Part shown: piece by piece, positions 1-36,866 of the stretch
Numbering within the stretch: position 1 is the first letter of the stretch
Layout of the letters: the number at the start of each line of letters is the position of its first letter
From: Candidatus Curtissbacteria bacterium
GTDB taxonomy: Bacteria; Patescibacteriota; Microgenomatia; Curtissbacterales; GWA2-41-24
Direction: 5' to 3'
NCBI GenBank assembly: GCA_030688205.1
Contig: JAUYIQ010000059.1
Location: 1 to 36,866, forward strand
DNA: 36,866 nucleotides
The notes under the pieces: generated by a model
What the model was told of the DNA's origin: nothing
Databases searched by the model: none
The model's input: the letters and a program-made list of their open reading frames with translations, nothing else
Position numbers and translations under genes: made by a program

Positions 1-684
1 CCCGAAGAAAAAAGAAAAAGAATCGCGAAAATTTATTTCAAAGTATTGGAAAAAGAAGCCAAAAGAATCGGAAACAGCCTGTCCGGCGACAGACGGATTA
101 AATTCTTGGGTCAAGGAACAATATATCCGGACAGAATAGAATCGGCCCAGCCCACAAAACATGCGGATAAAATAAAAAGCCATCACAACGTTACCCTCCC
201 TGAAGGGCTCAAGTTAGAAATCTTGGAACCTGTAGCAGAACTTTACAAAGATGAAGTCAGAAAAATTGGGTTACTGCTTGGAATTGATGAAGAATTTATT
301 TTTCGCCATCCTTTTCCGGGGCCAGGCCTTGCAATAAGGATTGTGGGAGAAGTGACGGAAGAAAGGTTGCAAATTCTACGACTTGTAGACGAGATTTTTA
401 TTACTGAGCTTAAATCAAATAATATATATAATAAGGTAGGACAAGCATTTGCCGCTCTTTTACCTGTTAAGTCCGTCGGAGTGATGGGAGACAGCAGAAC
501 ATATTCTTACATCGTTTCTTTAAGATCCGTTGACACCACAGATTTCATGACTGCCGACTGGTCAAAAATTCCCTACGATGTTTTAGAAAAAATCTCCACG
601 CGTATTGTCAACGAAGTCCGTGGTGTCAACCGCGTTGTCTACGACATTACCCAAAAACCTCCGGCAACCATCGAGTATGAATAA
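1..684 (+). CDS. guaA: GMP synthase (glutamine-hydrolysing), C-terminal part; 5' end outside window
   Basis: Frame open from base 1. Motifs [51 protein letters not shown]. Confidence 0.97.
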
Positions 685-1228
685 ATTCCATCTTTTTGAT
701 ATCGTGGTCGTTTCCTCAAACGCCGGCAAAATTGCAGAAATCAATGATATTCTGGGTACCAATCACCAAGTATCGGCAATCGACATCCCTGAAATTCAAT
801 CATTAGATCTTGACGAAGTAATTACTGCAAAAGCAAAGGCGGCTTATGCCAGAATCAAAAAGCCGGTACTTGTCACAGACGTGAGTTTGGAAATAGAAGG
901 CCTGGGCGGTTTACCCGGACCTTTTGTAAAATACTTCTTAAAAACTTTGGGCGAAGAGAAAACCGTTCAGCTTGTAAAAGGAAGTAAAAGAACTAAGGTT
1001 ACAGATGCTGTTGCAATATACGATGGAAAAACTTTAAAGATTTTTAAAGGTACGGTTTGGGGTAGGGTTGTTCCAAAATCACGAGGTAAAAATGGTTTTG
1101 GATTCGATTTCGTCTTTATCCCGGATGGATACAACAAGACTTATTCTCAAATGCCCACTTCTTTGAAAAACCGGATTTCACACCGTGCCGAAGCGCTAAA
1201 AAAATTAAGAAAATTTTTAGATAACTAA
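677..1228 (+). CDS. rdgB: Non-canonical purine NTP pyrophosphatase (Ham1/RdgB/ITPase family)
   Basis: [38 protein letters not shown] 677 overlaps the guaA stop, so it is a better start than 605. Confidence 0.92.
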
Positions 1229-1229
1229 A

Positions 1230-1823
1230 TTACGAAGTCTTTTTAAAAACTATAAGTCGGTATCCAAGAAAATTCCATATCAACGATAGCCCTGTCGCAA
1301 GTACCTTGGCAAAATTTGCCCAAAGCGTATCCGAATTAACCAAAATAGGAGGGACGAATGTTGTCAGGGCAAAAACTACACCGGTATTTATCGCAAGTCC
1401 AATCAGGGTAACTGCGAAAAAAGTCACGAAATTCGATTTTTTACCCTCGCCAAAGACCCATCCCTTATTCCAATAAAAGCTGTTCAAGACAGCTAAAGAA
1501 AAAGAAGTCGCGTTTAACAAGATAATAAGAGGACCGCTTACAACCCCTGTTCTGGCGATCAAAAAGTTTAAAGCCCCAAAATCAATGGCCGTGTTTAAAA
1601 CTCCAACAAGAGCAAACTTTGCAACCTGCCAAATAATGGGAAATGATTTTCCGATTAAGTTGGCAACAAACATGCCACAAACAATAATAAGTGGCAGTAC
1701 AAAAAGAGATAGAGGGAAAAATGGTATTTTATCCCCGGCGTTTGTTACAAGAAGCGTGGGAATTAAAAAAATCGCAGTTCCAAACCCAGCCGCAAAAGAC
1801 AATATTAAATCTTTTCTACCCAT
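1230..1823 (-). CDS. GtrA-family membrane protein (putative lipid-linked sugar flippase)
   Basis: KFALVGVLNTAIDF, NSFYWNKGWVF, AKVLAT, WNFLGYRLIVFK; multiple TM helices. Confidence 0.85.
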   Translation of the reverse strand: MGRKDLILSFAAGFGTAIFLIPTLLVTNAGDKIPFFPLSLFVLPLIIVCGMFVANLIGKSFPIIWQVAKFALVGVLNTAIDFGALNFLIARTGVVSGPLIILLNATSFSLAVLNSFYWNKGWVFGEGKKSNFVTFFAVTLIGLAINTGVVFALTTFVPPILVNSDTLWANFAKVLATGLSLIWNFLGYRLIVFKKTS

Positions 1824-1870
1824 CTACATATATAATAGCAAAAAGCCCCATATTGGTATATGATAAATTT

Positions 1871-2275
1871 ATGCCCTCTCTCAAACAGGTGTTTGGTATA
1901 GGTCGTTTTCCTCACTATTACGGCGACATTGTAAGATTCTTTTTTTTCCTCGCAGGCACGATTCTACTTCTAAGCTTGCCGCTTTTAAGAAGTCTTATCC
2001 CCATACCCATTTACGTTTCCATTTTTGCAATTCTGGCACTCGTCTTCGTTGCGGGTCTCACAAATCCGGCGCAGAAATGGCTTAGCGCCGTTGACGTTAT
2101 AACGTCTTCGGTTGGTTTTATAGTTTTTGAATATTATGCTGTTTTGACTTTTTCTTCAGCGGAAGACTTTTTCTTCTTCCTTATCAATCAAACGTTGGCA
2201 GCACTTTTTCTTTTTGCATTCTACTTTGCAACAAAAACCATGCGCGGATTCCTGGTTAAGGAAAGAAAAGAATAG
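1871..2275 (+). CDS. Hypothetical 4-TM membrane protein
   Basis: Hydrophobic part of ORF 1691..2275. ATG 1871 avoids overlap with the GtrA gene and lies 6 nt after TATGAT (1859-1864). Confidence 0.7.
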   Translation: MPSLKQVFGIGRFPHYYGDIVRFFFFLAGTILLLSLPLLRSLIPIPIYVSIFAILALVFVAGLTNPAQKWLSAVDVITSSVGFIVFEYYAVLTFSSAEDFFFFLINQTLAALFLFAFYFATKTMRGFLVKERKE

Positions 2276-2315
2276 TTGCACAAAATATTCTAGGGTGTTA
2301 ATCTAAATACAGGCC

Positions 2316-2648
2316 ATGAATATTAAAAGATCGGCAACTGCTTTAGTTGTCTCAACATTCTTATTACTTACCATAGCTACGACAACCTTTGCCCAGACAA
2401 CATCTCCAAGTCCGTCTCCTTCAACTGATCCCTCAGCGAGTCCATCTTCTTCCGTGAGCCCATCACCCAGCGCATCGCCAGACTCCGGAGCCGGAGGTGC
2501 TACCAAGTCCGCTGTACTTGGAGAGACAACGTCGCTTGGCAATACCAGTAACAATAAGGAAATAGCCAAATGGGCTATTGCTTTCGGAGTCGGGATTCTT
2601 GCTTTTCTAATTGGTTTAAAAGTTGCCAGGAGCAAAGCTGAAGAGTGA
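2316..2648 (+). CDS. Small secreted Ser/Pro/Thr-rich surface protein, candidate sortase substrate
   Basis: Signal peptide ending TTTFA, SPSPS low-complexity core, VLGETTSLGNTS, TM helix, basic RSK tail; directly upstream of a sortase. Confidence 0.75.
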   Translation: MNIKRSATALVVSTFLLLTIATTTFAQTTSPSPSPSTDPSASPSSSVSPSPSASPDSGAGGATKSAVLGETTSLGNTSNNKEIAKWAIAFGVGILAFLIGLKVARSKAEE

Positions 2649-3201
2649 TTACTTTATACAGTTAATTATCTTTGGAATGAGCGCAACCATAGTTGCGCTT
2701 CTTGCTATTAAGTTTTATCCCTCACAAATAATTAAAAATCTTCAAGGAGAAGAGAAGGAAAAGCGTATCCAAAGTGCCCGAACTATAGACGCTACTCAGA
2801 CTTCATCGCCTGAGTCTTCACAGCCAACATATATCACAATTCCAAGTGTAAGCATTAACCTCCCGGTTTCACCGGGCCAAATTGTGGATAACCAGTGGAC
2901 GCTTTACGACACCAGAGTTTCCTGGCTGTCGACCTCACAAACACCGGGGAAAGGTAATGTAATCCTTTATGGGCACAACAGGGTTAATATTTTAGCAAAT
3001 CTGGAAAAAGTAACTATTGGTTCTGAAATCAGTGTTAAAACAAAAGAAAAAAAAGACACTTACATTATTTCGGAAAAACGAAAAGTAACCCCTGAGGATA
3101 TAGACGCAATATTATCTCCAAAAGACCAGCTTACAATATATACCTGCAACGGAAACTTCGATGAAAAACGCTTGGTCGTTATCGCCTACCCAAAAGTTTA
3201 A
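2623..3201 (+). CDS. Sortase-family transpeptidase (start may be ATG 2677)
   Basis: N-terminal TM anchor; ITIPSV, PGKGNVILYGHN (His), LTIYTC (Cys), KRLVVIA (Arg). Confidence 0.9.
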   Translation: MPGAKLKSDYFIQLIIFGMSATIVALLAIKFYPSQIIKNLQGEEKEKRIQSARTIDATQTSSPESSQPTYITIPSVSINLPVSPGQIVDNQWTLYDTRVSWLSTSQTPGKGNVILYGHNRVNILANLEKVTIGSEISVKTKEKKDTYIISEKRKVTPEDIDAILSPKDQLTIYTCNGNFDEKRLVVIAYPKV

Positions 3202-3204
3202 AAA

Positions 3205-4728
3205 ATGCTAGCTAAAATAACATCTGCCGCTGTTGTCGGATTGGACGCAGTACCGATAACAGTCGAAGTAGATATTGCGGCAATGGGCCTCCCATCCTTC
3301 ACAATAGTCGGTCTTGCAGACAAAGCAGTTCAGGAGTCGAAAGAAAGGGTACGTGCTGCTCTTAAAAACTCAGGCGCAGATATGCCGCCAAAGAGAATTA
3401 CCATAAACTTGGCACCAGCAGATCTCCCCAAAGAAGGCCCGGCATACGATTTGCCGATAGCGCTTGGAATTCTGGTTGCTTCAGGACAATTGCCCCAGCT
3501 GGATTTTTCCGACGCTATTTTTTTAGGTGAACTTTCACTTGATGGATCATTGCTTCCGATATGGGGAATATTACCCTGCGCAATTTTGGCAAGAGATAAA
3601 AATTTCCACAGCATTTTTCTGCCCGAAGAAAATTTAGAAGAAGCCCAATCAGTAAACAAGATAAAAATTTTTCCTGTCAAATCACTAAAACAACTTTTCG
3701 ACCATTTCGCAAACCCCCAAAAACAAATAACTCCGGCAAACTTTAAGAAACAAAAATATTCAAATATTCAGAACCCGGAATACGATTTTGAAAACATCAA
3801 AGGACAGGAAAGTGCCAAACGCGCTTTAGAAATTGCCGCAGCCGGTAGCCACAATGTTTTGATGAAAGGCCCGCCCGGAGCAGGTAAAACACTTATGGCA
3901 AGAAGTTTTGCAACAATTCTCCCGAACCTTTCTTTTGAAGAAAGCCTGGAAGTTACAAAAATATATTCAGTTGCAAACCTTCTTTCAAGCGATACCCCAA
4001 TAATTTTATCCCGTCCATTCCGCAGCCCGCACCATACAACAAGCAATGTTGGCTTAATCGGAGGTGGAAATACTCCAAGACCCGGCGAAATATCACTGGC
4101 ACACCGAGGCGTACTTTTCCTGGACGAGTTTCCCGAATTTCCAAGACACGTTCTAGAGGCACTACGCCAACCAATTGAGGATGGTGAAGTTACAATATCA
4201 AGAGCTGCAGGCTCCGTAAAATTTCCCTGCAGGTTCTCGCTCGTTGCGGCAGCTAATCCTTGCCCATGCGGATACTTTGGCGACGAAACCAGAAACTGCA
4301 CTTGTAGTCCCTCAACAATTACCACATATCAAAAAAGAATCTCCGGCCCAATTTTAGATCGAATAGATATTCACATTACTGTCCCTGCGATCCCCCCTGG
4401 TAAATTAACAGGAAAGTTTCAATCAGAATCATCAGCCAGCATTCAAAAACGAGTTCAAAAAGCCCGCGACAATCAACTTAAAAGATTTAAAGGTCTAAAA
4501 ATAACGTCAAATGCGGAGATGAACAATAAGCAACTAAAACAATTTTGTAATTTAGACGACCAATCAATCCTTCTTCTTAAACAAGCGATTGCAAAACTGA
4601 ACCTATCCGCCCGCGCATTTCACCGAGTAATCAAAATTGCCAGAACCATCGCCGATCTCGAAGAATCTATCAAAATCAAATCCAATCATATCGCAGAGGC
4701 TCTCCAATATCGACCAACAGATAGTTAA
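3205..4728 (+). CDS. comM: YifB/ComM Mg-chelatase-like AAA+ ATPase
   Basis: ESKERVRAAL, ITINLAPADLPKEG, Walker A GPPGAGKT, RPFRSPHH, GEISLAHRGVLFLDE, NPCPCGY, LSARAFHRVIKIARTIADL. Confidence 0.95.
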   Translation: MLAKITSAAVVGLDAVPITVEVDIAAMGLPSFTIVGLADKAVQESKERVRAALKNSGADMPPKRITINLAPADLPKEGPAYDLPIALGILVASGQLPQLDFSDAIFLGELSLDGSLLPIWGILPCAILARDKNFHSIFLPEENLEEAQSVNKIKIFPVKSLKQLFDHFANPQKQITPANFKKQKYSNIQNPEYDFENIKGQESAKRALEIAAAGSHNVLMKGPPGAGKTLMARSFATILPNLSFEESLEVTKIYSVANLLSSDTPIILSRPFRSPHHTTSNVGLIGGGNTPRPGEISLAHRGVLFLDEFPEFPRHVLEALRQPIEDGEVTISRAAGSVKFPCRFSLVAAANPCPCGYFGDETRNCTCSPSTITTYQKRISGPILDRIDIHITVPAIPPGKLTGKFQSESSASIQKRVQKARDNQLKRFKGLKITSNAEMNNKQLKQFCNLDDQSILLLKQAIAKLNLSARAFHRVIKIARTIADLEESIKIKSNHIAEALQYRPTDS

Positions 4729-4822
4729 ATAGCAACATGCAGCTCTTTCAAAAGTTGGTCGATAAACTAAAACATTCGCGAGTATTTCCCTTTTACTAGC
4801 CAAAGGTTTAAAATCGTTTTGC

Positions 4823-5491
4823 TTGAAAAGGTTTGAGAAAAAGATTCTTAGCTTTGATGAGTTTTTCCTAACGGGAAAGCAATATCGATTCAAAAAAGGC
4901 CAACTTATATTAAGACCCGACATTATTCCTACTGGTCTTTATTACATCGAAAAAGGCTACGTTCGCGTTTATTACCTAACCGAATCAGGCAGAGAGAAAC
5001 TCCACGTTATCTATAAAAAAGACGAACTGTTCCCTCTTCTTTTAGTTTTAAAAAAAATCCATAAGGACGCTTATTATGAAGCCATGGATGAGGTAGTATG
5101 CCGAAAAATTGAAGCGAAAGTTTTTCTAGAACAATTATCAAAAAACCCTCACTTTTCTTTTGCCCTCACCCAAAGACTGACTGATCTTTTGAATGTTTTT
5201 ATAAATAGATTAGACAACCTGGAAACCCATGGAGGACCCTCCAGAGTGATAGCCAGATTATTATTTTTAGCTGAAAGATTTGGACTAAAGACAAAGGATG
5301 GAATTTTAATTGAGGTTCCTGTTACCCACAAAGACATAGCCGACTCTGTCGCATTAAATAGGGAATCTGTTAGCCGCCAGATAGAAGATCTTCTAAAAAG
5401 ACAAATTATTGAAGTAAAAAATCATAAATTCCTTATCCCAAAAATCAGAAAACTACAAAAAGAATTATTAAACCAAGAAGATCGATATTAA
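4823..5491 (+). CDS. Crp/Fnr family transcriptional regulator
   Basis: cNMP-binding-like N domain (FKKGQLI, LYYIEKGYVRVY, ESGRE); C-terminal HTH THKDIADSVALNRESVSRQI. Confidence 0.92.
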   Translation: MKRFEKKILSFDEFFLTGKQYRFKKGQLILRPDIIPTGLYYIEKGYVRVYYLTESGREKLHVIYKKDELFPLLLVLKKIHKDAYYEAMDEVVCRKIEAKVFLEQLSKNPHFSFALTQRLTDLLNVFINRLDNLETHGGPSRVIARLLFLAERFGLKTKDGILIEVPVTHKDIADSVALNRESVSRQIEDLLKRQIIEVKNHKFLIPKIRKLQKELLNQEDRY

Positions 5492-5844
5492 CAATTGCAG
5501 GTACTTTTAGAGATAACCTCATTTGTCGGGATTATTCGATATTTACCGTCATTTTCAGGAAGTCCTTTTGGTAATAAATAACCCTGCCACTTGCCCTGTC
5601 CTACGCAAAGCTCAAGATGGACTGAATCGGTAAGTCCCGGCTCGTCTTCAACCTCAAAAGCTCGAAAATACCCACAAGCGATGATTTTATCCGGTTTATG
5701 CTTTTTCTTTGATCCAATTAAAACTGCACCAATATTTTTAGCAAATGACCAAATAAATTTCCCTTGACCGTCTAATATTATAAATCTTGTTCTAATATCT
5801 GTTTCGAAAAGCTCATATTCTCCTTCTTTTAACTTTTTAACCAT
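5488..5844 (-). CDS. Hypothetical protein, divergent from the stress operon
   Basis: 118-aa ORF from ATG at 5844, preceded 6 nt upstream by TATTTT; no family recognised. Confidence 0.7.
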   Translation of the reverse strand: MVKKLKEGEYELFETDIRTRFIILDGQGKFIWSFAKNIGAVLIGSKKKHKPDKIIACGYFRAFEVEDEPGLTDSVHLELCVGQGKWQGYLLPKGLPENDGKYRIIPTNEVISKSTCNC

Positions 5845-5877
5845 CCCCAAAAAATAAATTATCTAAGAATAAATTTC

Positions 5878-5893
5878 CGTGATTCTAATCACA
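5878..5893. promoter_or_regulatory. CRP-type operator CGTGA-N6-TCACA
   Basis: 9/10 match to TGTGA-N6-TCACA in the divergent intergenic region near the Crp/Fnr gene; centre is -41.5 relative to the minus-strand ATG at 5844. Confidence 0.75.
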
Positions 5894-5900
5894 ATTGTAA

Positions 5901-5916
5901 GGTGATCCGTCGCACT
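5901..5916. promoter_or_regulatory. Second, weaker CRP-type site GGTGA-N6-GCACT
   Basis: 7/10 match with the GTGA/CAC core retained; 23 bp from the first site. Confidence 0.45.
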
Positions 5917-5980
5917 GGCCTTTTGTAATTTTAAATACTGAAAGTTGCAATTATTTGTATTAGTCTTTGCGCGGTGCAAT

Positions 5981-6196
5981 ATGACAAGAGGGATTTATTC
6001 AATTAGAAATACAGTACTTCTGCCTAGCTTTGGTTTCTGGGAAGCACTTTCATTATTGGAACCCAAATTGAACTCTTCTACAAGATTCATTAATGGCATA
6101 TTTCAAAAATCATTAATTGGACAAATTTTCCAACTTCTAACTTCCAATCCAAACAAAACCACGTCAAACGCATTTGAGAGGGGTGAGTATAAATGA
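5981..6196 (+). CDS. Possible small hypothetical protein (or long 5' leader of the hsp20 operon)
   Basis: Open frame whose stop overlaps the hsp20 ATG; no motif recognised. Confidence 0.3.
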   Translation: MTRGIYSIRNTVLLPSFGFWEALSLLEPKLNSSTRFINGIFQKSLIGQIFQLLTSNPNKTTSNAFERGEYK

Positions 6197-6597
6197 ATGG
6201 TTACTTAATGCCACGTTCCTTATTGGGTTTCCCAACTTTGTTTGAAGAATTAGAAGAAGAATTGATTCCTTCGACCACAACAATTAGCGGACTATCTATT
6301 TTCGAAGACGGCAAAAATGTTTATGTTGAAGCAGCGGTTCCCGGTATAGACCCTAAAAATGCAGATGTAACATTCAACAGAGGGATACTAACCATCACCG
6401 GCGAGAAAACAGAGGAAGAGAAAAAGAAAAAGTACTTTCGCAAGGCATCAAGCTCTTTTTCTTACCGCGTATTAGTTCCTGGAGAAATTGATTCTAACAA
6501 AGAACCAAAGGCTGAAAGCAAAAATGGTGTGATGACGGTAACATTTGCAAAAATGCCCCAGTCACAACCTAAAAAAATTGCCGTTAAAACCGACTAA
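6193..6597 (+). CDS. Hsp20/alpha-crystallin small heat-shock protein
   Basis: VYVEAAVPGID, GILTITGEK, SFSYRVLVP, AESKNGVMTVTFAK, KKIAV; SD-like GAGGGGTGA upstream. Confidence 0.93.
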   Translation: MNGYLMPRSLLGFPTLFEELEEELIPSTTTISGLSIFEDGKNVYVEAAVPGIDPKNADVTFNRGILTITGEKTEEEKKKKYFRKASSSFSYRVLVPGEIDSNKEPKAESKNGVMTVTFAKMPQSQPKKIAVKTD

Positions 6598-6598
6598 A

Positions 6599-6952
6599 AT
6601 GAATCTTTGTGTAACTACAAAATATTATCAAGCTTCAAGTTCTCTCTGGGAAGCTGTTGAGAGGAATGTCGAAAAGTTAAAATATCGCTTGCCGAATCTC
6701 GGCCCTAATCTTGGGTTGATTAAACTTTTTATCAAAAGAAACAAAAGGAGAAATTATTTTGATGGATCTGTTTCACTTTCTTTACCCAAGAAACACTTAT
6801 ACGCGCATTTTATTGGACTATATCCTGAAGAAGAAGTTAATAACGCATTCGAGCGCCTGTTTAAAGAATTAAGTAAATATAAAGGCAAACATTTTACAAA
6901 CTACAGTCAATATTTTCGACATGATTCCATCCGTCAATATATTGGCCAGTAA
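6599..6952 (+). CDS. HPF/RaiA (S30AE)-like ribosome hibernation protein, divergent
   Basis: MNLCVTTK..WEAVERNVEKLKYRL..GSVSLSLPKKHLYA..EEVNNAFERLFKELSKYKGK follows the HPF pattern MNI-ITG..LREYVEEKL-KL..VEITL-LPG..AIDLAVDKLERQLRKYKEK. ATG 6599 directly follows the hsp20 stop. Confidence 0.72.
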   Translation: MNLCVTTKYYQASSSLWEAVERNVEKLKYRLPNLGPNLGLIKLFIKRNKRRNYFDGSVSLSLPKKHLYAHFIGLYPEEEVNNAFERLFKELSKYKGKHFTNYSQYFRHDSIRQYIGQ

Positions 6953-6954
6953 AA

Positions 6955-7644
6955 ATGAAAAATCAAAAAAACTACAAAAAGCAACTGACAGAGCTCATTG
7001 AAAATTACATTAAACCTCTAGGGGTCACAGATTCAAGGGTGATTAGTGCTTTCAGAAAAGTTCCAAGGCATAAGTTTGTCCCGGCAAATTATCAGAAAGA
7101 TGCCTACTTAGATATCCCTCTGCCAATCGGAGAAGGTCAAACAATCAGTCAGCCTTCATTGGTCGGCGTAATGACGCAAGCGTTGGAATTAAAAGGCCGC
7201 GAAAAAGTTTTGGAGGTCGGTACCGGTTCTGGCTTCCAGGCAGCAATTCTCTCACATCTAGCCAAAAAGGTTTACACAATTGAAATTATCGGAAGGTTGG
7301 CGGATAAAGCGGCTAAAACCCTCAAAGACCTTCACTGCGACAATGTTCATGCTGAAATTGGCGATGGCTCGCAAGGCCTTCCGGAATATGCGCCATATGA
7401 TGCAATTATTGTAACAGCCGCAAGTAATCAAATCCCCAAACCGCTTGTAGATCAGCTTAAAATTGGGGGGAAAATTATTATCCCTGTTGGAGATAGCCTC
7501 TATGGACAACAATTAAAAGTTGGCAAAAAAGTTGGCAACACAATCAAGTTTATCGATATAGAGCCGGTTGCCTTTGTCCCGCTGCGCGGAAAATTTGGTT
7601 TTGACCAAAACTTTAGCCAATCAAAATTTTTTTCAGCAACTTGA
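6955..7644 (+). CDS. pcm: Protein-L-isoaspartate O-methyltransferase
   Basis: VPRHKFVP, AYLDIPLPIGEGQTISQP, VLEVGTGSGFQAAIL, APYDAIIVTAA, VAFVPL. Confidence 0.95.
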   Translation: MKNQKNYKKQLTELIENYIKPLGVTDSRVISAFRKVPRHKFVPANYQKDAYLDIPLPIGEGQTISQPSLVGVMTQALELKGREKVLEVGTGSGFQAAILSHLAKKVYTIEIIGRLADKAAKTLKDLHCDNVHAEIGDGSQGLPEYAPYDAIIVTAASNQIPKPLVDQLKIGGKIIIPVGDSLYGQQLKVGKKVGNTIKFIDIEPVAFVPLRGKFGFDQNFSQSKFFSAT

Positions 7645-8432
7645 ACTGGGAAAAATTATCTAAGATCGTGGAAAACGAAGTTGAAAAAACATTAATAAAA
7701 CTCGAAACATTTCTCAATTCTAAATTTCCAATCCTGTCAGTTTATTTAGGAATATCACAAAGAAAGTCTCCATCCTCAACCTTTTTACTCTCAATATTCC
7801 ACTCGCAAGTACACCAAAACTTAAAAGAGGAAGGACAAAAAACTTTCAAGAAGGATCTGGCTAGAATAGATGATTTCCTTAATACTTCTTACGATAGCCG
7901 AGGTAGACGAAGCATTGTATTTTTCACAGCAGGCAATAATTTATGGGAAACATTGGAATTTGAATTCTACCTTCCTCCACTATGCATAGTTTCAAATTCC
8001 CCTTATACCAATCCGATAATCGAAGTGCTCGGCAAGTACAAACCATATTTAGTTCTTTTAGCAGATAGAAAAAAAGCAAGGCTTTTTACAGTTCATCTTG
8101 GTCGGATTCAAGAACACAAAGATGTATTTAATGCCGAAGTACCACAAAGAGTAAAACATGGAGATAATACTTGGGATCAGCAAGATAAAATAATGAGGCA
8201 TATCGAAGACCACCTGCACAGGCACCTTAAGTTTATAGCACAAGAAACCAGAGAGTTTGTCAAAAAACATCCCGTTAAATTTGTGATAGTCGGCGGACAC
8301 AAAGACATTATCCCAAAAATTAAAAAACACCTAACTTATCCGCTTAACAAAATAGTCACAAGAGAATTTGTTACCGAACTTAATATTCCCTTAAACGAAG
8401 TTTTTCTACACAGCAAGAAAATAGCCAAATAA
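7641..8432 (+). CDS. Bacterial aeRF1-superfamily (baeRF/Balon-like) protein, N+M domains only, no GGQ
   Basis: PILSVYL, KDLARIDDFL, SIVFF, PYTNPI, YLVLLADRKKARLF, DHLHRHLKFIA, VIVGG; the GGQ-position loop reads HGDNTWDQQ. Confidence 0.78.
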   Translation: MNWEKLSKIVENEVEKTLIKLETFLNSKFPILSVYLGISQRKSPSSTFLLSIFHSQVHQNLKEEGQKTFKKDLARIDDFLNTSYDSRGRRSIVFFTAGNNLWETLEFEFYLPPLCIVSNSPYTNPIIEVLGKYKPYLVLLADRKKARLFTVHLGRIQEHKDVFNAEVPQRVKHGDNTWDQQDKIMRHIEDHLHRHLKFIAQETREFVKKHPVKFVIVGGHKDIIPKIKKHLTYPLNKIVTREFVTELNIPLNEVFLHSKKIAK

Positions 8433-8449
8433 AAATATATAATGGATGA

Positions 8450-9232
8450 ATGTTAAAAATGCCTGTGGAGAAGTTGCTTGATTTATCGGGAAAAACTGCA
8501 ATCATAACCGGTGCTGTTGGGATTGGCTTTGGCATTGCGTATCGACTGGCAGAGGCTGGAGCAAATGTTATGGTTGCAAGCTTGGGAGAAGAGGAAACTA
8601 CCGAGACGGCAAATAAGCTGAAAGGAAACGGGTGGAAAGCAACAGCCATTCAAGTTGATGTCGCTATCCAAGAAGACGTGAAACGAATGGTCGAGCGGAC
8701 AATTCAGACTTACGGTTCCATAGAAATTTTAGTGAATAATGCGGGCATATACCCATCGATTTCGGTCATGAAGATGACACTTGCCGACTTTGAAAAAGTT
8801 CTTGCGGTGAATTTAAAAAGCGTATTTTTGTGTACAAAATACGCGGCAGAGCAAATGATTAAGCAAGGTAATGGCGGAAGAATTATCAACATCACTTCAA
8901 TAGACGCTCTGCACCCGTCATCAGTTGGTCTTGCTCACTACGATGCGTCAAAGCATGGTGTCTGGGGTTTCACCAAGAATGTTGCCCTTGAACTTGCCCC
9001 CCACAAAATCTGGGTAAATGCTATTGCTCCGGGAGGTGTTCTTACCCCGGGCGTAGAGAAACTGCAGAAATCCAATAAAAATCTTCTTGAAAGTTTTCTT
9101 TCAAAAATTCCTATGCACAGACTCGGTGACACTGACGAAATAGGGAAAGTGGCGCTTTTTTTAGCATCCGATATGTCTTCTTACATGACCGGAAGCCAGA
9201 TAGTTGTTGACGGTGGTACACTTTTAACATAA
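8450..9232 (+). CDS. Short-chain dehydrogenase/reductase (SDR)
   Basis: TGAVGIG, ILVNNAGI, catalytic YDASK, VNAIAPGG, SYMTGSQIVVDGG. Confidence 0.95.
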   Translation: MLKMPVEKLLDLSGKTAIITGAVGIGFGIAYRLAEAGANVMVASLGEEETTETANKLKGNGWKATAIQVDVAIQEDVKRMVERTIQTYGSIEILVNNAGIYPSISVMKMTLADFEKVLAVNLKSVFLCTKYAAEQMIKQGNGGRIINITSIDALHPSSVGLAHYDASKHGVWGFTKNVALELAPHKIWVNAIAPGGVLTPGVEKLQKSNKNLLESFLSKIPMHRLGDTDEIGKVALFLASDMSSYMTGSQIVVDGGTLLT

Positions 9233-9249
9233 AGGAGGTGAATAAATAT

Positions 9250-9618
9250 ATGTTTGCAGAAGACATTAAAAAACTGACAAGCGAAAATACAAATTTCCGA
9301 AAAGTTTTACATACGGGTACTCACAGCCAGATTGTAGCAATGAGCATTCCCGCAAGCGGAGATATCGGTGAAGAAGTTCACCCGGATACTGACCAAATTC
9401 TCTTTTTTGTTGAAGGTGAAGGTGAAGCAATATTAAGCGGGGAAGTGCGAAATATTGACCTAAACGATGTAGTTTTCGTCCCGGCCGGTACAATGCATAA
9501 CTTTAAAAATACTACAGATCGTGATCTGAAACTTTTTACTGTTTACTCGCCACCACATCATCCCAACGGCACTATTCATAAAACAAAAGCAGATGCGGAA
9601 AAAGAGGAAGTTGTCTGA
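9250..9618 (+). CDS. Cupin domain protein
   Basis: IGEEVHPDTDQ, VFVPAGTMHNFKN, LFTVYSPPHH. The GTG at 9238 is part of an AAGGAGGTGA SD, so ATG 9250 is the likelier start. Confidence 0.9.
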   Translation: MFAEDIKKLTSENTNFRKVLHTGTHSQIVAMSIPASGDIGEEVHPDTDQILFFVEGEGEAILSGEVRNIDLNDVVFVPAGTMHNFKNTTDRDLKLFTVYSPPHHPNGTIHKTKADAEKEEVV

Positions 9619-9644
9619 TGATACCCAAGTGTTAGAATTAAATT

Positions 9645-10268
9645 GTGAAGAAAATAGTAATTGTTTCATTTGTCACGATTTTTGCTCTATTAGTTTTGCT
9701 AATTATCACAAGCATTTTTATAAGCTTCAAAACTATCAAGCCTACTACTGAGGTAATAAATCGCGATCTGAAAAACTATTTTTCCAAAATAGTATATATC
9801 CCTGAAGGAATACCGCCTCCGCAACAAACCCTAGACAAAACGGAATATTTTTGGGAGATGGAAACCCCGCAGGGCGAAGTCACAAGTATCAGGCTCAAAT
9901 ATGATCCATCATTTACAAAAGGAAAAAACACAATTCAAGTGATTTTAGAAATGCCGGAAAATGGAGACCCGAGTATTTTTAACAAAGTTCTACCCGCAGT
10001 AATTTCAGATAAACAGTCCCTTGATTCTGCCCAAGATCCTCAAAAGGCGAATTTAAATGCCAATCAGGAATTAGGTTACGAAAAACTATCATTGTTTACA
10101 AAAAAGGAAACAAATCAAACAACAAAAATCATTTGGGAATTCAAAAAAGAATCTTTGGGAGACAAAATTAATCAGGAGTACGCAAAACTTTACAAATACC
10201 CGCCAGCACTCTTCAAAATTCTATACAACGTGCCTCAAATTACCTTGGGCCTTCTTGCCGCAGGTTAA
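9645..10268 (+). CDS. Hypothetical membrane-anchored protein
   Basis: N-terminal TM helix; GTG 6 nt after TGt-TAGAAT. Confidence 0.7.
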   Translation: MKKIVIVSFVTIFALLVLLIITSIFISFKTIKPTTEVINRDLKNYFSKIVYIPEGIPPPQQTLDKTEYFWEMETPQGEVTSIRLKYDPSFTKGKNTIQVILEMPENGDPSIFNKVLPAVISDKQSLDSAQDPQKANLNANQELGYEKLSLFTKKETNQTTKIIWEFKKESLGDKINQEYAKLYKYPPALFKILYNVPQITLGLLAAG

Positions 10269-10334
10269 TTCCGAGCGAAAAATCCCAGAATTAATACTTA
10301 GGATGAAGCGAATTTTGAAGTGAGGAAAAGAGAA

Positions 10335-10354
10335 CCACGGCCTTTAGACCGTGG
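10335..10354. repeat. Palindrome CCACGGCCTTTAGACCGTGG resembling REP or IS200/IS605-type end hairpins
   Basis: Imperfect inverted repeat in the convergent intergenic region; no transposase nearby. Confidence 0.4.
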
Positions 10355-10370
10355 GGATCTATTTTCACCA

Positions 10371-10417
10371 GAAAAAACCCCTAAAACCACATATAGAAGT
10401 GTTCTCGGGGGTTTTTC
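10371..10417 (-). terminator. Intrinsic terminator of the small zinc-ribbon gene (possibly bidirectional)
   Basis: Minus strand CCCCCGAGAACAC-loop-GTGGTTTTAGGGG followed by T6, just past the stop at 10433. Confidence 0.7.
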
Positions 10418-10432
10418 GAAAAAACAACTGTC

Positions 10433-10576
10433 TTAGCCACCAATTTTAAACATTGCAGTGCCGCAAACCGGACACTTGCCTTTCATTGCTGGTTTACCAT
10501 TCTTCATGGTAACTTTTTCTGCATTGGGATCATCTCTCTTTGCGCGGCATTTAACACAGTACATTGTTGTAGCCAT
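10433..10576 (-). CDS. 47-aa zinc-ribbon protein (DUF5679-like), absent from the ORF track
   Basis: MATTMYCVKCRAKRDDPNAEKVTMKNGKPAMKGKCPVCGTAMFKIGG; two CxxC; SD AAGGAGGTGA 7 nt before ATG; downstream terminator. Confidence 0.9.
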   Translation of the reverse strand: MATTMYCVKCRAKRDDPNAEKVTMKNGKPAMKGKCPVCGTAMFKIGG

Positions 10577-10609
10577 CTATAAATCACCTCCTTCAAGCAG
10601 GGAAGATAC

Positions 10610-10660
10610 TAGCCTAATGCTAGCCATAAGTTAAGGCTGTTTAGCCTCAATTAGCCTCAA
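10610..10660. repeat. Phased TAGCC repeats including tandem TTAGCCTCAA x2
   Basis: TAGCC at 10610, 10621, 10642, 10652 (spacing 11/21/10) upstream of the zinc-ribbon gene. Confidence 0.55.
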
Positions 10661-10674
10661 CAATAACATAGAGA

Positions 10675-10941
10675 TTAGCGAAGTGTCAAGCTCAGAACAA
10701 CCTGCACGACAATAATGACAGAAGCAGCTATTACTATCCTAAACAAATCGCCTCGTGTATTGACTGTCTCATCAATCCTTTTACTAGATACGGTTACAAC
10801 CTTAGACTGACTAACAGCTGGCGTTGGTTCATCATATACAACCTTGCTCTCGACGAAAGTAAACCGTCTTTCGCTTGCTGTTTGTTTTCGCCTTCTTGTT
10901 TTAAATGGCACAAGAGTAATCTTACTGTTTGCATCGGTCAT
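10675..10941 (-). CDS. Hypothetical protein with C-terminal TM helix
   Basis: MTDANSK...DLFRIVIAASVIIVVQVVLSLTLR; start moved to 10941 to avoid overlapping the next gene. Confidence 0.6.
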   Translation of the reverse strand: MTDANSKITLVPFKTRRRKQTASERRFTFVESKVVYDEPTPAVSQSKVVTVSSKRIDETVNTRGDLFRIVIAASVIIVVQVVLSLTLR

Positions 10942-11024
10942 TGACAAGAATTGGAAACGCATGGTAAAAAAGTGGGTACTAGATTTGTCCAAACCGAACC
11001 AGACTCGGTCCAAGATATTCCAAA

Positions 11025-11489
11025 ATGCAATTATCCTCAACAAATATTCTTCTGACCATAGTCATTATCTGGCTAGCACTTTTAAATATTTACCTGTTTA
11101 AGGCTGTAGCGGGTTATAAAAAAATTACCCACGGCACCCAAAATTTAAATCTTGAGCAAATTCTTGACCTTTTGTTCAAAAAAGTTGATCTTTCTGAAAA
11201 AAGAATGGCCCAGCAAGCTGAAGAAGTTGCAAAACTTGAAATGGCAAACAGGTTAAATATTCAAAAACATGCATTAATGCGGTTTAATCCGTTTGAAGAT
11301 ACCGGCGGAGACCAAAGCTTTGTTGCAGCCTTTTTAGACGGGGAAAATAATGGTATTGTTATATCATCGCTTCACACAAGAAGTGGAACAAGAGTTTATG
11401 CGAAAAATGTTACAGCAGGCAAAGCAGATAGTCATCAATTCTCAAAGGAGGAGAAAGAGGTAGTAGAAAAAGCTGCCCGTCGAGTTTGA
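11025..11489 (+). CDS. DUF4446-family membrane-anchored protein
   Basis: RFNPFEDTGGDQSF, LDGENNGIVISSLHTRSGTRVYAK, SKEEKE. Confidence 0.85.
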   Translation: MQLSSTNILLTIVIIWLALLNIYLFKAVAGYKKITHGTQNLNLEQILDLLFKKVDLSEKRMAQQAEEVAKLEMANRLNIQKHALMRFNPFEDTGGDQSFVAAFLDGENNGIVISSLHTRSGTRVYAKNVTAGKADSHQFSKEEKEVVEKAARRV

Positions 11490-11507
11490 CTCGACCTAAA
11501 AGTAAAG

Positions 11508-12656
11508 TTGAAAAATAAACTAAGTTTCTTGTTAAGTAACAAAATCTTAACTCTAATAATAGGAAGCATCGTTTTGTACGCTGCTTCGGCAGGGATTTCT
11601 TATATGATTTTTAATAAAGTTCTTACAGGCCCCGTTAGCATCTCAACTCCGTTTGGGAACCTTACAGACATTACATCCGGTTCTGAAGAAGGTACGAAAG
11701 ACAGACCATGTCCTCTAAACGGTGCCATGTACACCAAAGTCCGAGAAGAAGCTTGGCAAAAGAGAAGACCCCTTGGTGTGATGGTTGAAGACCATATAGA
11801 TTCCAGACCGCTAAGAGGACTAACAAGAGCAGACGTCATTTACGAAGCAGTTGCAGAAGGCGGAATTACCAGACAGCTTGTCATGTACCTTTGTCAGGAT
11901 GCCGGTGACATATCACCGATAAGAAGTGCCAGAACTTACTTTCTAGACTGGCTTTCAGAATATGATGCACTTTATGCCCATGTTGGTGGAGCAAATACAG
12001 ATGGCCCGGCAGATGCTCTCGGGCAGATTAAAGATTATGGAATCTATGACATGGATCAATTCGGTTTAGGCTTCCCAACCTATTGGCGTGGTACTGAAAA
12101 GTTTGCTCCGCACAACGTCCATTCAACCACTAAAAAATTATGGGAAGCTGCAGAAAAAAGAAACTATGGACCCGAAGACGATAAAGGTGTCAGATGGGAC
12201 AAAAACTTCACAAGCTGGAAGTTCAAAGACGATACGGCACTTGAAGCAAGAGGAGACCAAAAACCAATCAGTGTACCATTTTGGGCTAACCAGCCGGATT
12301 ACACCTCAACATGGCAGTATGACAAAACCACAAATACTTATAAAAAATATCACGGAGCAACCGCCCAGATCGATGACCTGACAAATGAAAATATGTTCGC
12401 AAAAAATTTAGTTGTTCAATTCCAAACAGAAAGAGATGCAAACGATGGATATCCTGACGGCCATCTGTTATATGGAACAAAGGGATCTGGAAAAGCGTTG
12501 TTTTTCGCAGACGGGAAAGCAGTTGAAGGAAAATGGATAAAAGAAAGCCGGACTTCAAGAACGAAGTACGTAGACGCGAAGGGCAAGGAAATAGAATTTA
12601 ACAGGGGATTAATCTGGATTCAAACCATTCCTGTAGGAAACGTAGTAGAATACTAA
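11508..12656 (+). CDS. DUF3048 (YerB-like) membrane-anchored protein
   Basis: RPLGVMVED, ADVIYEAVAEGGITR, PIRSARTYF, YAHVGG, APHNVH. Confidence 0.88.
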   Translation: MKNKLSFLLSNKILTLIIGSIVLYAASAGISYMIFNKVLTGPVSISTPFGNLTDITSGSEEGTKDRPCPLNGAMYTKVREEAWQKRRPLGVMVEDHIDSRPLRGLTRADVIYEAVAEGGITRQLVMYLCQDAGDISPIRSARTYFLDWLSEYDALYAHVGGANTDGPADALGQIKDYGIYDMDQFGLGFPTYWRGTEKFAPHNVHSTTKKLWEAAEKRNYGPEDDKGVRWDKNFTSWKFKDDTALEARGDQKPISVPFWANQPDYTSTWQYDKTTNTYKKYHGATAQIDDLTNENMFAKNLVVQFQTERDANDGYPDGHLLYGTKGSGKALFFADGKAVEGKWIKESRTSRTKYVDAKGKEIEFNRGLIWIQTIPVGNVVEY

Positions 12657-12682
12657 TCTAACTGCCGCAGTCTGCCCCCTTT

Positions 12683-13261
12683 ATGTTGATAGATATATTG
12701 ATCTCAAAAGTTAGAGTAAAAATTCTCGAACTATTTCTGAGCAATCCTGATCAGGTTTATCATGTCAGGGATATTGTAAGACGTGTCGAAGAAGAAATTA
12801 ATGCGGTCAGACGCGAGTTAGCAAGGCTGGAAAAAACCGGGCTCCTTAGTTCACAATGGAGAGCAAACAGAAGATACTACTCAGCCAAAAAAGACCATCT
12901 TTTTTACTTTGAACTTCTTTCAATTATAAACAAGACAGTAGGTCTTGGAGGAAATATAATCAAAAATAAGGTTAAAATTGGTAAGGTTAAATACGCAATG
13001 CTTTCGGGTTCTTTTGTAAGAGGTAAGCCCTATACAACAACAGACGTAGACCTATTTGTTGTAGGTGCAATACTTTTGTCTGAACTTGGAGCTATAGTGA
13101 GGGACGAAGAAACAAGAAGAAGTCGCGAAATAAACTTTACCCCAATGACTGAAGAAGAATTCGCCTTCAGAAAAAGCCGAAGAGATCCATTTGTGATGGG
13201 TGTCCTTTCCAAGCCCCGCGTCATGCTCATAGGCGACGAAGACGAAATGGTAAAACTTTAA
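12683..13261 (+). CDS. Winged-HTH plus nucleotidyltransferase-like protein
   Basis: SKVRVKILELF..HVRDIVR..INAVRRELARLEKTGLL (wHTH); SGSF..DVDLFVVG (Pol-beta/MNT motif). Confidence 0.8.
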   Translation: MLIDILISKVRVKILELFLSNPDQVYHVRDIVRRVEEEINAVRRELARLEKTGLLSSQWRANRRYYSAKKDHLFYFELLSIINKTVGLGGNIIKNKVKIGKVKYAMLSGSFVRGKPYTTTDVDLFVVGAILLSELGAIVRDEETRRSREINFTPMTEEEFAFRKSRRDPFVMGVLSKPRVMLIGDEDEMVKL

Positions 13262-13266
13262 ACCTC

Positions 13267-13296
13267 TTGACCTATCTACTATAGGTTGGTTATAAT
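13267..13296 (+). promoter_or_regulatory. Sigma70-type promoter TTGACC-N18-TATAAT, predicted leaderless
   Basis: -10 ends 6 nt before ATG 13303; no SD. Confidence 0.7.
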
Positions 13297-13302
13297 TTCC
13301 AA

Positions 13303-14472
13303 ATGGCAGAACGGACTTCTGTTTCACCAGAAAGTGAAAGGTGGGTAAGAACACCTGTTATATGGGTTACTCTCAAGGAAACGGAAACAGTTCTGAGAAA
13401 TTTTGGTTTTAATCTGGATCTAAGAATGTCCGGATTAGTTCAATTCGCGACTCAAAGTGAAATTTCGCAAGTTCAACTTGAAACTATCAAAGCCTCAAGC
13501 CTATTTGTTAGAAGTTACTTGGAATCAGGATTGCCAGAAGAAGGCATCCTTAACCCTCCTCCCTTAACCAGAGGAACTCTTGGTAAGAAAGAGCAGTTTA
13601 TATTTTCGAAAGATATTTTCAGACCATTAACTATTACTAATCCTTCACCTGCCCAGCGTAGAATTGTTTCCGATCTTTCGGTGGCTATGTTTAGAGGTAT
13701 TTTTGCATATGCTATACAAGACCAAACTCAAGAGCAATCGATTCCTAAGGTACCAAAATTGATAGAAATTATTACGGAATCAGTAGAAGAATATGCTCAG
13801 AGAAGGTTAACAGATCCAAAACTAAAAAGAGCTGTTCGAAGATTTTTGAAACGATATCAAGACGAAATAGGTGGCGACCAAAATCTTTTTATTATGGCAA
13901 AAGGAGCCCATATTGAATTATGGACGACTCGCAATGAAGAACAACTTAAAGTAGCCGAAATTCTTAAACAGCATGACACGACAGTATTAAGTATTCTAAC
14001 GAATGCTGGGCAGGAATTTTTCGAACAACACATGCAAAGACAATATCATTGGTTTCAAAGACCACAAACTCCAATGCCCATGCCTGTCAGCGAGGAAGAC
14101 GTTGATTTAATTAAGAATGCGCTCGAGGAAATGGGTGTAGGAAATAAACCAAAAAACATACTTGCGAGTTATTTAATAAGTGGACCAGGAAAGTATTTAG
14201 CTGCTTGTCTCTTAGCTGTTTTCTTAGAGGAGGATCTGGCATACAAAGAGGCTCAAGACTCTCATATAGCTTCTGTAACAACAGCCACGGATGAACAAGA
14301 ACAACCAAAGTTAAGTGATAACGCCCGACAATTATTAGAGAAGTTTGGTCATTTGATTAATGTCGATGATTCTAAAATTGAAGAAGAGCCAATCGAAGAG
14401 CCATTGGATGAAGAGAATGCCTTAAAATTCCAAAAAATAATCACTAAAAAAGCAAGAAGACAAAGCGAGTAA
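13303..14472 (+). CDS. Hypothetical protein (389 aa, acidic C-terminal region)
   Basis: Long ORF with its own promoter; no family recognised. Confidence 0.75.
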   Translation: MAERTSVSPESERWVRTPVIWVTLKETETVLRNFGFNLDLRMSGLVQFATQSEISQVQLETIKASSLFVRSYLESGLPEEGILNPPPLTRGTLGKKEQFIFSKDIFRPLTITNPSPAQRRIVSDLSVAMFRGIFAYAIQDQTQEQSIPKVPKLIEIITESVEEYAQRRLTDPKLKRAVRRFLKRYQDEIGGDQNLFIMAKGAHIELWTTRNEEQLKVAEILKQHDTTVLSILTNAGQEFFEQHMQRQYHWFQRPQTPMPMPVSEEDVDLIKNALEEMGVGNKPKNILASYLISGPGKYLAACLLAVFLEEDLAYKEAQDSHIASVTTATDEQEQPKLSDNARQLLEKFGHLINVDDSKIEEEPIEEPLDEENALKFQKIITKKARRQSE

Positions 14473-14510
14473 TATCCAAAAATCATTCTCCTGATATATA
14501 ATCTTGGGTA

Positions 14511-15818
14511 ATGTCGAAAAGCCCGAGAAAAACGCTTTTTCTAATTATCGCGCTTACACTTTTGGCGCTCTATGTCGATCTGCCTCGACTTTCTTTTAAA
14601 AACTTATACTTTGTACACCCCGAACCGCTTAAAAACTTCATCAAACGGGACCTTGAACCAAAGCTTGGCTTGGATCTTGCTGGTGGAGTTCAGTTGACAA
14701 TGTCGGCAGACATGTCCCAAATAGAAGCAGGCAACAGAGATGATGCTTTAGAATCAGCCAAAAACATTGTTGAAAACAGAATAAACTCTCTTGGTGTTGC
14801 AGAGCCCCAAGTCCAAACTGCCAAAACAAACGACCAATATAGATTGCTTATAGAAATTCCAGGAATCACGGACATTGATAAAGCAGTGGCAATAGTCAAA
14901 AAAACAGCCCATCTGGAATTCAGAACGATAAAAGCAGACGCTCCACCCGAAGCAACTCTTGGAGCTTTCCCTGACTATTTTGAATCGTCAGGACTGACCG
15001 GTGCGCAGTTAAAAAGAACTCAAGCTCAGGCAAGCCAGGATTCCCAAAAACCGGGGTACGTAGTTGCAATCGAATTTAACGATGAGGGAGCCAAAAAATT
15101 TGAAGAAATTACCAGAAATAATGTTGGCAGGCAAGTAGCTATTTTTCTGGATGAGGATATGATATCTGCGCCCGTTGTAAATACCGTAATTTCTGAAGGA
15201 CGTGGCATAATTGAAGGAAATTTCTCATCACAAGGTGCAAGACAATTAGCAATCGAACTCAACGCCGGTGCTCTTCCTGCACCCCTAAAAATTGAAAGCC
15301 AGAGCAGAATTGGTCCGACAATAGGTGTGGACGCGATTCATAAAAGTATCACAGCTACCATTATTGGTTTAACTTCTGTCGCAATCTTCATGGTTTTTTA
15401 CTACGAAACCTTGGGTATCTTTGCAGTTGTCTCACTACTTATCTATTCGCTAATAACTTTAGCAGTATTCAAATTAATTCCAGTTACTTTAACTCTTGCC
15501 GGAATTGCCGGCTTTGTTCTTTCGATTGGAATGGCAGTAGATGCCAACATACTTATTTTCGAAAGAATAAAAGAAGAAATGAAGTGGGGGAAACCAAAAC
15601 ACGAAGCACTTTATGCCGGTTTTAACAGGGCCTGGACATCAATCCGCGACTCCAATGTTTCTTCACTGATAACAACAGTCATTCTTTTCAATTTTGGAAC
15701 CGGTTCTATTAGGGGATTCGCACTAACACTTGCGATCGGTATTCTTATCTCGATGTTTTCTGCAATAACAGTATCACGTACACTGCTCAGAATTTTCTGG
15801 GTGAGGAAAATTTCATGA
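14511..15818 (+). CDS. secD: Protein translocase subunit SecD
   Basis: KLGLDLAGG, RINSLGVAEP, LNAGALPAPL, IGPTIG, GMAVDANILIFERIKEE. Confidence 0.97.
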   Translation: MSKSPRKTLFLIIALTLLALYVDLPRLSFKNLYFVHPEPLKNFIKRDLEPKLGLDLAGGVQLTMSADMSQIEAGNRDDALESAKNIVENRINSLGVAEPQVQTAKTNDQYRLLIEIPGITDIDKAVAIVKKTAHLEFRTIKADAPPEATLGAFPDYFESSGLTGAQLKRTQAQASQDSQKPGYVVAIEFNDEGAKKFEEITRNNVGRQVAIFLDEDMISAPVVNTVISEGRGIIEGNFSSQGARQLAIELNAGALPAPLKIESQSRIGPTIGVDAIHKSITATIIGLTSVAIFMVFYYETLGIFAVVSLLIYSLITLAVFKLIPVTLTLAGIAGFVLSIGMAVDANILIFERIKEEMKWGKPKHEALYAGFNRAWTSIRDSNVSSLITTVILFNFGTGSIRGFALTLAIGILISMFSAITVSRTLLRIFWVRKIS

Positions 15819-16729
15819 ACATAATCAAGTATCGAAACATCTTTTTTGCAATATCTCTTCTTATCATAATCCCCGGGATTTATGCACTCTCCGTGTGGGG
15901 ACTTCGACTAGGCATTGACTTTGCCGGAGGAACTCTATGGGAAATAAAATTCACGGATGCGCAAGAACAGTCAAAACCAATATCAGCTGCAGAAGTTAAA
16001 AATCTGATAAGCGAACTTGGGACCGAAGTCTCCTCGACAGCAAACACTTCCGAACAGTCTGTCATTGTTCGAATGAAAGCTAGTGACGAGGTAAAAATAA
16101 GCGAAGTTCGCAATAAACTAAAAGAATCATACGGTGAAGTTGAGGATGCACGCCTGGAAACTGTAGGCCCGGTTATCTCAAAAGAACTTACTAAAAAAGC
16201 GGCAACAGCAGTCGGCATTTCCATTCTTGCAATAGTCACCTATGTAACTTGGGCATTCAGGAAAGTTGCCAAGCCTGCTTCCCCGCTGGCATTTGGAGTC
16301 TGCACAATCGTTGCTCTTGTCCATGACGTTATAGTCGTCGTCGGAGTTTTCGCAATTCTGGGGCATTTTTTTGGCATAGAAGTAGACTCTCTCTTTATAA
16401 CGGCACTTCTAACAGTAATAGGATTTTCTGTCCACGACACAATAGTAGTCTTTGACAGAATTCGTGAGAACTTAAGAAAGTACGATGATTTCTCTTTGGA
16501 AGAAGTTGTTAATCATTCCATCAACCAAACTCTTGCTCGTTCACTCAACACCTCTCTTACAGTACTTTTCGTACTTTTGGCACTCTATCTTTTCGGAGGA
16601 GAATCAACAAAAACTTTCATTCTGGCTCTTTTAATTGGGGTAATCTCCGGAACTTACTCATCAATTTTCAACGCGTCACCACTACTTGTTGTTTGGAATA
16701 AGCAAGTTGCGAGACCTAAAAAGTCTTAA
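15815..16729 (+). CDS. secF: Protein translocase subunit SecF
   Basis: LGIDFAGGT, ETVGPVIS, ALVHDV, GFSVHDTIVVFDRIREN, GTYSSIFNASP. Confidence 0.97.
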   Translation: MNIIKYRNIFFAISLLIIIPGIYALSVWGLRLGIDFAGGTLWEIKFTDAQEQSKPISAAEVKNLISELGTEVSSTANTSEQSVIVRMKASDEVKISEVRNKLKESYGEVEDARLETVGPVISKELTKKAATAVGISILAIVTYVTWAFRKVAKPASPLAFGVCTIVALVHDVIVVVGVFAILGHFFGIEVDSLFITALLTVIGFSVHDTIVVFDRIRENLRKYDDFSLEEVVNHSINQTLARSLNTSLTVLFVLLALYLFGGESTKTFILALLIGVISGTYSSIFNASPLLVVWNKQVARPKKS

Positions 16730-18065
16730 TCCGTTTAAGCAAATATTCTCTGGTATTCTTACCCTTTTCGTCGGCAACTTCATCAAAAAGCTTATTTAGT
16801 ATTTCTCCAACTTTTGGCCCGGGACCAATTCCCAAAACTTTCATCACGTCACTACCACCAACCGCAAGATCGCGAACCGTAAATGGTTTTTTCAAAACCT
16901 CTTTTAGTCTTTGTCTAAAAAGTTTAAGTCTCCAGCTTTCTGGTTGCTGCAAGCCACCACCCAACCTGTCCCCAACCCTCAGATCCATCATATTCTCGAT
17001 ATTACCTATCCCGATATTTTTGATAAAGCGTCTCAGCGCTTTATCCGTCTGGTTTTCGGAAACGGTGAACTGATGCCAACGAACCAACAAAAATAACTGC
17101 TCTTTTTGATCTTTGGAAAGATGAAGTCTGTCTGCAATTTTTAGAGCTATCCTTCCTCCGACAACTTCATGATTATAAAAAGTTCGAATACCTTCTTCTG
17201 TAACATTCGCAACTTTTGCTTTCCCAACGTCGTGAAGAAGTGTCGCAAATCTAACAATTGTATCCCTGCTTGGGCAATTTGCGAGACTCATTACATTGTG
17301 GGTACCTACATCGAAGATATGATGACGTTTCGGGCTTATTTGACTAACATCAAAACACCCATCAAGCTCGGGCAGAATCTCTTTAAGAAGCCCGACTTCT
17401 CTTAATAGTAATATTCCACTAGCCGCATCTTCTGAGTCTATTATTTTAAACAACTCGTCTCTTATTCGTTCACCCGATATTTTATTAATTGATTTTGCAT
17501 TTTTCTTTATCGCAGCTACCGTTTTTGGCTCAATTTCAAAACCCAAAGTTGTTGCAAATCTTATGGCCCTCATCATCCTTAAAGCATCCTCGTTAAATCG
17601 CGCGTTAGCATTTCCTACTGCTTTAATAATTTTTTTCTTAAAATCTTCTTCTCCCCTATATGGGTCAATAAATTTCGTGTCGAATTCACCTTTATTAAAA
17701 GGTAAGGAAATTGCGTTGATTGTAAAGTCTCTGCGAGTCAAATCTTCCTCGAGTGAGGAACCCCATTCGACATGACTTGGGTGACGCTTATCTGTATAGC
17801 TCGACTCAGTTCTATAAGTTGTCACCTCTATATTTTGGGCAGGTCCCAACGGGATAGTCACCGTGCCGAACGAATTGTTATAAAAAGATTTAGGAAAAAT
17901 TTTCTGAACTTCTTCAGGCCTGGCATTAGTTGTAACGTCCCAATCCGACACTTGATTGCCCGCAATAATATCTCGCACAGCTCCGCCAACAACAGCGACC
18001 TCAAACCCGGCCTCATTAATTTTCTTCAAAATCTCACTAATCTCCTTAACTTTCCTATTTATCAT
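16716..18065 (-). CDS. cca: Class II tRNA nucleotidyltransferase with HD domain
   Basis: VGGAVRD, DWDVTT, RRDFTINA, EDALRMMRAIRF, LLHDVGK. Confidence 0.92.
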   Translation of the reverse strand: MINRKVKEISEILKKINEAGFEVAVVGGAVRDIIAGNQVSDWDVTTNARPEEVQKIFPKSFYNNSFGTVTIPLGPAQNIEVTTYRTESSYTDKRHPSHVEWGSSLEEDLTRRDFTINAISLPFNKGEFDTKFIDPYRGEEDFKKKIIKAVGNANARFNEDALRMMRAIRFATTLGFEIEPKTVAAIKKNAKSINKISGERIRDELFKIIDSEDAASGILLLREVGLLKEILPELDGCFDVSQISPKRHHIFDVGTHNVMSLANCPSRDTIVRFATLLHDVGKAKVANVTEEGIRTFYNHEVVGGRIALKIADRLHLSKDQKEQLFLLVRWHQFTVSENQTDKALRRFIKNIGIGNIENMMDLRVGDRLGGGLQQPESWRLKLFRQRLKEVLKKPFTVRDLAVGGSDVMKVLGIGPGPKVGEILNKLFDEVADEKGKNTREYLLKRIKTF

Positions 18066-18087
18066 GCTTAAATTATACTAGACGTCT
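18066..18087. promoter_or_regulatory. Overlapping divergent -10 elements for cca and recJ
   Basis: TATACT (+, 18074-18079, 8 nt before recJ ATG) and TATAAT (-, 18072-18077, 6 nt before cca ATG). Confidence 0.7.
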
Positions 18088-19731
18088 ATGGTCGGATACG
18101 AATGGAAGATAAAATCAAAAGCTCCTGATAAAAAAAATGTAAAATGGCTGCTTACTATACTTGCTAAAAACAGAGGGCTGGATACTGCCAAAAAACTTAA
18201 TGATTTCCTAAACCCGACACTCGAGCAAATTTTAAAAGTTACACCTACCCATTTGGAAAAAGGGCTAAACAGAGTTATTTCAGCTATCAAAAACAAAGAG
18301 AAAATAGCCATATATTGCGATTACGATGCCGACGGTCTAAATGCAGCGGCAATTATGTGGGAGACGCTTTACGATTTAGGTGCAAAAGTTATGCCCTATG
18401 TTCCTCACAGACTCACTGAGGGCTACGGACTTTCAAAACAAGGGATATTAAAGCTCAAAGAAGAACAAAAAATCACACTGATTATAACAGTAGACCAAGG
18501 TGTTACTGCCCTCGAGCAGGTCCAGTACGCCACAAAATTGGGAATTGATGTTGTTATCACAGACCACCATATTCTTCCGGTAAAACAACCCCATCCCTAT
18601 GCACTTGTTCATACTACTGACCTTTGCGGAGCCGGTGTCGCCTGGCGCCTCTGTTGGGAAATAGTTTCTCAGCTGGATCCCACTTACAAAGATAAGTTTT
18701 TAGAAAAACTTGAACTGGCAGCAATTGCAACGATTGCCGATCTGGTTCCTTTAATTGGTGCAAACAGATCAATAGTAAAAATGGGTCTTCTGCAAATCGT
18801 CAAAACAAAAAGGCCAGGATTAAAAGCGCTAATAACAGCAGCAAACATCACATGGCCGGTTGGAACTTATGAAATCGGTCACATAATAGCACCAAGAATA
18901 AATGCGATGGGCAGAATCGAACATGGACTGGACTCCCTTAGACTTCTCTGTACAAAAAGTCAAAAGAAAGCAGACACTCTTGCCCAACTTCTCTCAAAAA
19001 CAAATACCAGAAGACAAGATTTAACAACAAAAGCCATAGAACATGCCAGGTCTTTAGTCGACCCAGAAGTTTTAATAGGAGTTATAGAACACGATACTTG
19101 GCATGAAGGGGTGATCGGCTTAGTTGCCTCCCAACTAGTCGAATCTTTCTGGCGGCCGATGATTGTAATTTCCCGCGGTGTGAAGTTTTCTAAAGGTTCC
19201 GCCCGCTCTATTCCGGGTTTTAACATAATAGAAGCAATAAGAGCATCAAGCCAATACTTAGTAGATGCAGGCGGTCACCCGATGGCTGCCGGTTTCACCA
19301 TAGAAACGGAGCAAATAGAAATTTTTAAAAACAGTATCACCAAATACGCAAAAACAATTATTACCGAGGAAATTTTGGAAAGGAAGCTGGAAGCAGAATG
19401 TGAGTTGGAATCAGGGGACATAAATATGGAAAATCTAAAAACCATAGAAGTATTCGAACCATTCGGAATCGCCAACCCCCTGCCTCTTTTTGTTACAAAA
19501 AATATGACAGTTGAAGACGTGAGAGGAGTAGGACTCCAAAACAAACACCTCAAACTCCAAGTAGACGGTATCAGCGCAATCGGTTTCAACCTGGGCGAAC
19601 TACGTACCCAACTGCGTCCCGGACACAAAGTCGACCTTGCCTACACACTGGCTGTTGATCGCTATGCAGGCGACGGCAGCATCCAGCTAAAAGTAAAAGA
19701 CCTGAAAGTTGCAAACCACCAAATACAATAA
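18088..19731 (+). CDS. recJ: ssDNA exonuclease RecJ
   Basis: DYDADG, RLTEGYGL, TVDQG, ITDHH, TIADLVPL, PRINAMGR, GSARS, GGHPMAAG, EPFGIANP. Confidence 0.97.
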   Translation: MVGYEWKIKSKAPDKKNVKWLLTILAKNRGLDTAKKLNDFLNPTLEQILKVTPTHLEKGLNRVISAIKNKEKIAIYCDYDADGLNAAAIMWETLYDLGAKVMPYVPHRLTEGYGLSKQGILKLKEEQKITLIITVDQGVTALEQVQYATKLGIDVVITDHHILPVKQPHPYALVHTTDLCGAGVAWRLCWEIVSQLDPTYKDKFLEKLELAAIATIADLVPLIGANRSIVKMGLLQIVKTKRPGLKALITAANITWPVGTYEIGHIIAPRINAMGRIEHGLDSLRLLCTKSQKKADTLAQLLSKTNTRRQDLTTKAIEHARSLVDPEVLIGVIEHDTWHEGVIGLVASQLVESFWRPMIVISRGVKFSKGSARSIPGFNIIEAIRASSQYLVDAGGHPMAAGFTIETEQIEIFKNSITKYAKTIITEEILERKLEAECELESGDINMENLKTIEVFEPFGIANPLPLFVTKNMTVEDVRGVGLQNKHLKLQVDGISAIGFNLGELRTQLRPGHKVDLAYTLAVDRYAGDGSIQLKVKDLKVANHQIQ

Positions 19732-19774
19732 AAAGAGATGACAGAAATAGGGAGTTTAGTTTAGAATAGGCTCT

Positions 19775-21154
19775 ATGAATCGCACACTTGCTGCAGATTG
19801 CAACGAACATATCGGCAAAAAAGTAACCCTGATGGGTTGGATTAATACTATTAGGGATCATGGCAAAATCTCTTTTTACGATCTTCGGGACATTTCCGGC
19901 ATAATCCAAACAGTAGCCAAAAAACAATACGAAGTCGGCCACGAATATGTTGTAAAAATCGAAGGTGTAGTAAAAAAACGACCCGAAAATCTTATCAACA
20001 AAAATATTCCAACCGGGGAAATCGAGCTTGAGATTGAATCCTTGGAAGTAATTAGCGTTGCGCAAACTCTGCCTATTCCTATAGAAGGTGATGGTTATGA
20101 TATCGATGAGAAGCTCCGTCTTAAATACCGCTACCTCGATCTTAGAAGACAAAGGCTGCAGACAAATTTGAAACTTAGGTTTCAAATGCTATCTTTTATG
20201 AGACAATTTTTAGCAAGCAATGGATTTACGGAAATTGAAACACCAATTCTCACCAAAACTACTCCGGAAGGCGCACGGGACTTTTTAGTTCCATCTCGTC
20301 TTCAACCGGGGAACTTTTATGCATTACCCCAATCTCCACAGCAATACAAGCAACTGCTTATGGTCGCCGGTCTTGATAGATATTTTCAAATTGCAAGATG
20401 TTTTAGAGATGAAGATCCGAGAGCAGATAGAGCATATGGCGAATTCTCTCAACTTGATATAGAGATGTCTTTTGTCGAGCAGGAAGACATTTTAAAATTA
20501 ACAGAAGAACTTTTTCGTCAGATTACTGAAAAAGTATTCAAAAAGAAAGTTTTAGAATATCCTTTTCCAAGAATCAGTCACAAAGATGCTCTGGAAAAAT
20601 ATGGAGTAGACAAATTCGACTTGCGGAAAGACAAAGATCCAAATGTTTTGGCTTTTGCATTTGTTGTCGATTTCCCGCTTTTCACCGAGCAAACAAAAGA
20701 GGATTTCTATTACGGCTCCGGGTCGGCGAAATTTGCACCGTCCCACCATATGTTTACTGCTCCACATCCCGACGATATACCACTGTTGGATTCTAATCCG
20801 GCAAAAGTAAGAGGTCTGCAGCACGATTTAGTATGTAACGGTTACGAAGTTGGTGGAGGCAGTATCAGAATACATCAGAGAGAAATCCAGGAAAAGATTT
20901 TTAATCTAATTGGTTTTTCTACCGAACAAAAAGAACAGTTCAACCACATGTTGGAAGCCTTCACTTATGGAGTTCCTCCTCACGGTGGAATAGCACCCGG
21001 AATTGAAAGACTTCTAATGGTAGCAACTGGCGAAGAGAACACCAGAGAAGTTATGGCTTTTCCAATGACAGGTTCCGGTCAAACCGCAGTTATGAATGCT
21101 CCAAGTGCAGCAGACCCCAAAATCCTCAAAGAGCTAAAGCTTAAAATATCGTGA
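19775..21154 (+). CDS. aspS: Aspartyl-tRNA synthetase, bacterial type lacking the GAD domain
   Basis: RLKYRYLDLRR, TPEGARDFLVPSR, ALPQSPQQYKQLLM, ARCFRDED, GGGSIRIH, PPHGGIAPGIER; only 459 aa. Confidence 0.95.
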   Translation: MNRTLAADCNEHIGKKVTLMGWINTIRDHGKISFYDLRDISGIIQTVAKKQYEVGHEYVVKIEGVVKKRPENLINKNIPTGEIELEIESLEVISVAQTLPIPIEGDGYDIDEKLRLKYRYLDLRRQRLQTNLKLRFQMLSFMRQFLASNGFTEIETPILTKTTPEGARDFLVPSRLQPGNFYALPQSPQQYKQLLMVAGLDRYFQIARCFRDEDPRADRAYGEFSQLDIEMSFVEQEDILKLTEELFRQITEKVFKKKVLEYPFPRISHKDALEKYGVDKFDLRKDKDPNVLAFAFVVDFPLFTEQTKEDFYYGSGSAKFAPSHHMFTAPHPDDIPLLDSNPAKVRGLQHDLVCNGYEVGGGSIRIHQREIQEKIFNLIGFSTEQKEQFNHMLEAFTYGVPPHGGIAPGIERLLMVATGEENTREVMAFPMTGSGQTAVMNAPSAADPKILKELKLKIS

Positions 21155-22056
21155 AATTTGTTCGCGTTGCTGTAGTTTTATTAATTCTCACTGCAATAGC
21201 AATCTTCATTTTTTTACAAAACAGCAAAAATGTACCCCCAGAAGTACAAAAATATATAAAAAAAGAAGACATCCCAAAAATTTATCCATATCCGGTCAGA
21301 GTTCAAAATTTCACAGACGTTGCGCCAATCACATCAAAAGCAGCTGTTGTACTTGATGTAAAAACCGGAGTTACTCTTTTCGAAAAGAACGCAAGTATCC
21401 GGCAACTGCCGGCATCGACAACAAAATTAATGACTGCTCTTGTGGCTTTGGAAAAATGCACACCCGACCAAATTATTACTGTGCAGGCATATCATCCTGA
21501 ACCCACACAAATGGGCCTGACAACAGGAGATACGTTAACAATGCAGTCTCTTTTGTATGGTCTTTTAATAAACTCCGGAAACGATGCGGCATCTGTACTT
21601 TCATATTCATGTGCATCGTCCGCGGAAAACTTCGTTTTACAAATGAACCAAAAAGCGCTGGAGATAGAAATGAAAAATACTCACTTTGCCAACCCCGAAG
21701 GATTTGATGATCCCATGCAATACTCAACCGCAAAAGATTTAGCAAAATTAGCGAGAGTTGCTGTCGCAAATCCGCTTATTTCAAAAATTGTTGCAACCAA
21801 AAGTACTGTGGTAACAGACACAAGTGGCACAAAAACTTATTACTTGGAAAACATTAACAAATTATTAGGAAGTGTCGATGGCGTTGAAGGAATTAAAACA
21901 GGACAAACAACACTTGCTCAAGAAATTCTGATAACCAAAACAACACGGGATGGAAATACAGTTTTAATAGTTATTTTGGGATCACTGGACAGATTTACAG
22001 AATCAAAAAACCTTATCGAATGGACCTTTGCCAATCACACATGGATAAAACCTTAA
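21151..22056 (+). CDS. D-alanyl-D-alanine carboxypeptidase (peptidase S11)
   Basis: PASTTKLMT (SxxK), SGNDA (SxN), GIKTG (KTG); N-terminal anchor. Confidence 0.93.
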   Translation: MKFVRVAVVLLILTAIAIFIFLQNSKNVPPEVQKYIKKEDIPKIYPYPVRVQNFTDVAPITSKAAVVLDVKTGVTLFEKNASIRQLPASTTKLMTALVALEKCTPDQIITVQAYHPEPTQMGLTTGDTLTMQSLLYGLLINSGNDAASVLSYSCASSAENFVLQMNQKALEIEMKNTHFANPEGFDDPMQYSTAKDLAKLARVAVANPLISKIVATKSTVVTDTSGTKTYYLENINKLLGSVDGVEGIKTGQTTLAQEILITKTTRDGNTVLIVILGSLDRFTESKNLIEWTFANHTWIKP

Positions 22057-22063
22057 TAAATTC

Positions 22064-23095
22064 TTATTTAAGCCACTTCTCATCAACGGCGCCCACATAC
22101 CCAACTTGCTCGTCTAAGCTGTAAAAAAGATAAACCGGTTCCAAATATTGTTGATTGGTGGAGCTTTCGATATATCCGAGCCTTACATCCGAAATTACGA
22201 CATTGGTTGTCGTAAGAGGTTTCACAAAAGCGCCACGACCTGCTTTCAACTCCTCAAACGCTTTTGCAGTACCTTTTAGTGGATAAGTAGCAAAACTGTT
22301 TTTCCTAACAGGCAGCAAATTCAAATCTGCAGATACAACTGTTCTTTCAGAAACCAAAACGGTTGCAAGTTCGGATTTGTCCTTGGGCCAAAGCACCGGC
22401 AGTTTATCGATGTCGCCTCGGAAAAAATCAACCCTCACCAAATTGGCGGCGGAAAGACTTGACACCACAGTAAGACTGTTTCCGTCTATTCTTATAAACT
22501 GGGTCCGGATTTTATCTTCAGGAAACTCAGAAACAGAAATGCCGAAGTTTTCAAAAAATTCTCGCGCAGTTTTAACTGCATCCTCAAGACTTGCCGGTCT
22601 TGAGGTAATAATATTTTGGTCGCTGGCAAAGTTGGATCTCAAACTAAAGTTTCCCGTGGTTTTATCTATTGTTAATATTCGACTGCTATTTTGAAGATCA
22701 ACGAATTCTACTTTTCCGCCCTCAGATTCTGACGGTTCACCATCAAATCCGGCACTTGCAGCTTTTGCCTTAATATCTTCAATGGCACCGAAAGAAAGAA
22801 CGCTTGGCGCAATTGCAAACACTTTAGCGTAAGCTGCCAATGTTGGGAGGTCACCGCTTATTGTTTCCAGAGAGTATGTGATACCAACTGTTGGCTTGTA
22901 GCCTTCCGAAATGTCCATTTTAGGCAACTTTCCAAAAGCGACTGTTGCCGGGAGAGGCGGGGGAGGGAAAAGAGCATTTTTAATATTACCCGCTATCCCA
23001 AAAAAAATCATTAAAAAAATTACAGCTGCAATTGCAACAACAACCCAAATAGAAGCTTTTTTGGAAAAAATTGCAGCCTCGGTTAAAGATGACAT
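22064..23095 (-). CDS. Hypothetical membrane-anchored extracytoplasmic protein
   Basis: N-terminal TM, PPP..FGKLP motif, C-terminal YLEPVYLF; no function assignable. Confidence 0.8.
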   Translation of the reverse strand: MSSLTEAAIFSKKASIWVVVAIAAVIFLMIFFGIAGNIKNALFPPPPLPATVAFGKLPKMDISEGYKPTVGITYSLETISGDLPTLAAYAKVFAIAPSVLSFGAIEDIKAKAASAGFDGEPSESEGGKVEFVDLQNSSRILTIDKTTGNFSLRSNFASDQNIITSRPASLEDAVKTAREFFENFGISVSEFPEDKIRTQFIRIDGNSLTVVSSLSAANLVRVDFFRGDIDKLPVLWPKDKSELATVLVSERTVVSADLNLLPVRKNSFATYPLKGTAKAFEELKAGRGAFVKPLTTTNVVISDVRLGYIESSTNQQYLEPVYLFYSLDEQVGYVGAVDEKWLK

Positions 23096-23109
23096 GATAC
23101 AATTTTAAC
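23096..23109. promoter_or_regulatory. 14-bp symmetric bidirectional extended -10 promoter
   Basis: (+) TGa-TACAAT-6 nt-ATG (gltX); (-) TGt-TAAAAT-6 nt-ATG. Confidence 0.72.
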
Positions 23110-24402
23110 ATGTCACAAGTCCGCGTTAGAATAGCCCCGTCACCAACAGGCATTCCCCACATAGGGAATACCAGGACTGTACTTTTCAATTGGTTGTATG
23201 CCAGAAAGAACAATGGCAAGTTCGTTGTAAGGATAGAAGACACGGATCGCAAGCGACAAGTCGCCGGGGCGCAAGACAAAATTCTGGAAATTCTTGAGTT
23301 TTTAGGTCTCTTGTGGGACGAAGGTCCCGAAAAAGGAGGAAATTTCAGTCCATACGTTCAATCCGAAAGAAAAGAGCTTTACAAAAAATATGCAGACGAA
23401 CTTATTGAAAAAGGATTGGCATACGAAGATGAAGGAGCAATAAGGTTTAAAGTCGAAAAAGGAAAAACTTGGAGTTGGCAGGATTTAATTCACGGTGAAA
23501 TTTCTTTTAAATCAGATGTTATCGAAGATTTCGTAATTATGAAATCAGACGGCTTCCCAACTTATCACTTGGGTGTTGTCGTCGATGATCATTTAATGGA
23601 AATTTCAGACGTTCTTCGTGGTGACGAATGGATTTCTTCAACACCGAAGCATTTAATGATTTTTGATGCCTTAGGCTGGAAACCGCCCAAATTCGGCCAC
23701 TTGCCTGTAATAGTCGGTCCGGATAAATCAAAGCTTTCAAAAAGGCACGGAGCAAAATCCGTTCTCGACTATCGCGACGAAGGATATTTACCGGAAGCAC
23801 TAATCAATTTTATGGCTCTTCTCGGATGGTCTGCCCCACCGGAGGTTGCCAGAGGCAAAACAGGGGATAAGGAAAAAGAATTGTTTTCCCTCCAGGAATT
23901 GACTGAAATTTTTTCGATAGACCGCATAAACACAACCAACCCCGTTTTTAATTTAGAAAAATTAAACTGGTTTAATAAAAAATATCTGCAAACCTTACCC
24001 GTCAAAAACTTAAAAGAAAAAATCAAACAGTTTTCAAAAAAAGCCAAAACTTTAGACGACGACAGGTTAACGAAAATCATAAGTCTTGTTCGGGACAGGA
24101 TAACAACACTTACAGACTTCGATAAATATTCCGCGATTTTCTTTGAGAAAGGCAAAGAGAAAGCTCCTGAAAAATCAAAAGTCGAAAACGCAAAACAGGC
24201 AATTGAATCGATAACCGACTGGGATGAAGAGTCTATTAGTCAACTTCTGGACAAATGGATCGAAGAAAAAAATCTACAGGCGGGAGATTTCAAAAACACC
24301 TTAAGGCTTTCAGTTTTTGCGGATAATACCCCACCTATTTATCAATCACTTGCAGTTTTATCTAAAGAGGAAGTTTTAAAAAGAATTCAAGACGCCCTAT
24401 AA
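23110..24402 (+). CDS. gltX: Glutamyl-tRNA synthetase (compact, probably non-discriminating)
   Basis: RIAPSPTG-PHIGN, RIEDTD, PTYH..VVDDHLM, RGDEW, KLSKRHG. Confidence 0.96.
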   Translation: MSQVRVRIAPSPTGIPHIGNTRTVLFNWLYARKNNGKFVVRIEDTDRKRQVAGAQDKILEILEFLGLLWDEGPEKGGNFSPYVQSERKELYKKYADELIEKGLAYEDEGAIRFKVEKGKTWSWQDLIHGEISFKSDVIEDFVIMKSDGFPTYHLGVVVDDHLMEISDVLRGDEWISSTPKHLMIFDALGWKPPKFGHLPVIVGPDKSKLSKRHGAKSVLDYRDEGYLPEALINFMALLGWSAPPEVARGKTGDKEKELFSLQELTEIFSIDRINTTNPVFNLEKLNWFNKKYLQTLPVKNLKEKIKQFSKKAKTLDDDRLTKIISLVRDRITTLTDFDKYSAIFFEKGKEKAPEKSKVENAKQAIESITDWDEESISQLLDKWIEEKNLQAGDFKNTLRLSVFADNTPPIYQSLAVLSKEEVLKRIQDAL

Positions 24403-24453
24403 GCTGCCCTCGAAGCTGTTTTCGAAGCTAAGAAATGATAAAATAATATGCAT

Positions 24454-24524
24454 TGCGGGATCGTCTAACGGTAGGACAACGGCCTCTGAAGCCGTTTATT
24501 TAGGTTCAAATCCTAATCCCGCAG
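24454..24524 (+). tRNA. tRNA-Gln (CUG), CCA not encoded
   Basis: Acceptor TGCGGGA/TCCCGCA + G; D arm GTCT..GGAC; anticodon arm ACGGC-CTCTGAA-GCCGT; T arm TTAGG-TTCAAAT-CCTAA; followed by CAA. Confidence 0.95.
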
Positions 24525-24686
24525 CAAATTTTTGTGACCGAAGGTTACCAAAATTTGCTGGGATTGTTGATTTAAGCTTCTTTAAGTTCACTATTTCGGA
24601 ACACTATTGAAACGACGATTTCAATAGTAGTGTAGAAATACAATGGATCTGCATTTGCAGATCATAAATCCTAATCCCGCAGCAAA
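24508..24686 (+). repeat. 21-bp direct repeat of the tRNA 3' end flanking a hairpin-rich insert (att-like scar)
   Basis: AAATCCTAATCCCGCAGCAAA at 24508-24528 and 24666-24686. Confidence 0.85.
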
Positions 24687-24762
24687 ATTTTATAGCCTCA
24701 ATTTTTATAATCTAGAAAATGGTAGAACGAAGCGGTGAGAGTATCTTTCTAACTTTGAATAG

Positions 24763-26352
24763 TTATAAATTAGCTTCTTTGGGAATTTTATAGAACCCAT
24801 TCTCGAAATCCCTCCACTGTTTTGCTGTGCGCTTGTGAATTTCTGAGGTTTTGATGTAACCATTAGTAAGACCACCGTCGTATCTTTGAATCCTTGTGTA
24901 CTCACGAACTAAATATGGTTCTAACAGCCTAAAATAAAGTCCTCCTTCTGGAAAGTAGACAAAGGTTGGAGGATTATACATCATTAACTCAATTAAGTTC
25001 CTTTTTGATTCTTCCGATTTATAGGACCAATTTAAATATGCATTCTGTTTTCCAGCGAGAGGCAGATCAGAGGTAATATTAAATAGACCTTCAAGTTCAC
25101 CAGCAAGAAGCTTGTCGCCTTCTTGTTTAAGAGTTTTGAATGCTGTTGATAACGATTGTATATCACCGTATTGGATAAAATGTTCTTCATTTTTATCCTT
25201 ACTTTCTCTCCACCATGCAGTGTTGAAAAATAATGCTACTGCAATCAACGTCCCACTTAAAGCCATAAAGACAATCTTTTTCTTAGGTTTATTCCCAATT
25301 TTTTCAATTGCTAGCTTTAAGAGGATTACAGATATTATTGTAAAAGCCCCTAGATGAGGTAACACATGGAATGCAGTATAAAAACCCACATCTATTTTAG
25401 GAATTCTGAGATTCAAGAGCATTAATAATGTGTATAAAAATGCTACCTTTAGAATAAATGGTTTCTTTTTGTTGCTTGTTAAAATTGCACATATTGAAAT
25501 TGCGGATAAAACTATTAAAAACAAGTAGTATTTTGCGACAGGGCCAGAATGATTAAGTAAACTCTGGAATGGATAGATTAATATTGCGAAATGTGATCTG
25601 AAACCCTGCGTTCCCGCTTCATAAGGAAGAAAGTATCTAATATTATCTAGAACTGTGTTATGAAACCAACCTTTAAAATCTATAAAGACAAACATTAATA
25701 TTGTTGGAACCAACACAGACAATAAAACTAGTTTTCTGTCTTCGGGCTTTGCGTGATATAAATAAACGATAGAAGCAAGTGCAAGAAATGGAACAGAGGG
25801 CAACAGACTGAACGCGATTAAGAAAATACATAGTCCAAAGATTATTGGCTCAATTTTTTTAAACAATTGTTTATTTTGCTGTTTTTTCCAAAAAATAACT
25901 TCTGCAGTGTTACCCATAATAAACATAGTTGGATAAAGAGCGATGCTTTCTGCGAGCAGATGATAACCGAACAGCCAAAATGTCACGGTTTCTGTAAGTA
26001 GTACTGAAACCAAACCTAACATGCGAAATTTAATAACTAAAATAAACGCACCAATAAATGATATAACCAGCATGAATTGCCTTACTCTTTCAATAAGCAT
26101 AAAAAGATTTGGAGGGTCCACAGTTTTGAAAAATAAAAAAGAAGCAATTATTGGTATTGGTTGATGGTTCGTTGAAATATCCGTATATAGTTTACTTCCG
26201 TGGTTTGCCATCATCCACCCAGGCGTAAGATGCTCTGACTCGTCACCAAACCTGAATGACTGAGTGTGCTTTCTTAGGTTAGTAAATTGCGCAACGAAAA
26301 ATAGTGATAAAATAATTAATAAGAAAGCGTAAAATTTTTTTTGGGAGAACAT
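24763..26352 (-). CDS. Polytopic membrane protein, possible GT-C glycosyltransferase
   Basis: About 11 TM helices; DE motif after TM1 (FGDESEH) and LYTDISTNHQP; visibly AT-rich. Confidence 0.65.
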   Translation of the reverse strand: MFSQKKFYAFLLIILSLFFVAQFTNLRKHTQSFRFGDESEHLTPGWMMANHGSKLYTDISTNHQPIPIIASFLFFKTVDPPNLFMLIERVRQFMLVISFIGAFILVIKFRMLGLVSVLLTETVTFWLFGYHLLAESIALYPTMFIMGNTAEVIFWKKQQNKQLFKKIEPIIFGLCIFLIAFSLLPSVPFLALASIVYLYHAKPEDRKLVLLSVLVPTILMFVFIDFKGWFHNTVLDNIRYFLPYEAGTQGFRSHFAILIYPFQSLLNHSGPVAKYYLFLIVLSAISICAILTSNKKKPFILKVAFLYTLLMLLNLRIPKIDVGFYTAFHVLPHLGAFTIISVILLKLAIEKIGNKPKKKIVFMALSGTLIAVALFFNTAWWRESKDKNEEHFIQYGDIQSLSTAFKTLKQEGDKLLAGELEGLFNITSDLPLAGKQNAYLNWSYKSEESKRNLIELMMYNPPTFVYFPEGGLYFRLLEPYLVREYTRIQRYDGGLTNGYIKTSEIHKRTAKQWRDFENGFYKIPKEANL

Positions 26353-26430
26353 CGTATTAATTGTAGCAATAACTCTGATTTTTTATAAACTAATTCAGGA
26401 AATTTAACTTGCTCATACCAATCAAAAGTT

Positions 26431-26462
26431 CACTTCTCCGGCTTCGCCGGATCAGTGTAAAC
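26431..26462 (-). repeat. Intergenic REP-like palindrome GTTTACACTGATCCGGCGAAGCCGGAGAAGTG
   Basis: Internal TCCGGC-GAA-GCCGGA hairpin; shares GTTTAC-CTGA...GAAG-G ends with the element at 31738. Confidence 0.65.
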
Positions 26463-26506
26463 AGAAATCATCCACTACTGCTAGCTTTGATATACTGGAA
26501 TAGTAA

Positions 26507-27424
26507 ATGCCTGCTCTATTGCCGATACTCCTAGCTATTATCGTTTCAATTCTAAGCCTTGGCTCGATTCTTCTGAATACCGTCAAAAGCCAAATCACAA
26601 ACGAGCCCGAAGCTCAAGTTTCACCAAGTGCGGAAATTTTACCATCGCCAACACTTACTCCTACGCCACTTCCTTCGTCTCCTCCTTCGTCGGAGCAAGC
26701 AGTGCAAGCAACCCCGACGCCATCAGCCGCACCATCGCCTAAACCGTCAGTGTCTCCCAGTCCAAAACCTGCATCCTCAACAGGTCAAACAACAAATACA
26801 GGTTCTTACACAGTTTTAACCTATGATTTAGGATCAACGACAGTCGTTACCGACACAGCTATTGACGGTGATTGTGCAAGTGATTGCGCCACAAAATCTC
26901 TAGCGGATTACATTTCAACAAATGGTGGAAGAGCCGGCATGAACGGGACATACTTTTGTCCTCCCGATTACTCTTCGTGTGCAGGGAAAGTAAACACCTT
27001 TGATTTTCCTGTCTGGAACAACCGGAATAAAAAATGGATAAACGCCGATAAATTATTCTGGAATGGCAGGGGAATGATGGTATTCCGTTCGGGATCAGCC
27101 CAGTTTCATGCCTGTGCATCCTGCGCTGGAGCACCATCAGACATAACCGGCGGCATTGTTAATTATCCACCCCTTCTTTCCGGTGGAAATGTTTTAGTTA
27201 GTGACGGCGGCAAAGGGACCAGAAGCGGAATCGGCTACGGCGGCGGAAAGCTTTTTCTTGTTGTTGCCAGAAGTGCCAGCTACATGGATCTTGCCAATAT
27301 TTTTAAATCTCTTGGTGCAATCGATGCACTCAACCTGGATGGCGGAGGCTCAGTTGCTCTTTATGACGGCGGCTACAAAGTCGGCCCCGGCCGTTCTCTC
27401 CCAAATGCTGTAATAATCAAATAG
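26507..27424 (+). CDS. Phosphodiester glycosidase (NAGPA/DUF2233-like) with Pro/Ser/Thr linker
   Basis: AGMNGTYF, TRSGIG, ALNLDGGGS, RSLPNAVI; N-terminal TM. Confidence 0.82.
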   Translation: MPALLPILLAIIVSILSLGSILLNTVKSQITNEPEAQVSPSAEILPSPTLTPTPLPSSPPSSEQAVQATPTPSAAPSPKPSVSPSPKPASSTGQTTNTGSYTVLTYDLGSTTVVTDTAIDGDCASDCATKSLADYISTNGGRAGMNGTYFCPPDYSSCAGKVNTFDFPVWNNRNKKWINADKLFWNGRGMMVFRSGSAQFHACASCAGAPSDITGGIVNYPPLLSGGNVLVSDGGKGTRSGIGYGGGKLFLVVARSASYMDLANIFKSLGAIDALNLDGGGSVALYDGGYKVGPGRSLPNAVIIK

Positions 27425-27989
27425 AATTAATCGTTTCATTTTCCGTAATTACCATGTCCATCGCAAGGTCATGCGCTTCTTTTGGCAAACTATCCGTTAT
27501 CTGAAAATCATAAGCAAGACCGATTTTAATCGCATCTGAATCGGATAAAAGTTTATCGTAAACGCCTTTCCCGTATCCAAGTCTTACACCTTTTCTGTCG
27601 AATGCAATTCCGGGGACAATTGCAACGTTAATTTCATAAGGCTTGATATATTTCCCGCTTGTCGGCTGTGGTATGCCGGCCGGCCCTTCTTCTAGATTAT
27701 CCCACCTCCTAAATTCACAAAATACATACCCAACCCGGGAATCAAATTTCGGCAAGAAAACTCGTTTACCCAAAGATATTAATAAATCTATGATTTTGCC
27801 GGTTTCAACCTCATTTTTTATTGCAACATAGGCGCAAACGATACCTACATTCTTGATTGCTTCCAATTCAAGAACTTTTTCCAAAATCGACAAACTTTTT
27901 TGTCTAACTTCCGTCCTTGACAATTCTAATCTTTTGTCAAGCAGTTGCTCTCGGATCTCCCGTTTTTTAGTAGTTTGTGTTCCCTGCAT
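27417..27989 (-). CDS. 5-formyltetrahydrofolate cyclo-ligase
   Basis: KREIRE, NEVET, GIPQP, IVPGIAFDRKGVRLGYGKGVYDKLL, EAHDLAMDMVITE. Confidence 0.93.
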   Translation of the reverse strand: MQGTQTTKKREIREQLLDKRLELSRTEVRQKSLSILEKVLELEAIKNVGIVCAYVAIKNEVETGKIIDLLISLGKRVFLPKFDSRVGYVFCEFRRWDNLEEGPAGIPQPTSGKYIKPYEINVAIVPGIAFDRKGVRLGYGKGVYDKLLSDSDAIKIGLAYDFQITDSLPKEAHDLAMDMVITENETINSI

Positions 27990-28007
27990 GTGATAATCTT
28001 ATCATTA
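27990..28007. promoter_or_regulatory. 18-bp palindromic bidirectional extended -10 promoter
   Basis: TGATAA-TC-TTATCA; (+) TGa-TAATCT-8 nt-ATG 28008; (-) TGa-TAAGAT-6 nt-ATG 27989. Confidence 0.65.
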
Positions 28008-29099
28008 ATGTTTTTGAAAAACTTAGAGCTCTCCAGTCCGTTTTTTGGTCATCTTTTTTATTTCACCCGCGATTTCTCAATGTATTTAATTCTGGTTGTG
28101 GTTTCTTTTGTATTTTTGATTTATTCAGCATTCAAAATACAAAAGCAAAAAATTTCTGAAAAAAGAAAAAAAATTCTAACGGCCTTTGCGTTTACAATTT
28201 TCGCAATTATTTTTACATTCACCGCCTTTGAATCTTACTTTCGATATAGATATGACGTTTCCGACGGTCTCGGATTTTTAAAAGTTAGCAAAAAATGGGA
28301 TGCAAGACATGTTGTTTTAAACAATGAATTTTCAAGAGATAGAAATTTTGAACAGGAAAAACAAGAAGGAGTAACAAGAATCGGTGTTCTGGGTGATTCA
28401 ATTGCCGCGGGCGGCGGAATCGAAAACATCACAAATCGATTTTCAAATATTCTGGAGGCGAAATTAAGAGAAACCGGCAAAAAAGTCGAAGTTTACAACT
28501 TAGGCAGACCCGGTTATGACACAAGTTCGGAAATTTTAGTCTACGACGAAATGAAACAATACAACTTCGATATTATAGTTTGGGAATATTTTGTAAATGA
28601 TGTACAACCGGGTTTTAAAAGTTCAGGCACGCCAATTATAGAAAATAGTAGCAAAAAAAGTAAGCTTGTCGCCTTTATTTCCGATCGCTCATACTTTTTT
28701 GATTTCATGTACTGGCGGCTTTCATCAAAATATCAAAAAACATTCCAGGCGCTTAGAATTGCAGACATTGCTCAATATAAGAATGAACCGGTATTGAATC
28801 AACATTATCAGGATATAAAAACACTTTTGGAAAAAATGAAGGAGCAAAACTCGAAAGTTGTAGTTATTATGTTCCCCTCCAATATATTGCTAGGGCCCGA
28901 CTACCCAACATATATTCATGAGATGATGGGTAAATACTTCAGAGATAATGGTGCCCAGTTTTATGATTTATTACAGGATCTGAAAGACAAAGACGGAAAA
29001 ACACTAATAGCCAGCAAATTTGATCCTCATCCTAATGAAATCGTTCACGAAATTGCAGGCGAAAAACTCTACGAGTTGCTACTGCCCACGATTAAGTAA
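28008..29099 (+). CDS. Membrane-anchored SGNH/GDSL hydrolase or acyltransferase
   Basis: VLGDSI, NLGRPG, FVND, DPHPN; two N-terminal TMs. ATG 28008 chosen (28080 possible). Confidence 0.85.
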   Translation: MFLKNLELSSPFFGHLFYFTRDFSMYLILVVVSFVFLIYSAFKIQKQKISEKRKKILTAFAFTIFAIIFTFTAFESYFRYRYDVSDGLGFLKVSKKWDARHVVLNNEFSRDRNFEQEKQEGVTRIGVLGDSIAAGGGIENITNRFSNILEAKLRETGKKVEVYNLGRPGYDTSSEILVYDEMKQYNFDIIVWEYFVNDVQPGFKSSGTPIIENSSKKSKLVAFISDRSYFFDFMYWRLSSKYQKTFQALRIADIAQYKNEPVLNQHYQDIKTLLEKMKEQNSKVVVIMFPSNILLGPDYPTYIHEMMGKYFRDNGAQFYDLLQDLKDKDGKTLIASKFDPHPNEIVHEIAGEKLYELLLPTIK

Positions 29100-29507
29100 T
29101 TACTTGCGGGGAACTGTTTTGTAAACAGCCCACTGGCCTAAAGTTAAAAGCCCTCCCACTAAAACGGCATAAAGGACACTGGAAATACCCATGCCCAGAA
29201 CTGAAGCGAATAATTTAAGAACCCAAACGATAACTACATTCACAACAAAATATATAAGGCCGTTCAGGTTTTCCTCTTTTAGCTTCAGTGACTTTAAACT
29301 TCTCTTAATGTTGCTTTTGGCGATAATTGGCTCAACAATATATGTTAAGAGGACAACGATAAGCCCCACCACAACAGCAGCAAACGGTCCACTTATATCT
29401 TTATTGCCTAAAACTACGTTTCCTTTGAAAATAGCAGCTGCAACAACAAGAACAAATGCATTTGCTACCCAGTACCCCAAGAAGCCTACTAACTTTCTCT
29501 GTTCCAC
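29100..29507 (-). CDS. Hypothetical 4-TM membrane protein
   Basis: Hydrophobic ORF with GTG start, SD-like GAGGGGGTGA, upstream TTGACT..TATTCT on the minus strand. Confidence 0.75.
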   Translation of the reverse strand: MEQRKLVGFLGYWVANAFVLVVAAAIFKGNVVLGNKDISGPFAAVVVGLIVVLLTYIVEPIIAKSNIKRSLKSLKLKEENLNGLIYFVVNVVIVWVLKLFASVLGMGISSVLYAVLVGGLLTLGQWAVYKTVPRK

Positions 29508-29610
29508 AAAATCACCCCCTCTAAGGCTAGAATAGACCCAGAAACATACTTAGTCAATGGGATCATAGCTTGTTTGACTTTAACAATAGATTCAGATAAG
29601 CTAGTGCTAG

Positions 29611-29913
29611 ATGGTCTCCCAAGATCAAGTTTTAGATAAACTTCGAGAATGCATTGATCCCGAGCTTGGAATAAATATCATAGATTTAGGCTTGGTTTAC
29701 AGCATAGACATCGAAAGTGCCAGAATCAATGTTTTAATGACCTTGACTACTCCGGGTTGCCCCCTGGATTCCTACTTTGTTCAGGACATTACTTCAAAGC
29801 TCAAAAAACTTAAAGGTATATCTGATGTTTCAATAGAACTCACATTCGAACCGCCCTGGACTCCCATTAAAATGTCTCAGGAGTCAAAAGACCTCCTCGG
29901 TTTCGTCAATTAA
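29611..29913 (+). CDS. DUF59/SufT (PaaD-like) Fe-S cluster assembly protein
   Basis: DPELGINIIDLGLVY, MTLTTPGCP, FEPPWTP-KMS. Confidence 0.92.
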   Translation: MVSQDQVLDKLRECIDPELGINIIDLGLVYSIDIESARINVLMTLTTPGCPLDSYFVQDITSKLKKLKGISDVSIELTFEPPWTPIKMSQESKDLLGFVN

Positions 29914-29987
29914 CTTCACCCTCGTAGGGGTTGAATTCGGGTTTTCTTCGGAGTAGAATATAAAAAGGCTCATATAATTTTTGGGTA

Positions 29988-30042
29988 TTGACAAGGTCTA
30001 TATCTAGTGTCTAATCTGGAATTAGACCACAATATATTGTGC
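29988..30042 (+). promoter_or_regulatory. Promoter (TTGACA..TAATCT) overlapped by tandem NrdR boxes
   Basis: GGTCTATATCTAGTGT (29995-30010) and CCACAATATATTGTGC (30027-30042), 32 bp apart, matching acaCwAtATaTwGtgt; upstream of nrdR-nrdJ. Confidence 0.88.
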
Positions 30043-30131
30043 TTTTGACAAGTTTGTGAAACACAAGTCTGCAGTCAAAAGCGAATTTCAAATAAGGGCA
30101 GTATAAGTAAAAAAAGACTGATATTGAACAA

Positions 30132-30620
30132 GTGATTTGTCCGTTTTGTTCTAATGATTTTTCGCGGGTTATAGATAAACGTGAAGGTGACGGTGGCAAG
30201 ACTACCAGACGTAGACGAGAGTGCCAAAAATGTAGTCGCCGATTCACAACTTTTGAAAGAGTCGAAACGCTTGATCTTCTAATAATCAAAAAAGAAGGGA
30301 AAAGAGAACCTTTCGACCGAATAAAGCTAAGAAGCGGTATAATCAAAGCTTGCGAAAAAAGGCCTGTTTCAGCAGGAGAAATTGAAAGAATTCTGGATGA
30401 GATTGAAGCTGAGCTTAGGAAAAACGCAACAAAAGAAATTTCGAGCAAGAAAATAGGCGATTTAGTTATTAAAAAACTTAAAAAATTAGACGAGGTTGCC
30501 TATATTCGTTTTGCTTCCGTATATAGACAATTTACCGATTTGGCAGATTTTGAAAAAGAACTGTCAAAACTATCAAAAGAACTAAAAACAAAAAATGAAA
30601 ATCAACGGCCGCGAAATTAA
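30132..30620 (+). CDS. nrdR: Transcriptional repressor NrdR
   Basis: CPFC, RRRRECQKC-RRFTTFE, ATP cone, DEVAYIRFASVYRQF. Confidence 0.97.
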   Translation: MICPFCSNDFSRVIDKREGDGGKTTRRRRECQKCSRRFTTFERVETLDLLIIKKEGKREPFDRIKLRSGIIKACEKRPVSAGEIERILDEIEAELRKNATKEISSKKIGDLVIKKLKKLDEVAYIRFASVYRQFTDLADFEKELSKLSKELKTKNENQRPRN

Positions 30621-33354
30621 AGTAAACACAAGAGATAAAGTTCGCCAAAAGGCGAGAGAACTTGGCAGGAAAATTCCGGCTCCACCCCCGGATCTTATAG
30701 AACCCACCCTAAGCGAGAACGCAGCCTACATTGCCAAAACCCGCTATGCATTCCGTAACGAAAAGGGTGAACCCACGGAAAGCCCGAAAGACATGTTCTG
30801 GAGAATTGCTTATTACATTTCGGCAGCAGACACGATCTACCAAAAAACCAAAAAATCTCATATGGCATCTGCCCGCGAGTTTTACAAACTTATGGCAGCC
30901 CAGAAATTTATCCCAAACACACCGACAATGGTTAACTCTGCAAAAGTCGGCCAATCTCTTTCCGCATGTTTCGTGCTGCCGGTAGAAGATGATATGCAGT
31001 CAATTCTAAAAACAATGTCCAATATGGCAATGATTCACAAGATGGCAGGCGGTACAGGATTTTCATTCTCCAGGCTTAGACCAAAAGACGACATCATTGG
31101 AACCAGCAAAGGTAAGTCGACAGGACCGGTTGCCTTCATGCAGGCATACAACGATGTCTGCAGCCAGATCAGGCAAGGCGGAGTAAGAAGGGGAGCCAAT
31201 ATGGGAATTCTTCACTACACACACCCGGACGTTTTGCGTTTTGCAGTCCACAAGATAGATGAATTTTCACTAACCAATTTCAACATCTCCGTAACAGTTA
31301 CGGAAGACTTTATGGAAAAAGTAAAAGACGATGCCCAGTTCGTAGAGGGAGAAATGAATGTAGATCAAATCATCGAAGAAATCAAAGAAGCATATGCAAT
31401 CCGCGACCTGGATCTCAAAAGTGTCAGAGTAGAAGAAGGAGTTCAGAAGCTATATGAACTTTGCCGCGCAACCCACCAAGGCGAAGGTTACGATCTTGTT
31501 AATCCTCATACACAAAAAGCCACAGACAAACTTAACGCCAAAAAAGTTTTCGATCTGATTACAAAACTTGCATGGCAATATGGTGATCCCGGGATGATTT
31601 TGATAGACAGAGTTAACAACTCCCGCGCAAATCCGACACCAAAAGTTGGTTTAATCGAAGCAACAAATCCTTGTGCCGAACAACCCCTTCTTCCTTACGA
31701 TGCTTGTACTCTGGGTTCAATAAATCTCTCAAAGTTTGTTTACCCTGAGCAAAGTCGAAGGGTCGAAGAAAACATAGAAAAAAGCTTGGAGGCAGTCAAT
31801 TGGACAGAATTAAAAGAGGCAGTTCACACGGCTATTCACTTTTTAGACAACGTTCTGGATATGAACGAATATCCGGTCAAAGAAATCGACGAAATGACTT
31901 CCATGATCAGAAGAGTTGGTCTTGGAGTCATGGGGTGGGCAGACATGCTAATGAAGTTGGAAATAGGCTACAACACGCAAGCAGGTTTTGAACTTGCAGA
32001 AAAAGTCATGCAGTTTGTGCAAAAAGAATCGGATAACGCAAGCTGTGATCTTGCAAAAACAAGAGGTGTCTTCCCTGCCTTTAAGGGTTCAATTTACGAT
32101 AAGCCAAATAGCATCAAACCCAGAAATGGTGCCAGAACAACGATTGCGCCAACAGGAACAATATCACTGCTTGCTGATTGTTCCAGCGGCATCGAACCAC
32201 ACTTTGCGCTAACTTATGCCAAAAACACCATCGAGGGCAAAAGACTTTTTACCACAAACTCCTACTTACTGGAGGCTTTGGAAAAAAGAGATTTGGAAAA
32301 TGATGACTTACTGGCAAAAGTAGAGGAAAACAAAGGTTCTGTGCAGGAACTTTCCGAAATTCCCCAAGACATGCAAAAAACCTTTGTTGTTGCCGGCGAT
32401 ATTGCTCCAAAAGACCATGTTCGAATGGCTGCTGCTTTCCAGAAATACACCGATAACGGGATTTCAAAAACCATCAACTTCCCCAATAAAGCCACTGTCA
32501 ACGATGTTCGTGAAGCATATTGGTTAAGTTATGAACTTGGCTGCAATATGATAACCATTTACAGAGATGGTTCCCGTGTCAAACAAGTTCTCGAAGTTGA
32601 GAAAGGAAAATCTTACTACGATCAACTGGCGGGTAAACGCATTGATGTTCCCCACAAACGACCGACCCCGACAGAGGCATGGGGAATGCGCGTTCGTAAA
32701 AAAGCGGATGTTGGCCACGTTTACACCTCCGTATTCCGGGATGCAGACGGCTCCCCTGTAGAAGTTTTTGTAACAATTGGTAAAACCGGCGGCTATGTCG
32801 CAGGCGCTGCAGAAGTCACCGGAAGACTGGCATCGCGCGCTTTGAAATATGGCGCAAGTCTTGATGAAGTAGCATCGGATCTCATAGGAATCTCATGTGG
32901 TACGCCTTACGGTCTTGGTCCCGAAAGCGTTCTCTCGGCATTCGATGCAGTCGGCAAGTCGCTGATAGAAATTGCCAATGCAAAACAACTCCAACTGCCA
33001 ATTGGAGTGGAAGCTAACCAAACAGTGGAAGAGATGATCCCACAACAACAAAACTTAATTCCCACCAGTCCACCGGCTCCGGCCAATGGACACACAAACG
33101 GCAACGGTCACACCAACGGCAATGGTGCCGGCCATAAACTTGCTTCTTCAAATGGCAACGGTGTAAATTTCCAAATGTCTATTCCCAAAACAGGGGTTAT
33201 GTCCATAGACCCGCTCTTGCTGGCTAGAGCTCAAGAAGAAAAAATAATCGAGAATAAATTTACTGCATGCCCTGATTGTTCCAGTCCGGTTGTTTATAAA
33301 GAAGGCTGCCGTTCCTGCGTTAACCCAACCTGCGGTTGGAGTAAATGCAGCTAG
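30595..33354 (+). CDS. nrdJ: Class II (adenosylcobalamin-dependent) ribonucleotide reductase with C-terminal TSCPD/zinc-ribbon region
   Basis: PNTPTM, LSACFV, QGGVRRGANM, TNPCAEQPL, TTIAPTGTIS, ISKTINFP, TIYRDGSR, terminal CPDC..EGCRSC..CGWSKC. Confidence 0.95.
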   Translation: MKINGREIKVNTRDKVRQKARELGRKIPAPPPDLIEPTLSENAAYIAKTRYAFRNEKGEPTESPKDMFWRIAYYISAADTIYQKTKKSHMASAREFYKLMAAQKFIPNTPTMVNSAKVGQSLSACFVLPVEDDMQSILKTMSNMAMIHKMAGGTGFSFSRLRPKDDIIGTSKGKSTGPVAFMQAYNDVCSQIRQGGVRRGANMGILHYTHPDVLRFAVHKIDEFSLTNFNISVTVTEDFMEKVKDDAQFVEGEMNVDQIIEEIKEAYAIRDLDLKSVRVEEGVQKLYELCRATHQGEGYDLVNPHTQKATDKLNAKKVFDLITKLAWQYGDPGMILIDRVNNSRANPTPKVGLIEATNPCAEQPLLPYDACTLGSINLSKFVYPEQSRRVEENIEKSLEAVNWTELKEAVHTAIHFLDNVLDMNEYPVKEIDEMTSMIRRVGLGVMGWADMLMKLEIGYNTQAGFELAEKVMQFVQKESDNASCDLAKTRGVFPAFKGSIYDKPNSIKPRNGARTTIAPTGTISLLADCSSGIEPHFALTYAKNTIEGKRLFTTNSYLLEALEKRDLENDDLLAKVEENKGSVQELSEIPQDMQKTFVVAGDIAPKDHVRMAAAFQKYTDNGISKTINFPNKATVNDVREAYWLSYELGCNMITIYRDGSRVKQVLEVEKGKSYYDQLAGKRIDVPHKRPTPTEAWGMRVRKKADVGHVYTSVFRDADGSPVEVFVTIGKTGGYVAGAAEVTGRLASRALKYGASLDEVASDLIGISCGTPYGLGPESVLSAFDAVGKSLIEIANAKQLQLPIGVEANQTVEEMIPQQQNLIPTSPPAPANGHTNGNGHTNGNGAGHKLASSNGNGVNFQMSIPKTGVMSIDPLLLARAQEEKIIENKFTACPDCSSPVVYKEGCRSCVNPTCGWSKCS
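31738..31762 (+). repeat. REP-like element GTTTACCCTGAGCAAAGTCGAAGGG inserted in frame in nrdJ
   Basis: Encodes VYPEQSRR after GSINLSKF; removing 24 nt restores KFVEE. Confidence 0.7.
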
Positions 33355-33374
33355 ATCTTATATAATTTCCCTCA

Positions 33375-34052
33375 ATGAGAATAAATAAGTTTTTGGCACA
33401 TGCCGGTGTGGCTTCGCGTCGCAAAGTTGACGAGTTGATTGAAGCAGGCAAAGTCACGGTTAACGCTAAAAGGGCAACACTCGGCCAACAAATAGATCCC
33501 CAAAAAGATGAAATAAAAGTAAATGGCAAACAAATCAAATCTGAAGAAGAATTTGAATACATTATTTTAAATAAACTCAAAAAAGAAACAGTTTTGGAGC
33601 AAGTCAAAACCAAATCGCGCATATACCCGGTAGGAAGACTTGACAAAGAATCGACAGGTCTTATTTTGTTAACTAACGACGGTGAGCTTACAAATCGCCT
33701 AACTCATCCCAGATACCACGTCGAAAAAGTTTACGAAGTTGTCTACCTGGGAAAAGTTGCCGATACGACCATAGGGAGAATAGAAAAGGGGATAGAGCTG
33801 GAAGAAGGCAGAAAAAAAGAAGCGAGAGTAAAAACGTTATCGTCAAATGATCACAAAACAGTTTTAGAAATAACACTTTACGAAGGAAGAAAAAGACAAA
33901 TCAGGAGATTGGCCGAAAAACTTCATCTGCATATTATCGCGCTAAAACGTATTACCATCGGCCCCATAAATTTAGAAGGTCTCGAGTCAGGAAAATTCAG
34001 AAAACTTTCACCTGAGGAAATTTCTGCGTTAAAAAAATCAGCAGGTATTTAA
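33375..34052 (+). CDS. rRNA pseudouridine synthase (RsuA/RluB family, S4 domain)
   Basis: RINKFLAHAGVASRR, PVGRLDKESTGLILLTNDG, EGRKRQIRR. Confidence 0.93.
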   Translation: MRINKFLAHAGVASRRKVDELIEAGKVTVNAKRATLGQQIDPQKDEIKVNGKQIKSEEEFEYIILNKLKKETVLEQVKTKSRIYPVGRLDKESTGLILLTNDGELTNRLTHPRYHVEKVYEVVYLGKVADTTIGRIEKGIELEEGRKKEARVKTLSSNDHKTVLEITLYEGRKRQIRRLAEKLHLHIIALKRITIGPINLEGLESGKFRKLSPEEISALKKSAGI

Positions 34053-34669
34053 CCTCGCCCCTTCCAAATAACTTCTTTATCACCATCTATCATGTTTGCA
34101 TACCTTGCCAGCATAAAAAACCAATCGGACAAACGATTTATATAGATAATGTCGTTTTTGCTGATTTTCTCCATTCCCGCCAAAGCAACAACAGCCCGTT
34201 CTGCACGACGTGCAACTGTTCTTGCCAAATGCAAATGAGAACCAATTACATTTCCTCCTGGCAAAATAAAATTCCTAAGCTGTGGAAGTTTAGAACTCCA
34301 AAAATCAATCTCTTTCTCCAATCTTTTAATATTTTTGGAATCGACTCGTGGAATTATTACCTTCATACTGTTCGGAGTAGCAAGTCCCGCTCCAAGCGCA
34401 AAAAGTTCTACCTGAACCCTCAAAAGTTTTTCTGCGATTTCATCATAATCACTTGTCATTCTGGGGAGCGGAGCGACTCCAGAATCGATTCTGGACAAGC
34501 CAGAATGACGGTTTATGTCTGCTAAAACAACACCAATTAGCGAATTTAACTCATCAATGGTTCCATAAGCATTAATCCTCGCCGAATTTTTATCGACCCT
34601 TTCGCCTCCAAAAAGAGAAGTAGTGCCACTGTCACCGGTTTTGGTATATATCTTAATCCTCTTTGCCAC
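34049..34669 (-). CDS. ATP:cob(I)alamin adenosyltransferase (PduO/MMAB type)
   Basis: KIYTKTGDSGTTSL, YGTIDELNS, FILPGG, LHLARTVARRAER, YINRLSDWFF. GTG 34669 lies 6 nt after TACAAT. Confidence 0.93.
   Translation of the reverse strand: MAKRIKIYTKTGDSGTTSLFGGERVDKNSARINAYGTIDELNSLIGVVLADINRHSGLSRIDSGVAPLPRMTSDYDEIAEKLLRVQVELFALGAGLATPNSMKVIIPRVDSKNIKRLEKEIDFWSSKLPQLRNFILPGGNVIGSHLHLARTVARRAERAVVALAGMEKISKNDIIYINRLSDWFFMLARYANMIDGDKEVIWKGRG
34455..34509. repeat. 55-bp palindromic REP-like element inserted in frame in the adenosyltransferase gene
   Basis: Terminal inverted repeats GTCATTCTGG/CCAGAATGAC and central palindrome CCAGAATCGATTCTGG; encodes RHSGLSRIDSGVAPLPRMT. Confidence 0.82.
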
Positions 34670-34702
34670 GGCCGAATTGTACAATAAATTATTGACGATT
34701 TC

Positions 34703-35176
34703 CTAAAAACTTTTCTCGAGGCGTTGTGTATCACCTAGCGTTTCGTATGAAGAAACTGTTATCTGGTGATTCCACACAGGCGGGTCTCCAAACTCACCCG
34801 CGCGCTTAGATTCAAAAAAACCGCAAATAACGGTGCGTACATACCTGTTATCCGAACCGGGATACTGGTTGATGATTTCACCCTCTGTCCTAATCCATGC
34901 CGAACGTGTGAACTGATCGTCTGAAAGACTCACTTTAAGTATCGAAAGTTTATCTGTCTTAACAAAATATCCTTCAGTACATACGTTCTTTTCGTTGCGG
35001 ACATTTCCGTATGACAAAAGTTCAATAAGATCTATCTTTTTATATTCCGCTTTTCCGAAAAACTGTCCGTACCTGGATAAATTTATGAGGGAGTACAAAG
35101 AAACCCCCACAAGAGCTATCACAAGCAGCAATTCTACGGCGAGTTTACCGTGATAGAATGACAAAGCACGTCTCAT
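34703..35176 (-). CDS. Hypothetical membrane-anchored protein
   Basis: N-terminal TM followed by a beta-rich domain. Confidence 0.7.
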   Translation of the reverse strand: MRRALSFYHGKLAVELLLVIALVGVSLYSLINLSRYGQFFGKAEYKKIDLIELLSYGNVRNEKNVCTEGYFVKTDKLSILKVSLSDDQFTRSAWIRTEGEIINQYPGSDNRYVRTVICGFFESKRAGEFGDPPVWNHQITVSSYETLGDTQRLEKSF

Positions 35177-35182
35177 ACCATA

Positions 35183-35929
35183 ATGTTACCTGAATCTATA
35201 TCCATAGGTCCATTAACCCTCCACTTTTACGGTTTGATAATCGCAATATCAATATATTTAGGCTGGCTTCTTGCAAAAAGGAGAGCTCCTTTCTATAAAA
35301 TTCCCCCGTCACTTCTCGATGAGCCGATTCTTCTTATTCCTCTGCTGTTCTCGATTATTGGCGCAAGACTCTATCACGTTATGGATTATTGGGACGTTTA
35401 CATCCAAGATCTAAAATCTATTATCTATATCTCAAGTGGTGGATTAGGTATCTGGGGTGCTCTTGCCGGCGCTTTTATTGGATTTTGGATAGTTGCAAAA
35501 GTAAAAAAAATTAACCTTTTAGCACTTTTGGATTTATCGGCCCCATCGCTTCTTCTTGGTCAAGCTATAGGTAGAATAGGGAACTATATTAATCAGGAAG
35601 GTTTCGGTCCACCAACAAATTTGTCATGGGGAGTTTACATAAATCCCGAAAATCGCCCGGCCCAGTTTTTGACATCAACACACTTCCACCCGACATTTTT
35701 CTATGAAGCAATCCTCAATCTTCTTTTCTTCTTTTTGATCTTAAAACTGTCAAAAAGAAAAAGACCCGGTCAAGTTTTCGCACTTTACTTAATTTTATAC
35801 TCCACAGGACGCTTCCTCGTTGAATTCTTCCGAATAGATACTGCAACAATAGATAGCTTCAAAATTGCGCAACTACTTTCAGTCATAACAATTCTTGTTG
35901 GAATGAGACTGCTCGTAAAATTTAAATGA
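35183..35929 (+). CDS. lgt: Prolipoprotein diacylglyceryl transferase
   Basis: FYGLII, GARLYHV, GGLGIWG, QAIGRIGNYINQE-FG, HPTFFYE, RFLVEFFR. Confidence 0.95.
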   Translation: MLPESISIGPLTLHFYGLIIAISIYLGWLLAKRRAPFYKIPPSLLDEPILLIPLLFSIIGARLYHVMDYWDVYIQDLKSIIYISSGGLGIWGALAGAFIGFWIVAKVKKINLLALLDLSAPSLLLGQAIGRIGNYINQEGFGPPTNLSWGVYINPENRPAQFLTSTHFHPTFFYEAILNLLFFFLILKLSKRKRPGQVFALYLILYSTGRFLVEFFRIDTATIDSFKIAQLLSVITILVGMRLLVKFK

Positions 35930-35945
35930 TATAATTTCATCAGAA

Positions 35946-36509
35946 ATGGATAGCCCTGATATTTCTCCAAGTAAAGAAGCAAATCCTAATTCCTTTTCAG
36001 GTAAAGTCAGATTACCAACAAGATACGGAGTTATTGAAATCGATATTAAAGATGCAGAAGTGCTTAGAGGTCGAGATATACTTGAAGATTGCTTAGTTCC
36101 CCCTGTCTTACCAAAAGATGAAACTCCTCGTAGGCCAATTGATTACAATCAGGCCCTTTTCAATCTGGGCAGAACGTTTGATGACATGCACGAATTCGAC
36201 CGACAACTTCCATATAGGCCAGGTTTGAGCTGGCAAGATTTAAGAGAGGGACAAATTAGCCAATACGGAGAAGAATCAATATTTACGCTATTACCAGACC
36301 AACACAGAAAACCCGGAATTATAAGAATTTCAAATATATTATTAAGAAATGGAATATATACAAAAGGTGATCTCATGAACAGAAAACAGAAATTAAAAAA
36401 CGCCGGACCCAGCGCAATGAAGGTACTCAATGCCATAAAAGATGTCATATCTGCGCAAAGTAGAATGTCAGCGGATGCAATTCCTTCAGAACAAAAACCT
36501 ACAATTTAA
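35946..36509 (+). CDS. Hypothetical protein with RNAP alpha-CTD-like C-terminal motif
   Basis: IRISNILLRNGIYTKGDLM..KLKNAGPSAMKVL resembles alpha-CTD VRS-NCLKRAGI-TVGDL..K-RNLGRKSLEEI; own TGa-TATAAT promoter. Confidence 0.6.
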   Translation: MDSPDISPSKEANPNSFSGKVRLPTRYGVIEIDIKDAEVLRGRDILEDCLVPPVLPKDETPRRPIDYNQALFNLGRTFDDMHEFDRQLPYRPGLSWQDLREGQISQYGEESIFTLLPDQHRKPGIIRISNILLRNGIYTKGDLMNRKQKLKNAGPSAMKVLNAIKDVISAQSRMSADAIPSEQKPTI

Positions 36510-36513
36510 AGGA

Positions 36514-36551
36514 TTGACACTCATTAGCACTCATGGTATTCTGATTGCTAA
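36514..36551 (+). promoter_or_regulatory. Promoter TTGACA-N17-TATTCT overlapped by a CIRCE-like operator
   Basis: TTAGCACTC (36524-36532)-N10-GATTGCTAA (36543-36551) versus canonical TTAGCACTC-N9-GAGTGCTAA; upstream of lon. Confidence 0.7.
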
Positions 36552-36596
36552 TCTCAGTAAGCCAAAAGGCTTCCTGTTGATGGTAGAATATAACCT

Positions 36597-36866
36597 ATGG
36601 CAATCTTTCTGGATCCTCAAAAACCAAGACTTAAAAGCGAACTACCTATTGTTCCGCTTCGTGATACGGTAGTTTTCCCGTCATCCATGGTCCCGATCAC
36701 AGTCGGGCGTCCCAAGGTCAAACTTGGTCTTGACGGCGCATGGGCAGGAGACAGGCTTGCAGTTTTTGTAGCCCAGAAAAATCCCCGTATAGAAAACCCG
36801 GCTCCAAACGATATCTATTCCGTAGGAACAGTTGGTCTAATCAGAAGACTTTGGAAAGTAGATAAC
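36597..36866 (+). CDS. lon: Lon protease N-terminal domain (runs off window end; not in ORF track)
   Basis: MAIFLDPQKPRLKSELPIVPLRDTVVFPSSMVPITVGRPK...FVAQKN...DIYSVGTVG. Confidence 0.88.
   Translation, partial: MAIFLDPQKPRLKSELPIVPLRDTVVFPSSMVPITVGRPKVKLGLDGAWAGDRLAVFVAQKNPRIENPAPNDIYSVGTVGLIRRLWKVDN

Follow-up and report, generated by a model that had tools for sequence, protein, structure and literature searches.

The stretch of DNA analyzed here (36,866 nucleotides, the window) comes from a Curtissbacteria-like CPR bacterium and carries what we consider, with a probability of about 60%, to be an operon for stress and quiescence, the conserved core of which would be formed by two ribosome-silencing proteins. 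The genes are tightly packed, their products are identified by family matches and folds, an HPF-like gene and a baeRF gene recur as a pair in related loci, and CRP-type boxes are conserved together with a linked Crp gene. From these observations, we infer the mechanism proposed below.

Genetic organization of the operon

Six co-directional genes occupy positions 6193 to 9618 of the window, in the order hsp20, HPF-like, PIMT, baeRF family 10, SDR, and cupin, and are separated by 1 to 17 nt or overlap by 4 nt. The stop codon of hsp20 (TAA, 6595 to 6597) lies 1 nt ahead of the ATG of the HPF-like gene (6599), whose own stop codon (6950 to 6952) is followed after 2 nt by the ATG of the PIMT gene (6955). 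The TTG start codon of baeRF (7641) overlaps the TGA of the PIMT gene (7642 to 7644); a gene caller placed the start nine codons downstream, at GTG 7668. The SDR gene begins 17 nt after baeRF, and the cupin gene begins 5 nt after the SDR gene. The original prediction of tightly abutting or overlapping genes, located behind CRP-type sites and next to a Crp/Fnr gene, thus stands with its coordinates and junctions as described.

Profile searches bore out the family assignments proposed earlier for the Crp (see below), Hsp20, PIMT, SDR, and cupin proteins. The small heat shock protein (Hsp20/alpha-crystallin, 134 aa; 6193 to 6597, + strand) scored 54.8 bits with PF00011, and an Hsp20 gene is found at the equivalent position in loci L006, L009, L018, and G021. 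The protein-L-isoaspartate O-methyltransferase (PIMT/Pcm, 229 aa; 6955 to 7644, + strand) scored 207.1 bits with PF01135 and exceeded the cutoffs of two NCBIfam models (NF001453, 245.7 versus 188; TIGR00080, 219.9 versus 159). The short-chain dehydrogenase/reductase (SDR, 260 aa; 8450 to 9232, + strand) matched PF13561 (217.8) and NF005559 (242, cutoff 215), and its orthologue immediately follows baeRF in locus L035 (3e-131). The Cupin_2 protein (126 aa; 9238 to 9618, + strand) scored 45.8 bits with PF07883, and 8 of 49 related loci have a homologue at most 7 kb from baeRF.

An open reading frame (ORF) for a predicted membrane-anchored protein of 207 aa (9645 to 10268, + strand) begins 26 nt downstream of the cupin gene and may close the transcription unit. 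This protein matched no Pfam or NCBIfam family, and a homologue is encoded near baeRF in locus L005 (1e-99). Downstream of the operon, the first terminator-like site of the + strand, a GC-rich hairpin followed by a T-run, is located at 10335 to 10354; the terminator scan as a whole did not rise above shuffled sequences (5 sites found versus 5.7 expected), and neither did the promoter scan. Good Shine-Dalgarno sites precede hsp20 and the cupin gene only, with none visible for the internal genes, so the other genes of the operon are probably translationally coupled. Upstream of hsp20, a long noncoding leader (5917 to 6192, + strand) carries the strong Shine-Dalgarno sequence GAGAGGGGTGAG. It aligned along its length with the leader of G021 and had no match among Rfam families.

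The HPF-like protein

The second gene (6599 to 6952, + strand) encodes a protein of 117 aa that we predict, from its fold and family profile, to be a divergent short HPF/RaiA-type ribosome hibernation factor. The sequence itself matched no HPF model of Pfam or NCBIfam at an E value of ≤0.1, PF02482 included. However, 9 of 11 aligned members of its family (A1) matched PF02482, ORFs at the orthologous position in L007, L013, L014, and L025 passed the Pfam cutoff, and the family profile aligned with E. coli HPF over its full length (E value, 9e-4). The AlphaFold2 (AF2) model (pLDDT, 80) has the topology beta-alpha-beta-beta-beta-alpha, and Foldseek retrieved 37 matches in the PDB at an E value of ≤0.001. 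Among the matches listed, all were of the HPF/RaiA/YfiA/protein Y type, and they included 8rd8_D, the RaiA chain bound together with Balon. The model thus predicts an HPF/RaiA fold, in line with the earlier assignment. The dimerization domain of long HPF is absent, and the protein ends in a conserved tail of ∼20 aa (YKGKHFxNDSQYFRHxSxR).

The baeRF family 10 protein

We then analyzed the product of the fourth gene (263 aa; 7641 to 8432, + strand), a baeRF-1 family 10 protein (PF18854, 85.4 bits; cutoff, 27.1) with aeRF1-like N and middle domains. Its AF2 model (pLDDT, 90) was closest in fold to the Balon homologue Msmeg1130, to Balon itself, and to Rv2629, another Balon homologue. The best match (Z score, 16.6; root mean square deviation [rmsd], 4.0; 243 residues) superimposed residues 11 to 263 of the model on residues 5 to 258 of a 375-residue chain, and ribosome-bound Balon homologues gave Z scores of 16.6, 16.5, 14.7, and 14.2 with rmsd values of 3.6 to 4.7 over 229 to 243 residues. 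The eRF1 structure reached a comparable Z score but with an rmsd of ∼9. An aeRF1/Balon-like fold is therefore predicted for this ORF, and its sequence contains no GGQ, GGxSQ, or NIKS. These two points uphold the original prediction of a Balon-like aeRF1 homologue, which had not foreseen that the EF-Tu-binding C-terminal domain is absent and that a loop contains an invariant glutamine. A full Balon was rejected on the absence of the C domain and on the score with the Rv2629-family NCBIfam model (32 bits; cutoff, 320); two other hibernation factor models gave 29 and 25 bits (cutoffs, 330 and 480).

The loop in question (residues 164 to 177) would face the peptidyl-transferase center and carries a VPQ motif. 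Its length is nearly fixed among relatives, with V167, P168, Q169, and V171 invariant in 48/48 sequences, and the following helix is also strongly conserved (R186 in 47/48 and R194 in 39/48). In the passages of Burroughs and Aravind (2019, PMC6514570) on catalytic families, a conserved glutamine loop of near-fixed length is taken as a sign of catalysis, and family 10 is named as possibly catalytic and as retaining a conserved glutamine. The two-domain baeRF might accordingly not be a passive plug of the A site but act in rescue or release, hydrolyzing peptidyl-tRNA independently of a GTPase: with Gln169 as catalytic residue, it would free the nascent chains of ribosomes that are stalled or idle, and HPF would then lock the empty 70S particles. 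The RNA repair genes for RtcB and archease, which recur next to the pair in related loci, would fit such a role, as would the search of the assembly (86.7% complete), in which no ArfB-sized RF-1-domain gene was found. However, HMMER aligned Q169 seven residues before the glutamine of the aRF1 GGQ motif, and the GGQ-equivalent positions (174 to 176) are variable. Moreover, GGxSQ, which does contain a glutamine, occurs in 13/82 three-domain relatives, some of which score highest on PF18854, and in 0/52 two-domain forms, 37 of which carry [VIM]PQx[VI]. The remark on family 10 in PMC6514570 therefore probably refers to the three-domain forms, and the subgroup of the window's protein has lost the GG motif as well as the C domain. 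Since Msmeg1130, a proven noncatalytic hibernation factor, also has PQ at the aligned position and Balon homologues are the nearest folds, we regard hydrolase activity as unlikely and favor a silencing role.

A linked Crp-family regulator and conserved CRP-type boxes

A Crp/Fnr-family regulator of 222 aa is encoded upstream (4823 to 5491, + strand). It combines a cNMP-binding-like domain and a Crp-type helix-turn-helix (PF00027, 43.9 bits; PF13545, 49.7 bits), and its recognition helix, RESVSR, conforms to the RE[TS]xSR pattern that 17 of the 19 Crp proteins in the alignment share, this one among them. In 16/49 loci, baeRF has a Crp gene no farther than 7 kb away. The cAMP-contacting motif appears to be absent, and no class III cyclase was found. 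Between crp and the CRP-type boxes sits a gene that had escaped the first reading, orf120 (5488 to 5850, − strand), which is transcribed toward crp and away from the operon. Its likely start, ATG 5844, gives a protein of 118 aa, for which we obtained no match in Pfam or NCBIfam and no sequence relative in the PDB. Homologues of orf120 stand beside crp in 10/49 loci, and the family has an invariant WQGY motif.

In E. coli, the CRP site is TGTGA-N6-TCACA and the recognition helix is RETVGR. Box 1 of the window (CGTGATTCTAATCACA; 5878 to 5893) has the palindromic core GTGAT-N4-ATCAC and one mismatch to this site. A weaker box 2, read from the sequence (GGTGATCCGTCGCACT; 5901 to 5916), is centered 23 bp from box 1 and aligns with a second box in L009, so tandem boxes are common to both loci. 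Given the position and strand of orf120, the boxes would lie in a divergent promoter region. They are ∼28 nt away from the orf120 start, whereas the ATG of hsp20 is ∼300 nt away, a spacing also seen in G021, so they may chiefly control orf120. Window-wide, CRP-type sites with up to two mismatches were not enriched (14 found versus 15.2 expected). However, among the six exact GTGA-N6-TCAC sites of the 969-kb assembly, box 1 is the only one outside ORFs of ≥90 aa, which suggests that the regulator acts locally and not genome-wide. Equivalent boxes precede the module in 10/49 loci and in G021. Related loci (560 kb) contain 25 exact cores, and 10 of these fall just upstream of the module, in 4.7% of the sequence (binomial, 9e-8, a rough value since kin are not independent). 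It is thus the placement of the box, not the window-wide number, that is nonrandom, and the boxes and the CRP-like recognition helix are conserved along with the module, in support of the proposed Crp link.

Conservation and distribution of the module

We looked into the gene neighborhoods of the 49 related loci. The HPF-like gene immediately precedes baeRF in 21 of them, whereas Hsp20 belongs to the neighborhood in 3 and PIMT in 2; G021, which belongs to the same family but a different genus, comes in addition to both counts. G021 has the whole hsp20-HPF-PIMT-baeRF cassette with order and spacing kept; crp is present as well, and the CRP box (TGTGACGTTTGTCACA) is perfect. The clustering expected in related genomes was thus found, but the predicted four-part cassette holds for its HPF-baeRF half: this pair alone is the conserved core, with Hsp20 and PIMT as lineage-specific additions. 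The baeRF gene occurs in 3 of 60 relatives (2/31 within the same family), which suggests a sporadic accessory island and not a general CPR trait. A general role in the CPR life cycle is therefore unsupported, and no finding links the module to the host-detached stage of episymbionts, the stage suggested earlier.

Such patchiness would also suit a loose, Crp-linked stress island, with genes that share a location, and perhaps induction, but function independently of one another and with boxes serving mainly orf120 and/or crp, in which case a "dormancy module" over-reads a variable neighborhood. The neighbors of baeRF do vary widely (DLH hydrolase, phosphoribosyltransferase, UPF0047, bPH_2, Usp, AAA_28, PNPOx, and RtcB, besides archease), linkage of Hsp20 and PIMT is rare, and the boxes adjoin orf120 or crp in most architectures. 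We nevertheless judge this explanation improbable in view of the recurrent HPF-baeRF pair, the cassette preserved in another genus, and junctions of 1 to 2 nt or a 4-nt overlap without internal Shine-Dalgarno sites, which are typical of cotranslation. That a compact genome shows the adjacency and the CRP-like sites by chance, as the unenriched window-wide sites and the shuffle-level promoter and terminator scans might suggest, is already disfavored and very improbable, given that conservation across genera extends to the pair, the cassette, and the position of the box.

Proposed mechanism

For the quiescence operon, we propose that the Crp-family regulator, with an effector that is probably not cAMP, binds the tandem boxes (5878 to 5916) in a divergent promoter region common to orf120 and the operon and turns on a single transcript, hsp20-hpf-pcm-baeRF-SDR-cupin, possibly extended by the gene for the 207-aa protein. 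Within the 30S subunit, the short HPF/RaiA-type protein would fill the channel for mRNA and tRNA. The two-domain baeRF would enter the A site like Balon, with its N domain at the decoding center and the VPQ loop and basic helix of its middle domain at the peptidyl-transferase center; as it has no C domain, entry would take place without contact to EF-Tu. During the shutdown of synthesis, Hsp20 may hold unfolding proteins and PIMT may repair isoaspartyl damage accumulating in long-lived proteins, both having presumably joined the core pair in this lineage.

Comparison with known systems

Several parts of the locus have counterparts in well-studied bacteria. The HPF-like protein resembles short HPF/RaiA (YfiA, PF02482) in fold and length class, and its family profile matches E. 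coli HPF from end to end, but it is too divergent for the Pfam model, and its conserved 20-aa C-terminal tail, which we take to resemble that of RaiA, is longer than in the 95-aa HPF. The regulator shares with E. coli CRP the box consensus and the Arg-Glu...Arg helix (RESVSR versus RETVGR) and differs from it by the apparent lack of the cAMP-contacting motif and by the single intergenic site in the assembly. The surE-pcm-nlpD-rpoS genes of E. coli are a stationary-phase cluster, and the PIMT gene of the window is likewise placed among stationary-phase genes. HspX and Rv0079 (RaiA-type) are members of the mycobacterial DosR regulon, which also unites a small heat shock protein, an S30AE-type factor, and a baeRF under one stress regulator; its genes are scattered and under two-component control, whereas the window has a single operon that includes a PIMT gene and is linked to a regulator of the Crp family. 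Rv2629 and Msmeg1130 are described as hypoxia induced in the Balon study (PMC10901736).

With Balon (Psychrobacter urativorans), Msmeg1130, and Rv2629, the baeRF of the window shares the fold and mutual orientation of the N and middle domains (Z scores, 14 to 16.6; rmsd, 3.6 to 4.7) and the lack of NIKS and GGQ. It is shorter (263 aa versus 360 to 390), stays far under the NCBIfam hibernation factor cutoffs, and has the invariant VPQ loop. According to the sections of PMC10901736 on Balon, the protein occupies the A site together with RaiA, all characterized homologues bind EF-Tu via the C domain, and the genes lie most often beside raiA but also beside hsp20 and rtcB; our baeRF likewise has an HPF/RaiA gene as neighbor, joined in this lineage by hsp20. 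Homologues of <300 aa were discarded in that survey, which therefore does not cover the two-domain form. Within family 10 (PF18854), where our protein scores above the cutoff, the top-scoring members checked are, unlike it, three-domain proteins with a Zn-ribbon C domain (4/7 scored 100 to 123 bits). Its HPF neighborhood matches what is reported for several baeRF-1 families in PMC6514570, where the HPF-baeRF-1 neighborhood is described and a role in blocking the A site is proposed for it. The linkage of HPF/RaiA, Hsp20, and RtcB with baeRF/Balon genes was thus already in print, in 2019 (HPF-baeRF, PMC6514570) and 2024 (Balon-RaiA-Hsp20, PMC10901736). The locus is a real, coherent module, yet a shortened variant of the known HPF-baeRF pairing.

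Gene content of the predicted operon

The window corresponds to contig C55 in an assembly of 969 kb (105 contigs, 86.7% complete). Its proteins have their closest named homologues in Candidatus Curtissbacteria, followed by Levybacteria, Daviesbacteria, and other Microgenomates, which places the host among the CPR/Patescibacteria. From the ORF listing and a reading of the junctions, we confirmed a co-directional run of six genes on the plus strand. They encode an Hsp20 with an alpha-crystallin domain (hsp20, 6193-6597; PF00011, 54.8 bits for a cut-off of 20.8), an HPF-like protein assigned from its fold and family profile (6599-6952), a protein-L-isoaspartate O-methyltransferase recognized at equivalog level (PIMT, 6955-7644; NF001453, 245.7 bits for a cut-off of 188; TIGR00080, 219.9 for 159), an aeRF1/Balon-like protein of family 10 (baeRF, 7641-8432; baeRF_family10, PF18854), and an SDR (8450-9232) and a cupin (9238-9618), both assigned from Pfam and NCBIfam. 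The ORF calls place a gene for a predicted membrane-anchored protein of 207 aa (9645-10268) after the cupin gene, and a hairpin scan revealed a terminator-like hairpin 3' of it (10335-10354). From hsp20 to the 207-aa gene, the intergenic gaps are 1, 2, -4 (or +23 if baeRF starts at the GTG at 7668), 17, 5, and 26 nt, and an obvious Shine-Dalgarno sequence was read at the junctions of hsp20 and cupin only.

Upstream of the operon lies crp (4823-5491), which encodes a cNMP-binding-type sensor domain (PF00027, 43.9 bits) and a C-terminal Crp helix-turn-helix (PF13545, 49.7 bits); a YifB/ComM-type Mg-chelatase-like AAA ATPase (3205-4728; TIGR00368, 633.8 bits) is encoded just 5' of crp. The gene calls, the junctions, and the Pfam and NCBIfam matches show that the cassette put forward in the original prediction, tightly packed genes near a Crp/Fnr gene and CRP-type sites, is real and coherent.

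The HPF-like protein has an HPF/RaiA-type fold

The 117-aa HPF-like protein of the window gave no match to Ribosomal_S30AE (PF02482) at an E value of ≤0.1. We aligned it with its 10 homologues, of 116 to 126 aa (alignment A1), and found that 9 of the 11 members match PF02482 at an E value of ≤1 (best, 4.5e-8), while ORFs at the orthologous position in four related loci (L007, L013, L014, and L025) score 24.5 to 31.0 bits for a cut-off of 23.7. The A1 profile in turn gives a full-length match to E. coli HPF (E value of 9e-4). The AlphaFold (AF2) model, with a pLDDT of 80, has a beta-alpha-beta-beta-beta-alpha (E-H-E-E-E-H) topology, and a Foldseek search of the PDB with it returned 37 matches at an E value of ≤0.001, with E values down to 8e-7 and target TM scores up to 0.87. 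All of the matches listed are of the HPF/RaiA/YfiA/protein Y type and include 8rd8_D, the RaiA chain seen with Balon. The model topology, the Foldseek matches, and the A1 profile thus bear out the HPF/S30AE fold predicted for this ORF, in a short, single-domain protein with a strongly conserved 20-residue tail.

A second S30AE signal in the assembly (C98:9723-9872, 17.4 bits; L002:850-2016) proved spurious, as it falls within a gene for HMG-CoA reductase (388.6 bits), and the HPF-like gene is therefore the sole HPF-type gene found in this 86.7%-complete genome. An HMG-CoA reductase gene in a CPR genome is itself noteworthy.

baeRF is a two-domain relative of Balon

We then analyzed baeRF (263 aa). 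Residues 121 to 254 match PF18854, the RNase-H-fold middle domain, with 85.4 bits for a cut-off of 27.1 (86.8 bits in the scan of its own genome); the protein falls below the cut-offs of the NCBIfam hibernation-factor equivalogs (NF052289, 32.1 of 320 bits; NF052287, 28.6 of 330; NF052288, 24.6 of 480). The folds nearest to its model (pLDDT of 90) are ribosome-bound Balon homologues (Foldseek E value, 1.6e-13). Structural alignment gave a Z score of 16.6 and an rmsd of 4.0 over 243 aligned residues for Msmeg1130 (8v9l_z), a Z score of 14.7 for Rv2629, and Z scores of 14.0 to 14.2 with rmsd of 3.6 to 3.9 for Balon (8rd8_B: 14.0 and 3.6, 229 aligned); eRF1 chains reached similar Z scores, but with an rmsd of ∼9. 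The model thus has an N and a middle domain of the aeRF1 type, arranged as in Balon, and the aeRF1/Balon-like fold that had been proposed for this ORF holds up in both the PF18854 match and the structural matches. Residues 11 to 263 align to residues 5 to 258 of the 375-residue Msmeg1130 chain and the protein terminates at 263; from this coverage, we conclude that baeRF consists of the N and middle domains and that the whole C domain is missing. Its three-domain relatives have ∼120 residues more, with a Zn-ribbon C domain.

A profile search of 1.84 billion representatives retrieved 2151 baeRF relatives at an E value of ≤0.001, 130 of them at ≤1e-30. The best 150 of the 2151 comprise 52 two-domain forms (200 to 300 aa), mostly from CPR lineages, 16 shorter proteins, and 82 three-domain forms. 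Four of the seven three-domain relatives checked score above the window protein against PF18854 (100 to 123 bits). Many of the related loci, among L032 to L052 (e.g., L033:6992-7462), encode a ∼150-aa baeRF made of the middle domain only, in some cases with the HPF-like gene still directly upstream (L032 to L035).

The translated sequence of baeRF contains none of the motifs NIKS, GGQ, and GGxSQ. The loop formed by residues 164 to 177, the counterpart of the catalytic loop, is almost fixed in length. Residues V167, P168, Q169, and V171 are identical in all 48 relatives, and a conserved helix, DKIxRHIEDHLHRHL, follows the loop. PMC6514570 describes a conserved glutamine in family 10 that may be catalytic, and the main rival to a purely blocking role is that baeRF is a hydrolase that uses its invariant glutamine, acting before HPF locks the ribosome. 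The invariance of Q169 speaks for such an activity, but its placement does not: HMMER aligns the proline of VPQ with that of the aRF1 sequence VPGKQRKGGQ, which puts Q169 7 residues upstream of the GGQ glutamine and makes residues 174 to 176, which are variable, the GGQ-equivalent positions. Furthermore, VPQ aligns with APQ in Msmeg1130, whose role as a hibernation factor is proven. We therefore rejected Q169 as the positional equivalent of the GGQ glutamine, which neither the alignment to aRF1 nor that to Msmeg1130 supports. Among the best 150 relatives, GGxSQ occurs in 0 of the 52 two-domain forms versus 13 of the 82 three-domain forms, whereas [VIM]PQx[VI] occurs in 37 of 52 versus 5 of 82. 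The glutamine remark in PMC6514570 therefore most likely concerns the three-domain forms. From these sequence patterns, the two-domain subgroup of the window appears to have lost GGxSQ and gained a different invariant glutamine. Altogether, we consider a hydrolase unlikely.

A variable stress island surrounds a fixed HPF-baeRF pair

We examined 49 related loci harboring baeRF homologues, which were collected by a non-exhaustive pattern scan of one genome per species, using the window proteins as phmmer queries. The HPF-like gene is immediately 5' of baeRF in 21 of the 49 loci, and 4 further loci are too short upstream (<600 nt) for a call. At a distance of up to 7 kb from baeRF, we found crp in 16 loci, orf120 (a minus-strand ORF, 5488-5850 in the window) in 10, the cupin gene in 8, hsp20 in 3 (L006, L009, and L018), PIMT in 2 (adjacent in L005, divergent in L038), and an SDR orthologue in 1 (L035); Pfam scans of 235 neighbor ORFs agree with these counts. 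Other recurrent neighbors encode RtcB, archease, UPF0047, dienelactone-hydrolase-like, phosphoribosyltransferase, bPH_2, Usp, AAA_28, and PNPOx proteins. The neighborhood is thus a variable stress island around a fixed HPF-baeRF pair. In four loci labeled Saccharibacteria (L023, L027, L028, and L030), baeRF is present and no HPF-like gene adjoins it.

Of 60 relatives of the window's genome that were searched, only 3 harbor a baeRF homologue: one of the same genus, a second from a different genus within the family (family total, 2 of 31), and a third at the level of the order. The genome from the other genus (G021) contains the hsp20-HPF-PIMT-baeRF cassette with crp divergent upstream. The expected clustering in related genomes is therefore seen, both in the 21 loci with the pair and in the full cassette of G021. 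The presence of the module in only 3 of 60 relatives sits uneasily with the proposal that it serves the host-detached stage of CPR episymbionts, a role that finds no support. The original interpretation is partly supported, and both of its fold predictions were right.

Several side observations came from the same loci. In four Pfam-scanned loci, RtcB directly flanks the HPF-like/baeRF pair (L008:5068-6537, L018:6932-8848, L033:4629-6125, and L035:5098-6546), and archease precedes RtcB in L018, in line with the reported association of Balon genes with RtcB. A ∼90-aa protein with two CxxC pairs, zinc-ribbon-like, is encoded near the HPF-like gene in L008 (7738-8010) and 7 further loci, and the window has no copy. 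Unrelated to the module, a MAG labeled Levybacteria encodes, beside a short baeRF, a 2147-aa RHS-repeat/FG-GAP protein with a weak match to the TcdB middle/N region (L041:7936-14376, minus strand).

A predicted Crp operator upstream of the operon

Sequence reading and the leader alignment place two tandem CRP-type boxes ahead of the operon: box 1 (5878-5893), with one mismatch to TGTGA-N6-TCACA, and the weaker box 2 (5901-5916). CRP-like sites are not in excess over the window (14 versus 15.2 in shuffles), so the evidence for the boxes is their position, not their number. In 560 kb of related loci, we counted 25 exact GTGA-N6-TCAC cores, 10 of which, in 10 loci, lie between -400 and +150 relative to the first gene of the module, a stretch covering 4.7% of the sequence, and 3 more between -401 and -425; the placement of the 10 has a binomial value of 9e-8, which is indicative only, the loci being related. 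The window's assembly has 6 such cores versus 12.6 expected from composition, and that at 5879 is the sole one outside ORFs of ≥90 aa, which is consistent with a dedicated local Crp regulator. The position of a predicted box upstream of the module is kept in 10 of 49 loci and in G021, where a perfect TGTGACGTTTGTCACA lies ∼295 nt 5' of hsp20, versus 300 nt in the window. In the leader alignment, the tandem boxes are kept in L009 and the strong box in G021 and L006. A second CRP-like site with one mismatch (6528-6543, TGTGATGACGGTAACA) is located within hsp20 at its 3' end, ∼60 nt ahead of the start of the HPF-like gene, and may be due to chance.

E. coli CRP reads GTGA through an Arg-Glu...Arg arrangement in its recognition helix, and the similar RE[TS]xSR is found there in 17 of 19 aligned Crp proteins, including that of the window. 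The aligned proteins are without what we take to be the cAMP-contacting motif of E. coli CRP, and no class III cyclase (PF00211) was found in the 86.7%-complete assembly; for both reasons, we rejected a cAMP-dependent CRP as unsupported. The assembly contains a second Crp-family gene (G000:C86:11572-11787, minus strand; PF13545, 61.8 bits).

Two layouts recur. In the first, crp is divergent from the module and the boxes are common to both (L006, L007, L009, L013, L022, and G021); in the second, orf120 follows crp in convergent orientation, and the boxes separate orf120 from the module (the window, L015, L019, L021, L038, L039, and L043). orf120, absent from the original prediction, encodes a conserved protein of 118 to 120 aa with invariant W-Q-G-Y and GLP motifs and adjoins crp in 10 of the 49 loci. 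It has no Pfam or NCBIfam match, its profile found nothing below an E value of 0.83 among PDB sequences, the Atlas yielded no usable lead, its predicted model is poor, and a word-based homologue search returned one relative. The promoter region with the CRP boxes is common to orf120 and the operon, and orf120 may belong to the same regulon; since the boxes are ∼28 nt from the orf120 start in the window, they might also, or mainly, control orf120.

The ∼280-nt leader (5917-6192) is non-coding and aligns end to end with that of G021 (L058), the distance of ∼300 nt from box to hsp20 being kept. We discarded a small ORF of 83 aa within the leader (5945-6196), as the indel between the window and G021 is not a multiple of 3 and no homologue cluster was found. 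The Rfam scan of the window gave no known RNA element in the 300-nt leader, its sole match being a tRNA gene (24454-24524).

Proposed function of the module

The best-supported reading is that of a Crp-switched operon whose core would silence ribosomes at two sites, as suggested by the folds, the linkage, and the published behavior of relatives. We propose that the Crp-family regulator switches the operon on, as predicted from the boxes, that the HPF/RaiA-type protein would fill the 30S channel and block the tRNA and mRNA sites, and that the Balon-like baeRF would occupy the A site independently of EF-Tu. Hsp20 would protect, and PIMT repair, a proteome that is no longer renewed.

A more far-reaching alternative, which we rate as quite improbable, takes the CPR two-domain family-10 proteins as minimal EF-Tu-independent A-site factors whose VPQ glutamine would hydrolyze or trap peptidyl-tRNA at the PTC, forming with the divergent HPF and a non-cAMP Crp-type sensor a self-contained "release-and-lock" system. 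If true, this would add to HPF/RMF and Balon-EF-Tu a third mode with a mechanism of its own.

A two-domain form without a GG motif but with an invariant glutamine offers a natural way to test for catalysis by some baeRFs. To our knowledge, regulation in CPR genomes is almost unstudied, and Crp with tandem TGTGA-N6-TCACA boxes provides a concrete putative regulator-operator pair for CPR stress control.

Comparison with known hibernation systems

The HPF-baeRF-1 neighborhood and a proposed A-site blocking role date from 2019 (PMC6514570), and the Balon paper of 2024 reports raiA as the commonest neighbor, with Hsp20 and RtcB among others, in a survey from which sequences of <300 aa were removed (PMC10901736). 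In the available part of PMC13728122, CPR are mentioned only for AHA-like CBS-HPF proteins. Among the matches listed, judged by titles and the starts of abstracts, we found no paper on Balon-type factors in Patescibacteria, and none was found that ties PIMT to hibernation operons, most subscription journals lying outside both searches.

The locus is not a new kind of system, and the module is an accessory island in few relatives. New are a conserved two-domain subgroup devoid of the C domain, which has a loop signature of its own and is paired with a dedicated divergent HPF, a conserved predicted Crp operator, and the insertion of PIMT, which joins the genes found alongside hibernation factors. 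To date, Balon-type hibernation is defined on three-domain proteins alone, and the two-domain form offers a natural way to test whether A-site hibernation requires EF-Tu and the C domain. baeRF resembles Balon, Rv2629, and Msmeg1130 in having N and middle domains, the ones facing the decoding center and the PTC, in the same arrangement, and NIKS and GGQ are absent from the window protein. Those three factors, however, have three domains and sit on the ribosome with EF-Tu, whereas the two-domain baeRF, as modeled, would have no possible contact with EF-Tu.

What the first reader, a model, noticed from the sequence alone, without database searches (positions are those of the whole stretch)
34455..34509. 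Palindromic DNA element translated in frame inside the cobalamin adenosyltransferase
Seen: a GC-richer 55-bp unit with 10-bp terminal inverted repeats and two internal hairpins (ATTCTGGGG..CTCCAGAAT; ATTCTGG-ACAAG-CCAGAAT). It adds about 18-19 aa (RHSGLSRIDSGVAPLPRMT) between ELNSLIGV and the next helix, a loop that is normally short in PduO/MMAB. Established: Rickettsia palindromic elements insert in frame into surface loops. Inference: an analogous mobile repeat is creating new peptide segments in this lineage.
Basis: partly seen in the sequence, partly recalled or inferred. Interest (0 to 1): 0.7.

Follow-up and report, generated by a model that had tools for sequence, protein, structure and literature searches.

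The report
Hairpin repeat translated inside B12 enzyme
A 57-base pair of DNA hairpins, the two ends of a small nuclease cassette with the nuclease gene missing, sits in frame in a vitamin-B12 enzyme gene of an ultra-small groundwater bacterium and adds a floppy loop to the protein; this kind of repeat is already known from Rickettsia and Neisseria, so it is a clear new example rather than a new kind of element.

Summary
Window 34455-34509 is an exact 55-bp palindromic unit (57 nt with its CGTC/TGTC tags). It lies in frame in a PduO-type adenosyltransferase gene (34049-34684, minus strand) and encodes RHSGLSRIDSGVAPLPRMT, in a loop that is short in 9 of 18 orthologues and in solved structures.

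It is a dimer of two tagged hairpins with stem ATTCTGG/CCAGAAT. The same two hairpins bracket a small GIY-YIG (Ssn-like) nuclease gene in 8 related genomes, so the unit looks like that cassette without its gene.

The family has up to 50 hairpins per related genome. Its 21-nt end is exact in MAGs of several phyla. The exact 55-mer sits in frame in four other genes in metagenomes.

The closest known classes are CGTC-tagged REPs (which include Rickettsia RPE-4 and RPE-6) and the Ssn/NTS hairpin-nuclease pairs. It fails the published SRM pattern and some REP metrics.

This genome has only 3 such loci and no cognate nuclease was found, so the copy is probably an orphan relic.

Earlier follow-ups of this scan found the same class on other CPR DNA, including in pduO.

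Verdict: a new member of a known kind. Mobilisation by the nuclease is inferred, not shown.

The parts
34049..34684 (-). Host gene: PduO-type ATP:cob(I)alamin adenosyltransferase, 211 aa from a TTG start
   Evidence: ORF; PF01923 at E 1.4e-57 over residues 12-196; best solved relatives are 1rty and 3ci1; AlphaFold2 model with mean pLDDT 87.5.
34454..34510 (-). 57-nt unit on the coding strand, CGTCATTCTGG...CCAGAATGACA = 19 codons (RHSGLSRIDSGVAPLPRMT, residues 59-77): a zero-spacer dimer of two tagged hairpins with the tags outward
   Evidence: The identical 57 nt sits at the same loop in G017. The exact 55-nt core is in 5 metagenome contigs. Contigs of four metagenome runs break at 34453-34455 and 34509.
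34455..34486 (+). Hairpin A (long loop): tag GTC, stem ATTCTGG/CCAGAAT, 14-nt loop GGAGCGGAGCGACT, tail C
   Evidence: Contigs also break at 34486 in four runs. The same hairpin type lies upstream of the cognate GIY-YIG gene in 8 of 8 relatives.
34487..34509 (-). Hairpin B (short loop), read on the minus strand: GTC tag, stem ATTCTGG/CCAGAAT, loop CTTGT, tail C
   Evidence: Its 21-nt core is exact in at least 122 stretches of public genomes of several phyla. It overlaps the 3' end of the cognate GIY-YIG ORF in relatives.
34479..34494 (.). Junction palindrome CCAGAATCGATTCTGG, where the two hairpins abut without a spacer (read as SRIDSG)
   Evidence: One search found 11 loci in 7 of 32 family genomes. 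One search placed 9 of the 11 in stop-to-stop ORFs of 200 aa or more.

Best explanation
The unit is a dimer of two CGTC/TGTC-tagged palindromic repeats (REP-like hairpins of the Ssn-related kind). It amounts to the left and right terminal hairpins of a roughly 0.35-kb cassette that in related genomes carries a small single-domain GIY-YIG nuclease gene, here joined directly with the gene missing, much as a MITE relates to its parent IS. It entered the stretch of pduO that encodes the loop between helices 1 and 2. It persists there because this variant is 57 nt (19 codons) and stop-free in the frame used, so it is translated as a disordered surface loop that the enzyme tolerates. SHOWN: the anatomy; the multi-copy family; the presence/absence difference among orthologues; the bracketing of the nuclease gene by the same two hairpins; and in-frame copies in unrelated genes. 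INFERRED: that the GIY-YIG protein (or ssDNA processing that it triggers) spreads the hairpins; that the peptide is made; and that it is neutral for the enzyme. In this genome the copy is most likely an orphan relic, because only 3 loci carry the family and no cognate nuclease was found.
For: Anatomy and chance.

Family: 19 of 32 family genomes have ATTCTGG hairpins (G017 50, G012 26, G024 25, own 4). The reversed-pattern control gave 0-1 per genome.

Link to the cassette: 8 of 8 genomes with a GIY-YIG at least 63% identical to the G018 protein have the gene bracketed by a long-loop hairpin upstream and a CTTGT/ACAAG hairpin at the ORF's 3' end (PF01541 at E 1.9e-11). All 8 have 3 or more hairpins, and 0 of 13 hairpin-free genomes have that clade. 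More distant GIY-YIG paralogues carry other stem types.

Insertion rather than native loop: 9 of 18 orthologues have the short loop. Solved PduO structures align on both sides of the unit. A close relative in run X5 has 24 nt in place of 87.

Other copies in frame: uvrA linker, 63 aa against 39-45 aa in 10 of 25 orthologues. tatD-family gene, a 12-aa insert absent from 18 of 18 orthologues. The exact 55-mer is in frame in ThyX, RecG-like, PolyA_pol/CCA and FemAB genes, 5 of 5 metagenome contigs.

Translation: the intragenic zero-spacer dimers measured are 57, 78 and 108 nt with their two tag bases (the G002 copy was not measured to both ends), and the one of 118 nt lies in a 96-aa ORF. Two of three frames are open on each strand.

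Tolerated loop: the AlphaFold2 model has helices 26-51 and 69-93 with a loop of pLDDT about 61 between them.

Orphan status: the best own-genome match to the cognate nuclease is 25.6% identical, E 3e-4. The conserved cassette site upstream of serS is empty in this genome.
Against: The element does not match the published SRM degenerate pattern or the NTS consensus. Its stem is 7 bp and one loop is 14 nt, outside the 8-9 bp stems and 4-5 nt loops given for CGTC REPs (Table 1).

Eleven genomes have hairpins but no cognate-clade nuclease. One of them is G024, with 25 hairpins (88% complete).

No target-site duplication or conserved target sequence was seen at the three own loci or at the pduO sites.

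No movement was observed and no nuclease activity was tested. Membership of the GIY-YIG protein in the Ssn family proper (CDD cd10448) could not be tested here. NCBIfam gave no family and the PDB sequence search gave only weak hits.

The published role of SsnA in Neisseria is restriction of transforming ssDNA, not transposition (Chenal 2025, Discussion).

The identical 57 nt at the same loop in two genera is not explained by simple random insertion.
Confidence: 0.78

Rival explanations
1. The hairpins are recognition sites of an Ssn-type ssDNA nuclease whose job is host-level control of incoming or single-stranded DNA, as in Neisseria. They multiply by recombination or gene conversion between copies, not by nuclease-driven transposition. 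The pduO copy would be a by-product fixed where it does no harm.
For: SsnA is shown to restrict transforming ssDNA that carries NTS repeats, and its mobility is only a hypothesis in the paper (Chenal 2025, Discussion). No target-site duplication was seen. The identical 57-mer at the same pduO loop in two genera, and different repeat families at that loop in 5 other genera, would fit conversion between repeat copies. The cassette itself sits at one conserved site upstream of serS in 6-7 genera, which looks vertically inherited rather than jumping.
Against: Exact 55-mers lie in four unrelated genes of different organisms. Gene conversion needs a pre-existing related copy at each site. G010 and G047 show a ~19-nt duplicate of the serS 5' end beside the cassette, which looks like an insertion scar.
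Confidence: 0.15
2. The hairpins are REPs moved by the RAYT-like Y1 (IS200/IS605-type) tyrosine transposases that these genomes also encode.
For: PF01797 Y1_Tnp genes of about 220 aa are present in the own genome (1), G017 (6), G012 (2) and G018 (4). RAYTs are the accepted mobilisers of GTAG-tagged REPs (Di Nocera 2013 abstract).
Against: None of 7 Y1 genes examined has GTCAT-tagged ATTCTGG hairpins at its flanks. They have other inverted repeats, and one pair is GTAG-tagged. G024 has 25 hairpins and no Y1 match. The element's tag is CGTC/TGTC, not GTAG.
Confidence: 0.04
3. The unit is present in the DNA but is not translated: it is removed from or bypassed in the mRNA, or acts as a cis-regulatory RNA or DNA structure inside the gene.
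For: It forms a strong predicted hairpin. No RNA or protein data are available to show the peptide.
Against: The intragenic zero-spacer copies measured keep the frame: three different lengths (57, 78, 108 nt) are all multiples of three and stop-free, while a 118-nt copy lies outside long ORFs. That constraint is expected only if they are translated. No Rfam family matches.
Confidence: 0.03
4. The segment is a native, ancestral loop of this PduO lineage, or an assembly artefact that joins two contigs at a shared repeat.
For: 7 of 18 orthologues also have long inserts at this loop. Logan contigs of runs X1 and X2 break inside the repeat, and none spans the whole gene.
Against: The inserts differ in family, orientation and length between genera, and the same-genus genome lacks one. 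The same DNA occurs in unrelated genes. Both flanks encode the two halves of one PduO protein in one frame, and G017 has the same junctions independently.
Confidence: 0.02

Closest known systems
CGTC-tagged REP superfamily (Di Nocera, De Gregorio & Rocco 2013, BMC Genomics 14:522, PMC3733652; sections 6, 14, 15 and 17 part 1 read). It includes Neisseria dRS3 and Rickettsia conorii RPE-4 and RPE-6.
   Same: An unpaired terminal CGTC/TGTC tag. A stem that starts with A-T. A 5-nt loop in one hairpin. Frequent dimers made of two different hairpins. Intragenic in-frame copies that encode about 20-30 aa, with uvrA a repeated host gene.
   Different: The stem is 7 bp, not 8-9. The partner hairpin has a 14-nt or longer, modular loop. 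The tail does not fit CCA. The hosts are CPR and other uncultured phyla that the paper did not survey. The paper found no dedicated enzyme, whereas here a GIY-YIG gene is bracketed by the repeats in relatives.
Ssn site-specific ssDNA nucleases with NTS/SRM hairpins (Chenal et al. 2025, Nat Commun 16:2388, PMC11893778; sections 6, 7, 10, 12 and 17 read)
   Same: The hairpin-gene-hairpin architecture around a single-domain GIY-YIG ORF of about 95-100 aa. The shared head and tail GTCATTC...GAATC (NTS = CGTCATTCCCGCGMAVGCGGGAATCYRG). Each nuclease clade has its own stem variant. Genomes with the clade carry several to dozens of hairpins.
   Different: The element does not match the published SRM search pattern. 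cd10448 membership and ssDNA cleavage were not tested. The paper reports NTS as rarely inside genes (2%), whereas all 3 loci here are intragenic. The words 'Candidat', 'CPR' and 'Patescibacteria' do not occur in the paper's main text.
Rickettsia palindromic elements (RPE; Ogata et al. 2000, recalled, and as cited in Di Nocera 2013)
   Same: Short palindromic repeats inserted in frame in many housekeeping genes of a small-genome bacterium, translated as extra surface segments.
   Different: RPE-1 is longer (recalled as about 100-150 bp). No sequence comparison with any RPE was made here. Here a parent cassette with a nuclease gene can be pointed to in relatives.
REPIN/RAYT systems (GTAG-tagged REP doublets with Y1 transposases; Bertels & Rainey 2011 recalled; Di Nocera 2013 abstract)
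   Same: A doublet of inverted hairpins as the repeated unit. A single-copy enzyme gene flanked by the same hairpins. Works like a non-autonomous element paired with a domesticated or selfish enzyme.
   Different: The tag is CGTC/TGTC, not GTAG. The flanked gene is GIY-YIG, not Y1. The Y1 genes of these genomes carry other repeats.

Membership tests
CGTC-tagged REPs (Di Nocera 2013) | Unpaired terminal CGTC motif (TGTC or CCTC allowed) at one end of the hairpin | tested here: met
   On the coding strand the unit reads CGTC-ATTCTGG...CCAGAAT-GACA, with TGTC on the other strand. The same tags occur on copies in relatives.
CGTC-tagged REPs (Di Nocera 2013) | Stem of 8-9 bp with A-T at the first and second positions | tested here: not met
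   The stem is ATTCTGG/CCAGAAT, a perfect 7 bp. It starts A-T as required, but it is one base pair short of the published range.
CGTC-tagged REPs (Di Nocera 2013) | Loop of 4-5 nt | tested here: inconclusive
   Hairpin B has a 5-nt loop (CTTGT/ACAAG). Hairpin A has a 14-nt loop, and relatives have loops up to about 40 nt with nested hairpins.
CGTC-tagged REPs (Di Nocera 2013) | Short unpaired 3' tail, consensus CCA | tested here: not met
   The tails are C followed by variable bases (Cgat, Cttt, Cctt).
Ssn / SRM system (Chenal 2025) | Repeat matches the SRM degenerate pattern HGTCWYN(0-2)YYVSBRHN(0-5)WNVSBRGN(0-2)RNCYNB | tested here: not met
   The regex found no match on either strand of 34441-34525. 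The whole genome gave 1 match against 3 in the reversed control.
Ssn / SRM system (Chenal 2025) | Hairpins flank a small single-domain GIY-YIG gene on both sides | tested here: met
   Met in relatives only: 8 of 8 cognate-clade genes (G018, G023, G013, G022, G012, G017, G047, G010), plus 4 of 122 public loci. Not met in this genome: its three small GIY-YIG genes examined (of 4 PF01541 matches) lack these hairpins.
Ssn / SRM system (Chenal 2025) | Nuclease belongs to CDD cd10448 (GIY-YIG_unchar_3) | not testable with these tools
   Only PF01541 could be scored (E 1.9e-11). NCBIfam gave nothing. No Neisseria SsnA sequence was available for comparison.
Ssn / SRM system (Chenal 2025) | Sequence-specific cleavage of ssDNA next to the hairpin | not testable with these tools
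   This needs a biochemical assay.
GTAG REP / RAYT | GTAG tag, and hairpins flanking a Y1 transposase gene | tested here: not met
   The tag is CGTC/TGTC. 0 of 7 Y1_Tnp genes are flanked by this hairpin.
Rickettsia palindromic elements | Palindromic repeat inserted in frame in several unrelated protein genes and absent from orthologues | tested here: met
   pduO, uvrA and tatD-family genes in this genome; ThyX, RecG-like, CCA/PolyA_pol and FemAB genes in metagenomes. Sequence relatedness to RPEs was not tested.

The most novel reading that the evidence does not exclude
The zero-spacer 57-nt dimer is a coding-adapted miniature offspring of an Ssn-type GIY-YIG cassette. On this reading Ssn cassettes are true mobile elements that shed gene-less, frame-neutral derivatives. 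These colonise permissive loops of housekeeping genes (pduO, uvrA, recG, thyX, cca) and move between organisms, even phyla, in groundwater communities. This would give the long-orphan CGTC REPs and RPE-type in-frame elements their mobiliser, and would show a route by which selfish hairpins write new peptide segments into essential proteins.
Probability: 0.3. Interest if true: 0.6.

Novelty: new member of a known kind. Interest (0 to 1): 0.36.

Why it matters
The finding extends tagged palindromic repeats and their small GIY-YIG partners to ultra-small CPR-type bacteria and to other uncultured phyla.

It shows a clean parent-and-miniature relation between a nuclease cassette and a 57-nt dimer. 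That bears on an open question: what moves CGTC-type REPs and Rickettsia-like in-frame elements?

It also identifies protein sites that absorb such insertions again and again, namely the helix 1-2 loop of PduO and the inter-domain linker of UvrA. This is useful for annotation, because these peptides are not native protein sequence. It may also be useful as natural evidence of insertion-tolerant loops.

For this one locus the consequence is modest: most likely a neutral extra loop.

Tried and rejected
- **Rfam.** Scans of 34000-34800 and 34600-35300 found nothing meaningful. The weak partial Cobalamin-riboswitch hit (E = 4) vanished on rescanning.
- **Fuzzy regex.** A fuzzy regex search of the genome timed out and was replaced by blastn-short.
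- **Naming the nuclease.** NCBIfam and the PDB sequence search gave no usable name for the GIY-YIG protein.
- **Expression.** No RNA holder was listed, so nothing can be said about expression.
- **Spanning contigs.** Logan contigs of X1 and X2 do not span the repeat. This is a property of those short contigs, not evidence about the locus.
- **Target sites.** I looked for target-site duplications or a shared target sequence at the three own loci and at the pduO sites and saw none.
- **Literature.** Searches for the element in CPR ('Candidate Phyla Radiation' + palindromic + in-frame + repeat; Ssn + GIY-YIG + hairpin + Patescibacteria) returned nothing on this topic. The claim 'not described for CPR' rests on those two searches only. 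The supplementary tables of both papers were not opened and might list such hosts.
- **Taxon.** The genome's taxon was not verified.
- **Active site.** Whether the loop is near the active site was not examined.

Full report
**1. The observation**

Window 34455-34509 reads GTCATTCTGG...CCAGAATGAC. It is 55 bp with an exact 10-bp terminal inverted repeat and occurs once in the window.

It consists of two hairpins that share the stem ATTCTGG/CCAGAAT:
- Hairpin A, 34455-34486, has a 14-nt loop.
- Hairpin B, 34487-34509, has a 5-nt loop.

Both matches to ATTCTGG-N3-25-CCAGAAT in the window lie here, against 0.00 expected from shuffles. As ssDNA the unit folds at -12.5 kcal/mol (z = -3.7; 0 of 200 shuffles fold as well).

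The unit lies in the minus-strand ORF 34049-34684. This is a PduO-type cobalamin adenosyltransferase (PF01923, E 1.4e-57). On the coding strand the unit with its two flanking bases is CGTCATT...GAATGACA, 57 nt or 19 codons. It encodes residues 59-77, RHSGLSRIDSGVAPLPRMT.

**2. It is an insertion in a loop that is normally short**

I aligned the stretch from DELNS to R(V/I/L)Q in 18 orthologues from related genomes.
- 9 have an 81-nt short form, including the only same-genus genome (G001).
- 2 have 102 nt.
- 7 have 129-255 nt.
- This genome has 144 nt, 63 more than the short form.

Solved structures align on both sides of the unit and skip it. For 1rty, query residues 11-63 and 80-205 align. 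For 3ci1, residues 5-62 and 83-208 align. An AlphaFold2 model (mean pLDDT 87.5) puts the segment between helix 26-51 and helix 69-93 (model numbering; protein numbering is +9). It forms a loop with pLDDT about 61.

In one groundwater run (X5), a contig about 91% identical to the gene carries 24 other bases in place of 34442-34528. That is again a net difference of 63 nt.

**3. It is a member of a repeat family**

*In this genome.* blastn-short and motif searches find two more loci.
- An 80-bp, three-hairpin version lies in uvrA (C51:6007-6086).
- A 23-bp single hairpin lies in a tatD-family gene (C50:1840-1862).
- Both are in frame (Pfam).
- The UvrA linker from TGKYL to HNLKNI is 63 aa here, against 39-45 aa in 10 of the 25 orthologues where both motifs were found (5 of 30 loci gave no motif pair).
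- The TatD insert of 12 aa is absent from 18 of 18 orthologues.

*In the taxonomic family.*
- 19 of 32 genomes carry ATTCTGG hairpins.
- Counts are 50 in G017, 26 in G012, 25 in G024 and 0 in the same-genus G001.
- The reversed-pattern control gives 0-1 per genome.
- Loops are modular and often hold nested hairpins.

*In public genomes and metagenomes.*
- Those genomes are labelled Nitrospirota/Thermodesulfovibrionales, many CPR groups, Gammaproteobacteria, Bacteroidetes, Ignavibacteriaceae and Desantisbacteria.
- In four groundwater metagenome runs the summed contig depth over 34444-34511 is 18-3281, against 0-40 in the flanks (248-355 in X1, whose flanks run at about 25). Contigs break at 34453-34455, 34486 and 34509, which marks the repeat's ends and its internal boundary.

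**4. What the family is**

Earlier follow-ups of this scan on other CPR windows pointed to two papers. I read the relevant sections of both.

Di Nocera et al. 2013 describe a superfamily of REPs tagged with CGTC (often TGTC).
- Their stems begin with A-T and their loops are 4-5 nt.
- They are mostly organised as dimers.
- They have intragenic in-frame copies, notably in uvrA.
- Neisseria dRS3 and R. conorii RPE-4 and RPE-6 are members.
- They had no known enzyme.

Chenal et al. 2025 show that the Neisseria repeat (NTS, CGTCATTCCCGCGMAVGCGGGAATCYRG) and related 'SRM' hairpins flank small GIY-YIG genes. The products of these genes (Ssn) cut ssDNA next to the hairpin. The authors note that the hairpin-gene-hairpin layout looks like an insertion sequence.

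The window's hairpins share the head and tail GTCATTC...GAATC with NTS and differ in the inner stem.

**5. Link to a nuclease cassette**

All 32 family genomes encode small GIY-YIG ORFs, 2-17 PF01541 matches each.

One clade, at least 63% identical to the G018:C1 protein, is present in 8 genomes. In 8 of 8 the gene is bracketed in the same way:
- Upstream lies a long-loop ATTCTGG hairpin.
- At the 3' end lies the CTTGT/ACAAG hairpin, which the ORF reads through as ...DSGQARMT.

These are the two hairpins of the window's unit in the same mutual orientation. The 57-mer is therefore the cassette's two ends joined without the gene.

Association with hairpin counts:
- All 8 genomes with the clade have at least 3 hairpins.
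- None of the 13 hairpin-free genomes has the clade.
- 11 genomes, including this one and G024 (25 hairpins, 88% complete), have hairpins without it.
- Related genomes are not independent, so this is an association, not a test.

More distant paralogues are flanked by hairpins with other stems: ATTCCCGC, ATCCTGAA and ATTGC. This matches the nuclease-hairpin pairing described by Chenal et al.

In this genome the best match to the cognate protein is 25.6% identical (E 3e-4). The site where the cassette sits in 6-7 genera, between an HD-domain gene and serS, is uninterrupted here. With only 3 loci, the copies in this genome look like orphans. The assembly is 86.7% complete, so absence of the nuclease is not proven.

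**6. The rival enzyme**

Y1_Tnp (PF01797) genes exist in this genome (1), G017 (6), G012 (2) and G018 (4), but not in G024. None of the 7 I examined is flanked by GTCAT/ATTCTGG hairpins. They carry other inverted repeats, and one pair is GTAG-tagged. Both REP superfamilies therefore seem to coexist in this lineage, each with its own enzyme gene.

**7. In-frame copies and a coding-compatible variant**

The exact 55-mer occurs in 5 metagenome contigs, and in 5 of 5 it lies in frame in long ORFs:
- a Thy1/ThyX gene,
- a RecG-like helicase,
- a PolyA_pol/CCA-type nucleotidyltransferase (two contigs, the same gene),
- a FemAB-family gene.

It is always read CGT CAT ... ATG ACA, in either orientation (RHSGERSDSRIDSGQARMT or RHSGLSRIDSGVAPLPRMT).

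In the 32 family genomes the zero-spacer junction CCAGAATCGATTCTGG occurs at 11 loci in 7 genomes. Nine of the 11 lie in stop-to-stop ORFs of 200 aa or more. The lengths measured, with the two tag bases, are 57, 78 or 108 nt (the G002 copy was not measured to both ends). The 118-nt copy lies in a 96-aa ORF, and one 108-nt copy (G024) lies in a 93-aa ORF.

For comparison I took 400 kb of G017 and G012 and picked the spaced ATTCTGG dimers by hand from the table. I left out single hairpins, other stem types, zero-spacer dimers and the cassette cluster. That left 11 dimers, of which 2 are in such ORFs. Fisher's exact test on 9/11 against 2/11 gives p = 0.009. The caveats are that the sample is small, the copies are related, and a stop-to-stop ORF is only a proxy for a gene.

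Each strand of the 57-mer is open in 2 of 3 frames. The simplest reading is a selection filter: only frame-neutral, stop-free variants survive inside genes. A subfamily specialised for coding DNA is not excluded.

**8. Hot spots**

At the same PduO loop, 5 of the 7 long inserts carry recognisable C/TGTCAT tags but belong to different families or orientations:
- G017 has the identical 57 nt plus two other palindromic blocks.
- G012 has the dimer in the opposite orientation with a longer loop.
- G002, G021 and G009 have ATTGC/ATCGC-stem dimers.
- The 102-nt forms (G014, G006) hold small palindromes like those that flank a Y1 gene.

The identical 57 nt in two genera has diverged flanks on both sides. 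It is therefore not a transferred gene segment. Independent insertion, or conversion from a shared pool, is more likely than vertical descent. I saw no target-site duplication and no common target sequence. I cannot tell whether the recurrence reflects targeting or only that this loop is the permissive site.

**9. Verdict**

The element is a new member, with a new stem family and new host lineages, of a known class: CGTC/TGTC-tagged REPs and Ssn-related hairpins, to which some Rickettsia RPEs belong.

Strict membership tests are mixed.
- Met: the tag, the A-T stem start, one loop and the cassette architecture.
- Not met: stem length, tail and the published SRM pattern.
- Not testable here: cd10448 membership and ssDNA cleavage.

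The two literature searches found no description of this class in CPR. The supplements of the two papers were not opened.

Earlier follow-ups of this scan reached the same class on other CPR genomes, including an in-frame pduO copy.

Open points: translation of the peptide, its effect on the enzyme, and mobilisation by the nuclease all remain inferred.

Noticed in passing
L245-L252 (G018:C1, G023:C32, G013:C54, G022:C26, G012:C25, G010:C45, G047:C20); own genome C41 near 11696: The cognate GIY-YIG cassette sits at one conserved site, between an HD-domain gene (ending ...SWQKK) and the start of serS (MLDIKFIREN), in 6-7 genera. This genome has that junction uninterrupted. In G010 and G047 a ~19-nt copy of the serS 5' end lies on the upstream side of the cassette, like an insertion scar or a carried replacement start.
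   Followed up: partly
own genome C100:188-970; L303-L308: RAYT-like Y1_Tnp genes of about 220 aa (1 in this genome, 6 in G017, 2 in G012, 4 in G018) are flanked by their own inverted repeats. The G018:C15 copy has GTAG-tagged GGGGTTSAACCCC / GGGGTCSGACCCC hairpin pairs. Similar small palindromes occupy the pduO loop of G014 (L008) and G006 (L004). GTAG-type and CGTC-type repeat systems therefore coexist in this lineage.
   Followed up: partly
own genome C93:10332-10354 and C27:2631-2674: Two further tagged hairpins have the stem ATTCCCGC. The C93 copy (cGTCATTCCCGCGAAAGCGGGAATC) is almost the Neisseria NTS consensus and differs only in the 3' tail.
   Followed up: no
own genome C50:1704-1727 (tatD-family gene): A second tagged hairpin (stem ATTCTCG/CGAGAAT, read as KILDQAEND) lies 136 bp from the first in the same gene. 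A similar 4-5 aa segment is shared with G013 only among 18 orthologues.
   Followed up: partly
L216, L219, L228 (uvrA linkers of G001, G013, G014): The UvrA inter-domain linker of these relatives holds runs of near-heptamer repeats (read as SSQFTV...) instead of hairpin elements. Earlier notes of this scan describe heptamer repeats as common in this lineage.
   Followed up: no
L040-L161 (public genomes with the 21-mer): In Nitrospirota/Thermodesulfovibrionales MAGs the ATTCTGG-ACAAG hairpin is usually paired, across a spacer of roughly 10-35 nt, with a hairpin that has a different stem but the same loop (ATTCCCG-CTTGT-CGGGAAT). The loop is conserved while the stems differ. 20 of 126 occurrences lie in stop-to-stop ORFs of 150 aa or more.
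   Followed up: partly
L015 (G017 pduO) and L011 (G009 pduO): Both genes carry a second insert elsewhere in the protein: KHSLRSSSASQRTAGL before the last helix in G017, and STSLKLRGAS in the helix 2-3 loop in G009.
   Followed up: no
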